Made by a program: the position numbers and the translations under genes. Under the pieces are notes generated by a model. That model was not told where the DNA came from and ran no database searches. It saw only the letters and a program-made list of their open reading frames with translations. A stretch of DNA of 63,378 nucleotides, counting the filler, from Octopus bimaculoides (lineage: Eukaryota), in the NCBI RefSeq assembly GCF_001194135.2. It is 4 parts of 4 records of this genome, joined end to end, with 100 filler letters (N's around TTAATTAATTAA, not from the genome) between each part and the next. Parts side by side here need not be neighbours in the genome. Positions count along the whole stretch, not along the records: positions 45,350 to 62,124 come from NC_068991.1; 3 more parts are not named here. The stretch is one strand, 5' to 3'. The stretch's first letter is position 1, and every line of letters begins with the position of its first letter. Shown here in pieces: positions 1 to 63,378 of the stretch.

Positions 1-322
1 CTTTCGATTGACAGGATCATGCTCAAAGTGGTTTCGTCATTCGCACGTGCCATCTTTGCTACATTCACCCACCTTTTATTAAATCTTTCACGAGACAAAA
101 CTTGCCTATCTATTCTCACTTTCCTTTTCAAGTTGATGAGCGATTGGCCAGAGGGAAAGTGTTTATCTCTAGACTTTTCGCTCGAGTCCACCACAAGCAA
201 TCTTTCACCATGGCCACCAGTACGATGGACACTGCATCGCCTTCCCGGTTAAGAGAAGGTGGCGGAGCAATTTTCACGATAGACTCGGCCGACAAGCAAA
301 CTCGTCCCACACGTGACAGCTC
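1..322 (-). mobile_element. Tx1/L1-clade LINE ORF2 C-terminal fragment (frameshifted)
   Basis: ELSRVGRVCLSAESIVKIAPPPSLNREGDAVSIVLVAMVKDCLWWTRAKSLE, then after a frameshift KRKVRIDRQVLSRERFNKRWVNVAKMAR. Homologous to the copies at 48198 and 19253. Confidence 0.8.
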
Positions 323-395
323 TTTCTCTATTGGCAAGAAATCTTGAAGTAAAACTGAACAATGACAGACATACATACATACATACATACATACA

Positions 396-426
<31 letters not shown>

Positions 427-814
427 TTGTACATATATATTATCTATGTCTACGTGCACGTGCGCGCAGACACAAAGGGTGAAAACGCAGTTACTGTCTA
501 TTAGCCATTTACACACTCTGACTATTAGAGACAATGCACAAGAACAAGTTTTGCTAGCTTGCTCTCTTCAGATATCTACGTAGAGGTTGTAATTGACATC
601 AGACTAATCATAGAATGTTGCTTTCCTTCGTTTTATTTTCTTGTTGTTGGGAGTTTTTTTGTGGGATGATTTTGGCAATTGAAAACATCGAATTTACGAT
701 CTATTTATGGTTCTAAATATGTCATTTCTGAGACTGAGATTTAGACTTGACTGCTATAAGAGAATTCTATATGATCTGTGAGTGATTTACTTCATACATA
801 TATATACATATATA

Positions 815-860
<46 letters not shown>

Positions 861-911
861 TACATACACACATACTAGAATGTTCATCTTCAGAATATCT
901 TNNNNNNNNNN

Positions 912-952
<41 letters not shown>

Positions 953-957
953 GTGTA

Positions 958-1006
<49 letters not shown>

Positions 1007-1061
1007 ATGTATATTTTTCTATATATCAAGTCCAAGCTTTTTTATTTGTTTATTTGCATCA

Positions 1062-1101
<40 letters not shown>

Positions 1102-1857
1102 ATATATATATGTATACACACACAGAGATATATATATATGTGTGTGTGTGTGAGAGAGAGAGTAAAACATATATATATAGAGAGAGAGACATATATATAT
1201 ATATAGAGAGAGAGAGACATATATATATATATATATGTATGTGGGTATGTGTGTGTGTGTGCGTTCGTGTGCGTGTGTGTTTATTCTGAGACACATTTAA
1301 CTACAATGTGATTTGAAGAGAGAAAACTGTCTTCGTTTCATACAAACAAATGACAAACAAATTATCACAAACTGTACTTAAACTCACTGAATTTAAACCT
1401 CGTCTTAAATAACAGAAATTGCTTTGTTGAACTTTCAAATCAATTCACTCCAGATGGACTAATTGTATTTTAACATTAAAAAGCAACAAAACAAAAAATA
1501 TCTATTGTGAATTTGTCATTCTTTATGTTTTTTTTTTACTTACTTGACATCGAACCAACATTTATATGTGACTGTATGTATTTGTTTGTGCGAGTATTTT
1601 TTTTTTTCCAATGTGCGTGGATTTTTNNNNNNNNNNATTTTTGCCGTTGTTTTTGTGGGTTTTTTTTTATATTATGTTGTTCGGATATTTTTTTTTTGTC
1701 ATCATTCATGGGAAGAAAGAAAAAAAAATTTACCAGAATAAACAGAGGAAATGTTTACAAGGGGGGGGGTCGGCTAATACAAACAGCCATCAGAGGATCA
1801 AATACAGGATATACAAATAAACTTAAAATATACGCGTTAATCGATTGATAATAAGAA

Positions 1858-1925
1858 CAACAATGATAATAATAGTAGTAATAATAATACTAACAGTAGC
1901 AGTAGTAGTAGTGGTGGTGGTGGTG

Positions 1926-1967
<42 letters not shown>

Positions 1968-1992
1968 AAAAAGTTATAATTACTAATAAGTG

Positions 1993-2032
<40 letters not shown>

Positions 2033-2537
2033 GTAACAGTAATAATAATAATAATAGTAATAATAATAATAATAATNNNNNNNNNNNNNNNNNNNNNNNN
2101 NNNNNNNNNNNNNNNNNNNNNNNNNNNNNNNNNNNNNNNNNNNNNNNNNNNNNNNNNNNNNNNNNNNNNNNNNNNNNNNNNNNNNNNNNNNNNNNNNNNN
2201 NNNNNNNNNNNNNNNNNNNNNNNNNNNNNNNNNNNNNNNNNNNNNNNNNNNNNNNNNNNNNNNNNNNNNNNNNNNNNNNNNNNNNNNNNNNNNNNNNNNN
2301 NNNNNNNNNNNNNNNNNNNNNNNNNNNNNNNNNNNNNNNNNNNNNNNNNNNNNNNNNNNNNNNNNNNNNNNNNNNNNNNNNNNNNNNNNNNNNNNNNNNN
2401 NNNNNNNNNNNNNNNNNNNNNNNNNNNNNNNNNNNNNNNNNNNNNNNNNNNNNNNNNNNNNNNNNNTAATAATAATAATAATAATAATAATAGTAACAGT
2501 AATAATAATAATAACAATAATAATAATAATAGTAACA

Positions 2538-2570
<33 letters not shown>

Positions 2571-2641
2571 GTAACAGTAATAATAATAATAATATAATAA
2601 TAATAATAATAGTAACAGTAATAATAATAATAATAGTAACA

Positions 2642-2684
<43 letters not shown>

Positions 2685-2715
2685 GGATAATAGTGATGAT
2701 GATGCTGATGATGCT
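1858..2715. repeat. (TAA)n/(TAG)n/(TGG)n microsatellite complex spanning a gap
   Basis: Seen directly. (TA)n, (CA)n, (GA)n, (TACA)n and (GATA)n tracts are also scattered across the window, e.g. 369-424, 786-1270, 7780-7960, 11000-11430, 29470-29545, 51445-51940. Confidence 0.9.
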
Positions 2716-2911
2716 GATGGTGTCTGAGTCTCTTCTAACAATTTCTAGGCTGCCTACCAAAGACCACAAATACAAAATACTAACAGATCAAAGTAGCTGT
2801 CGGCCAGCTTGATCATGCGCAATGGCTATTTAATAGAATTTCCAAACATTTACGAAAATTCAGTGAATTTCATTCACACATCGGTACACATTCACACCTG
2901 ATCGCTTGCCA

Positions 2912-2973
<62 letters not shown>

Positions 2974-3382
2974 NNNNNNNNNNNNNNNNNNNNNNNNNNN
3001 NNNNNNNNNNNNNNNNNNNNNNNNNNNNNNNNNNNNNNNNNNNNNNNNNNNNNNNNNNNNNNNNNNNNNNNNNNNNNNNNNNNNNNNNNNNNNNNNNNNN
3101 NNNNNNNNNNNNNNNNNNNNNNNNNNNNNNNNNNNNNNNNNNNNNNNNNNNNNNNNNNNNNNNNNNNNNNNNNNNNNNNNNNNNNNNNNNNNNNNNNNNN
3201 NNNNNNNNNNNNNNNNNNNNNNNNNNNNNNNNNNNNNNNNNNNNNNNNNNNNNNNNNNNNNNNNNNNNNNNNNNNNNNNNNNNNNNNNNNNNNNNNNNNN
3301 NNNNNNNNNNNNNNNNNNNNNNNNNNNNNNNNNNNNNNNNNNNNNNNNNNNNNNNNNNNNNNNNNNNNNNNNNNNNNTAATT

Positions 3383-3414
<32 letters not shown>

Positions 3415-3749
3415 GCCATGTGCTGAGAAGAATTCTTTGTGGTTTGAATAATTCACCTTTGAAAACATGGGTGTTTTGCTCAACATCCTTAAACAAACCT
3501 TATTCAGGGACCTTTTGAGCGGGATGAGCTGCTCGACCTGAAGAAAATTCTGACTGGGCCCCACCTGCGAGGTCATGCGCTGTTTATTTTGATATGAGAT
3601 CACCATGTCGCGCGCATATGGTTGTGATGCATGTACCTGGTGTATCCTTATCAGACGGGTAGTCATGATGGGTATACTGGGCTTCGTATATTTTACCCAT
3701 GCACTGCTCTCTCACACAATGAGAAATTTCTATTCATAATAGTAATAGA

Positions 3750-4135
3750 AAGAGTACAAGCGTAGACACGACAAGGTAGCACAAAACCTCCACTGACTAC
3801 TATGCCGTAAGTATGGATATGAGGTTATGGGTGTGCCTGGTACCAGTATACACCGGAAAAGGTAATGGAAGAAAAGAGAAAGGCAAAAATTCCTCTGGGA
3901 CTTTGATTTCAGGACTGACAATGTGTTAGAGCACTGAAGGCCGGATATAGTAACCTTTAGGAGGGACAAACAAGAGTGCCTGATAATCGACGTAGCAGTG
4001 CCAGGGGATAAACATATCGTCATGGAAGAAAGAGAAAAGGTTGACAAATATGGAGACCTGAGAATTGAGATCGCTAAGATGTGGCAGCTAGAAGAGTCAA
4101 ACATAAGGGTTGTGCCTATTGTTATCAGAACATTT
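3750..4135 (+). mobile_element. R4/Dong-clade LINE restriction-like endonuclease fragment
   Basis: EYKRRHDKVAQNLH, then after frameshifts (K)LWDFDFRTDNVLEH.RPDIVTFRRDKQECLIIDVAVPGDKHIVMEEREKVDKYGDLRIEIAKMW. Shows the RHD, PD and D-x13-K-x2-KY motifs of REL endonucleases. Confidence 0.88.
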
Positions 4136-4139
4136 GACT

Positions 4140-4387
4140 GGTTCCCACCACAATAACCGGATTGCGAGCGACAAAGAACCGCTTCCCTGTGCCATCGTCA
4201 TTGAAAGAGCTAAAGTAGGCTTTACTTCTAGAATGGCCTAAAATTTTTTCCCTAACAGACGTTCAAAACATTTACGAGTTATTTCTCGATGTATTAAAGC
4301 TGTGATTGGTGTCAAAGGTGAACCAACTCCGTATTAAATAGTAAAACTTTCATTTAAGGTGTTTCCATTTTTTGTATAACCTCTGTA
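4140..4387 (+). mobile_element. Tc1-like transposon 3' end (transposase C-terminus and TIR)
   Basis: ...VISRCIKAVIGVKGEPTPY* resembles the Tc1 terminus RLxAVIxAKGGxTKY*. It is followed by ...gtttccattttttgtataacctctg and a TA, consistent with a TIR and TA target. Confidence 0.55.
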
Positions 4388-4780
4388 AGTATGTATGTGT
4401 GATTGTGTGTGTGTGTGTGTGTGTGTTTATGTGTGTGTGCGTGTGTATGAGTGATCGATAAAATGATGCTATAAAACATACAGCTCTTCTGACTTCATAA
4501 CCATTAACTTATTTGTAATCAACTCTACTTACATATATGTATGTGTATATGTGTGCGTGTGTGTGTGAGAGTGAGAGAGAGAGAGAGAGTCTGTATGCAT
4601 GGGTGTGTGTATGTGTTAGAATATAGTCATTCATAACCTCTGCCGTGTGCAATATATAATTTATTAGCTCAGCTTATTTAGTCAGCATTATATATGTGTG
4701 TGCGCATGGGTGTGTGTAGGTATGGGCGAAGTCATGTCTGGTTGTACGAACACGTATATTATATGCGTGTGTGTATATAT

Positions 4781-4826
<46 letters not shown>

Positions 4827-5131
4827 TTTGTAATATAATTATCGGTGAAAATATAAGTACTGTATGCATTAACAAAGTTTAGCCAACGACAGACAAAAAC
4901 AAATTTATAAGGATTCAAAAAGCCTACGCAGCCCAATTAAAAACTGAGATTAATAATTTAATTACTCCAATGATTGTGCAAATTAGATTCCACTCCTATG
5001 CAAATGTCTACCTACCATATTTTAATTAATATCTCACAAGTCATCAGCCATACGCCTCCGAGGCTGGAAACTCCGGTCTTTCTAGCATGTAATGCAGATT
5101 TTAGGTCAGCATTTTTATTAGTTCGTTTCGT

Positions 5132-5631
5132 TTCGTTTCGATATTTGTTTGTTTTGTTAACCATAAACTCCAACGGTACCTAACCCAAGAAATGATTTGA
5201 CGATCGTCCGCTGATACTGATACAGTACGGATGTAAATTTTGAATAAAAGCTACTTAGCGGTCAGAAACACTCGGGAGCTGAAGAGCAGAAGGTCGTCAG
5301 TGAAGAAACCCCACCACGGGAAAGTGTTCCACCCCGTAACTTCTTACACTCTGGGGAACCGGTCGCATCCAGTTCATGATACCTGGGTTTCTTTGTGCTG
5401 ACACTTATAGCCACTTTGGTATCGAAGACTTGTGCATTTAAACCTCTTGGAAGTTTCATCTCATTGTAACTCCTCTCCTTTGAATCAGCTTTCAAACTAA
5501 GAGTTATCAGTTCTATTCTTCGTTTCGATATTTGTTTATTTTTGTTAACCATAAACTCTAACGGTAACTAACACAATATATTACTTGATGATTCTCCGCT
5601 GATGCAGTACAGATATGAATTTTGAATAAAA
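5132..5631. repeat. Diverged ~115-bp direct repeat (5132-5249 and 5519-5631)
   Basis: ttcgtttcgatatttgttt..ttttgttaaccataaactc.aacggta.ctaac.caa...ccgctgat...cagtac.gat.t.aattttgaataaaa occurs in both copies. Confidence 0.85.
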
Positions 5632-5782
5632 CTATTTTATTTTACGTCTATATTTCATTTTTGCAAGATTCTTGATGGGAAATCGTGTGTCGAAACATAT
5701 TGTTATAATTGAGAATTGTCATATTTTGCTTATTAAAACACGCACAATATTTTCAGTCTTAATTCAGCTTTATTATTATTAC

Positions 5783-5821
<39 letters not shown>

Positions 5822-6595
5822 CATTTTAGTTTCTTTGTCAAAGCTCTTTCGTCGCACATCCTGTGAACTCTTCTTGTTCTGCTTCTTCCATTTTGTCATT
5901 ATTTTACTTCATTTTATTTTGGTTACATAATTATTATACATATTCTACGGAATATTACACTCTCTGCATCTTTGTCTTTGGATCATACGTATATGAACAT
6001 GATCTCCACTTTATGGTGAACTTTGGAATGTAATGGATCAGATAACTGGTTATATATTGTGCGTATGCTCACATTAATGCCAAACTATATGGGATACCTG
6101 ATAGCTCATTCATCAAATTTGACAGCCGTTTAGCATTTGTAATAAAAGAAGGTAACGAATGGAGAAATCAATAGATAAACAAATAAAAGAAAAAATTAGG
6201 AAGAAAGAAAGAAAGAAAGAAAATAGGAGAGGAAGTGTTGAAAGTTTTCATACTCGACCACTGGTGGTTAATGAAGAGAATAACAGCCTCTTCAAAGATG
6301 ATACATGCATGCAGGGAGACAGTGAATCACAACTGGTACTGTGTGTATCATACATTCAGTACACCTGAAGCAATCGAAGTGGCGTTATTTCATTGTCACA
6401 AATATGTGTTACTCCAGCCGCCGCATTGAGAGGTCTGCCATGTGTGGATCCAAGAAATTTCGGCCACGAGTAATCAACAAAGACCATTACCTGACTAAGC
6501 AGTTCTTCAATAAAAAGACGCAGTCTCGTACAGGCCAGACAACAATGACTGGTCTCACCTACACTTCGGAAGTGGCAGTATTTCACGGACGCTCA

Positions 6596-6775
6596 GGCGG
6601 CGAGGTGACAGAAACGTTAGCCCGCCGGGGGAAATGCTTAGCGGTATTTCGTCTGTCTTTATGTCTGAGTTCAAATTCCACCGAGGTCGACTTTGCCTTT
6701 CATCCTTTCGGAGTCGATAAATTAAGTACCAGTTGCGTACTGAGGTCGATCTAATCGACTGCCCCCCTCCTCAAA
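6596..6775 (+). mobile_element. SINE family A (tRNA-like head plus gcctttcatcctttcgg.gtcgataaa..aagtaccag central domain)
   Basis: Multicopy, with further copies at about 11840-11990(-), 13551-13960 (tandem pair), 21640, 22178-22790 (three), 36330-36530(-), 42830-44400(-, several), 50000 and 54975-55190. The central motif resembles the Deu/Nin domain (from memory). Confidence 0.85.
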
Positions 6776-6851
6776 AGTTACTTACTTTTTAGTCAACCTG
6801 ATATTATTATTATTATTATTATTATTATTATGATTATTATTATTATTATGG

Positions 6852-7158
6852 AGTGAGAGAGCAGTACATGCCATCAAAGTGACACTGGGGTAAAATATAT
6901 GAAGCCCATTATGCCCATCGTGACTACCCATCTGATAAGGGTACACCAGGAACATGCATCACAACCATATGTGCGCGACATGGTGATCTCATATCAAGAA
7001 CAAACAGCGCGTGACTTTGCAGATGGGGCCCAGTTAGAATTTTCTTCAGGTCGAGTAGCCCATCCCACTCAAAAGGTCCCTGAATAGCGGTTTGTTTAAG
7101 GATGTCGAACGAAACACCCATAAGCCCCCAAAGAATTCCCCTCAGCACATGGCTATGA
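6852..7158 (+). mobile_element. Interspersed repeat family D (SINE/LINE-tail like); inverted copy at 3413-3718
   Basis: gagagagcagt...catctgataagggtacaccagg.acatgcatcacaaccatatg.gcgcgacatggtgatctcatatc...ctcagcacatggctat is the reverse complement of 3413-3718. Confidence 0.8.
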
Positions 7159-7312
7159 TGCTCCCCCACTATTTCTGCTCGCGGTCAGAGACGAACATAT
7201 CGTCAGCCATTAAGGGATATGTTCAAACGGTTAAGATCAATCACAACTGACATGCAAAATATTTGCTGTAGCCCATCTTTTTTATTATCATAAGTATTAT
7301 TATTATTATTAT

Positions 7313-7367
<55 letters not shown>

Positions 7368-7786
7368 TTTATTTCCATATTGATCTATCGTTTCTGACTT
7401 CATTATGTTAGAATGATGCAAATTATTGTAGAACAATTTTGCGATTCTTGCACTATCATTAGGAAATTGGGACAAGGTTAGCAAGAAATTGCTCTATGGA
7501 AGTTCTGTATATGATTTCCTGCATGTGCGTGGGATAGTAGGTGGGGGGGCGTGTGCGTATGTGTATATGTGCATTTGTGTGTATGTATGTGTGAGTGGGT
7601 GTATGTGTATAAATGCATATTTGTATGTCTCTTCAGTATCACATGTGTTTATATGCATACAGTGATACACACACGCACGCACACACACATATACTTGTGT
7701 GTTTGTATGTGTGTATAAATATATGCACAAATATCTGTATATGCATGTATGTGTACATATACACAAACATACATATATGTATATAA

Positions 7787-7889
<103 letters not shown>

Positions 7890-8010
7890 TGTGTGTTTGC
7901 GTGTGTATGTGTATTATACATATATATGCGTGTGTATGTATGTGTGTGTATGTGTTTGTACATAGAGATGGCAGCCACTCGACCTTGCTCATAGAATATA
8001 CTTTTAAAGA

Positions 8011-8275
8011 GACACACGATCACTGATCTCGTAAATAGAAAAACATTTAGTTTTAAATCTCTGAACGAGAAATATGTAGTAACAATACAGAACACTTTGT
8101 AGCCAGCGGGAAAAGATGTTTTCCTGGGGCTAAAACACAGTAACATCGTCCTGTGTAGGACTGCCACATTTTGTTGGCAAATAGACTTTACTGCTCAGTA
8201 TTCTTACTACATATTTCTCGCTCAGAGATTTAAAACTAGTTGTTTTTCTCTTTACGAGATCAGTGATTGTGTGTC
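8011..8275. mobile_element. MITE with ~78-bp terminal inverted repeats
   Basis: 8011-8088 is the reverse complement of 8198-8275 with a few mismatches. The core ggggctaaaa..cagtaacatc recurs at about 31190, 33060 and 58320. Confidence 0.75.
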
Positions 8276-8330
8276 GCATGGATGTATAGATATACGTACA
8301 CACATATATTTATAATATATATATACATGT

Positions 8331-8675
8331 AGGCGCAGGTGGCGTGGCTATGTGGTAAGAAGCTTGTTTGCCAACCACATGGTTGCGGGTTCAGTCCCAC
8401 TGCTGGGCACCGTCCAAAGTCTTGTAAATGGATTTGATAGACGGAAACTGAAAGAAGCCCGTCATATGTGTGTGTTTGTGTATTTGTCCCCCCCCCCTAT
8501 CACCGGTGTTGGTGTGTTTACGTCCCCATAACTTAGCTGTTCGGCAAAAAGTGACCGATTGGATAAGTACTAGGCCTGAGAAATAAGTACTGGTGTCGAT
8601 TTGTTCAACTAAAAAAAACTATTCATGGCGGTGCTCCAGCATGGCCGCAGTCATGTGACTGAAACAAATGAAAGA
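8331..8675 (+). mobile_element. SINE family B (tRNA head; CORE-like accttgggcaagtg in other copies; (GT)n middle)
   Basis: gtggtaagaagcttg...ggttcagtcccactg...gatagacggaaactgaaagaagcccgtc. Copies at 14500-14990, 18200-18290, 31670-31820(-) and 45000-45200(-), and a tail at 50870-50955. Confidence 0.8.
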
Positions 8676-8841
8676 NNNNNNNNNNNNNNNNNNNNNNNNN
8701 NNNNNNNNNNNNNNNNNNNNNNNNNNNNNNNNNNNNNNNNNNNNNNNNNNNNNNNNNNNNNNNNNNNNNNNNNNNNNNNNNNNNNNNNNNNNNNNNNNNN
8801 NNNNNNNNNNNNNNNNNNNNNNNNNNNNNNNNNNNNNNNNN

Positions 8842-8878
<37 letters not shown>

Positions 8879-9218
8879 CATAAATGTATTATGCATACAC
8901 ACGCATACTCACACACACAAATTTATATTCACCTACATATATATACGTATATGCTTGTGTGTGTGCAAATTTATTTACGTTTGTATATAAATAAATTTGT
9001 GTATACGTATGAACACACATATATATATACATTCCTGCAAACCAATAAACATACATAAGAAATATGAATATATATATATATGTATATATATTTAGACATA
9101 CACATATGTATGCATGATTAGCTATATAGTGTTATAGGTGTAGATACATTTGCGTGTGTGTGTATATATATATATAAAGATATAAAAATATTATTAAATT
9201 TATACAATAAGTATTTAT

Positions 9219-9266
<48 letters not shown>

Positions 9267-9849
9267 TGCGTGCCTTTATGCATATGCGTGCGTACGAGCA
9301 CGTGTCGTGGTGTGTGAATTGAAACCAGTGTATGCTGGTGTGTGTATATGCGTGTATCTCACCAGTTACAACAGAACATAATGCGGTTTCGTCATTTGCC
9401 TTCAGAAAAACACTTCGCATCACTTTGAAGTAAAATGATACAATCGACACCATCTTCAAAGCCCCTTCGAAACAAAAGTATAAAAATGCAAAATTATTTT
9501 TTAAAGGGTCAAAATGCCAACCGGGGGTTAACGATATCATATGATCAAGGTTTATCAGTTTCATTGTATATTGTTTTCTATTTATTTATTTTTTCTCCTT
9601 TTTTTTTTTTTTCTTCGTTTTAATATTTTCTTCTTCGACTGAATTTTTCTTCTATTGAATAACTCCTCAGAGAAAAACGACGTTATTATCTTAAGTGAAC
9701 TTATTCAAAGATGGAGGTTAGAGCCTCAGAAAACAAGATAGTAAAATGGACAACAAAACAAAAATAAGACAAAGCAAAAAAAAAAAAAAGCAGAACAACA
9801 ACAAAAACAACATGAATAAATTTTCTCGTCTTTTCTTTCTTACTTTCAT

Positions 9850-10236
9850 TAAAATAATAATAATGATAATAATAATAATGATGATGATGATGATGATGTG
9901 GATGATGATATGGATGACGATAATGATGATGATAATGATGATGGCGATAATGATGAGGAGGAGGAGGAAGGCGGTGGTGGTGGTGGTCGTCGTCGTGATG
10001 ATAAGGAGGAGGAGATGGAGTATGATAATTATGATGATGAAGCTGATGGTAGTGGTGGGGGGATGATAATGATGATTGTTATTATTCTTGTTTTTTTGTT
10101 TGTTTTTTTTTTGCTAATTTAAAATTTTTGAACGAAACACAATTTACTTTTCGTTTTTCTTTCATCTTTTTTTTTTTTTTTTCGTCAGCTTAGTAAGTGA
10201 ATCGCTTTATAAATATTAAAAAAACTATGAAGTTTC

Positions 10237-10272
<36 letters not shown>

Positions 10273-10422
10273 GGAGAAAGAGAAGAAATAGAAGAAGAGG
10301 AGGAGGAGAAGAAGAAGAAGAAGAAGAAAAGGAGGAGGAGAAAAAGAAGAAGAAGAAGAAGAAGAAGAAGAAGAAAAGGAGGAAGAGAAGAAGAAGAAGA
10401 ACAGGAGGAGGAGGAGGAGGAG

Positions 10423-10453
<31 letters not shown>

Positions 10454-10720
10454 GCAACAACAAAGAAAATGGAAGAGGAAAGGGAGTCGAAAGAGAATAT
10501 GGAGGAGGAGGAGGAGGGGTGAAAGGGGCTAGAGAGAAAAAAGAAGGAAGAGGAGGAGGAAAAGAAGAAGATAACGAAATGAAAAAGTGAGAAGAAGGAA
10601 GAGGAAAGGATCGAGGAGGTGGAGGAGATTGATGATGATGATTCTGAAGAGGAGATGACGATGATGATTAAAGAGGCGAAGGGGTGGAGAAGAAGGGGGG
10701 AAAGATGAACTGAAGTCAGG
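9850..10720. repeat. Compound trinucleotide/purine-rich simple repeat ((ATA)n, (GAT)n, (GAG)n, (GAA)n)
   Basis: Seen directly. It produces the poly-M/D/E/K/R pseudo-ORFs in the track. Confidence 0.9.
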
Positions 10721-10999
10721 AATGATATTATAAACAGAATGAAATGAAGGGAGTTGGTTTTTTTTTTGGTTTTTTTTTTGTATTTTATTCTACGATGTAA
10801 TTCTAGAAATATTTTCAAGTTATAGAATATCATATATCGTAATGCAATCCTTCTGTTTTGTGCAGTTGAATGTCTAGAAGGATGATATGGGTCGAGTTGG
10901 CTCAAGCTAGCAACATTGATTGGTTTTCTTTGAAATATCAACTGTTCCAACATGAAAGAAAAAAAGCGAACGCCGGAGAAATATATACTTTCTACAACA

Positions 11000-11047
<48 letters not shown>

Positions 11048-11296
11048 TCACATTCACACATATATACACACATATATAATATATATACACAAATACATAC
11101 ATACATATATAATATATACACAAATATACACATATATAACATATACACACATATGCACATATATTATATATATACACACATACATGCATATATAGATCCG
11201 TACATATATATACATATACATACATATATACATATAAATATAATATATATATATATACATATATATATATATTACATCTAAATATAAATCTATGTG

Positions 11297-11392
<96 letters not shown>

Positions 11393-12119
11393 TATATATA
11401 TGTGTATGTATGTATGTATGTATGTATGTATACATACTGCTACGGAACACATTTGTATCTGTGCGTGTATGTGTGAGAGAGACGAAATAATTGGGATGCA
11501 ATACGAAATGCCTGTACTCTTTCAACCAGCTTAACGTGCAGCCGATAGCATTTACTCGTGACTCGTGACGTTATCATAGAAGGAGAATTAGAATTTGTTT
11601 ATGCTAAGGAAAATATTTGAGACTACCAGGTTTTCTTTCAACAACTGAAGCAACCATTGAACTAAATGGTGGACTGGGGGTTTTTTTTTTTTCTGTATTT
11701 TTCTTGAACCCTTGGACTGACCATACCCGTTGCCCGGTTCCCAAAGCGTATATGTGACGGATATCAATATGGTCCTCTGCAAAGTATAAGGTGAGCAATT
11801 TTGAACAAAAAGAACAAATTGATTACGTGGACTCCAACACTTGATCCGTATTCTATTTTATCGACCCTTGAAAGGGATGAGGCGAAGTTAACTTCGGCAG
11901 GATTAGAACTCAGAATGGAAAGCTTCAGAAGGAATGCTGATAAGCATTTCTTGCAGCACTCTTATGATTCCGTCAACTTGCCCACCTTAATACGAGCAAC
12001 AACAACAGTCACAACAACGACAATAACCAAACAGAATGCGCCAATGATGGGGCACCTGTCTGAACGTAAAGAGCCGAGAGAAATGTTCGACGTGGTAACG
12101 ATATATATATATATATATA

Positions 12120-12239
12120 CATAATTGAGGGATCAGCAAAATATTTGCTTCACCATATACCGAAGTTCAGATATAGCAGCTAAAAAAGCTGAGAATCCCA
12201 CAGGTAGCATCACCTGATTTTGCTGATCCCTTAATTATG
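12120..12239. mobile_element. 120-bp MITE with 23-bp TIRs
   Basis: cataattgagggatcagcaaaat ... attttgctgatcccttaattatg (1 mismatch), preceded by TA. Confidence 0.72.
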
Positions 12240-12479
12240 TTTATAAATATATATGAGCTTTTAAATAAGTTCTCCACCAATAATGGTGCTTTCATACCGA
12301 TGGGCTTTGTAAAAATTATTAATTGTTAATTGATTTATTAATTAATAAATTGATAATCCTTTACCCTTTTAATTTGTAATAATTATATATGTATATATAT
12401 ATTAGTTTCAGCTCAAAGCTGTGGCCATGCTGGGGCACCGCAGTTTTGCTACACTGTTATTATTGAGAGTTTCCTCTAA

Positions 12480-12797
12480 TATGTGGCATTTGGTGAATAA
12501 GGGAGTTTGATGTAGCTACCCACATTTGCACCTTCTGCCGCGAGGTACGTTCATCTGGGACTCTCAACAGGAAGAGGTCCAGTTTTGATTAGAAAGCACC
12601 TGTATACTCTTTACGTAAGTCCCCCAGACTCTTTGGGAGACTGTTAAAAAGCTGTGGGCTCTGAAACCCAGGTTGTTGCAGTAACTGGTCTTGAAGTGCG
12701 ATGGCATTGCTTGAATCTTTGGCACTGTACAGTGGCGACCCGTTCTGGCCTTTGTGTAGCTTTCAATGCTAAAAATTGGCACAGTCCCTGATAGCCT
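12480..12797 (-). mobile_element. CR1/L2-group LINE 3' fragment
   Basis: ...PIFSIESYTKARTGRHCTVPKI...YCNNLGFR, then after a frameshift LPKSLGDL...KLDLFLLRVPDE...SNSL. The LP..L and FK..LD.FL..VPD pattern is typical of CR1-type termini. Confidence 0.72.
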
Positions 12798-13550
12798 ATA
12801 TATATATATTTCTGAGGTCCCGTGTTATTGTTAGATAATCGTTGAAGCCACAATAGGTTCATCCGTCCTTTTGACAGGTCTTGTTGTTAATCCATTTGCG
12901 TTTCTAGCAACCCTGCTAACCAGGCAAGCCTAGTTGCAGTTGCTGATTTAGTCACCGACGACTCGACCATGCAGCATGAGGGCTGTTGGTAAATCATAAC
13001 ATGGAATCCTGTCTCCATGGCATATAAGCGACCGAGATCACAACATCCTCCATGAACGAGACGCCAGTCGATAGCAGGGCACGAATAACGTGAAATGAAA
13101 TCGTTTATTCAGAGTACAATGCTCCATTCGGCCCGGGAATCGAAGCCACGATCTTGCGACCATAAGTGCAACATCGTAACCACAAGGCCACGCGCGGCCA
13201 CCAGCTATATAAATATTTGGATCAATAAACTTAATCATCAACGTTTAACATACAGCGAGCATGATAAGGTTCTTCTATTCTTTTCATTACACCGTGCCTT
13301 TGGGAGCAGATCAAACAAACTTTATTTTTACTGCAAAAGGAATTGTAATATGTGATCTCACCAATTAGATTAAGGTTGGCGATTCATTAGCCTAGAAATA
13401 AATGCATTACAAAATTCTGTTTTGAAAAGTGTCTGAGGGAAGAGAGTTTTCTAACTCGGTTGATATCAATTTGTATAGCTGTGTGAGTGGGTGTTTAAAT
13501 GAAATTCGCGTGGCCTAATGGTTGGTGTGATGCAGATTATGGTTTCGATT

Positions 13551-13960
13551 AAGGCGGCGAGCTGGCAGAATCGTTAGGACGCCGGGCGAAATGCTTAGCG
13601 GTATTTCGTCTGTCTTTACGTTCTGAGTTCAAATTCCGCCGAGGTCCATTTTGCCTTTCATCCTTTCGGGGTCGATAAATTAAGTACCAGTTACGCACTG
13701 GGGTCGATATAATCGACTTAATCCGTTTGTCTGTCCTTGTTTGTCCCCTCTATGTTTAGCCCCTTGTGGGCAATAAAGAAATAAGAAACGTTAGCACGCC
13801 GGGCGAAATGCTAAGCAGTATTTCGCCTGCCGTTACGTTCTGAGTTCAAATTCCATCGAGGTTGACTTTGCCTTTCATCCTTTCAGGGTTGATAAACTAA
13901 GCACCAGTTGCGTACTGGGGTCGATCTAATCGACTGGTGCCCTCCCCAAACAAAATTCGA
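13551..13960 (+). mobile_element. Two tandem SINE family A copies, CpG-intact
   Basis: aaggcggcgagctggcagaatcgttag..gccgggcgaaatgcttagcggtatttcg...gttctgagttcaaattccgccgagg, repeated at about 13790. Confidence 0.85.
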
Positions 13961-14149
13961 GCCTTGTACCTAGAGTAGAAAAGATCATGGTTTCGATCTC
14001 CAGACCAAGCGGTGCGTTGTGGTTTTGAACAAGATACCTCGTTCCACGTTGCTCGACTCCACTCAGCTGTTAATGGATACCTTTGCGACTACATGGTGTC
14101 CTTTTCAAGGGGAACGTTGTAATCTCGGTTCTACGTGTCTTATGACTGG

Positions 14150-14410
14150 AAGACAATCCCCCAATGGATTGGCACAGATTATCGTGGATGGGCTCGTTCA
14201 ATCGATTCTCATCGAATCGAACAGGTCGGTCGGAGCGTGGAGAGTGTGTATGATCGAGTTTCTTCTCCTTCAAGCGCGAAAACCATTTCTTTGCAGTTCT
14301 TTCGGTAAAAGCACCTCTCCGTCCACAGCCCAAATGTTTCGGATCGCTTTGGCAGTTTTGGAATCTTGGATTGAAAGCGAAAAAAAACAGGTGTCGAAAA
14401 TACTCGTTTT
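14150..14410 (-). mobile_element. Mariner transposase N-terminal (paired HTH) remnant
   Basis: NEYFRHLFFFAF... then GAFTERTAKKWFSRLKEKKLDHTHSPRSDRPVRFDENRLNEPIHDN, matching the mariner W-F-x-R-F...D-x-P-R-S-G-R-P motif. Confidence 0.82.
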
Positions 14411-16663
14411 TGTCTTTTTATTTAAACCCACCACCACCACCATCAACAGCGCCACCATCGTCAGATATTTGAAAAGAGGTAAAACTTTACTCAAATTGCA
14501 AAGACTTGGCTGTTTTGTAAGAAATTTGCTTCCCAACCACATGGTTCTGGGTTCAGTCCCAATGCGCGGTACCTTGGGCAAGTGTTTTCTACTGTAACAA
14601 CGGACTGACCAAAGCTATATGAGTGGGTGGGTTCGGGAGACGGAAACTGGAAGCCCGTCGTGTGTGTGTGTGTGCGTGTGTGTGTGTGTATGTATGTGTG
14701 TGTGTGTGTTTGTGTTGTGCGTGTGTGTTTGTGTGTGTGCGTTGCGTGTGTTGTGTGTATGTATGTTGTGTGTGCTGTGTTTGTGTGTGTGTTTGTCCCC
14801 CACCATTGCTTGACAACCGGTGTTGATGTGTTTATGTCCCCGTAACTTAGTGGTTTGGCAAAGAGACCGGTCGAATAAGTAACAGGTTTTACAAAAAAAA
14901 AACGATAACCACTGGGCTCGATTCATTCGATTAAAGATTCTTCGTGGCGGTGCCCCAGCATGGCCGCAGTCTAATAACTGAAACGAGGAAAAAATAAAAA
15001 ATGAAATATAAAACAGTTGCAGAAAAAAAGAATAGAGTCACAAAAACAACCATAAACCACAACAATAAAAATATTTTTCGTGTTAATTCAAATAAAATTA
15101 GAAAGAAACGAACGAATTTATCTGACAACCAAATACACGTTAACTTGCGTTGTATTTAGAGATTCTTAAAGTACCGGGTTTCTGTAGGCTAAAGAAACAT
15201 TTATGCTTTGAATAGAATCACATTTTGTCGTCTGCCAGCTATAAAACACAGTGTAATTTTTCAGCTCTCTGAATCTAAGTTCTTACGGTGGCCTTTCAGT
15301 TATTTTTATAACGACGAAGCTGGGGTTTTATAGTTTGAAGATGGTTTGTTTGTAAGCGAAATAATTAGACTTGTAAAATTAGTAGTCGTCTCACGTAGTT
15401 TCTATAAAGAAAATTATATTGTTTAATTGCTGCTAGTTTCCTATACCATCCTTGCTGTGACCTATTGACTTATACTTCTTTATATTAATTATCATGCTCG
15501 CATTTTATTATTTAGCCATTATATTCTGGTGTTGTCTTCTTTTTATTTTCGTTAATAAAATCTTTCGTTGACTTGGCCTTTGTCGCATTATTTCGCCTGC
15601 ATACGAAATTTTTAATTAGAATGATTCACCGCTGAAAACAAAATATGTATTAACAAAATAAATACTACTTTCAGAACCGTAAAAGCTTCCACAGACTTCT
15701 GAAAACTTCCCTCGCTTATTCTATTATTTCTATTAACATAAAATAACGCATAGCAATTAAAAAATATTTTTTTGTAATTTTTAATTCTCGTTTGTTTTTG
15801 TTTTGTTTTTTTAAGAAAATGATCGTTAAACATGAATGACTCAATGAAATAATATTTTAAACTCCACAGACATTCATTCTATTACAACAAATAATGATGA
15901 TGATGATGGAAATTGCACGGGAGAAAAACAAACATCCACCATTACAAACATTTTTACATCAATGATTCAAAGTGAAAATTGATTGTTTTTCATAAATCTC
16001 AGAGAAATGATATCGGCGCCGTTTATTTTTGTAAGTTACAATTAAGTAGTAGTAGTAGCAGTAGCAGCAGCAGCAGCAACAGTAGTAGTAGTAGTAGGCG
16101 GTGGTGGTAACAGAAATGTACTAACAGTGACAATTACAACTAGTTCCAGTTGAGAAGGAGACTTAATCTCAAAAATGGAAGATTCTCTGAAACTGACATG
16201 CCTTGAACGAAAAAGATAAGAGGACAATCGTGGACACGTGTTTCTGGTTCAATAGCCATCATCAGAATGACAACTGTGTGATTTTCTCTCCATATATATA
16301 TATATATAAAAAGGCGTAGAACGCGTTTATGGTCTAAGTAATTTGCATAATTTAAACGAAAGTAAGCCAATAGAAATCACTCAAAGTAGCTAATGACATG
16401 TATTTGAACAACATAGGCCAATACAGGTGTATCAAATGCCATACAACATAGATTTCTGATTTATTAAAACTATCTCCACTTCTAGAATGTGTATCGCAGT
16501 TACCAAATAACAATTAAAGCCAGCTCTACTTGAGAAAGAGATAATCACCTGAATCAAGTATTCTCCAATGTGGACATGTCATTAAGGAAAAAGAGAGGCT
16601 TATTGCCTGGAGATAAAAAGTCAGCCATGAACACGTGAGCCTTGTTCTAGTATTTTGGCGGGT

Positions 16664-17052
16664 ATTTTTTTCTAATATTTCTAGTCATACTTCTTCTATG
16701 CTTGTTAAATATTTCAACCGTTTGGGGGGTATTTTGGGGGTATTTTTTCTAATATTTCTAGTAGTACTTCTTCTATGCTTGCTAAATATTTCAACCGTTT
16801 GGGGGTATTTTTTTTTNNNNNNNNNNNNNNNNNNNNNNNNNNNNNNNTTTTCTAATATTTCTAATAGTACTTCTTGTATGCTTGTTAAATATTTCCACCG
16901 TTTGTGGGTATTTTAGGGGATATTTTTTCTAATATTTCTAATAGTACTTCTTCTATGCTTGTTAAATATTTCAACCGTTTGAGGATATTTTGGGGGGTAT
17001 TTTTTTCTATTTCTAGCAGTACTTCTTGTATGCTTGTAAAATATTTCAACCG
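16664..17052. repeat. Minisatellite, ~70-75-bp unit, about 5 copies (interrupted by a gap)
   Basis: Unit approximately tttttctaatatttctag/atagtacttcttctatgcttgttaaatatttcaaccgtttggggg(t)attttggggg. Confidence 0.9.
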
Positions 17053-19100
17053 TTAACTTCGTTTTTTTTTTCCATTTCCTGGAGCATTCCTGCTATTTGT
17101 TTTCTCTTGTGTTTCGACTACATCTTCTGTTCAAAGGCCTCTCCCAATTGTTCGACAATGTGTTTGTAGTTTAAAAGAAAAAAAAAAACCTTATCCAAGT
17201 AATTACCTTGTTGTCCATACACCTCCCTAGATTTATTCTCTTTCCCTTCATGTTCATTCATCATTGATTTCTATTTTAGTTTTTATCACGTTCTTGATTG
17301 AATCGTTTGCGGTTTGTAGCCGAACTGTTTGTTTGGTTCAAATAATTGTTGTTGATTTTCCTATCGATGGATTCCTTCCAATTTAGTGACGGTGTCCTCT
17401 TTCAGATGGTCGTTACTTTCGAGTACTTTTTTCTCTTATGTAATATTTCTCTAATATTTGCTTCTCTTTTGTTTTTCATTTCTGTCTTTTTATTATTGAT
17501 TTGATTAAGAATTGAAAGATATTTTTGTTTTATTTTCTTGTATGTTTTTCTTTTTTATGTTGCTTGATTGGGTTTTGATATTCCAACACAAGTAAATCTG
17601 ACAGACTGTCCACTTTCCTTTGTTACTACTCTCGTTGCTATATACATTATTCCTTTATCCTCGTAACTTTGATGTTTGAGACTAATTTCATTAAGCCTAC
17701 AATGACAAGCGCAGGATTATATTATTGTTGCTTCTGTATCACCGTTAAGTTTTATCTTTGGCGGGAGGAATAATTTCGTTGGACCGTAGAAAAATCTAGC
17801 AATTCTATTCCTTTAATTTTAGATCGTTGCATCTCGGTAGGTTCATTACGCCAACGGTAAACAACACACGCACTGTTTCAATTTCACTTCTTTATTAGTC
17901 ATCAATTAGTCACCTATTTAAGCTAACTGATCAATTTTTTTGATTAATCACTCAGTTAATCAATCGGTTATGATTATCAAACTCCTTTTGTCGCCATTCG
18001 TGAACTCTTCAATGACATGTCGTCTCTTCTCCAGGTCAGCTTCAGGTTTGTCTCTCTTTTAGTTTTAGGTTTAATGTTTATGTAGTTGTGTTATGTAGAT
18101 GTATTATATTCATAATCCATCTTAAAATTTTTAACAATTTTTCTTGTATTTCCTTTTGTCCATAATTCTCTTTGCGTTGCATGAATTCAATATTTGTTGG
18201 CACCTTGGGCAAGTGTCTTCTACTATATCCTCGGGTCGACCAAAGCCTTGTGAGTGGATTTGATAGACGGAAACTGAAAGAAGCCCAGACCGGCCATGTG
18301 TGTGTTTATTGAGCTAAAGCACCTAAAAGCTTCACGAGGATCCGGCAAGGAGTGGTGGTGACCCCTGTTGTACTCTTTCGCCCCAACTTTCCCTCACTCT
18401 TTCTTCCTGTTTTTTGAGTAACGCTGCGATGGACTGGCATCTCATCCAGCCAGGGGGAACACATACGCCAAAGAAACCAGGCCCATGAGCCTGAACAGGC
18501 TTTAAAAGGAGCTTAAATAAAAAAAAAAAGTATACATACGTGATGTTAAAATTCCAATGAAGGAGCCTTGGATCTAGGTTAAGAACCAGCTATTTCTGTA
18601 TTGGCAAAAAATCTTGAAACAAAACTAAACAATTACACATATACACAGCACATTCTTACTGGATATGTAACGATTATTTAACTTTCAAAGTAATTCACAA
18701 AAAGTCCATCTTTACATACATTTCTGTTTTTATTTGTATATACGTGTGCATTGTGCTGACTTTTGAAACAAGAAAATGAGAGCTCAGTATAGCATAACAG
18801 ATAAAAACAAAAGCGAAGTTGTTCATTTCATCTGCATTTAAAAATGAAAGTAATTTTCTATATTTTAACTATTTCTGTCACATTTTCAATATATTTAAGT
18901 ACACTAAACATGTTTGCGGTCATTACAGATGACACGTTAATACTACTAAATGACCATATGTGTATGTGTGTGCGTGTTTGTGTGTGTGAGCATGTTTGTG
19001 TGTGGGGGTGTGCGTATAGAAAGTAAGAGAGAGAGAGAAAGATAGGGAGAGATTATATTTGTATATATTCATGTATCTACTTATGTAGAATTATATATAT

Positions 19101-19152
<52 letters not shown>

Positions 19153-19252
19153 NNNNNNNNNNNNNNNNNNNNNNNNNNNNNNNNNNNNNNNNNNNNTTAA
19201 TTAATTAANNNNNNNNNNNNNNNNNNNNNNNNNNNNNNNNNNNNNNNNNNNN
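19153..19252. other. Synthetic assembly spacer (44 N + TTAATTAATTAA + 44 N)
   Basis: The same 100-bp structure occurs three times. The palindromic 12-mer puts TAA stops in all six frames. Confidence 0.93.
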
Positions 19253-19530
19253 GATTTCCTCTCGAAAGAAGGTAAGATTTGTTTTCTCACTGTGGTAGCA
19301 ATTGCGAGACAGGTTATTTGGAAAACGAGGATGGAAGGTATAAGGTCAGGCATTTTCATATCTAGCTCTGCACTGGTGAATTATTTCACCTTCCACCTCG
19401 AAAGAGAAGTAGAGCTAGAGAGAAAATGCCTGACTGCGAAAATGTTTGAGAGTCGATGGAAGAGTGTAGCATGAAAGTTGCGAATAAATGTAACCACATG
19501 AATGAGACGAAGGACTCATCTCAGCTATCA
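19253..19530 (+). mobile_element. Tx1/L1-clade LINE 3' fragment (diverged subfamily)
   Basis: DFLSKEGKICFLTVVAIARQVIWKTRMEGIRSGIFISSSALVNYFTFHLEREVELERKCLTAKMFESRWKSVA aligns with the protein at 1-322. Confidence 0.7.
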
Positions 19531-20389
19531 GTGGTGAGGCGGGGCACGAGGGGTCCGTGCTAAACCCGCCTTACCATTCCATCCGTAATGTCTTCCGGTC
19601 TGTCGCTTCATTCGATTTTATTTCGCTTTCATTGTAAAATTTTTAAATGCATGTTCCTGTTAATTCATCCGTTTTCATCTGACCCCAAATCAGGTTGTAT
19701 CGTCCCCTCTATGTCGCCCCTTGTGGGTAATAAAAAAAAACTGACTTCGTTGATGTCTGTGTGTCTTTTTTACCCTGAAGAAGGGGTTATCACCAATTTG
19801 TGCTCTATTGTGCATTAAATACGGTGATATACCCCCGAAATGGCCATAGGTGTTCTGTGTTTGTGTTCCACCTATACTCGTAATCCACTGTAAATGATGT
19901 TTATGGTTTGACTTTACTGATGTCACCTGCGGAATGGTGAAACTTGGATTTTACTTTGCCACACTTTGGATGTTCTGTTGTTGTTTTGTCCCGTGCGCTT
20001 CGGTATTCCTGTTTATGAAATTGAATTTTACCTACTAAATTTGCTGTCATAAGGGAGGTAGTTGAACTTTCGTACTACTTGTCTTGAATTTTTTTTCTTG
20101 GCTATTGGCCTCAGCGAATGAACTGTTGTGCTATGTCTCCCTATGTATTATTTTTTTTCTCTATATTTTTTCTATATATATATATTTTTTTATTCTACTG
20201 TATTTGTACCAGTCTCTAATATTTTTAATCAATTTTTAATCGCTGTTTATTTATTTATTTATATTATTCTATTGCATTTTTAATCGATTTTTATTTTTAC
20301 TAATTTGGTTTTTGTGGTTTATGTTGTACTTCTTATATGTGGTCGATGACCTAACGGTTTTATTCTTTGTATATATATATATATGTATG

Positions 20390-20438
<49 letters not shown>

Positions 20439-20520
20439 GGGTATGTATGTGTGTGTATATNNNNNNNNNNATATATATATGTATGTGTATGTGTGTATTT
20501 GAGTATATATATATATTTGT

Positions 20521-20563
<43 letters not shown>

Positions 20564-20722
20564 GTGAAACTCAAAGTAAAAAAAGGCATAAATAGTAGTG
20601 TGTAAATATTGGGTTAAAAATGCCTTTGGTCTGAAAAAGTCAATGGCTTGACTATTGCCCCTCCCCCACACGAAATAAGAATTATTTCACATTCTCTCAA
20701 AGTTTCTAAATTCTTATAAAGT

Positions 20723-20762
<40 letters not shown>

Positions 20763-21100
20763 GATATTATTATATTGTATTGTATTATATTATGCACGCA
20801 CACACACACACATCTACTCTTTGCTAACATCCTTCCAAACACCACTCTTCTCTTTCCATAGTCGTATAAGCCATTTATAGTCATTAAATGTCTACCAGTA
20901 TTTTCTATCAATGAACAACACTAACCAGCGACACAATTTTCAGACAGTTAATCACAAGGTCTCTCTCTATATTATTATATTTCTTCAGTTGAATACCTAC
21001 ATATTTACCAAGCTACTGATCACTCATTACGAACTCTGTAATTCTAATAATATTAAATGTTTCCATAGGTGTAAAGAACACATAACATGAGTGTGTTACC

Positions 21101-21151
<51 letters not shown>

Positions 21152-22177
21152 ATATACACCTCTGTGTGTGTGTGTGTGTGTGTTTGAATGCCTTAACCAG
21201 ATTTAATATCAGCATTATGCTAGAACTATCATATATCTTTTGTGGTCTATGTTACAGCCATTGTTATTAAATGTTATTGTGACTGCTACAGACATCAACA
21301 TTTGAAATCATGACTTTACCACCACCAACACCACCATTACCATCATCATCATCAGCATATCAGACTGTAAAAAGAAAAAGTTTTGTCTATCAACCTCACC
21401 AGAAACACAACAACTACTACCAGTACCTCCAACACATCATCAACATCGTGGTTTTTATTATTATGGCAACCAGATTATAAGAAACACTAGAACACTGAAA
21501 TAAAGGCCTTAGTTTCATTAGTCAAAACTACTGTTGTTCTGTCTTGGTTCTAGATATTCATTGTTCAAATCCCATTGTGGTTGATATTGGTATATATTCT
21601 TTCAAGGTGGATGAAAGTAATATACTGAGATTGAATTAATCAATTGAGTCTCTATTCCACCAAGGTCATCTTTGCCTTTCATCCTTATGGGGTCAATAAA
21701 ATAAGTACCATATGAACACTGTACTCAATATAATCAACTAACCCCCACTCAAGGTTTCAGGCCTTGTGCCTATAGTAAATAGAATTATTATTATTATTAT
21801 TATTATTATTACTTTTATTATTATTATTATCATCATCATTATTATTACTACTATTAAGTGGTTGGGGTGCATGGCCTAGTGGTCAGAGTGTTCCACGCAC
21901 AATTGCAAGATCGCAGTTTCACTTTTTAGACCAAGTGGTGTATTGTATTCTTGAGTAAAACATTTCATCTCATGTTGCTCTGGTGTATTATGCAATACCT
22001 GATGCATCCTGATGCACAGTACACCATACACCTGTTCAGGCAGTGTCGATTTGATGAAGAGAGCAAGCTAATGTGCAGCACATGCATTTGGTCACTGTAA
22101 ACAAATCAATGTGTAAGTCATTTGGCAAAAAGCCAGATACTCATACCTCATCTCCAACAGGAGAGTCTGTCTTTATT

Positions 22178-22552
22178 AAGGCAGTGAGCTGGCAGAACCA
22201 TTAGCATGCCAGATAAATGCTTAGCAGCTTTTTGTCTGTCTTTACATTCTGAGTTCAAATTCCACTGAGGTCAACTTTGCCTCTTGAAATTTGAGGTTGA
22301 TAAAATAAGTACCAGTTGAGTAAGTACTGGGGTTGATGTAATCAACTTAATTGCTTCCCTGAAAATGTTGGCCTTGTGTCAAATTTTGAAGCATTAGTAT
22401 GCTGGACAAAATGCTTAGTGATATTTTGTCAGTCTTTGCATTCTGAGTTCAAATACTGCCAAGGTCGAATTTGCCTTTCATCCTTTCAGGCTAATAAAAT
22501 AAGTACAAGTGGCTGTACTAGTGGCTGTACATATTAGGATAATTTTGTTGTA

Positions 22553-22583
<31 letters not shown>

Positions 22584-22790
22584 GGTGGCGAGGTAGCAGA
22601 ATCATTCGTAGGCCAGGCGAAATGCTTAGCGGTATTTTGTCTGTCTTTATGTTCTGAGTTCAAATTCCGCCGAGGTTGACTTTGCCTTTCACCATCTCGG
22701 GGTCAATAAATTAAGTACCAGTTGCATACTGGGGTGGATCTAATCAACTGGCCCCTGCCCCCCAAATTTTGAGCCTTGTGACTAGAGTAG
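22178..22790 (+). mobile_element. Cluster of three SINE family A copies, the first two strongly CpG-decayed
   Basis: aaggcagtgagctggcagaaccattagcatgccaga... is the same consensus with CG changed to TG or CA. Confidence 0.8.
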
Positions 22791-22842
22791 AGAAGATTAT
22801 TATTATATTATATTTCATACGTACTGTATGTATTGGATATAA

Positions 22843-22876
<34 letters not shown>

Positions 22877-22892
22877 AAATATGTATATATGC

Positions 22893-22928
<36 letters not shown>

Positions 22929-22937
22929 ATATACGTA

Positions 22938-23098
22938 GAAGCACCCACTACACTCTCTGAGTGGTTGGCGTTAGGAAGGGCATCCAGCTGTAGAAACTCT
23001 GCCAAATCAGACTGGAGCCTGGTGTTGCCATCCGGTTTCACCAGTCCTCAGTCAAATCGTCCAACCCATGCTAGCATGGAAAGCGGACGTTAAACGAT
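22938..23098 (+). mobile_element. Repeat family E (RTE-tail-like SINE)
   Basis: gagtggttggcgttaggaagggcatccagctgtagaaactctgcc...gcatggaaagcggacgttaaacga(tga)n. Copies at 30520-30812, 58088-58212 and, degraded, 24830-25080. Confidence 0.8.
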
Positions 23099-23543
23099 AT
23101 GTATGTATATGAATGTATGTGTGTATATATATATATATGTATGTATGTATAATATAAATATAATATATATATATGTAGAGGTTATGAGAGGTAATGGTGT
23201 CAATAAGACCCAAAGGTGTCAGGTAATGCTGAGTAAGCGCTATGGGCAGACTATATTTTAAATACTATTGTAACTAACTCACAGGGTACTGGAATCTTAT
23301 ATGTATGGCATTCTGCCTAATTAACGGATCTACAGATGCAATATCCCTGCATATCTCTCATCTATTTTCATTCCTCCATTTCACTCTCTCTTTCATATCT
23401 TATATAGAAGAACTATTGCTTAACCATTTTCTCACACTGTCTCTGATGAAGGGATATGTAAAATATCCTGGAAACAGCTGTAAGACCTATTTATACATGT
23501 TCTAAAATCTTTCACAGCGTTGGATTTTTATCTCATTCTGAAA

Positions 23544-23578
<35 letters not shown>

Positions 23579-24362
23579 GTGAGAGATGTCTCTGTGTACT
23601 AATGTGTGTGGTGATTGTTGATGTTACATCCTTATCCCTGCTTGAGCACAGGAGCATTGATGACAACATTCTTAGCTGACATTTTTATTTTTTATTTTCC
23701 ACTTTCAGAGACCTATGGAATAAGATATCCTTTAAAAGGTAGGTGACAGGAAGAGCATGCAATCATCAAATTCAACCTCAACTACTTCCCATTCACATTT
23801 GCTAGTGCAGAGAAAAAAACTAAAAGAAATGGATGTTAAGATGAATGAATGAACATCATAATTAAATTCTCTAATATACTTGTAGTACAAGTTGCACATA
23901 TAAATGATGAGTGATGCAGTATTGAACGAAATTAAATATAAAATCTATGAATACTTTTTTTTCCAGTATGTCTGGCATCAAAGTTAATAGAACATTAAGG
24001 TCACCCTTCATAGAGGAGCAAACCTGAACTTTTGAATGGCATCATACTCAACATTTTGCTATGGACTGTGATACTTGACTTAGTGTGGTGACAGCCATCA
24101 TCAAACACAAATATACAATGATAAAGAGGAATTTGTTAAGATTCATGGTTCCATTATTTACATATTCATAGATTAACATCAAGACAGGGAAGATAACAAA
24201 ATGGAAATTTCTATAGTCAAACCTTTAGAGTTTATTTGAATAGAAGCAGCTCAAGTAGTTTAGATATAATGTTGTACCATGTTTATATGATTTCCAATTC
24301 AATATAATATAGCTTGCTTCAGTCTTAAAATCTTCATTATATACACACATGCACACCATCTG

Positions 24363-24425
<63 letters not shown>

Positions 24426-26742
24426 TGTTTCATATGAATCAATGCCACACTGGGGTCACTTCAAAAAGAGACTGATAAGAGAAGTGGTAAAAGGGAGAAA
24501 GAGAATGAGTAATTGAAAGATGACACTTTGTAACATTCAACATATGCATTGAAGTAATAAATAATAATAATAATAATCAGATCAACGAAATTAACCTAAA
24601 ATAGAAGATAAAATTTTCTAATAGTCAAAATCTCTTAGTGGGTTTAAAGAAAGTACTTTTAACTTTATTGTATTACAGTAGCTAAACTGATAAATTGTCA
24701 TACAGGAGCTGCATGCATTCAAGATCAGACATTGATCACACAGATACAACTTACATGAAGTTGTAGTTTATTTTAGTTCAATAAAATTTCATTTGTTACT
24801 TTGTAAAATGAATGCTGATTCCACATAAAAAGCACCCCAAGTTGGTACCAAACCATAAAAAGCACCCATGCTGGTGTCATGTATAAAGAACTGGTGCTTT
24901 GCCACATAAAAAGTGCCAAGTTTACACTATAAAGTGATTGGCATTAGAAAGGGCATCCAGCTGTAGAGACCATGCCAAAACTGACAACTGAGCCTGGAGC
25001 GGCTCTCCAGCTGACCAGTTCCTGTCAAACCATCCAAGCCATGCCAGCATTGAAATCAGATGTATGATGATGATGATGAATTAAATGGATAAATTTAAAA
25101 AGCACATATCTGTATATCTCTCTTCCTCTCATCATATTCAGAATCATTTAAACATTCAATTTCCCATGCCTATATGGGTCAGATGGGATTTGTTGAGGTA
25201 AGTTTTCTAAGGTCAGATGCTTTTTCTGTTGTCAACCCTCACTTACTGTCAAGCAAAGCAATATCTCACCCTGACTGGACATATTGTCATGGAAGATGAG
25301 AAAAGAATGACACTGCTTTGTAACAATACCACTCATTTACAACATTTTTGTGATGTCAAAACAAAGAGGCGCAAATCCACACACAAACATATGCACAAAT
25401 ACATACACATATATATATTATAATGAATAAGAAATGAAAATGATGTTTATGTGATGACCGAGAATGGAGATTGTTAAATGTTGCATAACAATAAAACAAA
25501 ATGTCCATTTCATTTCATCAGGTGTTGAAGCATCAAAACAGTTTGCATCTTACTACTTCATTCACAAGGCTTTGGCCAACCTGAAACTATAGTAGAAGAC
25601 AATTCCCCAAAGTCCCACTGTACAACACTTTGGGAAAATGTCTTCTTTGTGAAAATGTTTGGAAGCAAACTTCTTGAAAGCACACCCGCATCCCCTACAT
25701 CTCCTTCCTGCCTTGCATAACAAAAAGTACAAGACTTAATGTTCTATTGTTATTTGTGAGTACTTGATTTAGTAATGCATTTATGTAGAGAAATAGATTG
25801 CTCAATAATAGGATAAGGTTTATGAAATAAATGACATAGGTTTTAATAACACTATACTTTTTCAGAAGTAGTACTGCAAATATTAAATGATAAATATGTA
25901 AAATTATATAGCTGTTAAAGTTTATGACATATGTAGCGCAATCAACGATACTTAGAATATAAAATGCTCTTCGCTATTTTTTTTTTTCATTACCTAATTT
26001 CTATTGAAATACATTGATTTTGTTTCAGTTAAGTTTGAAATTACTGAAAAATTTAGAAAGTTAATTTTGTCATTATTAAGTGTTTGGAACAAATTAACAT
26101 GAAATTTTGGTGGAAGGTTTTAGCTTGCATTGCTTTAAAACAGGAAGTTAGTATTATAGAATTATGGGTAGTTGCAAGCAGGTTGGTATCATAAGGGTTA
26201 AGGAAATTATCTTAAAGTTACTGATACAAAATAAAATTAGATTGTGTATTAGCTGGCTTGCAGACTGGTTGGCTGGCTGGCTGGATGGACAGACAGATGT
26301 AGAGACAGACAGATGTAGAGACAGACAGATAGATAGATGATAGATAGATGGAGAGAGGGATGGATAACTGAATGGTAGAAGGAGATGAGAAAGAAGAATG
26401 AATACCAGTTCTTGAGCAATTGTTTATATCTTGATGCTTAAATTATGAAAAATTGAAGTTGACTTTAATAGGATCTCAGCTCAGACTACAAAGAACCAAA
26501 ATAATTTCCACAAACAGTTTGTCCTACATTCTAATGATTCTGCCAATTCACCTATAACTTCTATATCAACCTTTTTTTTTTTCTTTATGTAACTCCCCTT
26601 TTTCTTTTTCATTAAACTTTTTTTTTTTAATTCCTTTGCTATTTAGCTATATGAGTTGTAACTGGAATGAGATTTGTAGAAAACAAAATTTTTTTCCCTA
26701 GCAGGTTGTCATAACCAAGTTATTATCAATAGATGTACTTAC

Positions 26743-26806
26743 CTCTGTATTACAGATTCTGTATCGTTTCCTCTCTCCAATACAGTACTTTCCTCCATGA
26801 GAAGGT
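26743..26806 (-). CDS. ADAMTS7/12-like: ADAMTS exon: second half of TSP1 repeat
   Basis: ttttttag| ... |gtaagt, 64 nt, phase 2 to 0. (P)PSHGGKYCIGERKRYRICNTE. Confidence 0.95.
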
Positions 26807-27359
26807 CTAAAAAAGTGAAAAAAATATATATACACACCATGAGTAAATATCATACTACTTAAGTGAAATGCTATATATGTAAATATTGAACAATGAGAAT
26901 GAGTGTTCAACACTGCATTGACAAATAAAGATTCTTTATTTTTATATTAAGGTTATCATTGGTTTCATGTTAAGAAATATCTTAACAAATTTTCAAGCTA
27001 ATCACTAAGGAAAATTGGTATTTTACTCCAAAATGGAGACAAACACTCATTTTCTTTTTGTGATTGGCTTGAAAAATTTATATTTCTTAACATGAACTCA
27101 ATGGTAGCCTTAATACNNNNNNNNNNNNNNNNNNNNNNNNNNNNNNNNNNNNNNNNNNNNNNNNNNNNNNNNNNNNNNNNNNNNNNNNNNNNNNNNNNGT
27201 GTTTTTTCAATTGCATGAACTAAAAGTCGGAGGGGAATGGGATAAACTATGTGCATCAACTTGCTATAAAAGCAGGTAGTAATTTTGCCTCATAGTTATT
27301 CTTAGTGCAAGTTTTGAAGAGTGCAGTTCAATTTTAACAGTTATTTTTTCAAGGCTATA

Positions 27360-27530
27360 ATGGAAGTGACAAAGGAGCATATTCAGCATATTTTGCTTTA
27401 TGAATTCAATAAAGGCAACAACACAAAGGAAAATGTGAGGAATATTAATGCAGTATATGGGGATCGGACAATAAGCATAAGCCAGTGTCGATGGTGATTC
27501 CAGAAATTCCGAGTTGGAAACTACAGCCTG
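27360..27530 (+). mobile_element. Mariner transposase N-terminal remnant
   Basis: MEVTKEHIQHILLYEFNKGNNTKENVRNINAVYGDRTISISQCRW*FQKFRVGNYSL. In-frame stop at the conserved WF. Confidence 0.85.
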
Positions 27531-27559
27531 TACAAGACAGTTCAGTATTCTCAATAAAT

Positions 27560-27684
27560 GCACAAAAACCGTTTTAAGGGCTACATACTTTGTATTGTTG
27601 TTACTGGATTAGCGAAATAATTATGAGAACGGAACCAAGGGATAAGCTCCACTTTCCCGGGCATTACCGGGTACATCAGCTAGT
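27560..27684 (+). mobile_element. Helitron-type 3' terminus
   Basis: cccgg gcatta ccggg tacatcag CTAG T at 27656-27684, nearly identical to 46505-46533. Confidence 0.62.
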
Positions 27685-27814
27685 ATATATAAATATTGTA
27701 TAGGTAATAGATAACTCAATTAGATTGGAGTATTCAATAATATCATTAGTCATTTACAATTTGGGAGTTTGACATTTAAAAAAAAACCAATGGACCAGTA
27801 TTGTTAAGATAACT

Positions 27815-28190
27815 ACTGACATCTTTATTAGATGTTTTAACAGAAGAATTTAAGAGCAACTCTCTGTTGGAACTCCCATATCCTGTTGACTTAGTTATCA
27901 TTGCTGAACCTGTCAAAATGTTGCTCAGACATATGGAATTGAGTGTCCTCAAAGTAAACCTAACAGTGATATAAATTTTGTTCACAGGAATGAAGGCAGA
28001 AATGTACTGCCATCAGGAAAGTAGCTAAGCTCATTATGTGAAAAAGGAGTACATAGGAATTCTGTATAATACATCCATTTTAAATGATGGGAGCTTAGGA
28101 AATGCAATAGAATCATAGGCAGATTGACAGATGAAAAAGTCTTCATATGTAAGAGATGCACAAGAATAGTTACCAAAAAAGTGCAAACAT
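27815..28190 (+). mobile_element. Highly degraded RTE-clade LINE RT remnant
   Basis: Pieces DVLTEEFK..SLLEL.Y..DLVIIAE, KVNL, and a Cys-rich C..C..W...KC..I.GRL....FICKRC stretch resemble the YADD region plus Cys-rich insert of invertebrate RTE elements. Many lesions. Confidence 0.55.
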
Positions 28191-29479
28191 GAGATAAACT
28201 TTGGACAATATTGTCCAGCATACTTCTAAAAAGACAGGGTAGTCATAGAACCCATACCTTTGACCATAAATCTGCTCAGTTAGGGTTCACCTGGAACTAA
28301 ACTACAACTTCTCTGTACATTTTCACACAACAAACGTTAGTCATTTGCATAATCATTCAAACCACTTCCACTGCACATACTGGCTAATGATAAAAGGTAT
28401 TCTAACCATGACCATCCCACCTTTTCCAGCAGAGTTTATCTCAGACTGCATTATCCACTATGTCCTTCCTTTTTTTATTATTAAAGAGTGTGATTTGAGA
28501 GAGATTTCACTGCTTCTAATAAGTCGAGCAATCACAATGGTTTACAGCATTGCTCAGTCTGTGGTTTACAGCTTGAAAATTACCTTAAGGCAAAGTCAAG
28601 TATTCTAATTAACATCTTGATTTAACGTCCATGTTTCATGCTGGCATGGGTTAGACAGTTTGACAAGACCCATGGGTCCAAGAACTGAACTGTGTTCCAG
28701 TGTTTGTTTTGGCATGGTTTCTGCAGATGTCCTTCATAAAAAAAACATTTTCCAGCAAGTACTGGGTTCTTTTTTTTTTTTTTTTTTCCGTGACACCAGC
28801 ACAGATGAAGTCATCATGCAGCTCAGAAGACCCCCAAACCCCGAGGAAGGTGGAAGTCAGTTTTATGCTAGAGGATGAGGAAAGGCTAGTGATCATTCCT
28901 CATTTGTATAACATTTAATAGAAGAGATGTAAATCAATCTCTTCATAAGATGCTAGCTATGACATGCAGATTTTTCTCCTCAAAGGAGGAGAGCATAGAG
29001 TTACTACTTCTTCTTACAACAGGGAACTATACTAATTCTGTAGCACCTATTATTGAGAGTTAAATGTCTTCACTAAAGATGATGTAACAAAATATTTCTC
29101 AGTTCAATGTTTTTATAATGAATTAATTATCCAGAGAAAGGTTACCCAACTGATAGAAATTCAATCACTAACAGACACGTTCCAGTCACTGGCCCACAGA
29201 TGTCCAGCATCCTCTCTCTGATAGTTTCTGTTACCTACTGTAACGGATTCTGTTTCTCAGAGCTAAATGGCCTCATATTGCCCCCCTTGTGTTTACTGCT
29301 CAACCCCCAACACTAACCATTATTCTCGTTTCTTTTTTTTCCAGAACATCAGCTCTTCAGAGTGTTCTGCATATGTCTTATGGGCACCTCAGCAACAGCA
29401 TCTGTTGTTCCGTTGTCAAATGGTGAGGGAGTACAAACACAAAGCCAAAAACAGACGCACACAGACTGATAGATGGATG

Positions 29480-29544
<65 letters not shown>

Positions 29545-31133
29545 TTATGCAACGTATTTTGCTATTCAGTCCTGTTATTTTAAGTATGTTGGAAAGGGAG
29601 CAAAAGAAAGAAAACAATAAATAAAATGGGAATACAAGGGAAATAAACCAAGCAATACCTTAATGTTTTAAGAGTTGCTTCCCTTTAAGATAGTTTTTTT
29701 TTTTTAAATCTTTTTTAGAAGATGTGTTCGTTCAGTTGTACTATTTGGAATACGGCCTTTCTCCAAACAACTGTTTGGGTGTTTGAGAATAAAGTGTAAG
29801 GGGAACAGTAAGGAAAGGTAAAATTCTATTTGAATATATATACAGATACAATGGTATACTGACGAGCAAGAGAGAGTAAGAGAAACAAAGGAAGAGAGAG
29901 AGTATCTGCATGGTCATTGGACATGCTAGAAATAGCAGCTAAATTCCGCCCAATCACTTCACATGAGATCTTTAGATAATGTAGTCCACAAAGACAGGGT
30001 GGTCACAGCTAAAGTCCCTTTGATCATAGGACTGATCCAAGACTACACAACAACAGTACACAGAGCAATTCAATATGGAAAAATAGGCATTGCTTGAGTT
30101 CCAAAATATAGATGATTCTCTCCACAAATCACACCCTAACGTTTTATAAAAGGAAGGTGATACTGCATAGCATATACTTAGATATACCACTAATAAAATT
30201 ATAGGTGTGTTAACATTGTTTCTTTCAGTGCTATTTTATACTGCAGTGTATATCTATATATTCAGTCAGCCCTGAATGTATCCAGATATGAAGATATTAC
30301 CTTTGAATCTAACATCGTGGACAAAAACTAGTTTGATTGATCTCTCTTTCCTTTCTGTGAAAATAAGGAATTAAAAGATTTCAGAGTGAGAGTTTAAACA
30401 AACTTTGAAACATTGGCAATGTTTTATATAACAAGTTCTCAAATGTTTTGAGCACGCTTTCGATTTGCAGACACTTTAGTTTTATGGTTAAGTATACTAT
30501 ATATATATATATATATATATTCGAGCGAGGTCGTTGCCAGTGCCGCTGGACTGGCTCCTGTGCAGGTGGCACGTAAAAAACACCATTTGAGTGTGGCCAC
30601 TGCCAGTTCCACCTGACTGGCCCTCGTGCTGGTGGCACATAAAAGCATCCACTACACTCTCTGAGTGGTTGGCGTTAGGAAGGGCATCCAGCTGTAGAAA
30701 CTCTACCAGATCAGATTGGAGCCTGGTGCAGCCATCTGGTTCGCCAGTCCGCAGTCAAATCGTCCGACCCATGCCAGCATGGAAAGCAGACGTTAAACGA
30801 TGATGATGATGATATATAAACAGAACAATGGGTTATCTAGTATTGCTACAACTATTTCATTAGCAGTCTTTACAGTGACATAATACAATTAGTTAGATTG
30901 CATAACATGTTATGTAACTCCCAACACAACCAAATAAACAAGTGGCAGTGACTTGTTGATTAATCTACAAATCATCAACAATTAGAATTGTGGATTACCA
31001 CTCATTAATGCATCCTCTGCCACAATAATTTTTTTCTATCCAATTCATGGCATGCTTTACTTTGATATGCCTTGGTCCTTTATGGCTCCTTCTAATCAAA
31101 GCTATATACATATACACAAACACACACACACTA

Positions 31134-31175
<42 letters not shown>

Positions 31176-31269
31176 AATTCTCTAAATGGAGGAGATGTCC
31201 TCCTGGGGCTAAAAGCAACAGTAACATCCACCCCTAGGGGTCAGCCACACTTAAGTGGCAATATACTAC

Positions 31270-31315
<46 letters not shown>

Positions 31316-31550
31316 TATATACATGCACATTACTTGTTTCTGTCATTAGACTTCAGCCATGCTGGGGCATCTTGGAAAAATTTAGTCAAATGAATTAACC
31401 CCAGTGCTTCTTTTTAATCCAGGTACTTATTTATTTATTTTATCAGTGTTTTTGTTGAACACTTTGTTACAAGGATGTAAACAACCCAACATTAGTTGTC
31501 AGACAGTCGTGGGGAACACAGATACAGCGACACCACACACATACACACAC

Positions 31551-31583
<33 letters not shown>

Positions 31584-32261
31584 TTATGTATGTATGTATG
31601 TTTGTATGTATGTTTGTATGTATGTTTGTATGTATGTTTGTATGTATGTTTGTATGTATGTATGCATACGATAGGTTTCTTTCAATTTCCATCTACCAAA
31701 TCTACTCATAAGGTTTTGGTTGGCCCACTGCTATATAGCAAGGTGCCACACAGTGGGACTGAAACCTGGAACCATGTGGTTGGGAAACAAGCTTCTTACC
31801 AAACAGCTATGCCTGCGCCTATTCATGCTTATTTTGACTGAGACAATTTCTCTATTGTTGGTGCCACTGTAAAAAATAGAGACACTGTAAACTCAACAAT
31901 ATGGTTGGTGACAGGAATGACGTCCAGCGGGTGAAAGCAAATCAAAGATGGCTCTTGTAAGGGACACTGGAACACCGACCATAAACCAGATTGCATTCTA
32001 AATATTCTCAGAGAAAAACTCTCAGAATAAGAACAGATGTAGGGTGGAGCACATGAAATAATTTCTCTGGTGACGGTAACATCATAAAACGCATTCAGTC
32101 CGCTAGGGCTTTTTCTCCGTACGTGTGTGCGATTGCGTGTGCGTGTATATGAGGTGGGAGGCCAATATGACATGGACCGCGGGGATAAAGGGCAATAAAA
32201 TGATGACAATGGTGATAATGATGATGATGATGATGTGTGCGTGTGTGTTAAAGCTACTTAC

Positions 32262-32407
32262 GGTGGATTGTCACAGTAACGCTGCCTGTTAGAAACGCCA
32301 GCACCACAACTCGTTGTGCATTTCGTCCATTCTCCCCATTCGCCCCATTCTCCGTTGATAGATTGAGGTCGGTCACCAATAGTGACACATTCACCGTCGA
32401 AACACCA
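32262..32407 (-). CDS. ADAMTS7/12-like: ADAMTS exon: end of disintegrin-like domain and thrombospondin type-1 repeat
   Basis: cattacag| ... |gtaagt, phase 0 to 2. WCFDGECVTIGDRPQSINGEWGEWGEWTKCTTSCGAGVSNRQRYCDNP(P), with WxxWxxW and CxxSCG motifs. Confidence 0.96.
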
Positions 32408-34759
32408 CTGTAATGTTGAGAAAATATCAGATGATGTGACAGCAAAAAATATTAGTTTTATTACAAATTTGGAAGCTGACTAATATTTTCGGTCAGGTTT
32501 TTACCATAGAGTTACTTCCCTTAATAATGATTACTCTAAAAGTTAGTTCCCTTACTATATTTTCGCTAACTATTTTCTTCTTTTAGTTAAGAACACTGCT
32601 AGCTTTTATTTATATTTGTGGATAAATATATTTTAAGGAAACAAATCTCGTCATTGCACATAGAACTTTTTAAATTACATTTTCGTGACACACATCAGCA
32701 AATGAAGGAATTTAAATGAGTGAATATAATCAAGTCACTTGGCTTAACATATACATATATGTATATAGATGTCGGCCTTTTGTGATCAATACTCCTTTAA
32801 CAAATCTATCCTTATGACTAAATAAATGGCATTATTTGACCTGATGCTAGTTGTTTGTCTGTTTATTCTTTTATTATATTATTCATGTACCTACTCAACT
32901 GAAACACTACCAACAGCCAATTTACATTCGGCAGCTATAACATGCCTGCTTTTTTAGTTGCAGCTGGAGTTGGGGTTTAGGCAGTAAGTCAACCTAACCA
33001 CTGCTTGAAAGTACTTATTACCTTACATCATCATACATAATGTTACCTGAATTATATATTTGCCACCTAAATGTGGCTAACCCTTAAGGGTTGATGCCAC
33101 TGTTGCTTGTAACCCCAGGAAGACATCTCCTCCAGCTGGCTACTGACACACTATCTGCCCTATCGAATTACTGAATGACAAAAAGAGCAGGAGCTATGTA
33201 ATCACTTTCATTAGGTTACAGTCGTTTATGTCATGAGGAACATTACACTCAGACCTGAGTGCTTGTGTAACATCTTACAGCTTCCTCAGAGCCATTTAGA
33301 TGATGTTTATACTGGCAACTAAACCTGTTTCCCCACTTGGCTCACCAGGTAAAAAATGTGTCGTGGAGACTGCAGGTTTAAAACAAGACCTGTCAAAAGA
33401 CAGTTGCCCTCTACATGAACCCTCAGCCAATCACACAAGTGATGTCTTGTAAAAACATCCTGCATCTGGTCTACCAACAGTGCATGACTGTAGCCATGAA
33501 AACTCCAATGAAAGACATACTGTGCTCTTGAGCAGGAGTTGAAATCCATGAGTGCTGTGGTGTAGAGCAAGAAGAAGACTTATTTAAAGATGTTATTGCC
33601 TCCGTATTATTTCTATAAGATGATGTTGCCTCATTATTTCAATAAGATACTCTTCAAAAGACAAACATTTCTCCAAAGAAACTTTTAATTAGTTGCAGTT
33701 TAAATCAAAATTAAAAGCAAAAGTTTGTTAAGAGAAATGGAAAATTGAATTAAGCAATTTATTGTGGCTGAAGCAGAAAGGCTGTTATGGTATCATATGC
33801 TGAATTAGAGTGAGAGCTTGTTTCATTTCCATTACAGTTAATATAAACCATAATACAGTAACTGAAACAAATCATTGTGGTGCAGTTTCTTTACTTTAAA
33901 GGTGTACATGTAGAAAATACTAGCATCAAGGCAAGTTTTATTAATTTGCAAACACTAAAGTTATTGAAAGGTGATAGGATGATTAATTGAAATGAAATTA
34001 GCATGGATTAAGCAAATGTCATTAGAATGCAGTTAAGAGCATAGATACAGTGGTTTATTCATTAATCAAGAAATGAAAAGTATTTGACTAAAGAACTTAT
34101 AGTGTGAAACTATCCATTCCAGAAAGGGACACTGTATCAAAAGTAACTTTTAATATCAGCAGAGAAGTGAAATTACAGCAGGCAGTGTGTATGTTAGTAT
34201 GTATCATGCTAGTACTTTTTCTTCTGATACGGTTCAAAGTTATACAAGAGTGAGAAATCCATATAAGAGTAAAGTCCATGCACTGAGTATTCTGGCAATT
34301 TAGCATATTCTTAGGTAAAAAAGAAAACATTGATTCTAATCAAGACCTTAGCTTTCTTAATCACAGTTGTTTGGGATTATCAATTATTGCAAATGATTTT
34401 CATTTCAATTATTGTTCAATGATCATACTTAATTATGCTATTAAAAAATTTAACAAATTATGGATGATTACATAGACTGATCCACAACTGTTATTCACTT
34501 TTGATTTATCTGAATCTTAATTCTAATATTTCTTAAATTTTACCATATAAAATGTTTAAGGGGGTGGGCAAGTCAATTACATTGACCTCCAGTACTCAAC
34601 TGGTACTTATTGTATTGACCTCAAAAGGATGAAAGGTAATGGAGATTTGACTACATAGTCTCCTTCAAAACAGCACAAATATTGATATCAATAGAAAAGT
34701 TTTGATACATGACCAGACACACAGTCAAAATCTAGGTCTCATAACACTGCTTATCTCTC

Positions 34760-35300
34760 ATGGTAACACCAGTTACATAACATTGCCAAAACAGCATCCT
34801 TAAGGGTAATTTACATCTTCTAAGCCAGATGATGTTCAAAAGACCTTATCAGCCCTGAAATAAGAACCATGTACAGATCACATGTTTGAGACAGTGCTGC
34901 TGCTGCTGACAGAGGTGGTTACCTGACCTCATACAAAATAAAACCTGTTAATCAGGTGGCAAAGAATTACTCAATAACAGAATACATTCCTAGCTCTCAG
35001 GCATGCACTTTCTTCACCTGGTCTCTTCTGCTGTATCTACTATGGCCTCTGTCCTAAACAAACTAACTGCATAACCAAAACAATATCTCCTCTAGCATCA
35101 CTTTGTGCATTAATGCTTCATCCTTCTTCCTCAGATATTTCTTCTCCATACACGTTTTTATTGCAGATATCCAAACTGTATACCGACCACATTTTCACCA
35201 GCCTGAGGCACCTACAAAGTTCCTCTCTATTGCCCCTCCACCTCTAACTAACATTTACAAAAGACTATTGATTAAATAATTTCAGCAGCTTCTTAATTTC
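34760..35300 (+). mobile_element. Old CR1/L2-group LINE 3' remnant
   Basis: Fragments IAKTASLR.....Y...IR..MY.SH.WD.A and S..RR..SLxxFYRYY.GLC are visible across frames. Very degraded. Confidence 0.4.
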
Positions 35301-37187
35301 ATTGCATGTTTTCAGTGCCTGTGGAAAATATCTTTAGTTCAGACTGATATATTAAAACTTTCTAGAATCTGAAGAGTTTAATGATAGAATTGCTTTTAAG
35401 TACATGTTGCAATTAGCATGTAGTTTATTTTTCACTATTCAGCTGAATAACAAAGAACTATACTAAAATTACATAATCTGAAGAAAGTGTTTTATGTAAG
35501 AACTATTGTAAGTAGTAAGTGGCACTCTAAATAATAAGGTACACATGAAGAATACAGTTTTGTGAAAGTATTTCTCACTCATGTATAATGACAGAATAAT
35601 TCTACAAATTATATTACATTTAATCAATTATCCAGTAAGTTAAGCCATGAAACAAGAAACTATGATACAATTATAATTTTTCATGCTATTAATTTCATCT
35701 GTAGAGGGTAACGTATTTCAGTATTTACATCTACACTATACTTTCATAAATTTTATCTCTGATCATTAGGGGTTTTTGTCTTGGATACTGTACAAAGTAT
35801 CAGCCCTAATTAGAAGTAGTGAACTTTTTTTTTTAATATTTTTAATTTAAGCACCACTGGTATAGGGGATATGAAATTAGTACTCTTGGTTTAAAAATAA
35901 AGCTTCCTAGTTCACATCTAGCATGGTGCTGCTACGTAAATGCTACGTAAAAGGTATCTGATGACAGCTGGAAATCAAAGTAATCAAAATATAGTGTAGA
36001 TGTAAATATCACGAAAACAGTTTTATGCCTAAAGGATTGTAGTATAAAAAACGATAATCTTACAAACAATAACTTATCTCAGACATATAGACAATTAAGT
36101 AAGAAACTGTGATTCTAAATTTACCATCCAATAGCCATGTGCACAAACATCTCAAATTTAAACTAAGAGAGTATAGTCAACAATTCGACCTCATTCTCAC
36201 CAGGTACTTATTTTAACAAATTAACAGGAGATAGCGCAAAACTTATTTTAAAGCATTTGGTCAAATAGTGTTTACACATTTTTTGATTTATCCAATTAGA
36301 GGAATAATATTGATTTCAAATGTTGGTACCAGGCCAGCAATTTAGGAGGAGGAGTTAAAGTCAATTACATCAGTCCCAGTGTTCAACTGGTGCTTTTTTT
36401 GTTGACCCCAAAAAGACGAAAGCCAAGGTCAACCCCTCAGCAGAATTTAAACTCAGAACATAAAGACAGGCAAAAAGTCGCTAAGCATTTTGTCTCGCAG
36501 GCTTACAGTTCTGCCCGCTTGCTGCCTTAATTAGAGGAGTGATATTACCATCGTTAAAATTTCACAGTCTATATGTATATACAGAATTGAATTATGCCAA
36601 TACTTGTAATAATTTGTCAAATTCCTCCTGTTGTTTTGAATTAGATCATCTACAGAGATGAAGAATTAGGCATGGATGATCTATAAAGGTATATATCTGG
36701 TTACTTTTAGTACAAAGTAGCTCTGTGGTTTTAAAGATTTATTTGCATCCATACATTCCTGAACATGTGTCTTCTACTTGAGCCTTGTTTCAACCAAAGT
36801 GTTTTGAATGAAATTTGGCAAAGAGAAACCATCATGACGTTCTTGTCAATATGTGTGTGGGATGAACAAAAATCTCTATGTCAAACAAGAAGTATTTTGA
36901 AATAATTAACTGAAACTTAAATTATATCCTTTTATACCAAGCTTGACTTCAATTGTCGTCCCTTATGAAAATGATAAAATAAGTACCAGACAAAGAAATG
37001 TGGTCAATACCATTGACTATAACCTGCCAAGCTGTTGCTCCAGCATGGCTGCAGTGCAATGATTTAAACCAGTAAAAACAAAAATTAGTATATAAGTCAT
37101 ATGGCAAAAACCATTTCCGGCCAGATAATTTCAGCAAAATCTTCTTTGAAAGTCTAAAGTTAGTATGCAACCATACTTGCCATGTAC

Positions 37188-37280
37188 CTTGTTCCTGCCA
37201 CAGATGGTGCCTTCTGCAGCAGGCTCACGCTTTGTTGTACAAGTCTTGTTTACGTGACACCACAGGTAAGAGCAAATATT
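37188..37280 (-). CDS. ADAMTS7/12-like: ADAMTS exon: disintegrin-like domain
   Basis: tttgtag| ... |gtacat, 93 nt, phase 0 to 0. NICSYLWCHVNKTCTTKREPAAEGTICGRNK (LWC and AAEGT-x-CG motifs). Confidence 0.95.
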
Positions 37281-38254
37281 CTACAAATATATCAACAAAG
37301 AAATTTTAGCAAATAGAACAATATACATATATATATGCATATATATTTCGTTTTGGGATTTAGTTTGCAAGATTCTTTATGTGAGTTCGTGTGTTGAAGC
37401 ATATTTTGTTATGTCTGGGGAGAGTCACTCTCTTTTAATACCTTATAATTTAACACACACACTTGTAAAATTTCCACTTATTTCATTTTTATTTTTTTTA
37501 AACTTTCGTTGCATCTTGCAACCTTTCCAATAGTTTTTTTTTGTTTTTTTTTTATGAGAGACAAACTATTGAAATGTTTTACAAGACAAAACGAAAATTT
37601 TAGATAAATTTAGATAAATAAAATAAAAAAGAAATAAGTGGAAATTTTACTGGTNNNNNNNNNNNNNNNNNNNNNNNNNNNNNNNNNNNNNNNNNNNNNN
37701 NNNNNNNNNNNNNNNNNTTGGTGGTTTATCTGTTAGTGTGTATGTGTGTAGATATATATATATATAAGAATACATGGGTTTGAAGAGTTTGTTGTGTGTG
37801 TGCATAGATGTGTGCAGCAATGTTCTCACACAAAAATGAATTTATGCACTTACATACACACAAATATCTTTGTATGTATATATGCATGCATGCATGGTGA
37901 CCTTTGTCTTAATTTCAAACACTCTTTGTTATGCATGTAAGAGATTTGTTATTTTGTCTACTATAGCTCCTTAGAAGACTATTTAATACTGATTTCAATT
38001 GAAATTTTCTATGACAAATGTAGCATAGAATTCTGCCCAGAGCCTTATCAAAAGTGACTCCACTCTTGTTCATTCTAACAAATTGGGTTTTTAACCCAAA
38101 TGTAGATGAATGCACATATGAACATAAAGGACAGCTGGTGGGCCTGTTGGAACTGTATAAAAATGAACATCCTGAACATCCAGTGTTGGTCTCTTGATAA
38201 ATAATGATTGCAGGAGACACTATCCTACCTGATCAATCTAATGATCTATCAATA

Positions 38255-38295
<41 letters not shown>

Positions 38296-39109
38296 ATAAT
38301 GAGGAAAAATGAGAAAAGTATTATGTAAGAGTGATACAAGTTTAAACAAAGGTTATATTAGTAGAACATTTGATTTTAACCTTTCAGATGCTAGTCCTTA
38401 ATCAGAAAAAGTATGTCTATCTCTTTACATGTGTGCATGTGTATGTGTGTACACATACACACACACACGCGCATATATATTCTTTTATGTGTTTCAGCCC
38501 AAAGGCTGTGGTCATTGCTGGGGCACAGCCAGTGTTTAGCACTTTTTCAATGGCCACTCTTATGTGATTGGCTTTGTATTGTATTGTATTGTATTGTATT
38601 GTATATTATATTTTATAATATATGATGATCATCATCATCATTTAATATCTGTTTTACCATATTGGCATGGGCTGAATGGTTTGGCGGGATCCAGTGAATC
38701 CCAGGGCTGCATGCCTTAATGGGCTCTTGTTTTATATGAGATAAACATACAGTATCTTTCTGCTTAGCTCCATCTCTCTCATTCCATTAAAGTGTATATG
38801 TGTATACATTAAATATACATACTGGAGATTCTCTTTCAAAATATTCCAGTTCTTGACGATCTCAAACTGGTTTCCAACTGTTACTGTTTAAATAAATTAA
38901 TGAGTAGTCAACTTATCATGATTGGTTGGTTTCTTATTCTTTATGTGGTTAGCTTCATTTGGGTGGTAAACTCCACCAGCATTTTCTTTAGTACTACCAT
39001 ATGGTTTTTAGGGGTTTATTTCAGTAGACATCACTTGTGACTAGCTTTTTGACAATGCCTTCCCTGTAGACCTTGATTTGAACATTATAGAGTCAGCAGC
39101 TCTTGTTGT

Positions 39110-39490
39110 TGGCACTCCGTCGCTTACGACATCGAGGGTTCCAGTAAGTCCAATCAACGGAACAGCCTGCTCATGAAATTAACGTGCAAGTGGCTGAGCA
39201 CTCCACAGACACGTGTACCCTTAACGTAGTTCTCGAGGATATTCAGCGTGACACAGTGTGACAAGGCTGACCCTTTGAATTACAGGCACAACAGAAACAG
39301 GAAGTAAGAGTGAGAGAAAGTTGTGGTGAAAGAGTACAGCAGGGTTCGCCACCATCCCCTGCCGGAGCCTCGTGGAGCTTTAGGTGTTTTCGCTCAATAA
39401 ACACTCACAACGCCCGGTCTAGGAATCGAAACTGCGATCCTATGACCGCGAGTCCGCTGCCCTAACCACTGGGCCATTGCGCCTCCACAG
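39110..39490 (-). mobile_element. SINE family C (tRNA-Arg-like head), near full length
   Basis: The minus strand begins ggaggcgcaatggcccagtggttagggcagcggactcgcggtcataggatcgcagtttcgattcc (A and B boxes). The body is shared with 47305-47645(+) and 18295-18510(+). Confidence 0.85.
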
Positions 39491-40477
39491 AGTCAGCAGC
39501 AAACAGTAACATAACTAATAAAAGAGCAAGGGGAGCAACTGCCCCCACTGAGCACATTTTTTAAAACTGGCACCTTTTCAGCAATTTTTTTTTTAACTCT
39601 TTAGATCATTTATACAATAAAAGTCAAATCTCTTTTTCTTTTTGGTTAATCACATGGTCTTGGAAGAACTTTCTGGAGTCATTACATTATTAGACCGACC
39701 TCCTGTATTTTTTAACTGTCTTCTCAATCTCCTGTGATGTGTTGGTTGTTGCTGGCACCTGAAGAACCAAAACAAACCCTGACATCACAACCTCTTAACT
39801 TTAAACAATCCCCTAGAGTTTCATCTTCTTTGTCACACCTGTATCATTAGTTGTAGGTTTCATACGTAATGACATTGTTACCGAAACATGAAATTAGTGA
39901 ATGTAGAATACAATTATGCAAATTATAACTAATGAAATGTTTCAAGTGATATAAGAAAAATGAGTTAAAATTTGTTTGGTGTGTGATACAGTATCGTTTT
40001 TATGTGCTCACTCCCCTGAACTTTAGAAGGTGGGTATGCCTCTAGCAGCACATTAATCTCACCCATCAGAGTGGGCTCGCAAAGGCCTACCTTGACTAAC
40101 TTAAAAATTAAGTCTGACAACAAATAACAAACTAATCTATCAAGAATCTTATTTCAAAAGCATATTAATATCTTGTCGTTGTTGATGCTCAGGTCAGACA
40201 CAAGAATCAATCAAATTAATTGCCAATTAACTTCAATATATTTTCTAATTAACTATAATTTTATTATAGAGAATTATATTTTTCATTTTAACACACTGCA
40301 AATATTCTGTCTCTCGTTCTGTATGTTTATTTAATTAAATTAATACCAAAATTTAAATCATGGTTGAAACAGTCTCCAATAACCTAGTTAGATGAGGACA
40401 TTATTATTCATTCATCTTTCCTTTCTTTTCTCTTTGAGCAAGAATCTAAAACAGATAAAAGGAAGAATTCTTCTTAC

Positions 40478-40622
40478 AGAAACTGAATCACAGACTTTAG
40501 CTTCGGGACCATACTGCAGTCGGCACTGATGATCAGCATTGTACATGGTGCCAGGAGGTAAGAATGGGAAGACGTAATCAAAGACAGTTGACTCATCATT
40601 CAAACAGTAACCTCTGTCACGA
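40478..40622 (-). CDS. ADAMTS7/12-like: ADAMTS exon: catalytic/disintegrin-like junction
   Basis: ttcaccag| ... |gtaaga, phase 2 to 0. (D)RDRGYCLNDESTVFDYVFPFLPPGTMYNADHQCRLQYGPEAKVCDSVS, with the typical PG-x-Y-x-A-D-x-QC motif. Confidence 0.96.
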
Positions 40623-41620
40623 CTGGTGAATAGAATGGAATAAGATAGATTAAGATTTATAAGTAAGGAATATATTTTTAAGGTAGCCACAAAGGCAAGC
40701 AACAATGATAACAAAACCAACAATAAAATAATAAGCAGGATAATTGTGCCAAGGGCTGTGGCAATGGACATTATATCAGTAATGTGACGCTTAAGAATCA
40801 ATGGAACTCAATTTCAGTTGAATGTACGACATCACTGTGAAATAAAGTGCATTCTCCTCAAGGCACATGGTGTTTGTATTTAAATCATTTTTCATTCCAT
40901 CTTTCTTTTATATATCTTACTGTGCATGTCTAAGTTTTCCTGGTGTTTGATTAATAGTTTATGAGAATCTTACATTAATGCTCTCATCATTGTGCTAAGC
41001 ACTCTTTTTTAACTGAAGATGGCATCTTGCATTGTGTAAATGTTGTAGATGTCAAGATTCATTAACAATTGGAATTCAGTAAAGCGTAACCGTTCACAGC
41101 GATCATCGTCACCACTACCAACAACAACAATTACTACTAATACTATTATAATTCTTTCAGTTATATGCACAAGGCCTGAAATTTGGAAGGAGTGGTTAGT
41201 TAATTACATATATTCCAGAGGTATTCAAAACTCAGAATGTAAAGAGCCAGAAAAGATTCCACTAAGCATTTTCTCCAGTGCCGTAATGATTCTTTTCATT
41301 TTAAATCATAGCTATTACTCAAATTTTATATATATTCCCCTATGCTCACTCATGCAAAACAATGAGTGACTCTCTACTTGATCGCTAGAAATAGATATCA
41401 AATTTGACTCAAAGTTGCCCAGCCATCTTTTCAAAATAAGTCTTTGAATAATGTAAACCAAGCTAGATATGGTTCCATGTATCCTGGTCTGAATAAAAGG
41501 TAAGATGGTTTTCTGATCTTATGTCTACAAGAACTGAGGAACAAAACCAACAATAATAAAAACAACAGCAACACAATCAACAACAACTTGTTTCTCAGAT
41601 AACTGTGAAAGGTAACTCAC

Positions 41621-41764
41621 TCAAAGAACTTGGTTACAGCCTTCTTACTGCATGGAGACCAAATTCTAAGCCGACTGCTACCAAACATCTGTGGTGCCAT
41701 CACATAGGAATTTTCACTGGATGAAATACATTTGCTTCGACCTCCATCATGTTTCATTCCAAGG
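41621..41764 (-). CDS. ADAMTS7/12-like: ADAMTS exon: end of catalytic domain with third His and Met-turn
   Basis: tgtttcag| ... |gtgagt, phase 2 to 2. (N)LGMKHDGGRSKCISSSENSYVMAPQMFGSSRLRIWSPCSKKAVTKFF(D). Completes HExxHxxGxxH, the VMAP Met-turn and the WSxCS motif. Confidence 0.96.
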
Positions 41765-42594
41765 CTGAAACAAAACAGATTTATATTTCAATTTTTGTCA
41801 ATTTTCTTTTTTTTTTTTTTAAATCAGTACAATTGTACTGTATATAGAACATCCAAACTTTCACAATTGGATTTCTATTGGGTATTTTACTGAGCTCTGA
41901 ACTGCAAATTAACATAATGCTTATTGGTTATACAATGAAGTATATTTCTCTGTCTGTAGTAATGATTTTATGACTAACAGAACTTGAACATTGAAGGTAA
42001 TGTTAAATCTCTTTGCTGTACTCAGTATAGTACCATACACAGTATAATAGCCTGCAAGTCTACAAATACAACACTCAATCAACTTGGCTAGCCATGACAC
42101 ACTTTTTATTGGAAAAAATAATTACTACGTGCATGGAAAACAGTGAGAGTCAAAACAGTGGCATACATATTCATTTTTAATATGTTCTTGCAGATTTGAA
42201 CATGAGTAAGCTAATCATTGCTGCATTTCATCTTCAGAGAACACCTCTTTACAGATGATGTATATTCACCACACACCCAATTTATTGATGTAAGGGACTT
42301 TGAGACACTTGTGTCTCATCCTAGTTGTGTCTCTTCAGTCAAGGTTACTTCTGGACCAACACATGCAAACAAGAATGGTGGCTCTTGTTTCCAGAATTCA
42401 GCAAAAACTTATTTGCTGATTCATGTTGATGTCACCCAAAAACCGATAATAAATTACCATGTGAATGGAGAACAACAAGAATCAAAATGATGACATACAT
42501 ACCCATTTTTAATATTTTGTCAGACACACTAATCACAGTTGAATTTTGTCTGTGAAGAATATTGTCTTTCAGACGATCTAACATATTCAATGAA

Positions 42595-42800
42595 TTGATG
42601 TAAAGCCCCAAAACAAATATTGCAATGCATGGGTGTAATTAACAGAACATCCAAAATTTTACATAAGAGACTGAAGTATATTGGAACTGAGACAAGCACT
42701 GTCGACCTGCAGAAAAAAAATGTCATCCTATATTCTGCAAGATTCTTGAGACACCTCCGTTTTGAGCTAGTTGTGTCTCTTCAGTCAAATAATAATTGTT
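42595..42800 (+). mobile_element. R4-type LINE extreme 3' end (second copy at about 43630-43790)
   Basis: MGVINRTSKILHKRLKYIGTETSTVDLQKKNVILYSARFLRHL resembles the C-terminal LG...LQK..LLGTARILR helix of R4/Dong ORFs. The DNA is repeated about 1 kb downstream. Confidence 0.6.
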
Positions 42801-42829
42801 TCTGATATAAGCATAAATTAACAATTTTG

Positions 42830-43852
42830 AGGGGTGGGATTTAGTCGATTGGTACTTTATTTTATCGACTTTGAAAGAATGGAAGGTAAAGCTGACCTCA
42901 GTGGCATTTAAACTCAGAAGTAAAGTGCCAGAACAAATATTACAAGGCATTTTTTCCAGCGCTCTAATTAATCTGCCAATTAAAAAGCAAAAATTAATAA
43001 CAAAAAATGAAGAAGAAGAAGAAGAAGAAGAAGGGTTTTAAATCTTGGTACAAGGCCAGCAATTTCGGGGAGGGGATAAAATAATTACTTCAGCCCCAAT
43101 GTTGCACTGGTACTTAATTTATCGACCACAAGAGGATGAAAGGCAAAGTCAACCTTGGTGGAATGTGAACTCAGAACGTAAAGATGGACAAAATGCCACT
43201 AAGCATTTTGCTTGGCATGCAAACGATTCAGCCAGCACGCTGCCTTAATACTACTAGAACTACTACTACTATTACTTCTACTGCTGCTGCTAATAATAAT
43301 AATAATAATAATGATAATTTCTGATTTTTGGCACAAGGCCAGCAATTTCAAGGAAGGGTTTAAGTCGATTATGTCGACCCCAGTACTCAGCTGCTACTTA
43401 TTTTATCTACTCCGAAGGGATGAAAGGCAAAGTCGACCCTAGTGGAATTTGAACTCAGAACGTTAAGACCCAGAAGAAATGCCACTAAACATTTTGTCCG
43501 ATGCTCTGACAGTTCTGCTAGGTCACTGCCTTTCATTTCAAATTTTGACAGAACGCCAGCAGTTTTGATGGGAATATGGTGGATAATAGAGTGAATGTCA
43601 AAGTTGACCTCAGCAGAATTTAAACTCAAAATGCAAAGCCCCAGAACAAATAACGCAATGCATTGGGTGTAATTAGCACAGCATCCAAACTTTTACACAA
43701 GAAGCTGAAATATATTGGAAATGAGACAAGGAATGTTTACCAGCAGAAAAATGTCATCTCGAAACTGCAAGATTCTTGACATTTAAGGAGACTTGTTGTT
43801 AACAAGCTTTAAGATAATATCCCTGCTACTTAAATTAGCATGTAACCACCTT

Positions 43853-43899
<47 letters not shown>

Positions 43900-44400
43900 C
43901 CTATCTGCTATAGGCACAAGGCCTGCAATTTGGAGGGAGGGAGGGAACTAGCCGATCACATCGACCCCAGTACTTAATTTATCGACCCAAAAAGGATGAA
44001 AGGCAAAGTTGACCTCAGCGGAATTTGAACTCAGAATGTAACGACAGGTGAAATACCGCTAAACATTTCGTCCAGCGTGCGAACGATTCTGCCAGTTCGC
44101 TGCCTTAATAATAATAATAATAATAATAATAATGATAATAATAATAATAATGATAATAATAATGATGATAATAATAATAATGATGATAATAATAATAATG
44201 ATGATAATAATAATAATGATAATAATAATAATAATAATATTAATAATAATAATAATCCTTTCTACTAAAGGCACGAGGCCTGAAATTTGGTGGGATGTGA
44301 CTAGTCGATAACATCGGCCCCGATGCTCGACTGGTACTTAACTTAGCGACCCCGAAAGCATGAAAGGCAAAGTCGACCTCGGTGGAATTTGAACTCAAAA
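42830..44400 (-). mobile_element. Cluster of five or more SINE family A copies separated by (AAT)n
   Basis: Repeated ...gaaaggcaaagt(c/t)gacct...ggaatttgaactcagaa... and ...gattctgccagt..gctgcc. Confidence 0.8.
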
Positions 44401-44555
44401 CTACACAACCTACTTTCTGAACCATTGATGCTGAAAGGAACCCTTTATTTGTCTAAAGGAAAAGAATCTAACAAATTATAATTAATCACAAGATATTTAT
44501 TTTCTTACTTAATATAAAGAAAACCCCACTTAGATCGAAAAGCATCACTACTTAC

Positions 44556-44705
44556 TTGTGTCCCAGCTCATGCGCAATGGTATATGCAAGAGCTAATCCA
44601 GAATCTTCATTGATGTTACATGACATCTGAGGTTGACACATGCCTGAAAGATGTGCAAGTCCTAAGGTATTACAGGGACGGTCTATTCGGCTGCAGATAT
44701 CATGT
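44556..44705 (-). CDS. ADAMTS7/12-like: ADAMTS metalloprotease exon containing the start of the zinc-binding motif
   Basis: Acceptor ttttcag|, donor |gtaagt, phase 2 to 2. Translates (R)[49 protein letters not shown](N), closely matching the M12B catalytic exon of ADAMTS12/7 as I recall it. Confidence 0.97.
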
Positions 44706-44950
44706 CTGAAAAGAGTAATTTGAAGAAAGCAATGACTAAAAATAATGCGAATTATAGTTAAAAATAAAAATATAATTCAACAGATTTTGTAAGAAACCGT
44801 TTTGCTGCTTTGCTACAGCTCCTACTGCAACGGCTAATGACAGCAGGTTAGAAATGTTCAGTGAGCCGTTCAGTAAATGATTATGTACGCAAACTTTTCT
44901 ATTAGACTTCCATGTAATAAGCAGATTAAATTTGCATATGTCTTCTAATA

Positions 44951-44999
<49 letters not shown>

Positions 45000-45210
45000 T
45001 CTTTTCAGTTATTTGACTGCGGCCATGCTGGAGCACCGCCTTTAGTCGAGAAAATCGAGCCCAGGACTTATTCTTTGGATGCCTAGTACTTATTCTATCG
45101 GTCTCTTTTGCCGAACCGTTAAGTTATGGGGACGTAAACACACCACCATTGATTGTCAAGCGATGTTGGGGGACAAACACAGACACACAAACGTATACAC
45201 ACACATACAT

Positions 45211-45249
<39 letters not shown>

Positions 45250-45349
45250 NNNNNNNNNNNNNNNNNNNNNNNNNNNNNNNNNNNNNNNNNNNNTTAATTA
45301 ATTAANNNNNNNNNNNNNNNNNNNNNNNNNNNNNNNNNNNNNNNNNNNN
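45250..45349. other. Synthetic assembly spacer (44 N + TTAATTAATTAA + 44 N)
   Basis: Same structure as 19153-19252. Lies between the two partial genes. Confidence 0.93.
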
Positions 45350-45394
<45 letters not shown>

Positions 45395-45396
45395 TT

Positions 45397-45439
<43 letters not shown>

Positions 45440-45519
45440 CTATCTATCTCTATATATGTATATATGTGTATATATATATATGTATATAAAAATGTATATA
45501 TATATATACTATATATATG

Positions 45520-46533
45520 GAAAATCAGTGTGTTTGTTTGTAGAGCTGTTATCTAACTCCTCCTACATCGTTTTATTGATTTTGATGAAACTTGACACGT
45601 GTATAGCACTCATGTCTGGAAACCTGGTAACATACTTGTATTGTTGAAAAAATTGATAATACGACCCCCGGAAGGGACCTTTATATTTACCTCATATAAC
45701 TAATTTTTTTAAACACCCAAGGGAAATAACCCATACCGTTGTGCGCAGTATTTTTTAAACACTTAAGGGAAATAATCCAATTCATTGTTTATGTTCGATT
45801 ACTTTGAATATTGATTTCTTTGTGTGTTCAACTTCTAATTTTTGCAGACAATATCACTTTTTTACTTTATTTGACACGTGAGTAGAGCTTATGTCTGGAA
45901 ACCTCGTGACATACTTAGATTGTTGAAAAATATCGATAATAGGGCCCATCCAATGGATCCTCCTATCTACCACGTATTACTAATATTTCATTTAAACAAC
46001 CCAAGGGAAATAACCCATTTCACCTGCAGTTTTTAGCGATGCGATCATTATTTGATTCTCACGATCAGCCGACCTAATTCTGTATTTCACTACTCACATG
46101 CTAAACATTATTATTGCACTTCCTTAATTTGAATCTCTTCATTCATACATTTCAATTTGAATGCCCATTACTCCGATAATTCTGCATTTTTACAGTCACA
46201 CTTTCTCCATGACAGTAGATAAATTTTTTTTTTCCATAACGTATTTGTAGTAGCCGCAGGCATAACGTGCATTCGATCCTCGATTGTCGAATTTCACTTA
46301 ACACTTCAACAACGCCTTTCTCAAGGTAAAACAATAGTTTTTTCTGAACGACAACCTCTCTCGCCAACCACCGAAAATCTCTCCCTCCTCCAGCTGACAG
46401 TTTTTGTAAATTTTCGCGACGGGAAATACAACTTTTGTGGCAGTTATAATGAAATTGCTTTCTTATTTCAGAGTATTAAGGCGTTTCAGTAGAACATCAT
46501 TGCCCCCGGGAATTACCGGGTACACCAGCTAGT
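45520..46533 (+). mobile_element. Non-autonomous Helitron/Helentron-type element
   Basis: The 5' part gtgtttgtttg...gattttgatgaaacttg follows microsatellites, there is an internal diverged duplication, and the 3' end is a cccgg-N6-ccggg hairpin followed 8 nt later by CTAG|T. Confidence 0.65.
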
Positions 46534-47304
46534 ATATATATATATATATATATATNNNNNNNNNNNNNNNNNNNNNNNNNNNNNNNNNNNNNNNNNNNNN
46601 NNNNNNNNNNNNNNNNNNNNNNNNNNNNNNNNNNNNNNNNNNNNNNNNNNNNNNNNNNNNNNNNNNNNNNNNNNNNNNNNNNNNNNNNNNNNNNNNNNNN
46701 NNNNNNNNNNNNNNNNNNNNNNNNNNNNNNNNNNNNNNNNNNNNNNNNNNNNNNNNNNNNNNNNNNNNNNNNNNNNNNNNNNNNNNNNNNNNNNNNNNNN
46801 NNNNNNNNNNNNNNNNNNNNNNNNNNNNNNNNNNNNNNNNNNNNNNNNNNNNNNNNNNNNNNNNNNNNNNNNNNNNNNNNNNNNNNNNNNNNNNNNNNNN
46901 NNNNNNNNNNNNNNNNNNNNNNNNNNNNNNNNNNNNNNNNNNNNNNNNNNNNNNNNNNNNNNNNNNNNNNNNNNNNNNNNNNNNNNNNNNNNNNNNNNNN
47001 NNNNNNNNNNNNNNNNNNNNNNNNNNNNNNNNNNNNNNNNNNNNNNNNNNNNNNNNNNNNNNNNNNNNNNNNNNNNNNNNNNNNNNNNNNNNNNNNNNNN
47101 NNNNNNNNNNNNNNNNNNNNNNNNNNNNNNNNNNNNNNNNNNNNNNNNNNNNNNAAATTCCTCATTATTGATAAATGTTTTAACGGCAAAAGCACATTAT
47201 ACACCATTCCATACCGCAAAGGGGACTATTAAAAACATCCCGTTACGCAGCTCGAAAACACTATCATATTATGCCTATCTTTACTCACGTCACATTCATA
47301 GTCA

Positions 47305-47645
47305 CGTGGTGGCGGTGCAATGGCTCAGTGGTTAAGGCGTCGTGAGTGTTTATTGAGCGAAAACACCTAAAAGCTGCACGAGGCTCCGGCAGGGGGGTTA
47401 GGTGGCGAACCCTGTTGTACTCTTTCACTACAACTTTCTCTTGCTCTTTCTTCCTGTTTCTGTTGTACCTGTATTTCAAAGGGTCAGCCTTGTCACCCTC
47501 CGTGTCACGCTGAATCTCCCCGAGAACTACGTTAAGGGATCGCGTGTCTGTGGACTGCTCAGTCACTTGCACGTTAATATCACGAGCAGGCTTCCGTTGA
47601 TTGGATCAACTGGAATCCTCGTCGTCGTAGGCGACGGAGTACCAT
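47305..47645 (+). mobile_element. SINE family C copy with internal head deletion
   Basis: caatggctcagtggttaaggcgt is joined directly to cgtgagtgtttattgagcgaaaacacc. The B-box segment seen in the 39110 copy is missing. Confidence 0.8.
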
Positions 47646-47749
47646 GAATAGTCACGTGACACATAACAGGTTTTTCTGACTCACTCTGTTTTTAAATAAT
47701 TATTTCATCTCATTTGATATATTTTAATTAATCTCCGTTTTATTTGTAG

Positions 47750-48012
47750 AATGATACTTATAAACCAACAAGTACAATAAGCGTACAGAACGACAGACAG
47801 ACAATTTTTCAAGGAGAAAGTACAAAGGTTTCTGTAAATATCACTTTCCCGGAGGCAACAACAATCCCTGTGTTAGAAATTGAGTCGTTCGCGGTGGAGG
47901 CAAATGGAAAGTACCTGTTTTCTCTTTGCAAAGCAGAGATTGCGTGGGTCGGAAGAAATATACAATGTCTGAATTTAACGAGGACCCAGGAACTGATGGA
48001 ATTCGTACCGAA
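47750..48012 (+). CDS. Uncharacterised tandem-repeat extracellular protein, exon a (repeat 1, first half)
   Basis: tttatttgtag| ... |gtaact, phase 0 to 2. NDTYKPTSTISVQNDRQTIFQGESTKVSVNITFPEATTIPVLEIESFAVEANGKYLFSLCKAEIAWVGRNIQCLNLTRTQELMEFVP(K). Not in the ORF track because it has no ATG start. Confidence 0.85.
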
Positions 48013-48197
48013 GTAACTACTTATTTTCGATCGTCTTCGTTTTCATTGTCACCATCGTCATCGTCATCGTCGTCACCATCATCATCATCATCACCATCAC
48101 CATCATCACCATCACCATCACCATCACCATCGCCACCACCACCATCAACATCATCATCATCATCATCATAATCATCATCATCATTATCATCTTCTTT

Positions 48198-48565
48198 CAG
48201 GCCAGCACCTATGAACAATCACCAAAGATCTCTGGTTTAACAGTGCTATCGAAAAGCATTCCCTGTTCAGGATAAGCTCTACAGGCACGGTTCGAGACAC
48301 ACCGGACCGACTTGCCTGAGATGCGGCCAGAGCGACGAAACCGTTCTGCACGCACTCGTGCAGTGTCCAACCATTTCGGACCTGTGGGCTTATGCCGAAC
48401 GGCTGCTGTCGCGCGTGGGACGAGTCCGCCTTTCGGCCGAGTCTATCGGGAAAATTGCCCCACCACCTTCTTTCAAAGAGTAAGGCAAGACAGTCGTCAT
48501 CGTACTGGTGGCCATGGTGAAAGAATGTGTGTGGTGGACTCGAGCGAAAGGATTAGAAACAAACA
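48198..48565 (+). mobile_element. Tx1/L1-clade LINE ORF2 fragment with CCHC zinc knuckle
   Basis: ...QCYRKAFPVQDKLYRHGSRHTGPTCLRCGQSDETVLHALVQCPTISDLWAYAERLLSRVGRV... contains the C-x2-C-x4-ET-x2-H-x4-C motif that follows RT in L1/Tx1 elements. One in-frame stop. Confidence 0.85.
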
Positions 48566-49112
48566 NNNNNNNNNNNNNNNNNNNNNNNNNNNNNNNNNNN
48601 NNNNNNNNNNNNNNNNNNNNNNNNNNNNNNNNNNNNNNNNNNNNNNNNNNNNNNNNNNNNNNNNNNNNNNNNNNNNNNNNNNNNNNNNNNNNNNNNNNNN
48701 NNNNNNNNNNNNNNNNNNNNNNNNNNNNNNNNNNNNNNNNNNNNNNNNNNNNNNNNNNNNNNNNNNNNNNNNNNNNNNNNNNNNNNNNNNNNNNNNNNNN
48801 NNNNNNNNNNNNNNNNNNNNNNNNNNNNNNNNNNNNNNNNNNNNNNNNNNNNNNNNNNNNNNNNNNNNNNNNNNNNNNNNNNNNNNNNNNNNNNNNNNNN
48901 NNNNNNNNNNNNNNNNNNNNNNNNNNNNNNNNNNNNNNNNNNNNNNNNNNNNNNNNNNNNNNNNNNNNNNNNNNNNNNNNNNNNNNNNNNNNNNNNNNNN
49001 NNNNNNNNNNNNNNNNNNNNNNNNNNNNNNNNNNNNNNNNNNNNNNNNNNNNNNNNNNNNNNNNNNNNNNNNNNNNNNNNNNNNNNNNNNNNNNNNNNNN
49101 NNNNNNNNNNNN

Positions 49113-49158
<46 letters not shown>

Positions 49159-49201
49159 TACATGCATACACATTTATGCATGATGTTTTCTATCCACACA
49201 G

Positions 49202-49436
49202 GCCGGAATCAGTTGACTTTGATTACAAAGTGAAAGTACCCCTTCAAAATATATGCTTGACGGATGTATTCACGGAACCATATGACAACACAATAACTAT
49301 AGATATAACATACAGGCTTGAAGCAGCAATTCCGAATAACAAAACATGGATCACGGCAGGTTTGACTTTGAATACTAAATTGTGGGTCGGCCAAGTTGCA
49401 ATGCAGGAGAAAACTGGTATCGCAGATGTCATACTT
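49202..49436 (+). CDS. Repeat protein exon b
   Basis: cacacag|, phase 2 start. PESVDFDYKVKVPLQNICLTDVFTEPYDNTITIDITYRLEAAIPNNKTWITAGLTLNTKLWVGQVAMQEKTGIADVIL. Phase-0 donor taken at |gtaaat; an alternative lies 9 nt earlier. Confidence 0.82.
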
Positions 49437-50748
49437 GTAAATACAAATTCTCATTTTAACTTCCCTTTTCTTTCTTATTTTTTCATTGGTTTAAATTCTT
49501 CTGGTTATCTTTCGTTTATGTATGTAAAATTGTGAACAACAAAGTAATAGCAGAAGGGAATTTAAATTATTTCACAGAAAAGCAGTCTTAATTTAGTTGA
49601 GATCAACGATGTAAAGCTATATATATGAACACAATATGACATGGCGTTTCACCCAGATATTTTATCGTGAATAGATTATCAAACACCTTTTCTCAAGTTA
49701 ACCTTTGCGTTTCCTCTGCATCACTCATGATACTCAAGACATATTTCCCTGGCGTCCATGCATCATATAAAATAAATATTCTCAATCGTTTTCAGACGCC
49801 AGAGTAATTTTGGACTTACCTGACAGCATTATAAGACAAGGGCTAAATAAAGGTCTGAAAACAAACATGGACGCTTAGGACACATTTATGAAAATGCTTG
49901 GAGCAGGCAAAGGCTTAAGATAGTCTCGGTGGTGTCATTGGTTTTCCTCTGAAATGTTTTGATAGTTTTAATCCTATATTTATTATTAATTCTACTTCTC
50001 CGAAGGCAGCGTGCTGGCAGAATCGTTAAAGCATCGAAAAAGTGCTTTTTCGGTATTTCTTCCGGCGGCTCTTTACATTATGTTTTCAAATTCGAGGTCA
50101 AATTTAACTTTCATTGATGAAATAGAATCTGGAGATCGACAAGCATATCTCATCACGGGGCGTCTTCATATATGTACACAAAAAGAAAAGTGTTAATCGC
50201 ATGTACACTCAATCTCAGATCTTTGTCGCACCACTTGCAAATGCAACAACAACAACACACGCCTCACAAGCACTTCCTCTCTACAAACTACTTGCAGCAC
50301 ATACGTCTACTCGCACACACTTTCGCAGTCACTCAGTTAACCATTACACATGACGTCTGCTCACGCAGACACACAGACGACCTCACCTATATACATACAT
50401 AGTCATCGACGCACCATTTATGCAAGCACACACACACATCAGATCACAGACACACGCAACGCACACATATGAAACATTTTCTATTGCACATACAAACATG
50501 CACACATAGGCAAGCACATACAATGCAACTCAGTTTTAATTTGTACACACGAAGCAAAAAATGATCACGCACACGCACGCATACATTGAGAAAGACAATG
50601 CACATGTATTTGAATTATACACACGCGTAAATAACAAACGTCAGTTCACATGGAAATTGCAAAACAATAACGCCAACATCACTGCATATAACAATTCTTA
50701 CATGTACACATATCAACGTACACACACACACGCACACACACACAGACA

Positions 50749-50795
<47 letters not shown>

Positions 50796-51099
50796 ACTTG
50801 CTAACATTGCTTCAAACACACACGTATTCAAATAATATGAACATAAGAGACCGAAAGAATAAGTACAAAGCTTACAAAAATAAGTCCTGGAGTCGATTTG
50901 CTCGACTAAAGGTGGCCGCAGTCAAATGACTGAAACAAGTAAAAGAGTAAAAGAGTATACATTCAAATATGCATCTACACAACATACATAAATGCATTCG
51001 CCACTCCACACACATACGATCATATACACCTAATGAATGTCATATTTACTCGTCATATGAGTTATTATATGTTTCATTTTGTGCTACTTTAATTTCTAG

Positions 51100-51385
51100 A
51101 ACGGACCTCAACGTGTTGACATCATTGATGTCAAACAGCTGACTTCTTTACCAATCTCTTATATACAAGGCTATAACATCAACATTAAGATTCCGCCCTT
51201 GACTGCGGCAAAAGTAGTGGTGAAAGTCTCAAGCGATTCATCTGCTCTTTCTGTCTGCTCAGTACGACTAGTAGCCAAAGGATCGAATATCGGATGCCTG
51301 AGGAATGAAACCACAGAAGTTCAAGAGATGAATTCCATTCTCAAGAAATCTATTCAACTAGATTTTGGACCCATTACGAATCTAG
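51100..51385 (+). CDS. Repeat protein exon c (repeat 2, first half)
   Basis: tttaatttctag| ... |gtagat, phase 0 to 1. NGPQRVDIIDVKQLTSLPISYIQGYNINIKIPPLTAAKVVVKVSSDSSALSVCSVRLVAKGSNIGCLRNETTEVQEMNSILKKSIQLDFGPITNL(G). Confidence 0.87.
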
Positions 51386-51666
51386 GTAGATTTATTGTTG
51401 TGTTTCTTACTATCGAACTTATTGAACATAGCTCTCTCTTTTTCATGTATGTATGTATGTATGTATGTTTGCATTATGTATGTATGTGTGTAGTATGAAT
51501 GCATGGAATGTTTCTATGTATGTACGTACGTATGTATGCATGTACGTACCTACGTATGCGTGCATGTATGTATGTATGTATGTATGTATGTATGTATGCA
51601 CCAATCTACTTATATTTATTTATATATATACATTTACAAGTGTATGTACATCATTATCTCACTATA

Positions 51667-51733
<67 letters not shown>

Positions 51734-51824
51734 TTTCTCTAATATATATATACACACACACGAATATATATATGTGTGTGTGTATATACATATATGAATG
51801 CAGATATATATATATATATATATG

Positions 51825-51907
<83 letters not shown>

Positions 51908-52599
51908 ATGTGTGTGTTTGTATGTGGGTATGTATGTATGTCCTTAGGCATTGCACCATCTCTCCAGATTAGTCAGCAATACCTGTGCAGAGTCTTAGGG
52001 CCAATAAGGCTTGCACGACAACTCACAGACCATCTCCACTCTGTTGAGATTATCCAAAGACAAGATGTCTGGTACCAATATGAGTTGCAAGCTCAGGGAT
52101 GTGGGAACACCATGATATCAAGCATTGTCCAGTGCCATTCCCTGTATATCTGGTTTTACATCAGAGTAGCCTTCTCCAAGAGACACGCTTCAACAAGAGC
52201 TAAGGGCCGCCCCACTTCCAGGGGCTCTTCCAGCATGCCAGACACCATCCCGGAATTTCTGCTTGCTCGTGCTCTTGTTAGATAGTCATTGAACCTGCAC
52301 TACGTTTATCAGTCTTTTTAACAAGTCTCTTTTAGTCCTGGTGGGTTTCTAGCAACCCTCCTCTCCAGGCTATCCTGGTGGCGTGTAAAGGTTTAGTCGC
52401 CGATGACCTGACTATGCAACAAGTTGTACAGGCTTCCATGTTACCAGTAGCACTTATGAGAGCCTTATAGGTGACCTGACATAATATATGTATATGCACA
52501 GATACACGTTCACAATAGGATATGGCATGGACTGAATACTTAAGAGCTTCGCTTCACAATAATGAGATCCAGGTTCGATCCTACGTCATGAAATCTTAT

Positions 52600-53990
52600 A
52601 CAAATGCCATTTTCTGGGGCTTGTTTTCGTTTTAGGTAGAGACCGTGTATGTCACTGTTTATGTGGAAATTATGTGTGCTTGCAAGTATATTCCGTATTT
52701 TCATATCAATGGCTCGGATCTCATCAAGCGTCCCATCAGGCAGCCCAAATGTTGATATGGGTACTGTCACTGCGCACACATTGTAGGTCACTGTTTTATT
52801 GAATGCAGAGAGTTCTGAGGTCCAAAGTTTTTTATTCGGCTGTAATATTCTTTAGTGTAATATTCTTTTGTTACAGGTGCCATTGTAAGATATATTTTTA
52901 TCCATCCCGAGATACCTGTAGCATTCCTCGTCAGATACAAGGGAAACAATCAAATCATTGATGGAGATGTTACTAGTCTAGTTTATAGTTTTCCTCTTTT
53001 TCACAACAATGTAACATTTATCCTGACCAAACTCCAACCCTACATTCTTTCAGAATGTTGTAACTAGGTCAAGGCTCTTTTTCATCTCATGCATATTCTT
53101 TGCATAAAGTTTCAAGTCATCCACAAAGAAACAGTGTGTAATTTTGGTATTTCTTGTTTCCTTGTGAACCAGTGCGATATCCTTCAGACTTCCTTAACAT
53201 TAATTACAAGGGGTTTACAGGAAGTATAAACAGCATCACAGAGAGGCTGTCCCCTTTGAATATGCCTTTCAGATACTCTATTCTATCGGTGATAATACAG
53301 TCACTCTTTGTATTTAATTTCAAGATGGTGGTCCAAGATGAAGTCAGGTCAGCTATGGCTTTGACTGTTCTCACTGGAACTTTAGCAAGTTGAAGGGCTT
53401 CAAGCATCCATGAGTGGGGAACAGAGTCAAAGACTTTCTTGTAGTCTATCCACATTGAAACTAGGTTCCTCCTATGCCCTCGTACTTTGACATCACAGTT
53501 TTGTTAATTAAAGATTGCTCGGCACATCCCCAGATTCCCTTCTTTCCAGCTGCTTGTTCTGCTGTGATGCTGTTATTGGTTTCACAATGGTCCTGGAGGA
53601 AGAGATTCAAGCATACTGTATATATCTTATACATTAAGTTCTGGCATGCAGTTGGTCGGTAGCTTTCTGCCATGTGGGTGGTTCTGCATTTAGGGATCAA
53701 CTTTGTCTCTGCCAGAGCCAACCAGTGTAGTATGCTACTGTTCCCAATGAGAGCTTGCTGGTACAGATTGAGAAGATATGGTTGGTAGAATGTTAGCTTC
53801 TTGTACCAATATCCAACAATCAAGTCTCTTCCAGGTGCTTTTCCATCCTGGAGTTTCTGGATCACAGATGCAAGACTTCCACCATCAATGCTGTATGTCT
53901 TGAATGTAACGCTGGAGCAATAACCTTTTCGGATTTCTTTCAGCCACAGAGCATCTTAGTTAAATTCCTTCTCTTCACTACAGATTCCCC
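52600..53990 (-). mobile_element. R4/Dong-clade LINE reverse transcriptase, degraded
   Basis: KAPGRD, YRPTAC.NLMYK, EQAAGKKG..GC.EQ.LIN, WIDYKKVFDSVPHSW, KGIFKGDSLS, HCFFVDDLKLYAK (53116-53127) and GLEFGQDKC. Several frameshifts and stops. Confidence 0.92.
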
Positions 53991-54052
53991 TCCAGAAGCA
54001 GTCTATGTATGTATGTAATATATATATATTTATATGTATGTATGAATTTCAG

Positions 54053-54231
54053 GGGTCCATGGAATCCATCAGAGTACTTTCTTTGATAAAAGCTCTGTAC
54101 TACTACAAGCGTTGGTCACTTTTCAAGCTGCTTCGTCAGGTACTTTGACATTAAGTGTTACACTGGGCAGTCAGACTCCCATTGACACCACATTCCCATT
54201 AACAGCAACTTCAAATGCAAGCGTCAATTAT
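54053..54231 (+). CDS. Repeat protein exon d
   Basis: gaatttcag| ... |gtaagt, phase 1 to 0. (G)VHGIHQSTFFDKSSVLLQALVTFQAASSGTLTLSVTLGSQTPIDTTFPLTATSNASVNY. Confidence 0.82.
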
Positions 54232-55235
54232 GTAAGTTTTTTATCTTCTTTTTACAGTCGACGAAAAAATCTCGTTTTAATTAATTTTATAATTATTTTA
54301 AGTATTTTTGTAAAAACTGATAGTGGATTTTAAGGCCTCCATAGCTCAGCATTGACTGACAGAGGTCCATGTATCTCCACATCAGCAATGGTTCCACGGT
54401 ATCTTTTACATACCACCCTAAGCTGATTTCTTCTGCTTCGATACAATCTTGGCAACTGATCAAACCTCTCCCACCCTTTCTTCCAGGAAACTACAGCCTA
54501 ACGGTGTCACTCTTAGCGGGGAAGTCTCCGTGCGCTGTCAACATTTCATCTGAGACAGAATCTATCAATTACGCTATTTCTGTGGAGGCTTCCAGAGTAT
54601 GTTACGATCTGGCAATGGAACGGATTAACTTTATGGTTCAGTGAAATATTCCAAATGCTGGCATCTGCGCTGGTACGTTAAATGAGTGATGGGATGCTAT
54701 ATTTAAAAGGAAAAATCCAGTAGCAATATTTCTTAAAATCTTATATCACTTGATTAGTCTGTCGTTGTTGTCGAGACACTGTATTATTCTTTCTCTACAA
54801 AGCCTATTCATTTGAAGTATTCACTATTAGAAATGATGAGGTAGAGCGAGGCGATTGGTATGAGTGGCTTCCGCGTAAAAAGTGATTTCTTCCAAATTCA
54901 AGCATAAACATTTACTTTGGTCGCATTCCATCCCTGTGCAAGTTGAAAACTTTATTATTACTGGATCTGTTAGGTTGCGAGCTGGCAGCATTGTTAGCAC
55001 GCCGGGCAAAGTGCTTAGCGGCATTTCGTCCGTCTTTACGTTCTGAGTTCAAATGCTGCCGAGGTCGACTTTGCCTTTCATCCTTTCGGGGTCGGTAAAT
55101 TAAGTACCAGTGAGACACTGGGATCGTTGTAATCATAATTCCCCTCCCCTCAAATTTTAGGTTTTGTGCCTTTAGTAGAAAAGATTATTACTGTATCTTT
55201 GTGTATGAATTCGGATTTCTTTATTTATTGAACAG

Positions 55236-55489
55236 ACTAACGTAGTGAAAAATGTAGTGAACTTTGTGGCACCCATTGCAAACAGAACCAGTACAAATGT
55301 GAACAAAGGGGAAGCGAAAAGAGTGGTCATACAGTTTTATGTCACCCCAGAAACATTCCAAAGCATGAAATTCCAAACGAGAGTCAACAACATTGGAATG
55401 GTTGAAATTTGTGACTACAATATAATTCATTCTGGTACCAACATACCGTGTTTGGACAAGAAACTAATTACAGGAAAAAATATTTCAAA
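55236..55489 (+). CDS. Repeat protein exon e (repeat 3, first half)
   Basis: tttattgaacag| ... |gtaagt, phase 0 to 2. TNVVKNVVNFVAPIANRTSTNVNKGEAKRVVIQFYVTPETFQSMKFQTRVNNIGMVEICDYNIIHSGTNIPCLDKKLITGKNIS(K). Confidence 0.88.
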
Positions 55490-55829
55490 GTAAGTCTTTT
55501 TTCTTATCACAAGGATGACGTGCGCACGCACACATCCATTTCAAATTGAGGCTCCAGGTAAGAGATCGAGTTTAGTTTTTCAAGAAATAAAAAAATTATT
55601 ATTATATTCGTGTGCGTGGTGTGTATGAATGTATAACACCATCATCATCATCATCATCGTTTTTATATCTATTTTGCCATGCTTGCAAGCGTCAGATAGA
55701 ATTCACTGAAGCAGATTTCCTAAGGCCAGAATATACTTCCTGTTGCCAACCCTCGCCTGTTCCTGAATAAGATAATGTTTCTCTATGGGCAGACATGCTT
55801 TCTCAAAAGATTGGAAACGAAGGAAACTG

Positions 55830-55887
<58 letters not shown>

Positions 55888-56012
55888 CACACTAAATTAC
55901 CTGCTGCTGTATACCTTTTACCAAGGAATATACCCACTGAAGTAATTACCAGAAGTGCCTTTGGATATATCTGTCCCTTAGAGGCTTTAAAAACATCTAA
56001 CTTATACCTATA

Positions 56013-56094
<82 letters not shown>

Positions 56095-57206
56095 GGTAAT
56101 GCTAGCGCCAAGCAGTGTTTAGGCATAAGAAAAGTTTAGGTGTGTTCAAATATGTTTGTGGCGTATTTCAAGTGCTAAACGGCAAATTCACTGCAGTGAC
56201 AGTGGAGAAAAATTCCCAGACGTCGCTGTTTCTAGTTCTTCAGCCGTCCTGAGAATCCTGATAGGGGGCGACGCTGGACAAGTTTGATCCTATTAAATGG
56301 CACAGTAAGTTTGTATCTCCTGGCAAAGCCTCGAATGGCTCAAAGCGTTTTGAGTATTAGTATTTTAGCATTTGAGTGGAAGCTCGATAAAGGGATTATT
56401 TCTGCTTTTCGGTCCTTAACGTAGTTCTTCGTTCGGTTTATAATAACCCCGTGGAGTCCACTCTGATGCAATCACACAGATCACAGACCAAGGACCAGGT
56501 CTTAGAATAACTTCCTCCTTTCCTGCCAATTATTGTAAAGGTTCTAAAAAGATTCTAGGCGCTGCTCCTCTTCCTATCACAAATCCTTACAAAAAAAAAA
56601 GAAACAAAAAACAAAAAACGTAGAATGAGTGACAACATTCAATTAAAATTTATAGCCTAACAAGGCAGTAAGTAAATTGCAACGGAGGCCACCGATCTGC
56701 TTGCATATCCTGTCATGAACCAGCACCATATTTCCAACACCATCTTTGTTTCTGTCCACTCGTTATTTCAGCCCCTTGCGTGGTTATCTTCCTCTCTCAA
56801 TTTAATGAGGAATCGCTGTCTGCCCGTCGCTGCATTCACCAGAGGTTTGACATGTTGCCGTTATTTATTTACCGCAGATCAGTTTTGCATCAGTAGATAT
56901 ATAAATGAAAGTCATTTCGTTTATGTCTGCCCACTCCTGCGTTTTTTCTTCTTCTTCTTTTTAGACATAGTGTATCAATAACAAAACAGCGTCGAAATTT
57001 TTTGTCTGCTGTTTCTTGAAAGCTTTCTCAATCGCATAAAGGCACTCTTCACTAGAAGATACCGCTATGTAGTCGTGCTTTCTCGTATTATAAACAGACT
57101 TTTGCATTCTCCGACTTTGTCCTTGATTGGAGTCTCCAAAGAACCTTCCATATTGAAAACAACTTCCATACCGTTTTTTTCTTTCCTTTCTGTTTCAAAA
57201 TTTCAG

Positions 57207-57276
57207 GGAAGAATGGATGATTGAAGCGAATATTTGTTCGTGGCCAATCGATGAGGAAGATCCGGAAAGTAACAAG
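57207..57276 (+). CDS. Repeat protein exon f (short)
   Basis: Strong polypyrimidine acceptor ...aaatttcag|, donor aag|gtgtgt, 70 nt, phase 2 to 0. EEWMIEANICSWPIDEEDPESNK parallels the LQNIC...PYDNT segment of exon b and bridges the phases of exons e and g. Confidence 0.68.
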
Positions 57277-57374
57277 GTGTGTTCAAAGTAATTCTAAATA
57301 GACAGCATTTAATATTACTGTAATTACAAATTTGTATTATTCTAGGTTTACAACAAAATCGATTGACAACATTG

Positions 57375-57592
57375 CATTATGGAACTGAGTCTTGAACTCT
57401 ACCAAAAGTACATCAATCAGCTTGATGCTTTTCATATGCGATGCTTGCATACTACCTCCAACATAAACCGAGTGACCATATTCATAACATTGAGGTACCA
57501 GCAAAATGCATTCAACCCATCCTCATCAGAATACAGCTTGGATGGTCAGGTTATCTCTCACCTATGAATGATATCAGAATCCATCAAATATA
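57375..57592 (+). mobile_element. RTE (BovB-like) LINE post-RT fragment
   Basis: YG.ESW.LYQKYINQLDAFHMRCLH.I..I...DHI.NIEV..KC..IQPILIRIQLGWSGYLSPMND.RI matches the RTE C-terminal E-T/S-W...LxxFHxRCLRxI...W-x-GH pattern. Confidence 0.75.
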
Positions 57593-58789
57593 TATATATA
57601 TATATANNNNNNNNNNNNNNNNNNNNNNNNNNNNNNNNNNNNNNNNNNNNNNNNNNNNNNNNNNNNNNNNNNNNNNNNNNNNNNNNNNNNNNNNNNNNNN
57701 NNNNNNNNNNNNNNNNNNNNNNNNNNNNNNNNNNNNNNNNNNNNNNNNNNNNNNNNNNNNNNNNNNNNNNNNNNNNNNNNNNNNNNNNNNNNNNNNNNNN
57801 NNNNNNNNNNNNNNNNNNNNNNNNNNNNNNNNNNNNNNNNNNNNNNNNNNNNNNNNNNNNNNNNNNNNNNNNNNNNNNNNNNNNNNNNNNNNNNNNNNNN
57901 NNNNNNNNNNNNNNNNNNNNNNNNNNNNNNNNNNNNNNNNNNNNNNNNNNNNNNNNNNNNNNNNNNNNNNNNNNNNNNNNNNNNNNNNNNNNNNNNNNNN
58001 NNNNNNNNNNNNNNNNNNNNNNNNNNNNNNNNNNNNNNNNNNNNNNNNNNNNNNNNNNNNNNNNNNNNNNNNNNNNNNNNNNNNNNGGGCATCCAGCTGT
58101 AGAAACTCTGCCAAATCAGACTGGAGCCTGGCGTTGCCATCCGGTTTCACCAGTCCTCAGTCAAATCGTCCAACCCATGCTAGCATGGAAAGCGGACGTT
58201 AAACGACGATGATAAACTGCTTTTAACATTTTCTTATTATCAAAGAATGTATAACTGTATTTTAATAAGCAATGTTAAATCTCTGAACGAGGTGTTAACA
58301 GTAACTGCACGATAAAGTGAAGTATATTTGCCATTTAAATGTGGCTGACCCCTAAGGGTGGATGTTACTGTTGCTTTTAGCCCCAGGAGAACATCTCCTC
58401 CAGCTGGCTTATCGACACATATCTGTGTCCTGTCTATTTTTGCCAAGGGAAGTTATCCTTCCCATCTTGATCTGCGATACGTACGGACCCGAGTTTCAGG
58501 GTTATTTCCCTTCTTCAGCGTACGATAATCGCCGACCTTTGATGAGAATGACAATCCCTTGGCAATATATAAGTCTTTTAATACTTTTGCGATAAATAGT
58601 ACTTAACACAACAAAGCTCATNNNNNNNNNNNNNNNNNNNNNNNNNNNNNNNNNNNNNNNNNNNNNNNNNNNNNNNNNNNNNNNNNNNNNNNNNNNNNNN
58701 NNNNNNNNNNNNNNNNNNNNNNNNNNNNNNNNNNNNNNNNNNNNNNNNNNNNNNNNNNNNNNNNNNNNNNTATATGTATATATATGTAT

Positions 58790-58980
58790 ATTTGACCGTT
58801 GACTGAACACTATTCAATTTTTTTTCTCCGTGTTTTTCTCCTTGTCTCCGTATTCTTTCTGTTGAAGAGCGTAGCTCGAAACGTCAAAGACTTTCCGTAT
58901 TCCCGAGCGTCATACTAATATATACTTTTGTTATTTACACCACCTGTCCTCGTCTGTTGTTATTATTTGTATATTCTCCC
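58790..58980 (+). mobile_element. Penelope-like 3' terminal fragment (similar ends at about 19770-19850 and 23330-23550)
   Basis: ctgttgaagagcgtagctcgaaacgtc; compare cctgaagaagggg...cccccgaaatggcc and ctctgatgaagggatatg...ggaaacagctg. These resemble the ctgaaga/ctgatga...cgaaac motif of PLE termini. Confidence 0.45.
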
Positions 58981-59064
58981 ATATATATATATATATATGT
59001 ATGTGTGTGATACATATATGATATATGTGTGTTTATATGTCTGTGTATTCTCTATTTTCCAAAG

Positions 59065-59226
59065 GTTCAAGTAGAAGCTATCGTCAAAGTACCCAAGAAT
59101 AGCGCCATCTCATTAAACGACGTGATTAATGTTACTACTGATATTTACATCAACGATTCTCTGGTGGAGACGACACAATTGGCGCTAACTGTCGTCGATG
59201 CATTTACAGAAGACTTCCTGGATTGG
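59065..59226 (+). CDS. Repeat protein exon g
   Basis: tattttccaaag| ... |gttcgt, phase 0 to 0. VQVEAIVKVPKNSAISLNDVINVTTDIYINDSLVETTQLALTVVDAFTEDFLDW. Confidence 0.78.
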
Positions 59227-60354
59227 GTTCGTAAAGTTCCATTATATGTGACAAATCGTTGCGTGGTTTTCACTTTATTGTCAATGTGTGTGTCATGGCA
59301 AGACATATTTTATACTGAGCTCTATGATTTGGCTTTTTCTTCTATATCCGAATTCTGAATTTGAACGTAGAAGATATCTGTCCATCCATGTCAGATATCT
59401 ATCTATCCATGTTATATATATATATATATATNNNNNNNNNNNNNNNNNNNNNNNNNNNNNNNNNNNNNNNNNNNNNNNNNNNNNNNNNNNNNNNNNNNNN
59501 NNNNNNNNNNNNNNNNNNNNNNNNNNNNNNNNNNNNNNNNNNNNNNNNNNNNNNNNNNNNNNNNNNNNNNNNNNNNNNNNNNNNNNNNNNNNNNNNNNNN
59601 NNNNNNNNNNNNNNNNNNNNNNNNNNNNNNNNNNNNNNNNNNNNNNNNNNNNNNNNNNNNNNNNNNNNNNNNNNNNNNNNNNNNNNNNNNNNNNNNNNNN
59701 NNNNNNNNNNNNNNNNNNNNNNNNNNNNNNNNNNNNNNNNNNNNNNNNNNNNNNNNNNNNNNNNNNNNNNNNNNNNNNNNNNNNNNNNNNNNNNNNNNNN
59801 NNNNNNNNNNNNNNNNNNNNNNNNNNNNNNNNNNNNNNNNNNNNNNNNNNNNNNNNNNNNNNNNNNNNNNNNNNNNNNNNNNNNNNNNNNNNNNNNNNNN
59901 NNNNNNNNNNNNNNNNNNNNNNNNNNNNNNNNNNNNNNNNNNNNNNNNNNNNNNNNNNNNNNNNNNNNNNNNNNNNNNNNNNNNNNNNNNNNNNNNNNNN
60001 NNNNNNNNNNNNNNNNNNNNNNNNNNNNNNNNNNNNNNNNNNNNNNNNNNNNNNNNNNNNNNNNNNNNNNNNNNNNNNNNNNNNNNNNNNNNNNNNNNNN
60101 NNNNNNNNNNNNNNNNNNNNNNNNNNNNNNNNNNNNNNNNNNNNNNNNNNNNNNNNNNNNNNNNNNNNNNNNNNNNNNNNNNNNNNNNNNNNNNNNNNNN
60201 NNNNNNNNNNNNNNNNNNNNNNNNNNNNNNNNNNNNNNNNNNNNNNNNNNNNNNNNNNNNNNNNNNNNNNNNNNNNNNNNNNNNNNNNNNNNNNNNNNNN
60301 NNNNNNNNNNNNNNNNNNNNNNNNNNNNNNNNNNNNNNNNNNNNNNNNNNNNNN

Positions 60355-60434
<80 letters not shown>

Positions 60435-60679
60435 ATCTTTCTGCGTTGAAAAAGGAGAGATAGAAAGAGATAGATAGATAGAGAGGGAGAGAGGGACAGC
60501 GAGTGCGTATTCTTTTATTTTTTTTCTTGTTTCAACTATAGGGCTATGGCCATGCTGGAGAACCGTCTTGAAGAGTTTATCTCTTTTGGGGACCACATCT
60601 CCCCCAATTACTTGTGTGTATGGTGAATTCTTTAATTTTTGTGCGATGTCTAACAGTTCAATTTTGTTTTACATTGTAG

Positions 60680-60986
60680 ATGACAAATGACAACACAACA
60701 AATCTTATAAGTGCTGCTGGAACACCAGTTACGAGCGCTGAAATTGGAGAAGTCTTTGATTTGAATATAAACTTATCCATTCCAGTTAATTCATCAAGCC
60801 TTGTTAAATTCAATGTTTCTGTACCAGTGACCGAAACTGCCCATTTGACCATACGAGATATTAAATACAACGGCTCAGACCAAGATATTGCTTGCATTGA
60901 CGGTGCTGAAGTTAATTTTGCCTCAACCAAAAATACCAGTCAAATTGATAAGGGCGAAATGGATTTTGGTATTGTCACTAATACAG
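60680..60986 (+). CDS. Repeat protein exon h (repeat 4, first half)
   Basis: ttttacattgtag| ... |gtagga, phase 0 to 1. MTNDNTTNLISAAGTPVTSAEIGEVFDLNINLSIPVNSSSLVKFNVSVPVTETAHLTIRDIKYNGSDQDIACIDGAEVNFASTKNTSQIDKGEMDFGIVTNT(G). The ATG directly follows a splice acceptor, so it is internal. Confidence 0.88.
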
Positions 60987-61104
60987 GTAGGAGGCTGTGT
61001 GGCAGATATTATTTTAATAACAAAGTTTCCTAAAACTACTACTGCTACTAATAATAATAATAATAACACATTTCATTATCCGGTTCTCGTTTTTATCTTC
61101 TTAG

Positions 61105-61348
61105 GTGTAACCCGCAGAATATTGCAACAAAAGGAACTATATTTCAGTACAATTCATGTTATTTTAACATTACAAATGGCAGATGCCAAGGAAAATACAG
61201 ATCAATCAGACAAGAGCATTATGATGGAACTTCGAGTTGGTAGTTTTATCGGTACTCTAGATCATATTGTGAAAGTCAATAGAAATGCTAATAATGCCCC
61301 GAAACTGTACTTTGAGGCCGGCTTTAACGATACGGGAAGACCTTTGTT
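61105..61348 (+). CDS. Repeat protein exon i
   Basis: ttttatcttcttag|, phase 1 start. (G)VTRRILQQKELYFSTIHVILTLQMADAKENTDQSDKSIMMELRVGSFIGTLDHIVKVNRNANNAPKLYFEAGFNDTGRPL. Donor taken at |gtacgt; an alternative |gtaagt lies near 61400. Confidence 0.8.
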
Positions 61349-61499
61349 GTACGTACAATATTTTGAATCTTTTTATAATTTTCATTTGCTGATCAAGTTT
61401 GTAAGTGTATGTGACAGTAAATGTATTTTGTCGATGGTATTTAAGGTCAAAATCGGCTCTGAGTGAGCAATCCTATTATAAAACTCTGTAGGACGTACT

Positions 61500-61720
61500 C
61501 CTTTGAGAATACCATATGCACCAATGATAACTGCATGGCATTTAGGATTATCCCTACCATTAACTGTAGAACTCGAAATGTAGTTTACAGCATAAGATGC
61601 ATAGAAGCCGCTTGTAAAAACATAGGGGAGACATCTAGGAGCATTGCGGAACGACTAAATAAACATTTGAGACAATATGACGACAAAAAAAAGTCTTTCG
61701 ACAAATACGGGAGTGCATCC
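61500..61720 (+). mobile_element. Penelope-like element GIY-YIG endonuclease remnant
   Basis: INCRTRNVVYSIRCIEAACKNIGETSRSIAERLNKHLR matches the N-V-I/V-Y...C..C...YIGET.R....R...H GIY-YIG motif of PLEs. Confidence 0.78.
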
Positions 61721-62124
61721 TCATAAATGAAACTTCCCCAATACTAAATAGGAAATATACTTAGTAGATATAATAACCCCATACCCACAGTTTACACAGG
61801 TAGAGTAGAATAGTTAGTGGGCTGTTATGTAGAAGGAGGTATGTATGTATGTGTGGGTGTATGTATGTATGTATGTATGTAAGTGTGGGTGTATGTATGT
61901 TTGTGTGGTGTATGTATGTGTGGGTGTATGTATGTATGTGTGGGTGTATATATGTATATATGTAAGTGTGGGTGTATGTATGCATGTGTGGATGTATGCA
62001 TGTATGTAAGCGGGTAAGACAAAATGAGAAATATACAGAATAAAGAATTGTGTACCGGTTTCGGCATTAACGTCTTACTTACGTAACAACATCCGTGTTC
62101 TCTTCAGCACAATCGTTCTAGAAT

Positions 62125-62224
62125 NNNNNNNNNNNNNNNNNNNNNNNNNNNNNNNNNNNNNNNNNNNNTTAATTAATTAANNNNNNNNNNNNNNNNNNNN
62201 NNNNNNNNNNNNNNNNNNNNNNNN
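62125..62224. other. Synthetic assembly spacer (44 N + TTAATTAATTAA + 44 N)
   Basis: Same structure as the other two. Confidence 0.93.
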
Positions 62225-63378
62225 AGAAACTGTCTAGCAGAGTGTTTCTCGGTGAGGTGGATGAAGAGTAAGGTGGGGGAGCAGTAGTAAGAAGCGAGTA
62301 GAGGGAGAAAAAACAAGAGTGAGATGGAAATGAAGGGAGAGGATGGGGAGGTCAGGCGTGTTTGAAAGGCAAGGAAGAGATAATTTAGAACATATGTCAC
62401 TTTAGTTGGACATCAATTATTAGACTCTTAATTGTTAAAGAAGGTAAATGGTTCAGCAAATTGACAGATATCTCAAACACGCTACTTATGCTTGCGGCAA
62501 ACACTATATAGAGCAATTTATTGATACGTGGATGTGTATGTGTATATATTTGTATATATGTACATATGTAGGTATGCATGTATATATGCATATCTGTGTG
62601 TGTGCGCGTGTGTGTGGATGAAGAGTAAGGTGAATGAGGGAGAGAGAAGAGTGTAAGGGTGATATAAATATATATAAGCAATAGATTTGTGTTTCTTTCT
62701 GCTATGAGTATTCCAATTGTTCGCTCAACTAAACTATCTAGTTATTGAATTAGCTTGTAAGAGGAAAGAGGCTCCACAGTTACGTGTACTGTTAACGTAA
62801 TCCTCAGGCCAAATCAACGAAATTAATATTTCGCAAACGAAATATTAATTTGGCACTATTTTCATAGTGGATGGTCCACTCTGTTATTAAAGCAAAATCA
62901 ATGAACTCTTCACAAACTTGTTTCATACTCATGTCGCTCCTGAATAGTACAAATCCGTTGATTAATCAGGGTGAAACTTGAACGCAAGTCTGTTGCATAA
63001 CGGAAATGTAAAAATAAATTCATTCCCATTGTCCGTTCTGTCAATCCAAACAGAACATATGATAAAATGATATACTGCTTAGCCTTATTCAATACAGTGT
63101 TCTAGAGCTTTTGTGGAGATTTGAAAGTTAATGGTATGCTAATATCATGAAAGACGGATTTGCAAAGTGTTGTTTTATAACCCTGTGGGACAGTTATATT
63201 TCCACGGGGTTCTATATTAAACGGAAACGGTCATTTTGTCAACATACGTCTTAGACTTGGGGCAGTGTCAAGTCCTACTTTGTTGATCCCGAGAAAACAT
63301 GTTTACTATCTCTCTACATTTAAATTCGTGCAATCAAATATGTTGCTAAAGTAAAGAACAGACATCTCCGTATCATTA

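Follow-up and report, generated by a model that had tools for sequence, protein, structure and literature searches.

A repeat domain of an undescribed family in a predicted secreted glycoprotein of Octopus bimaculoides

Secreted adhesion proteins that combine EGF and discoidin domains include lactadherin/MFGE8 and EDIL3/Del-1. Sea-urchin nectin carries six discoidin domains. In classical cadherins, the pro-region is processed at a convertase site. Extracellular beta-sandwiches strung as a rod are found in integrin alpha legs and in MG domains.

We analyzed a window of 63,378 nucleotides from Octopus bimaculoides. A 16.8-kb piece of it carries nine exons on the + strand (Table 1). These exons are real and, judged from the sequence, they code for the middle third of a large, secreted and presumably glycosylated octopus protein. 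They belong to the octopod orthologue of Octopus vulgaris LOC115217410, of which they make up the central part, and code for repeats 4-7 of seven. The gene itself is not new, since public annotations of related species already include a prediction of it. In the repeat we see a genuine domain family that has no description so far and belongs to a familiar general kind.

The exons span positions 47750-61348, and their spliced length is 2000 nt (666 codons plus 2 nt). There is AG at every acceptor and GT at every donor, the phases are consistent, and no stop codon appears across the 666 spliced codons. The first-pass annotation had proposed nine GT-AG exons joined in frame into about 666 codons, with no stop in this portion. 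The re-derived coordinates and length agree with it, including start and end. The phase-0 exon boundaries are also the repeat boundaries. Exon 6 is needed to keep the frame between exons 5 and 7, which are out of frame without it.

Table 1. Exons of the locus (window positions) and their matches in O. vulgaris (protein residues; genome locus L001) and Argonauta hians.
Exon	Position	Strand	Length (nt)	Content	Motifs	Matches
1	47750-48012	+	263	Phase 0 entry, AG..GT; N-terminal two thirds of window repeat 1 (family repeat 4)	CKAEIAWVGRNIQC	O. vulgaris 529-616, 82% aa identity; L001 44252-44514, splice sites kept
2	49202-49436	+	235	C-terminal part of window repeat 1	VDFDYKV; W-I-T-A-G...W-V-G-Q	O. 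vulgaris 616-696, 83%, contiguous with exon 1; also A. hians
3	51100-51385	+	286	First part of window repeat 2 (family repeat 5)	CSVRLVAKGSNIGC; LDFGPITNLG	A. hians 53-148, 56%; L001 52867-53152, open, AG/GT-flanked
4	54053-54231	+	179	Second part of window repeat 2		A. hians 148-192; L001 57455-57636, open, AG/GT-flanked
5	55236-55489	+	254	First part of window repeat 3 (family repeat 6)	CDYNIIHSGTNIPC	O. vulgaris 706-779, 86%; splice sites kept in L001
6	57207-57276	+	70	Micro-exon, AG/GT	EEWMIEANICSWPIDEEDPESNK	O. vulgaris 779-803, 84%
7	59065-59226	+	162	End of window repeat 3		O. vulgaris 802-857, 84%, contiguous with exons 6 and 8
8	60680-60986	+	307	First part of window repeat 4 (family repeat 7)	Variant IRDIKYNGSDQDIAC, then MDFGIVTNTG	O. 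vulgaris 857-964, 81%; A. hians 54%
9	61105-61348	+	244	Rest of window repeat 4; ends phase 2 at GT		O. vulgaris, 80% over 86 aa, up to ...GRPL

Four assembly gaps interrupt the piece (48566-49112, 57607-58086, 58622-58770 and 59432-60354). All of them are intronic, and the exons on either side are in frame; exons 1 and 2, for example, join with 2+1 bases across the first gap, and exon 7 is contiguous with its neighbors across the other three. On the O. vulgaris protein, the flanking exons abut without loss at residues 616/616, 803/802 and 857/857. The 547-N gap has a counterpart of about 505 bp in O. vulgaris, whose locus is collinear with the one described here. A longer HSP of exon 9, with 73% identity, extends into the intron. 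The coding sequence goes on past this exon, and the next residues of the orthologue (FNHFLTV...) are absent from the 16.8-kb piece.

The piece also contains transposon fragments, one of them on the other strand, and many microsatellite-derived ORFs. Such content could suggest that chance or transposon-derived ORFs were wrongly chained into a gene. We give this explanation practically no credence and consider it already refuted, because the exons match the cephalopod orthologues and the relatives found with HMMER. The match runs exon by exon along orthologous proteins of two other cephalopods, and it extends to proteins from at least five phyla besides the cephalopods' own. In addition, the transposon fragments lie only in introns or downstream of the last exon.

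The O. vulgaris orthologue (CAI9729618.1) is annotated with 1476 aa and was found with HMMER at E=4e-260. Identity to it is 83% in amino acids over 606 codons. In seven exons, the protein identity to O. vulgaris is 81-86%; exons 3 and 4 are matched in A. hians instead. The splice sites are intact at eight orthologous O. vulgaris exons. The dN/dS value against O. vulgaris is 0.53 overall and lower than 1 in every repeat. It reaches 0.84 in repeat 4, a value resting on only 11 synonymous changes. By codon comparison, these values indicate a fast-evolving but constrained extracellular protein. As 0.53 is high for a structural protein, the constraint may be relaxed in octopods.

A decaying or non-functional copy (a pseudogene or an unexpressed relic), or an unused cassette of window repeat 2, would also account for a fairly high dN/dS. 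The annotated O. vulgaris protein skips exons 3-4, and the donor of exon 7 is weak (GTTCGT). We regard this reading as very unlikely. The frame stays free of stops and frameshifts for its 666 codons, whereas open frames in this AT-rich genome have a mean length of about 15 codons. The AG and GT sites are all intact, here and at the eight orthologous exons of O. vulgaris, which has GT at the same position as the weak donor. The cassette itself is open in the O. vulgaris genome (468 nt) and included in the Argonauta model, and the constraint on every repeat argues against decay. Exons 3+4 make up 465 nt and form an in-frame, phase 0-0 cassette. If they were an optional cassette, the length of the rod would change.

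Within the window protein there are four repeats of 166, 155, 162 and 183 aa, where four of about 150-160 aa had first been described. They are mutually homologous (R1~R2, E=4e-4; R2~R4, E=3e-6, in a small database). The exact motif C-x7-G-x-N-I-x-C occurs three times, at residues 60, 219 and 380, and window repeat 4 has the variant IRDIKYNGSDQDIAC without the first Cys, just as the first-pass annotation described. In family repeats 4-6, the first Cys of the 14-residue C-x7-G-x-N-x-x-C lies in a predicted strand, and the second Cys just past the G-x-N segment that follows this strand. A second conserved motif, L-D-[LF]-G-x-[VI]-T-N-x-G, falls in a predicted central strand. The protein has 18 N-x-S/T sequons. 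Shuffles that preserve the composition give 9.1 +/- 2.7, and 15 of 5000 reach the observed number. The 18 sequons agree with the earlier count of more than 15 and are about twice the chance expectation, and the glycosylation proposed with that count is a reasonable prediction.

The AlphaFold2 model of the 666 aa is all-beta, with four sandwiches (pLDDT 83.1, pTM 0.68). Modeled separately, window repeat 2 has ten strands (pLDDT 89.3, pTM 0.84). Each repeat is predicted to be a beta-sandwich of 9-10 strands (pLDDT 83-89). The earlier idea of stacked Ig-like folds is right only in a broad sense. The four all-beta sandwiches agree with it; the 9-10 strands do not fit the classical 7-strand Ig and come closest to sandwiches of the cohesin, integrin-leg or MG type. 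Foldseek neighbors are weak (TM 0.45-0.56) and tell us little about the function or about a ligand.

We compared the repeat with described families. Pfam gave zero families at E<=10 for a 700-aa draft of the window protein and no family common to more than one of 64 repeats, and a PDB sequence search gave no match to the repeat. For the immunoglobulin superfamily (I-set, V-set, C1/C2-set) there was no Pfam match in the window protein or in the 64 repeats. The two Cys lie 12 residues apart and around one turn rather than cross-sheet, and the predicted domain has 9-10 strands, so this family was rejected. The cadherin repeat had no Pfam match in the 700-aa draft; the single match in relatives is N-terminal and outside the array. 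Integrin alpha leg and alpha-2-macroglobulin MG domains had no Pfam match, and the full-length relatives have no propeller or thioester domains. FN3, PKD, HYR, Calx-beta, CUB and other common extracellular repeats had no Pfam match either. The first reading had recognized no named family. This holds for Pfam and PDB sequences, and the relatives are named only "uncharacterized", "hypothetical" or "F5/8 type C domain-containing". Their identifiers are not mentioned in papers, and we found no published study.

A full HMMER scan gave about 29 representative relatives at E<=1e-3, seven of them at E<=1e-30. They belong to molluscs, a nemertean, a brachiopod, hemichordates, echinoderms and a spider; an annelid fragment came up in a later profile search. 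Examples are S. purpuratus LOC584294, Ptychodera flava XP_070558199, Lingula LOC106179497 and Lineus LOC135491664. The family was not detected in vertebrates, insects or nematodes. Seven repeats are present in nearly all full-length members. Window repeats 1-4 best match family repeats 4, 5, 6 and 7 in 8/13, 11/13, 12/13 and 12/12 relatives, with the Cys columns of window and family repeats aligned in register. For each of repeats 2-6, between 10 and 14 of 15 relatives have the pattern C-x(6-9)-G-x-N-x-x-C; for repeat 7, one of them does. The first Cys of repeat 7 is missing from 14 of the 15 full-length relatives, and the window pattern is the same. On these alignments, the Cys motif is a position-specific feature conserved across phyla. 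The disulfide in repeats 2-6 is putative, assumed from this conservation and from the predicted strand positions.

The full-length relatives are all built alike and show, from the N-terminus on, a signal peptide, EGF, a cadherin domain, a furin site, seven repeats, a discoidin domain and a Cys-containing C-terminal domain. Their Pfam domains are EGF_Teneurin, Cadherin and F5_F8_type_C. An R-x-[KR]-R site lies 15-25 residues before repeat 1, and a linker of about 150 aa separates repeat 7 from the F5/8-type-C domain. The C-terminal domain (about 180 aa) has conserved Cys and Asp-box-like motifs. Against the PDB, the family profile matches only in the discoidin and cadherin parts. The signal peptide, EGF and cadherin domains, furin site and F5/8C domain are seen in orthologues only, outside the 16.8-kb piece. 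With an orthologue of 1476 aa, and relatives in other phyla of 1600-2000 aa, the window protein is part of a much longer one, as first proposed. The secreted nature without a transmembrane segment was also borne out. The 700-aa draft has no TM-like hydrophobic 19-mer, and complete orthologues have none besides their signal-peptide-like N-terminus and no membrane anchor.

Judged from its domain content, the whole protein is probably an extracellular rod, N-glycosylated and processed, with a discoidin domain displayed as its binding head. It would enter the secretory pathway and be heavily N-glycosylated. A furin-type convertase would cleave after the EGF-cadherin pro-region, in the way known from the prodomains of classical cadherins. 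This would leave seven sandwiches in an extended rod, in which repeats 2-6 have putative disulfides, and the distal discoidin domain may bind glycan, lipid or collagen. Rather than being enzymatic, the repeats would chiefly provide a glycosylated spacer and a surface for interactions. The likely role is that of an extracellular matrix, surface-coat or adhesion component. The first-pass annotation had listed matrix, mucus, egg coat and adhesion as possible roles.

The rapid evolution of the protein admits other roles. A soluble pattern-recognition or immune lectin-type molecule could use the discoidin domain for microbial or foreign glycans, and the fast-evolving repeats as variable surfaces. 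Immune and reproductive extracellular proteins typically have dN/dS values of this kind, the protein is secreted and unanchored, and one relative also matches a NedA-like galactose-binding model. This role is unlikely, as there is essentially one conserved copy per genome examined and all repeats are orthologous, position by position, across phyla, unlike expanded, diversifying immune families. A component of gamete recognition, egg coat or sperm surface would fit a large, secreted, repeat-built and predicted glycosylated protein with rapid evolution between close species. The named relatives are all marine invertebrates, except for spiders and two freshwater molluscs. We hold this role to be quite improbable. 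The protein is present in a spider, in freshwater snails and mussels, and in internally fertilising cephalopods, and its deep conservation of architecture is unusual for gamete-recognition proteins. Going back to the matrix or adhesion role, we see about even chances for the fuller reading, an undescribed extracellular domain in an ancient bilaterian matrix/adhesion component with exons 3-4 as an optional in-frame cassette. Such a protein would have escaped study because no model organism has it.

Compared with solved folds, the models point to generic similarity only (cohesin modules, integrin alpha legs and C3 MG domains). The best single-repeat neighbors are bacterial and archaeal cohesin modules (2vo8, 2xdh, 6kgf; E 3e-5 to 9e-4, TM 0.47-0.56), which are 9-strand beta-sandwiches of similar size. 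However, sequence identity is 13-16% and there is no Pfam Cohesin match. To our knowledge, animals have no dockerin partner. The resemblance appears to be one of general fold, not evidence of homology. Integrin alpha legs (thigh, calf-1, calf-2) and C3/alpha-2-macroglobulin MG domains are also neighbors (Foldseek E 4e-4 to 3e-3, TM about 0.5). They share no sequence similarity with the repeats, and the beta-propeller, the thioester and any other hallmark domain are missing. Unlike them, the repeats are all homologous members of one family and form a fixed array of seven.

As in classical cadherins, the relatives have a cadherin-fold N-terminal region, then an R-x-K/R-R convertase site with predicted cleavage, then the mature part. 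However, this part does not consist of cadherin repeats and has no transmembrane or catenin-binding region. Like lactadherin/MFGE8 and EDIL3/Del-1, the protein is secreted and unanchored, with an EGF module and F5/8-type-C as the putative ligand-binding end. The family profile matches lactadherin, neuropilin and the C domains of factors V/VIII, with E down to 1e-33. The portion in the window has no domain in common with lactadherin, EDIL3 or nectin. In contrast to these three, the protein has a single discoidin domain, which follows a rod of seven novel sandwiches (about 1100 aa), and its EGF is paired with a cadherin domain ahead of the furin site. The annotated O. vulgaris model lacks family repeat 5 (window exons 3-4), and apparently also repeat 3, although the genome sequence of O. 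vulgaris, like the window, keeps family repeat 5 intact. In exon boundaries, repeat order and position-specific Cys pattern, LOC115217410 and the other relatives are the same as the window protein.

The piece from NC_068991.1 (45350-62124) measures 16,775 bases, 2,698 of them N across five runs. Of the joined stretch, the analysis drew on this piece alone. Its GC content is 38%, as in an AT-rich animal genome, and microsatellites are plentiful, mostly adjoining the gaps. The plus-strand stop-to-stop frames comprise the four motif-bearing frames of the first-pass annotation and several further, shorter frames. Most of the exons follow directly from the splice sites. The first chain was off at two points: the phase at the intron 4 open frame and the frame of exons 5 and 7. 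Both failures were resolved by the match to the Octopus vulgaris orthologue (P0001). In this protein, EEWKIEANICSWPVNEEDPESNK sits between the residues of exons 5 and 7, which gives a 70-nt exon (exon 6), and there is no room for an exon from the intron 4 frame. The final nine-exon model has 2000 nt (666 codons plus 2 nt), is stop-free, and carries AG and GT at all boundaries. The first-pass annotation had proposed a nine-exon GT-AG chain of about 666 codons. The match is exact, so that chain was right and the added exon wrong. The product consists of four units of 166, 155, 162, and 183 amino acids, each beginning at a phase-0 exon boundary.

Features of the piece (positions on the joined stretch; L001 is the O. 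vulgaris genomic locus)
Feature	Position (strand)	Observation	Reading
Exon 1	47750-48012 (+)		
Exon 2	49202-49436 (+)		
Exon 3	51100-51385 (+)	L001 52867-53152, 286 nt	
Exon 4	54053-54231 (+)	L001 57455-57636, 182 nt	
Exon 5	55236-55489 (+)		
Exon 6	57207-57276 (+)		
Exon 7	59065-59226 (+)		
Exon 8	60680-60986 (+)		
Exon 9	61105-61348 (+)		
Intron 4 open frame	54360-54641 (+)	94 codons, beta-strand-like (GNYSLTVSLLAGKSPCAVNISSE...), usable AG/GT, no cephalopod protein counterpart	Possibly an exon that has decayed or is lineage-specific
Extra exon in this frame (GNYSLTVSLLAGKSPC...)	54487-54596	Frame broken; no counterpart in Argonauta or O. vulgaris proteins	Rejected
Same, alternative acceptor	54423-54596	No counterpart in Argonauta or O. 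vulgaris proteins	Rejected
Alternative exon 7 donor (GTAAAG)	59230	Stronger; breaks the frame, conflicts with the orthologue	Rejected
Intron 1 open frame	48241-48480 (+)	Pfam zf-RVT, E=6.6e-7	C-terminal zinc-binding part of a non-LTR retrotransposon reverse transcriptase
Two adjacent intron 3 open frames	53204-53865 (-)	53204-53455 resembles RVT_1 weakly (E=0.004, misses Pfam's cutoff); 53461-53865 has no Pfam match	Probably a degraded retrotransposon fragment
Open frame shortly 3' of exon 9	61463-61723 (+)	GIY-YIG catalytic domain, E=1e-4	Fits a Penelope-like element fragment
Intronic segments	54977-55189, 50842-50963, 47336-47640	Several other sites of the O. vulgaris locus alike, 76-88% identity	Dispersed short repeats, SINE-like
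(TCATCA)n trinucleotide-type array right after exon 1	48049-48191	Long Ser-, His- or Ile-rich frames on both strands	Could be mistaken for coding sequence
Exon 8-9 intron	60987-61104	118 bp, against 3.8 kb in O. vulgaris (L001 65666-69468)	Probably an O. vulgaris insertion, or a deletion or collapse in this assembly
Intron 1 length difference	48194-48208	About 4.7 kb only in O. vulgaris (L001 44708-49447)	Probably as for the exon 8-9 intron

The extra exon was rejected because the cephalopod proteins have about 36 residues across exons 4 and 5, leaving no room. Since exons 5 and 7 are mutually out of frame, an exon resembling exon 2 was first suspected to be lost in a gap (57607-58086 or 58622-58770). 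The 70-nt exon revealed by the orthologue rules this out. A six-frame search of the piece with a profile of the four repeats found no further repeat-like exons up- or downstream. Neither Rfam nor tRNA scanning gave a match in the piece.

Compared with O. vulgaris, eight exons are 88-93% identical at the nucleotide level, with no alignment gaps, and retain AG and GT in that species. Exon 4 has 81% identity and 3 gap columns. Over 606 codons, dS was 0.165 and dN 0.087 (dN/dS = 0.53); by repeat, from 1 to 4, dN/dS was 0.45, 0.59, 0.38, and 0.84. The alignment, splice-site, and dN/dS data mean that this is constrained coding sequence, although fast-evolving. A set of chance open frames is excluded, and a pseudogene is unlikely. 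The nine exons form a conserved, intact, spliced coding region.

All four gaps within the nine-exon span fall in introns, and the O. vulgaris protein runs on directly from one flanking exon to the next (residues 616-616, 803-802, and 857-857). The O. vulgaris locus (OX597824.1:1137080-1231994) is collinear with the piece, its introns are about 80-90% alike, and its counterpart of the 547-N gap is about 505 bp long. Comparison with this protein and locus gave no sign of a missing exon or a misjoin at the gaps. We read the gap flanks at 46556, 48566, 57607, 58622, and 59432. At the edges, or within about 25 bases of them, there is a (TA)n-type microsatellite that translates as YIYIYI, in some cases together with (CA)n (e.g., 49113-49155 and 60355-60412). 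The gaps are probably unresolved microsatellites rather than lost unique sequence.

The full HMMER scan covered 1.84 billion representatives. Its best match was CAI9729618.1, the O. vulgaris orthologue ("uncharacterized protein LOC115217410", 1476 aa, E=4e-260). Relatives occur in cephalopods (Octopus, Argonauta), gastropods (Haliotis, Patella, Nucella, Lymnaea, Elysia, Aplysia), bivalves (Sinanodonta, Dreissena, Pecten), a nemertean (Lineus), a brachiopod (Lingula), hemichordates (Ptychodera, Glandiceps), and echinoderms (Strongylocentrotus, Apostichopus). The family repeat is also present in a partial model of the spider Stegodyphus and a fragment of the annelid Paralvinella. A word-indexed protein search was less complete and missed relatives found by the full scan: the draft protein gave no matches, and the repeat profile only six short fragments, one from Paralvinella.

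Named relatives are all labelled uncharacterized, hypothetical, or "F5/8 type C domain-containing". Pfam searches with the exons, the draft protein, and 64 repeats gave nothing consistent for the repeat, and no family was hit by two or more of the 64. Searching PDB sequences with either the protein or the repeat profile gave no match to the repeat, and the family profile reached discoidin and cadherin structures only. A literature search on the LOC/XP identifiers and on limpet mucus/discoidin found nothing relevant. The first-pass annotation recognized no named family, and this holds: the relatives are unnamed, and no Pfam model or PDB sequence fits the repeat. The protein is a member of a widespread, unnamed family.

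An HMM iterated from the four repeats of the piece finds exactly seven in nearly every full-length member. Repeats 1-4 align with, and best hit, family repeats 4, 5, 6, and 7. Given the fixed number and the position-matched best hits, the array is ancient and position-specific, not a recent expansion. In full-length relatives, the only Pfam matches are EGF_Teneurin and Cadherin, both N-terminal, and F5_F8_type_C close to the C-terminus. N-terminally complete models have a signal-peptide-like start and an R-x-[KR]-R site 15-25 residues ahead of repeat 1, with no internal hydrophobic segment.

Exons 3 and 4 (family repeat 5) are absent from the annotated CAI9729618.1 but included in the model from Argonauta hians. 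The O. vulgaris genome carries both, intact (468 nt in total), open, and AG/GT-flanked. The missing repeat is either an annotation miss or an optional in-frame cassette. CAI9729618.1 also seems to lack family repeat 3, carried by another Argonauta model (P0014). An annotation gap or alternative splicing likely explains the repeats lacking in this protein.

The four repeats are weakly but significantly similar to each other. The motif C-x7-G-x-N-I-x-C occurs at product residues 60, 219, and 380, and the fourth unit is a variant without the first Cys, as the first reading had described. Across phyla, family repeats 2-6 carry the Cys pair and repeat 7 lacks the first Cys. Because the phyla share this pattern, the variant is a conserved family trait. 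The product has 18 N-x-S/T sequons (9.1 ± 2.7 expected), in line with the "more than 15" reported before.

AlphaFold2 predicted an all-beta structure for the 666-aa product (23-row family alignment, pLDDT 83.1, pTM 0.68), and ten strands for repeat 2 (64-row repeat alignment, pLDDT 89.3, pTM 0.84). With Foldseek, the four-domain model matched multi-domain Ig-like rods: PrgB, mastigoneme, integrin alpha, antigen I/II, and alpha-2-macroglobulins. The best single-domain matches were cohesin modules, TTHA1873, the CLIPPER adhesin domain, C3/CVF MG domains, and integrin legs (TM 0.45-0.56, identity 7-16%). Of the Ig-like fold first proposed, the beta-sandwich repeats stand, but for the repeat, outside Pfam coverage, the prediction goes no further than a sandwich of the larger type with 9-10 strands. 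The repeat may yet be distantly related to a named domain.

Judged by its domain content and relatives, the protein would be secreted, processed by a convertase, and N-glycosylated, forming a rod in which the discoidin domain would supply ligand binding. Roles as an immune lectin or in gamete recognition are compatible and would fit the fast evolution. However, both fit more poorly with single-copy, position-specific conservation across phyla. We infer a component of extracellular matrix, a coat, or adhesion.

Public annotations already contain a prediction of this gene, so the locus itself is not novel. The novelty lies in recognizing that the repeat forms a domain family of its own and that the seven-repeat architecture is conserved. 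Our search of Pfam, the PDB, and the literature found no paper or curated model for either. If confirmed, the repeat would define a new extracellular domain family, about 150 aa in length, in which a putative disulfide and a strand motif are both conserved. It would belong to a single-copy protein whose seven-repeat architecture persists across Mollusca, Nemertea, Brachiopoda, Hemichordata, and Echinodermata. A Pfam/InterPro entry would name dozens of "uncharacterized" gene models and expose mistakes in annotation, among them the two repeats absent from the O. vulgaris model. Molecular knowledge of invertebrate extracellular matrix, mucus, and surface coats is scant, and the protein is a candidate conserved part of them. 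By itself, it opens no long-standing question. It represents a well-supported orphan family, not a new type of system: the product is a tandem extracellular beta-sandwich repeat protein, a kind already known.
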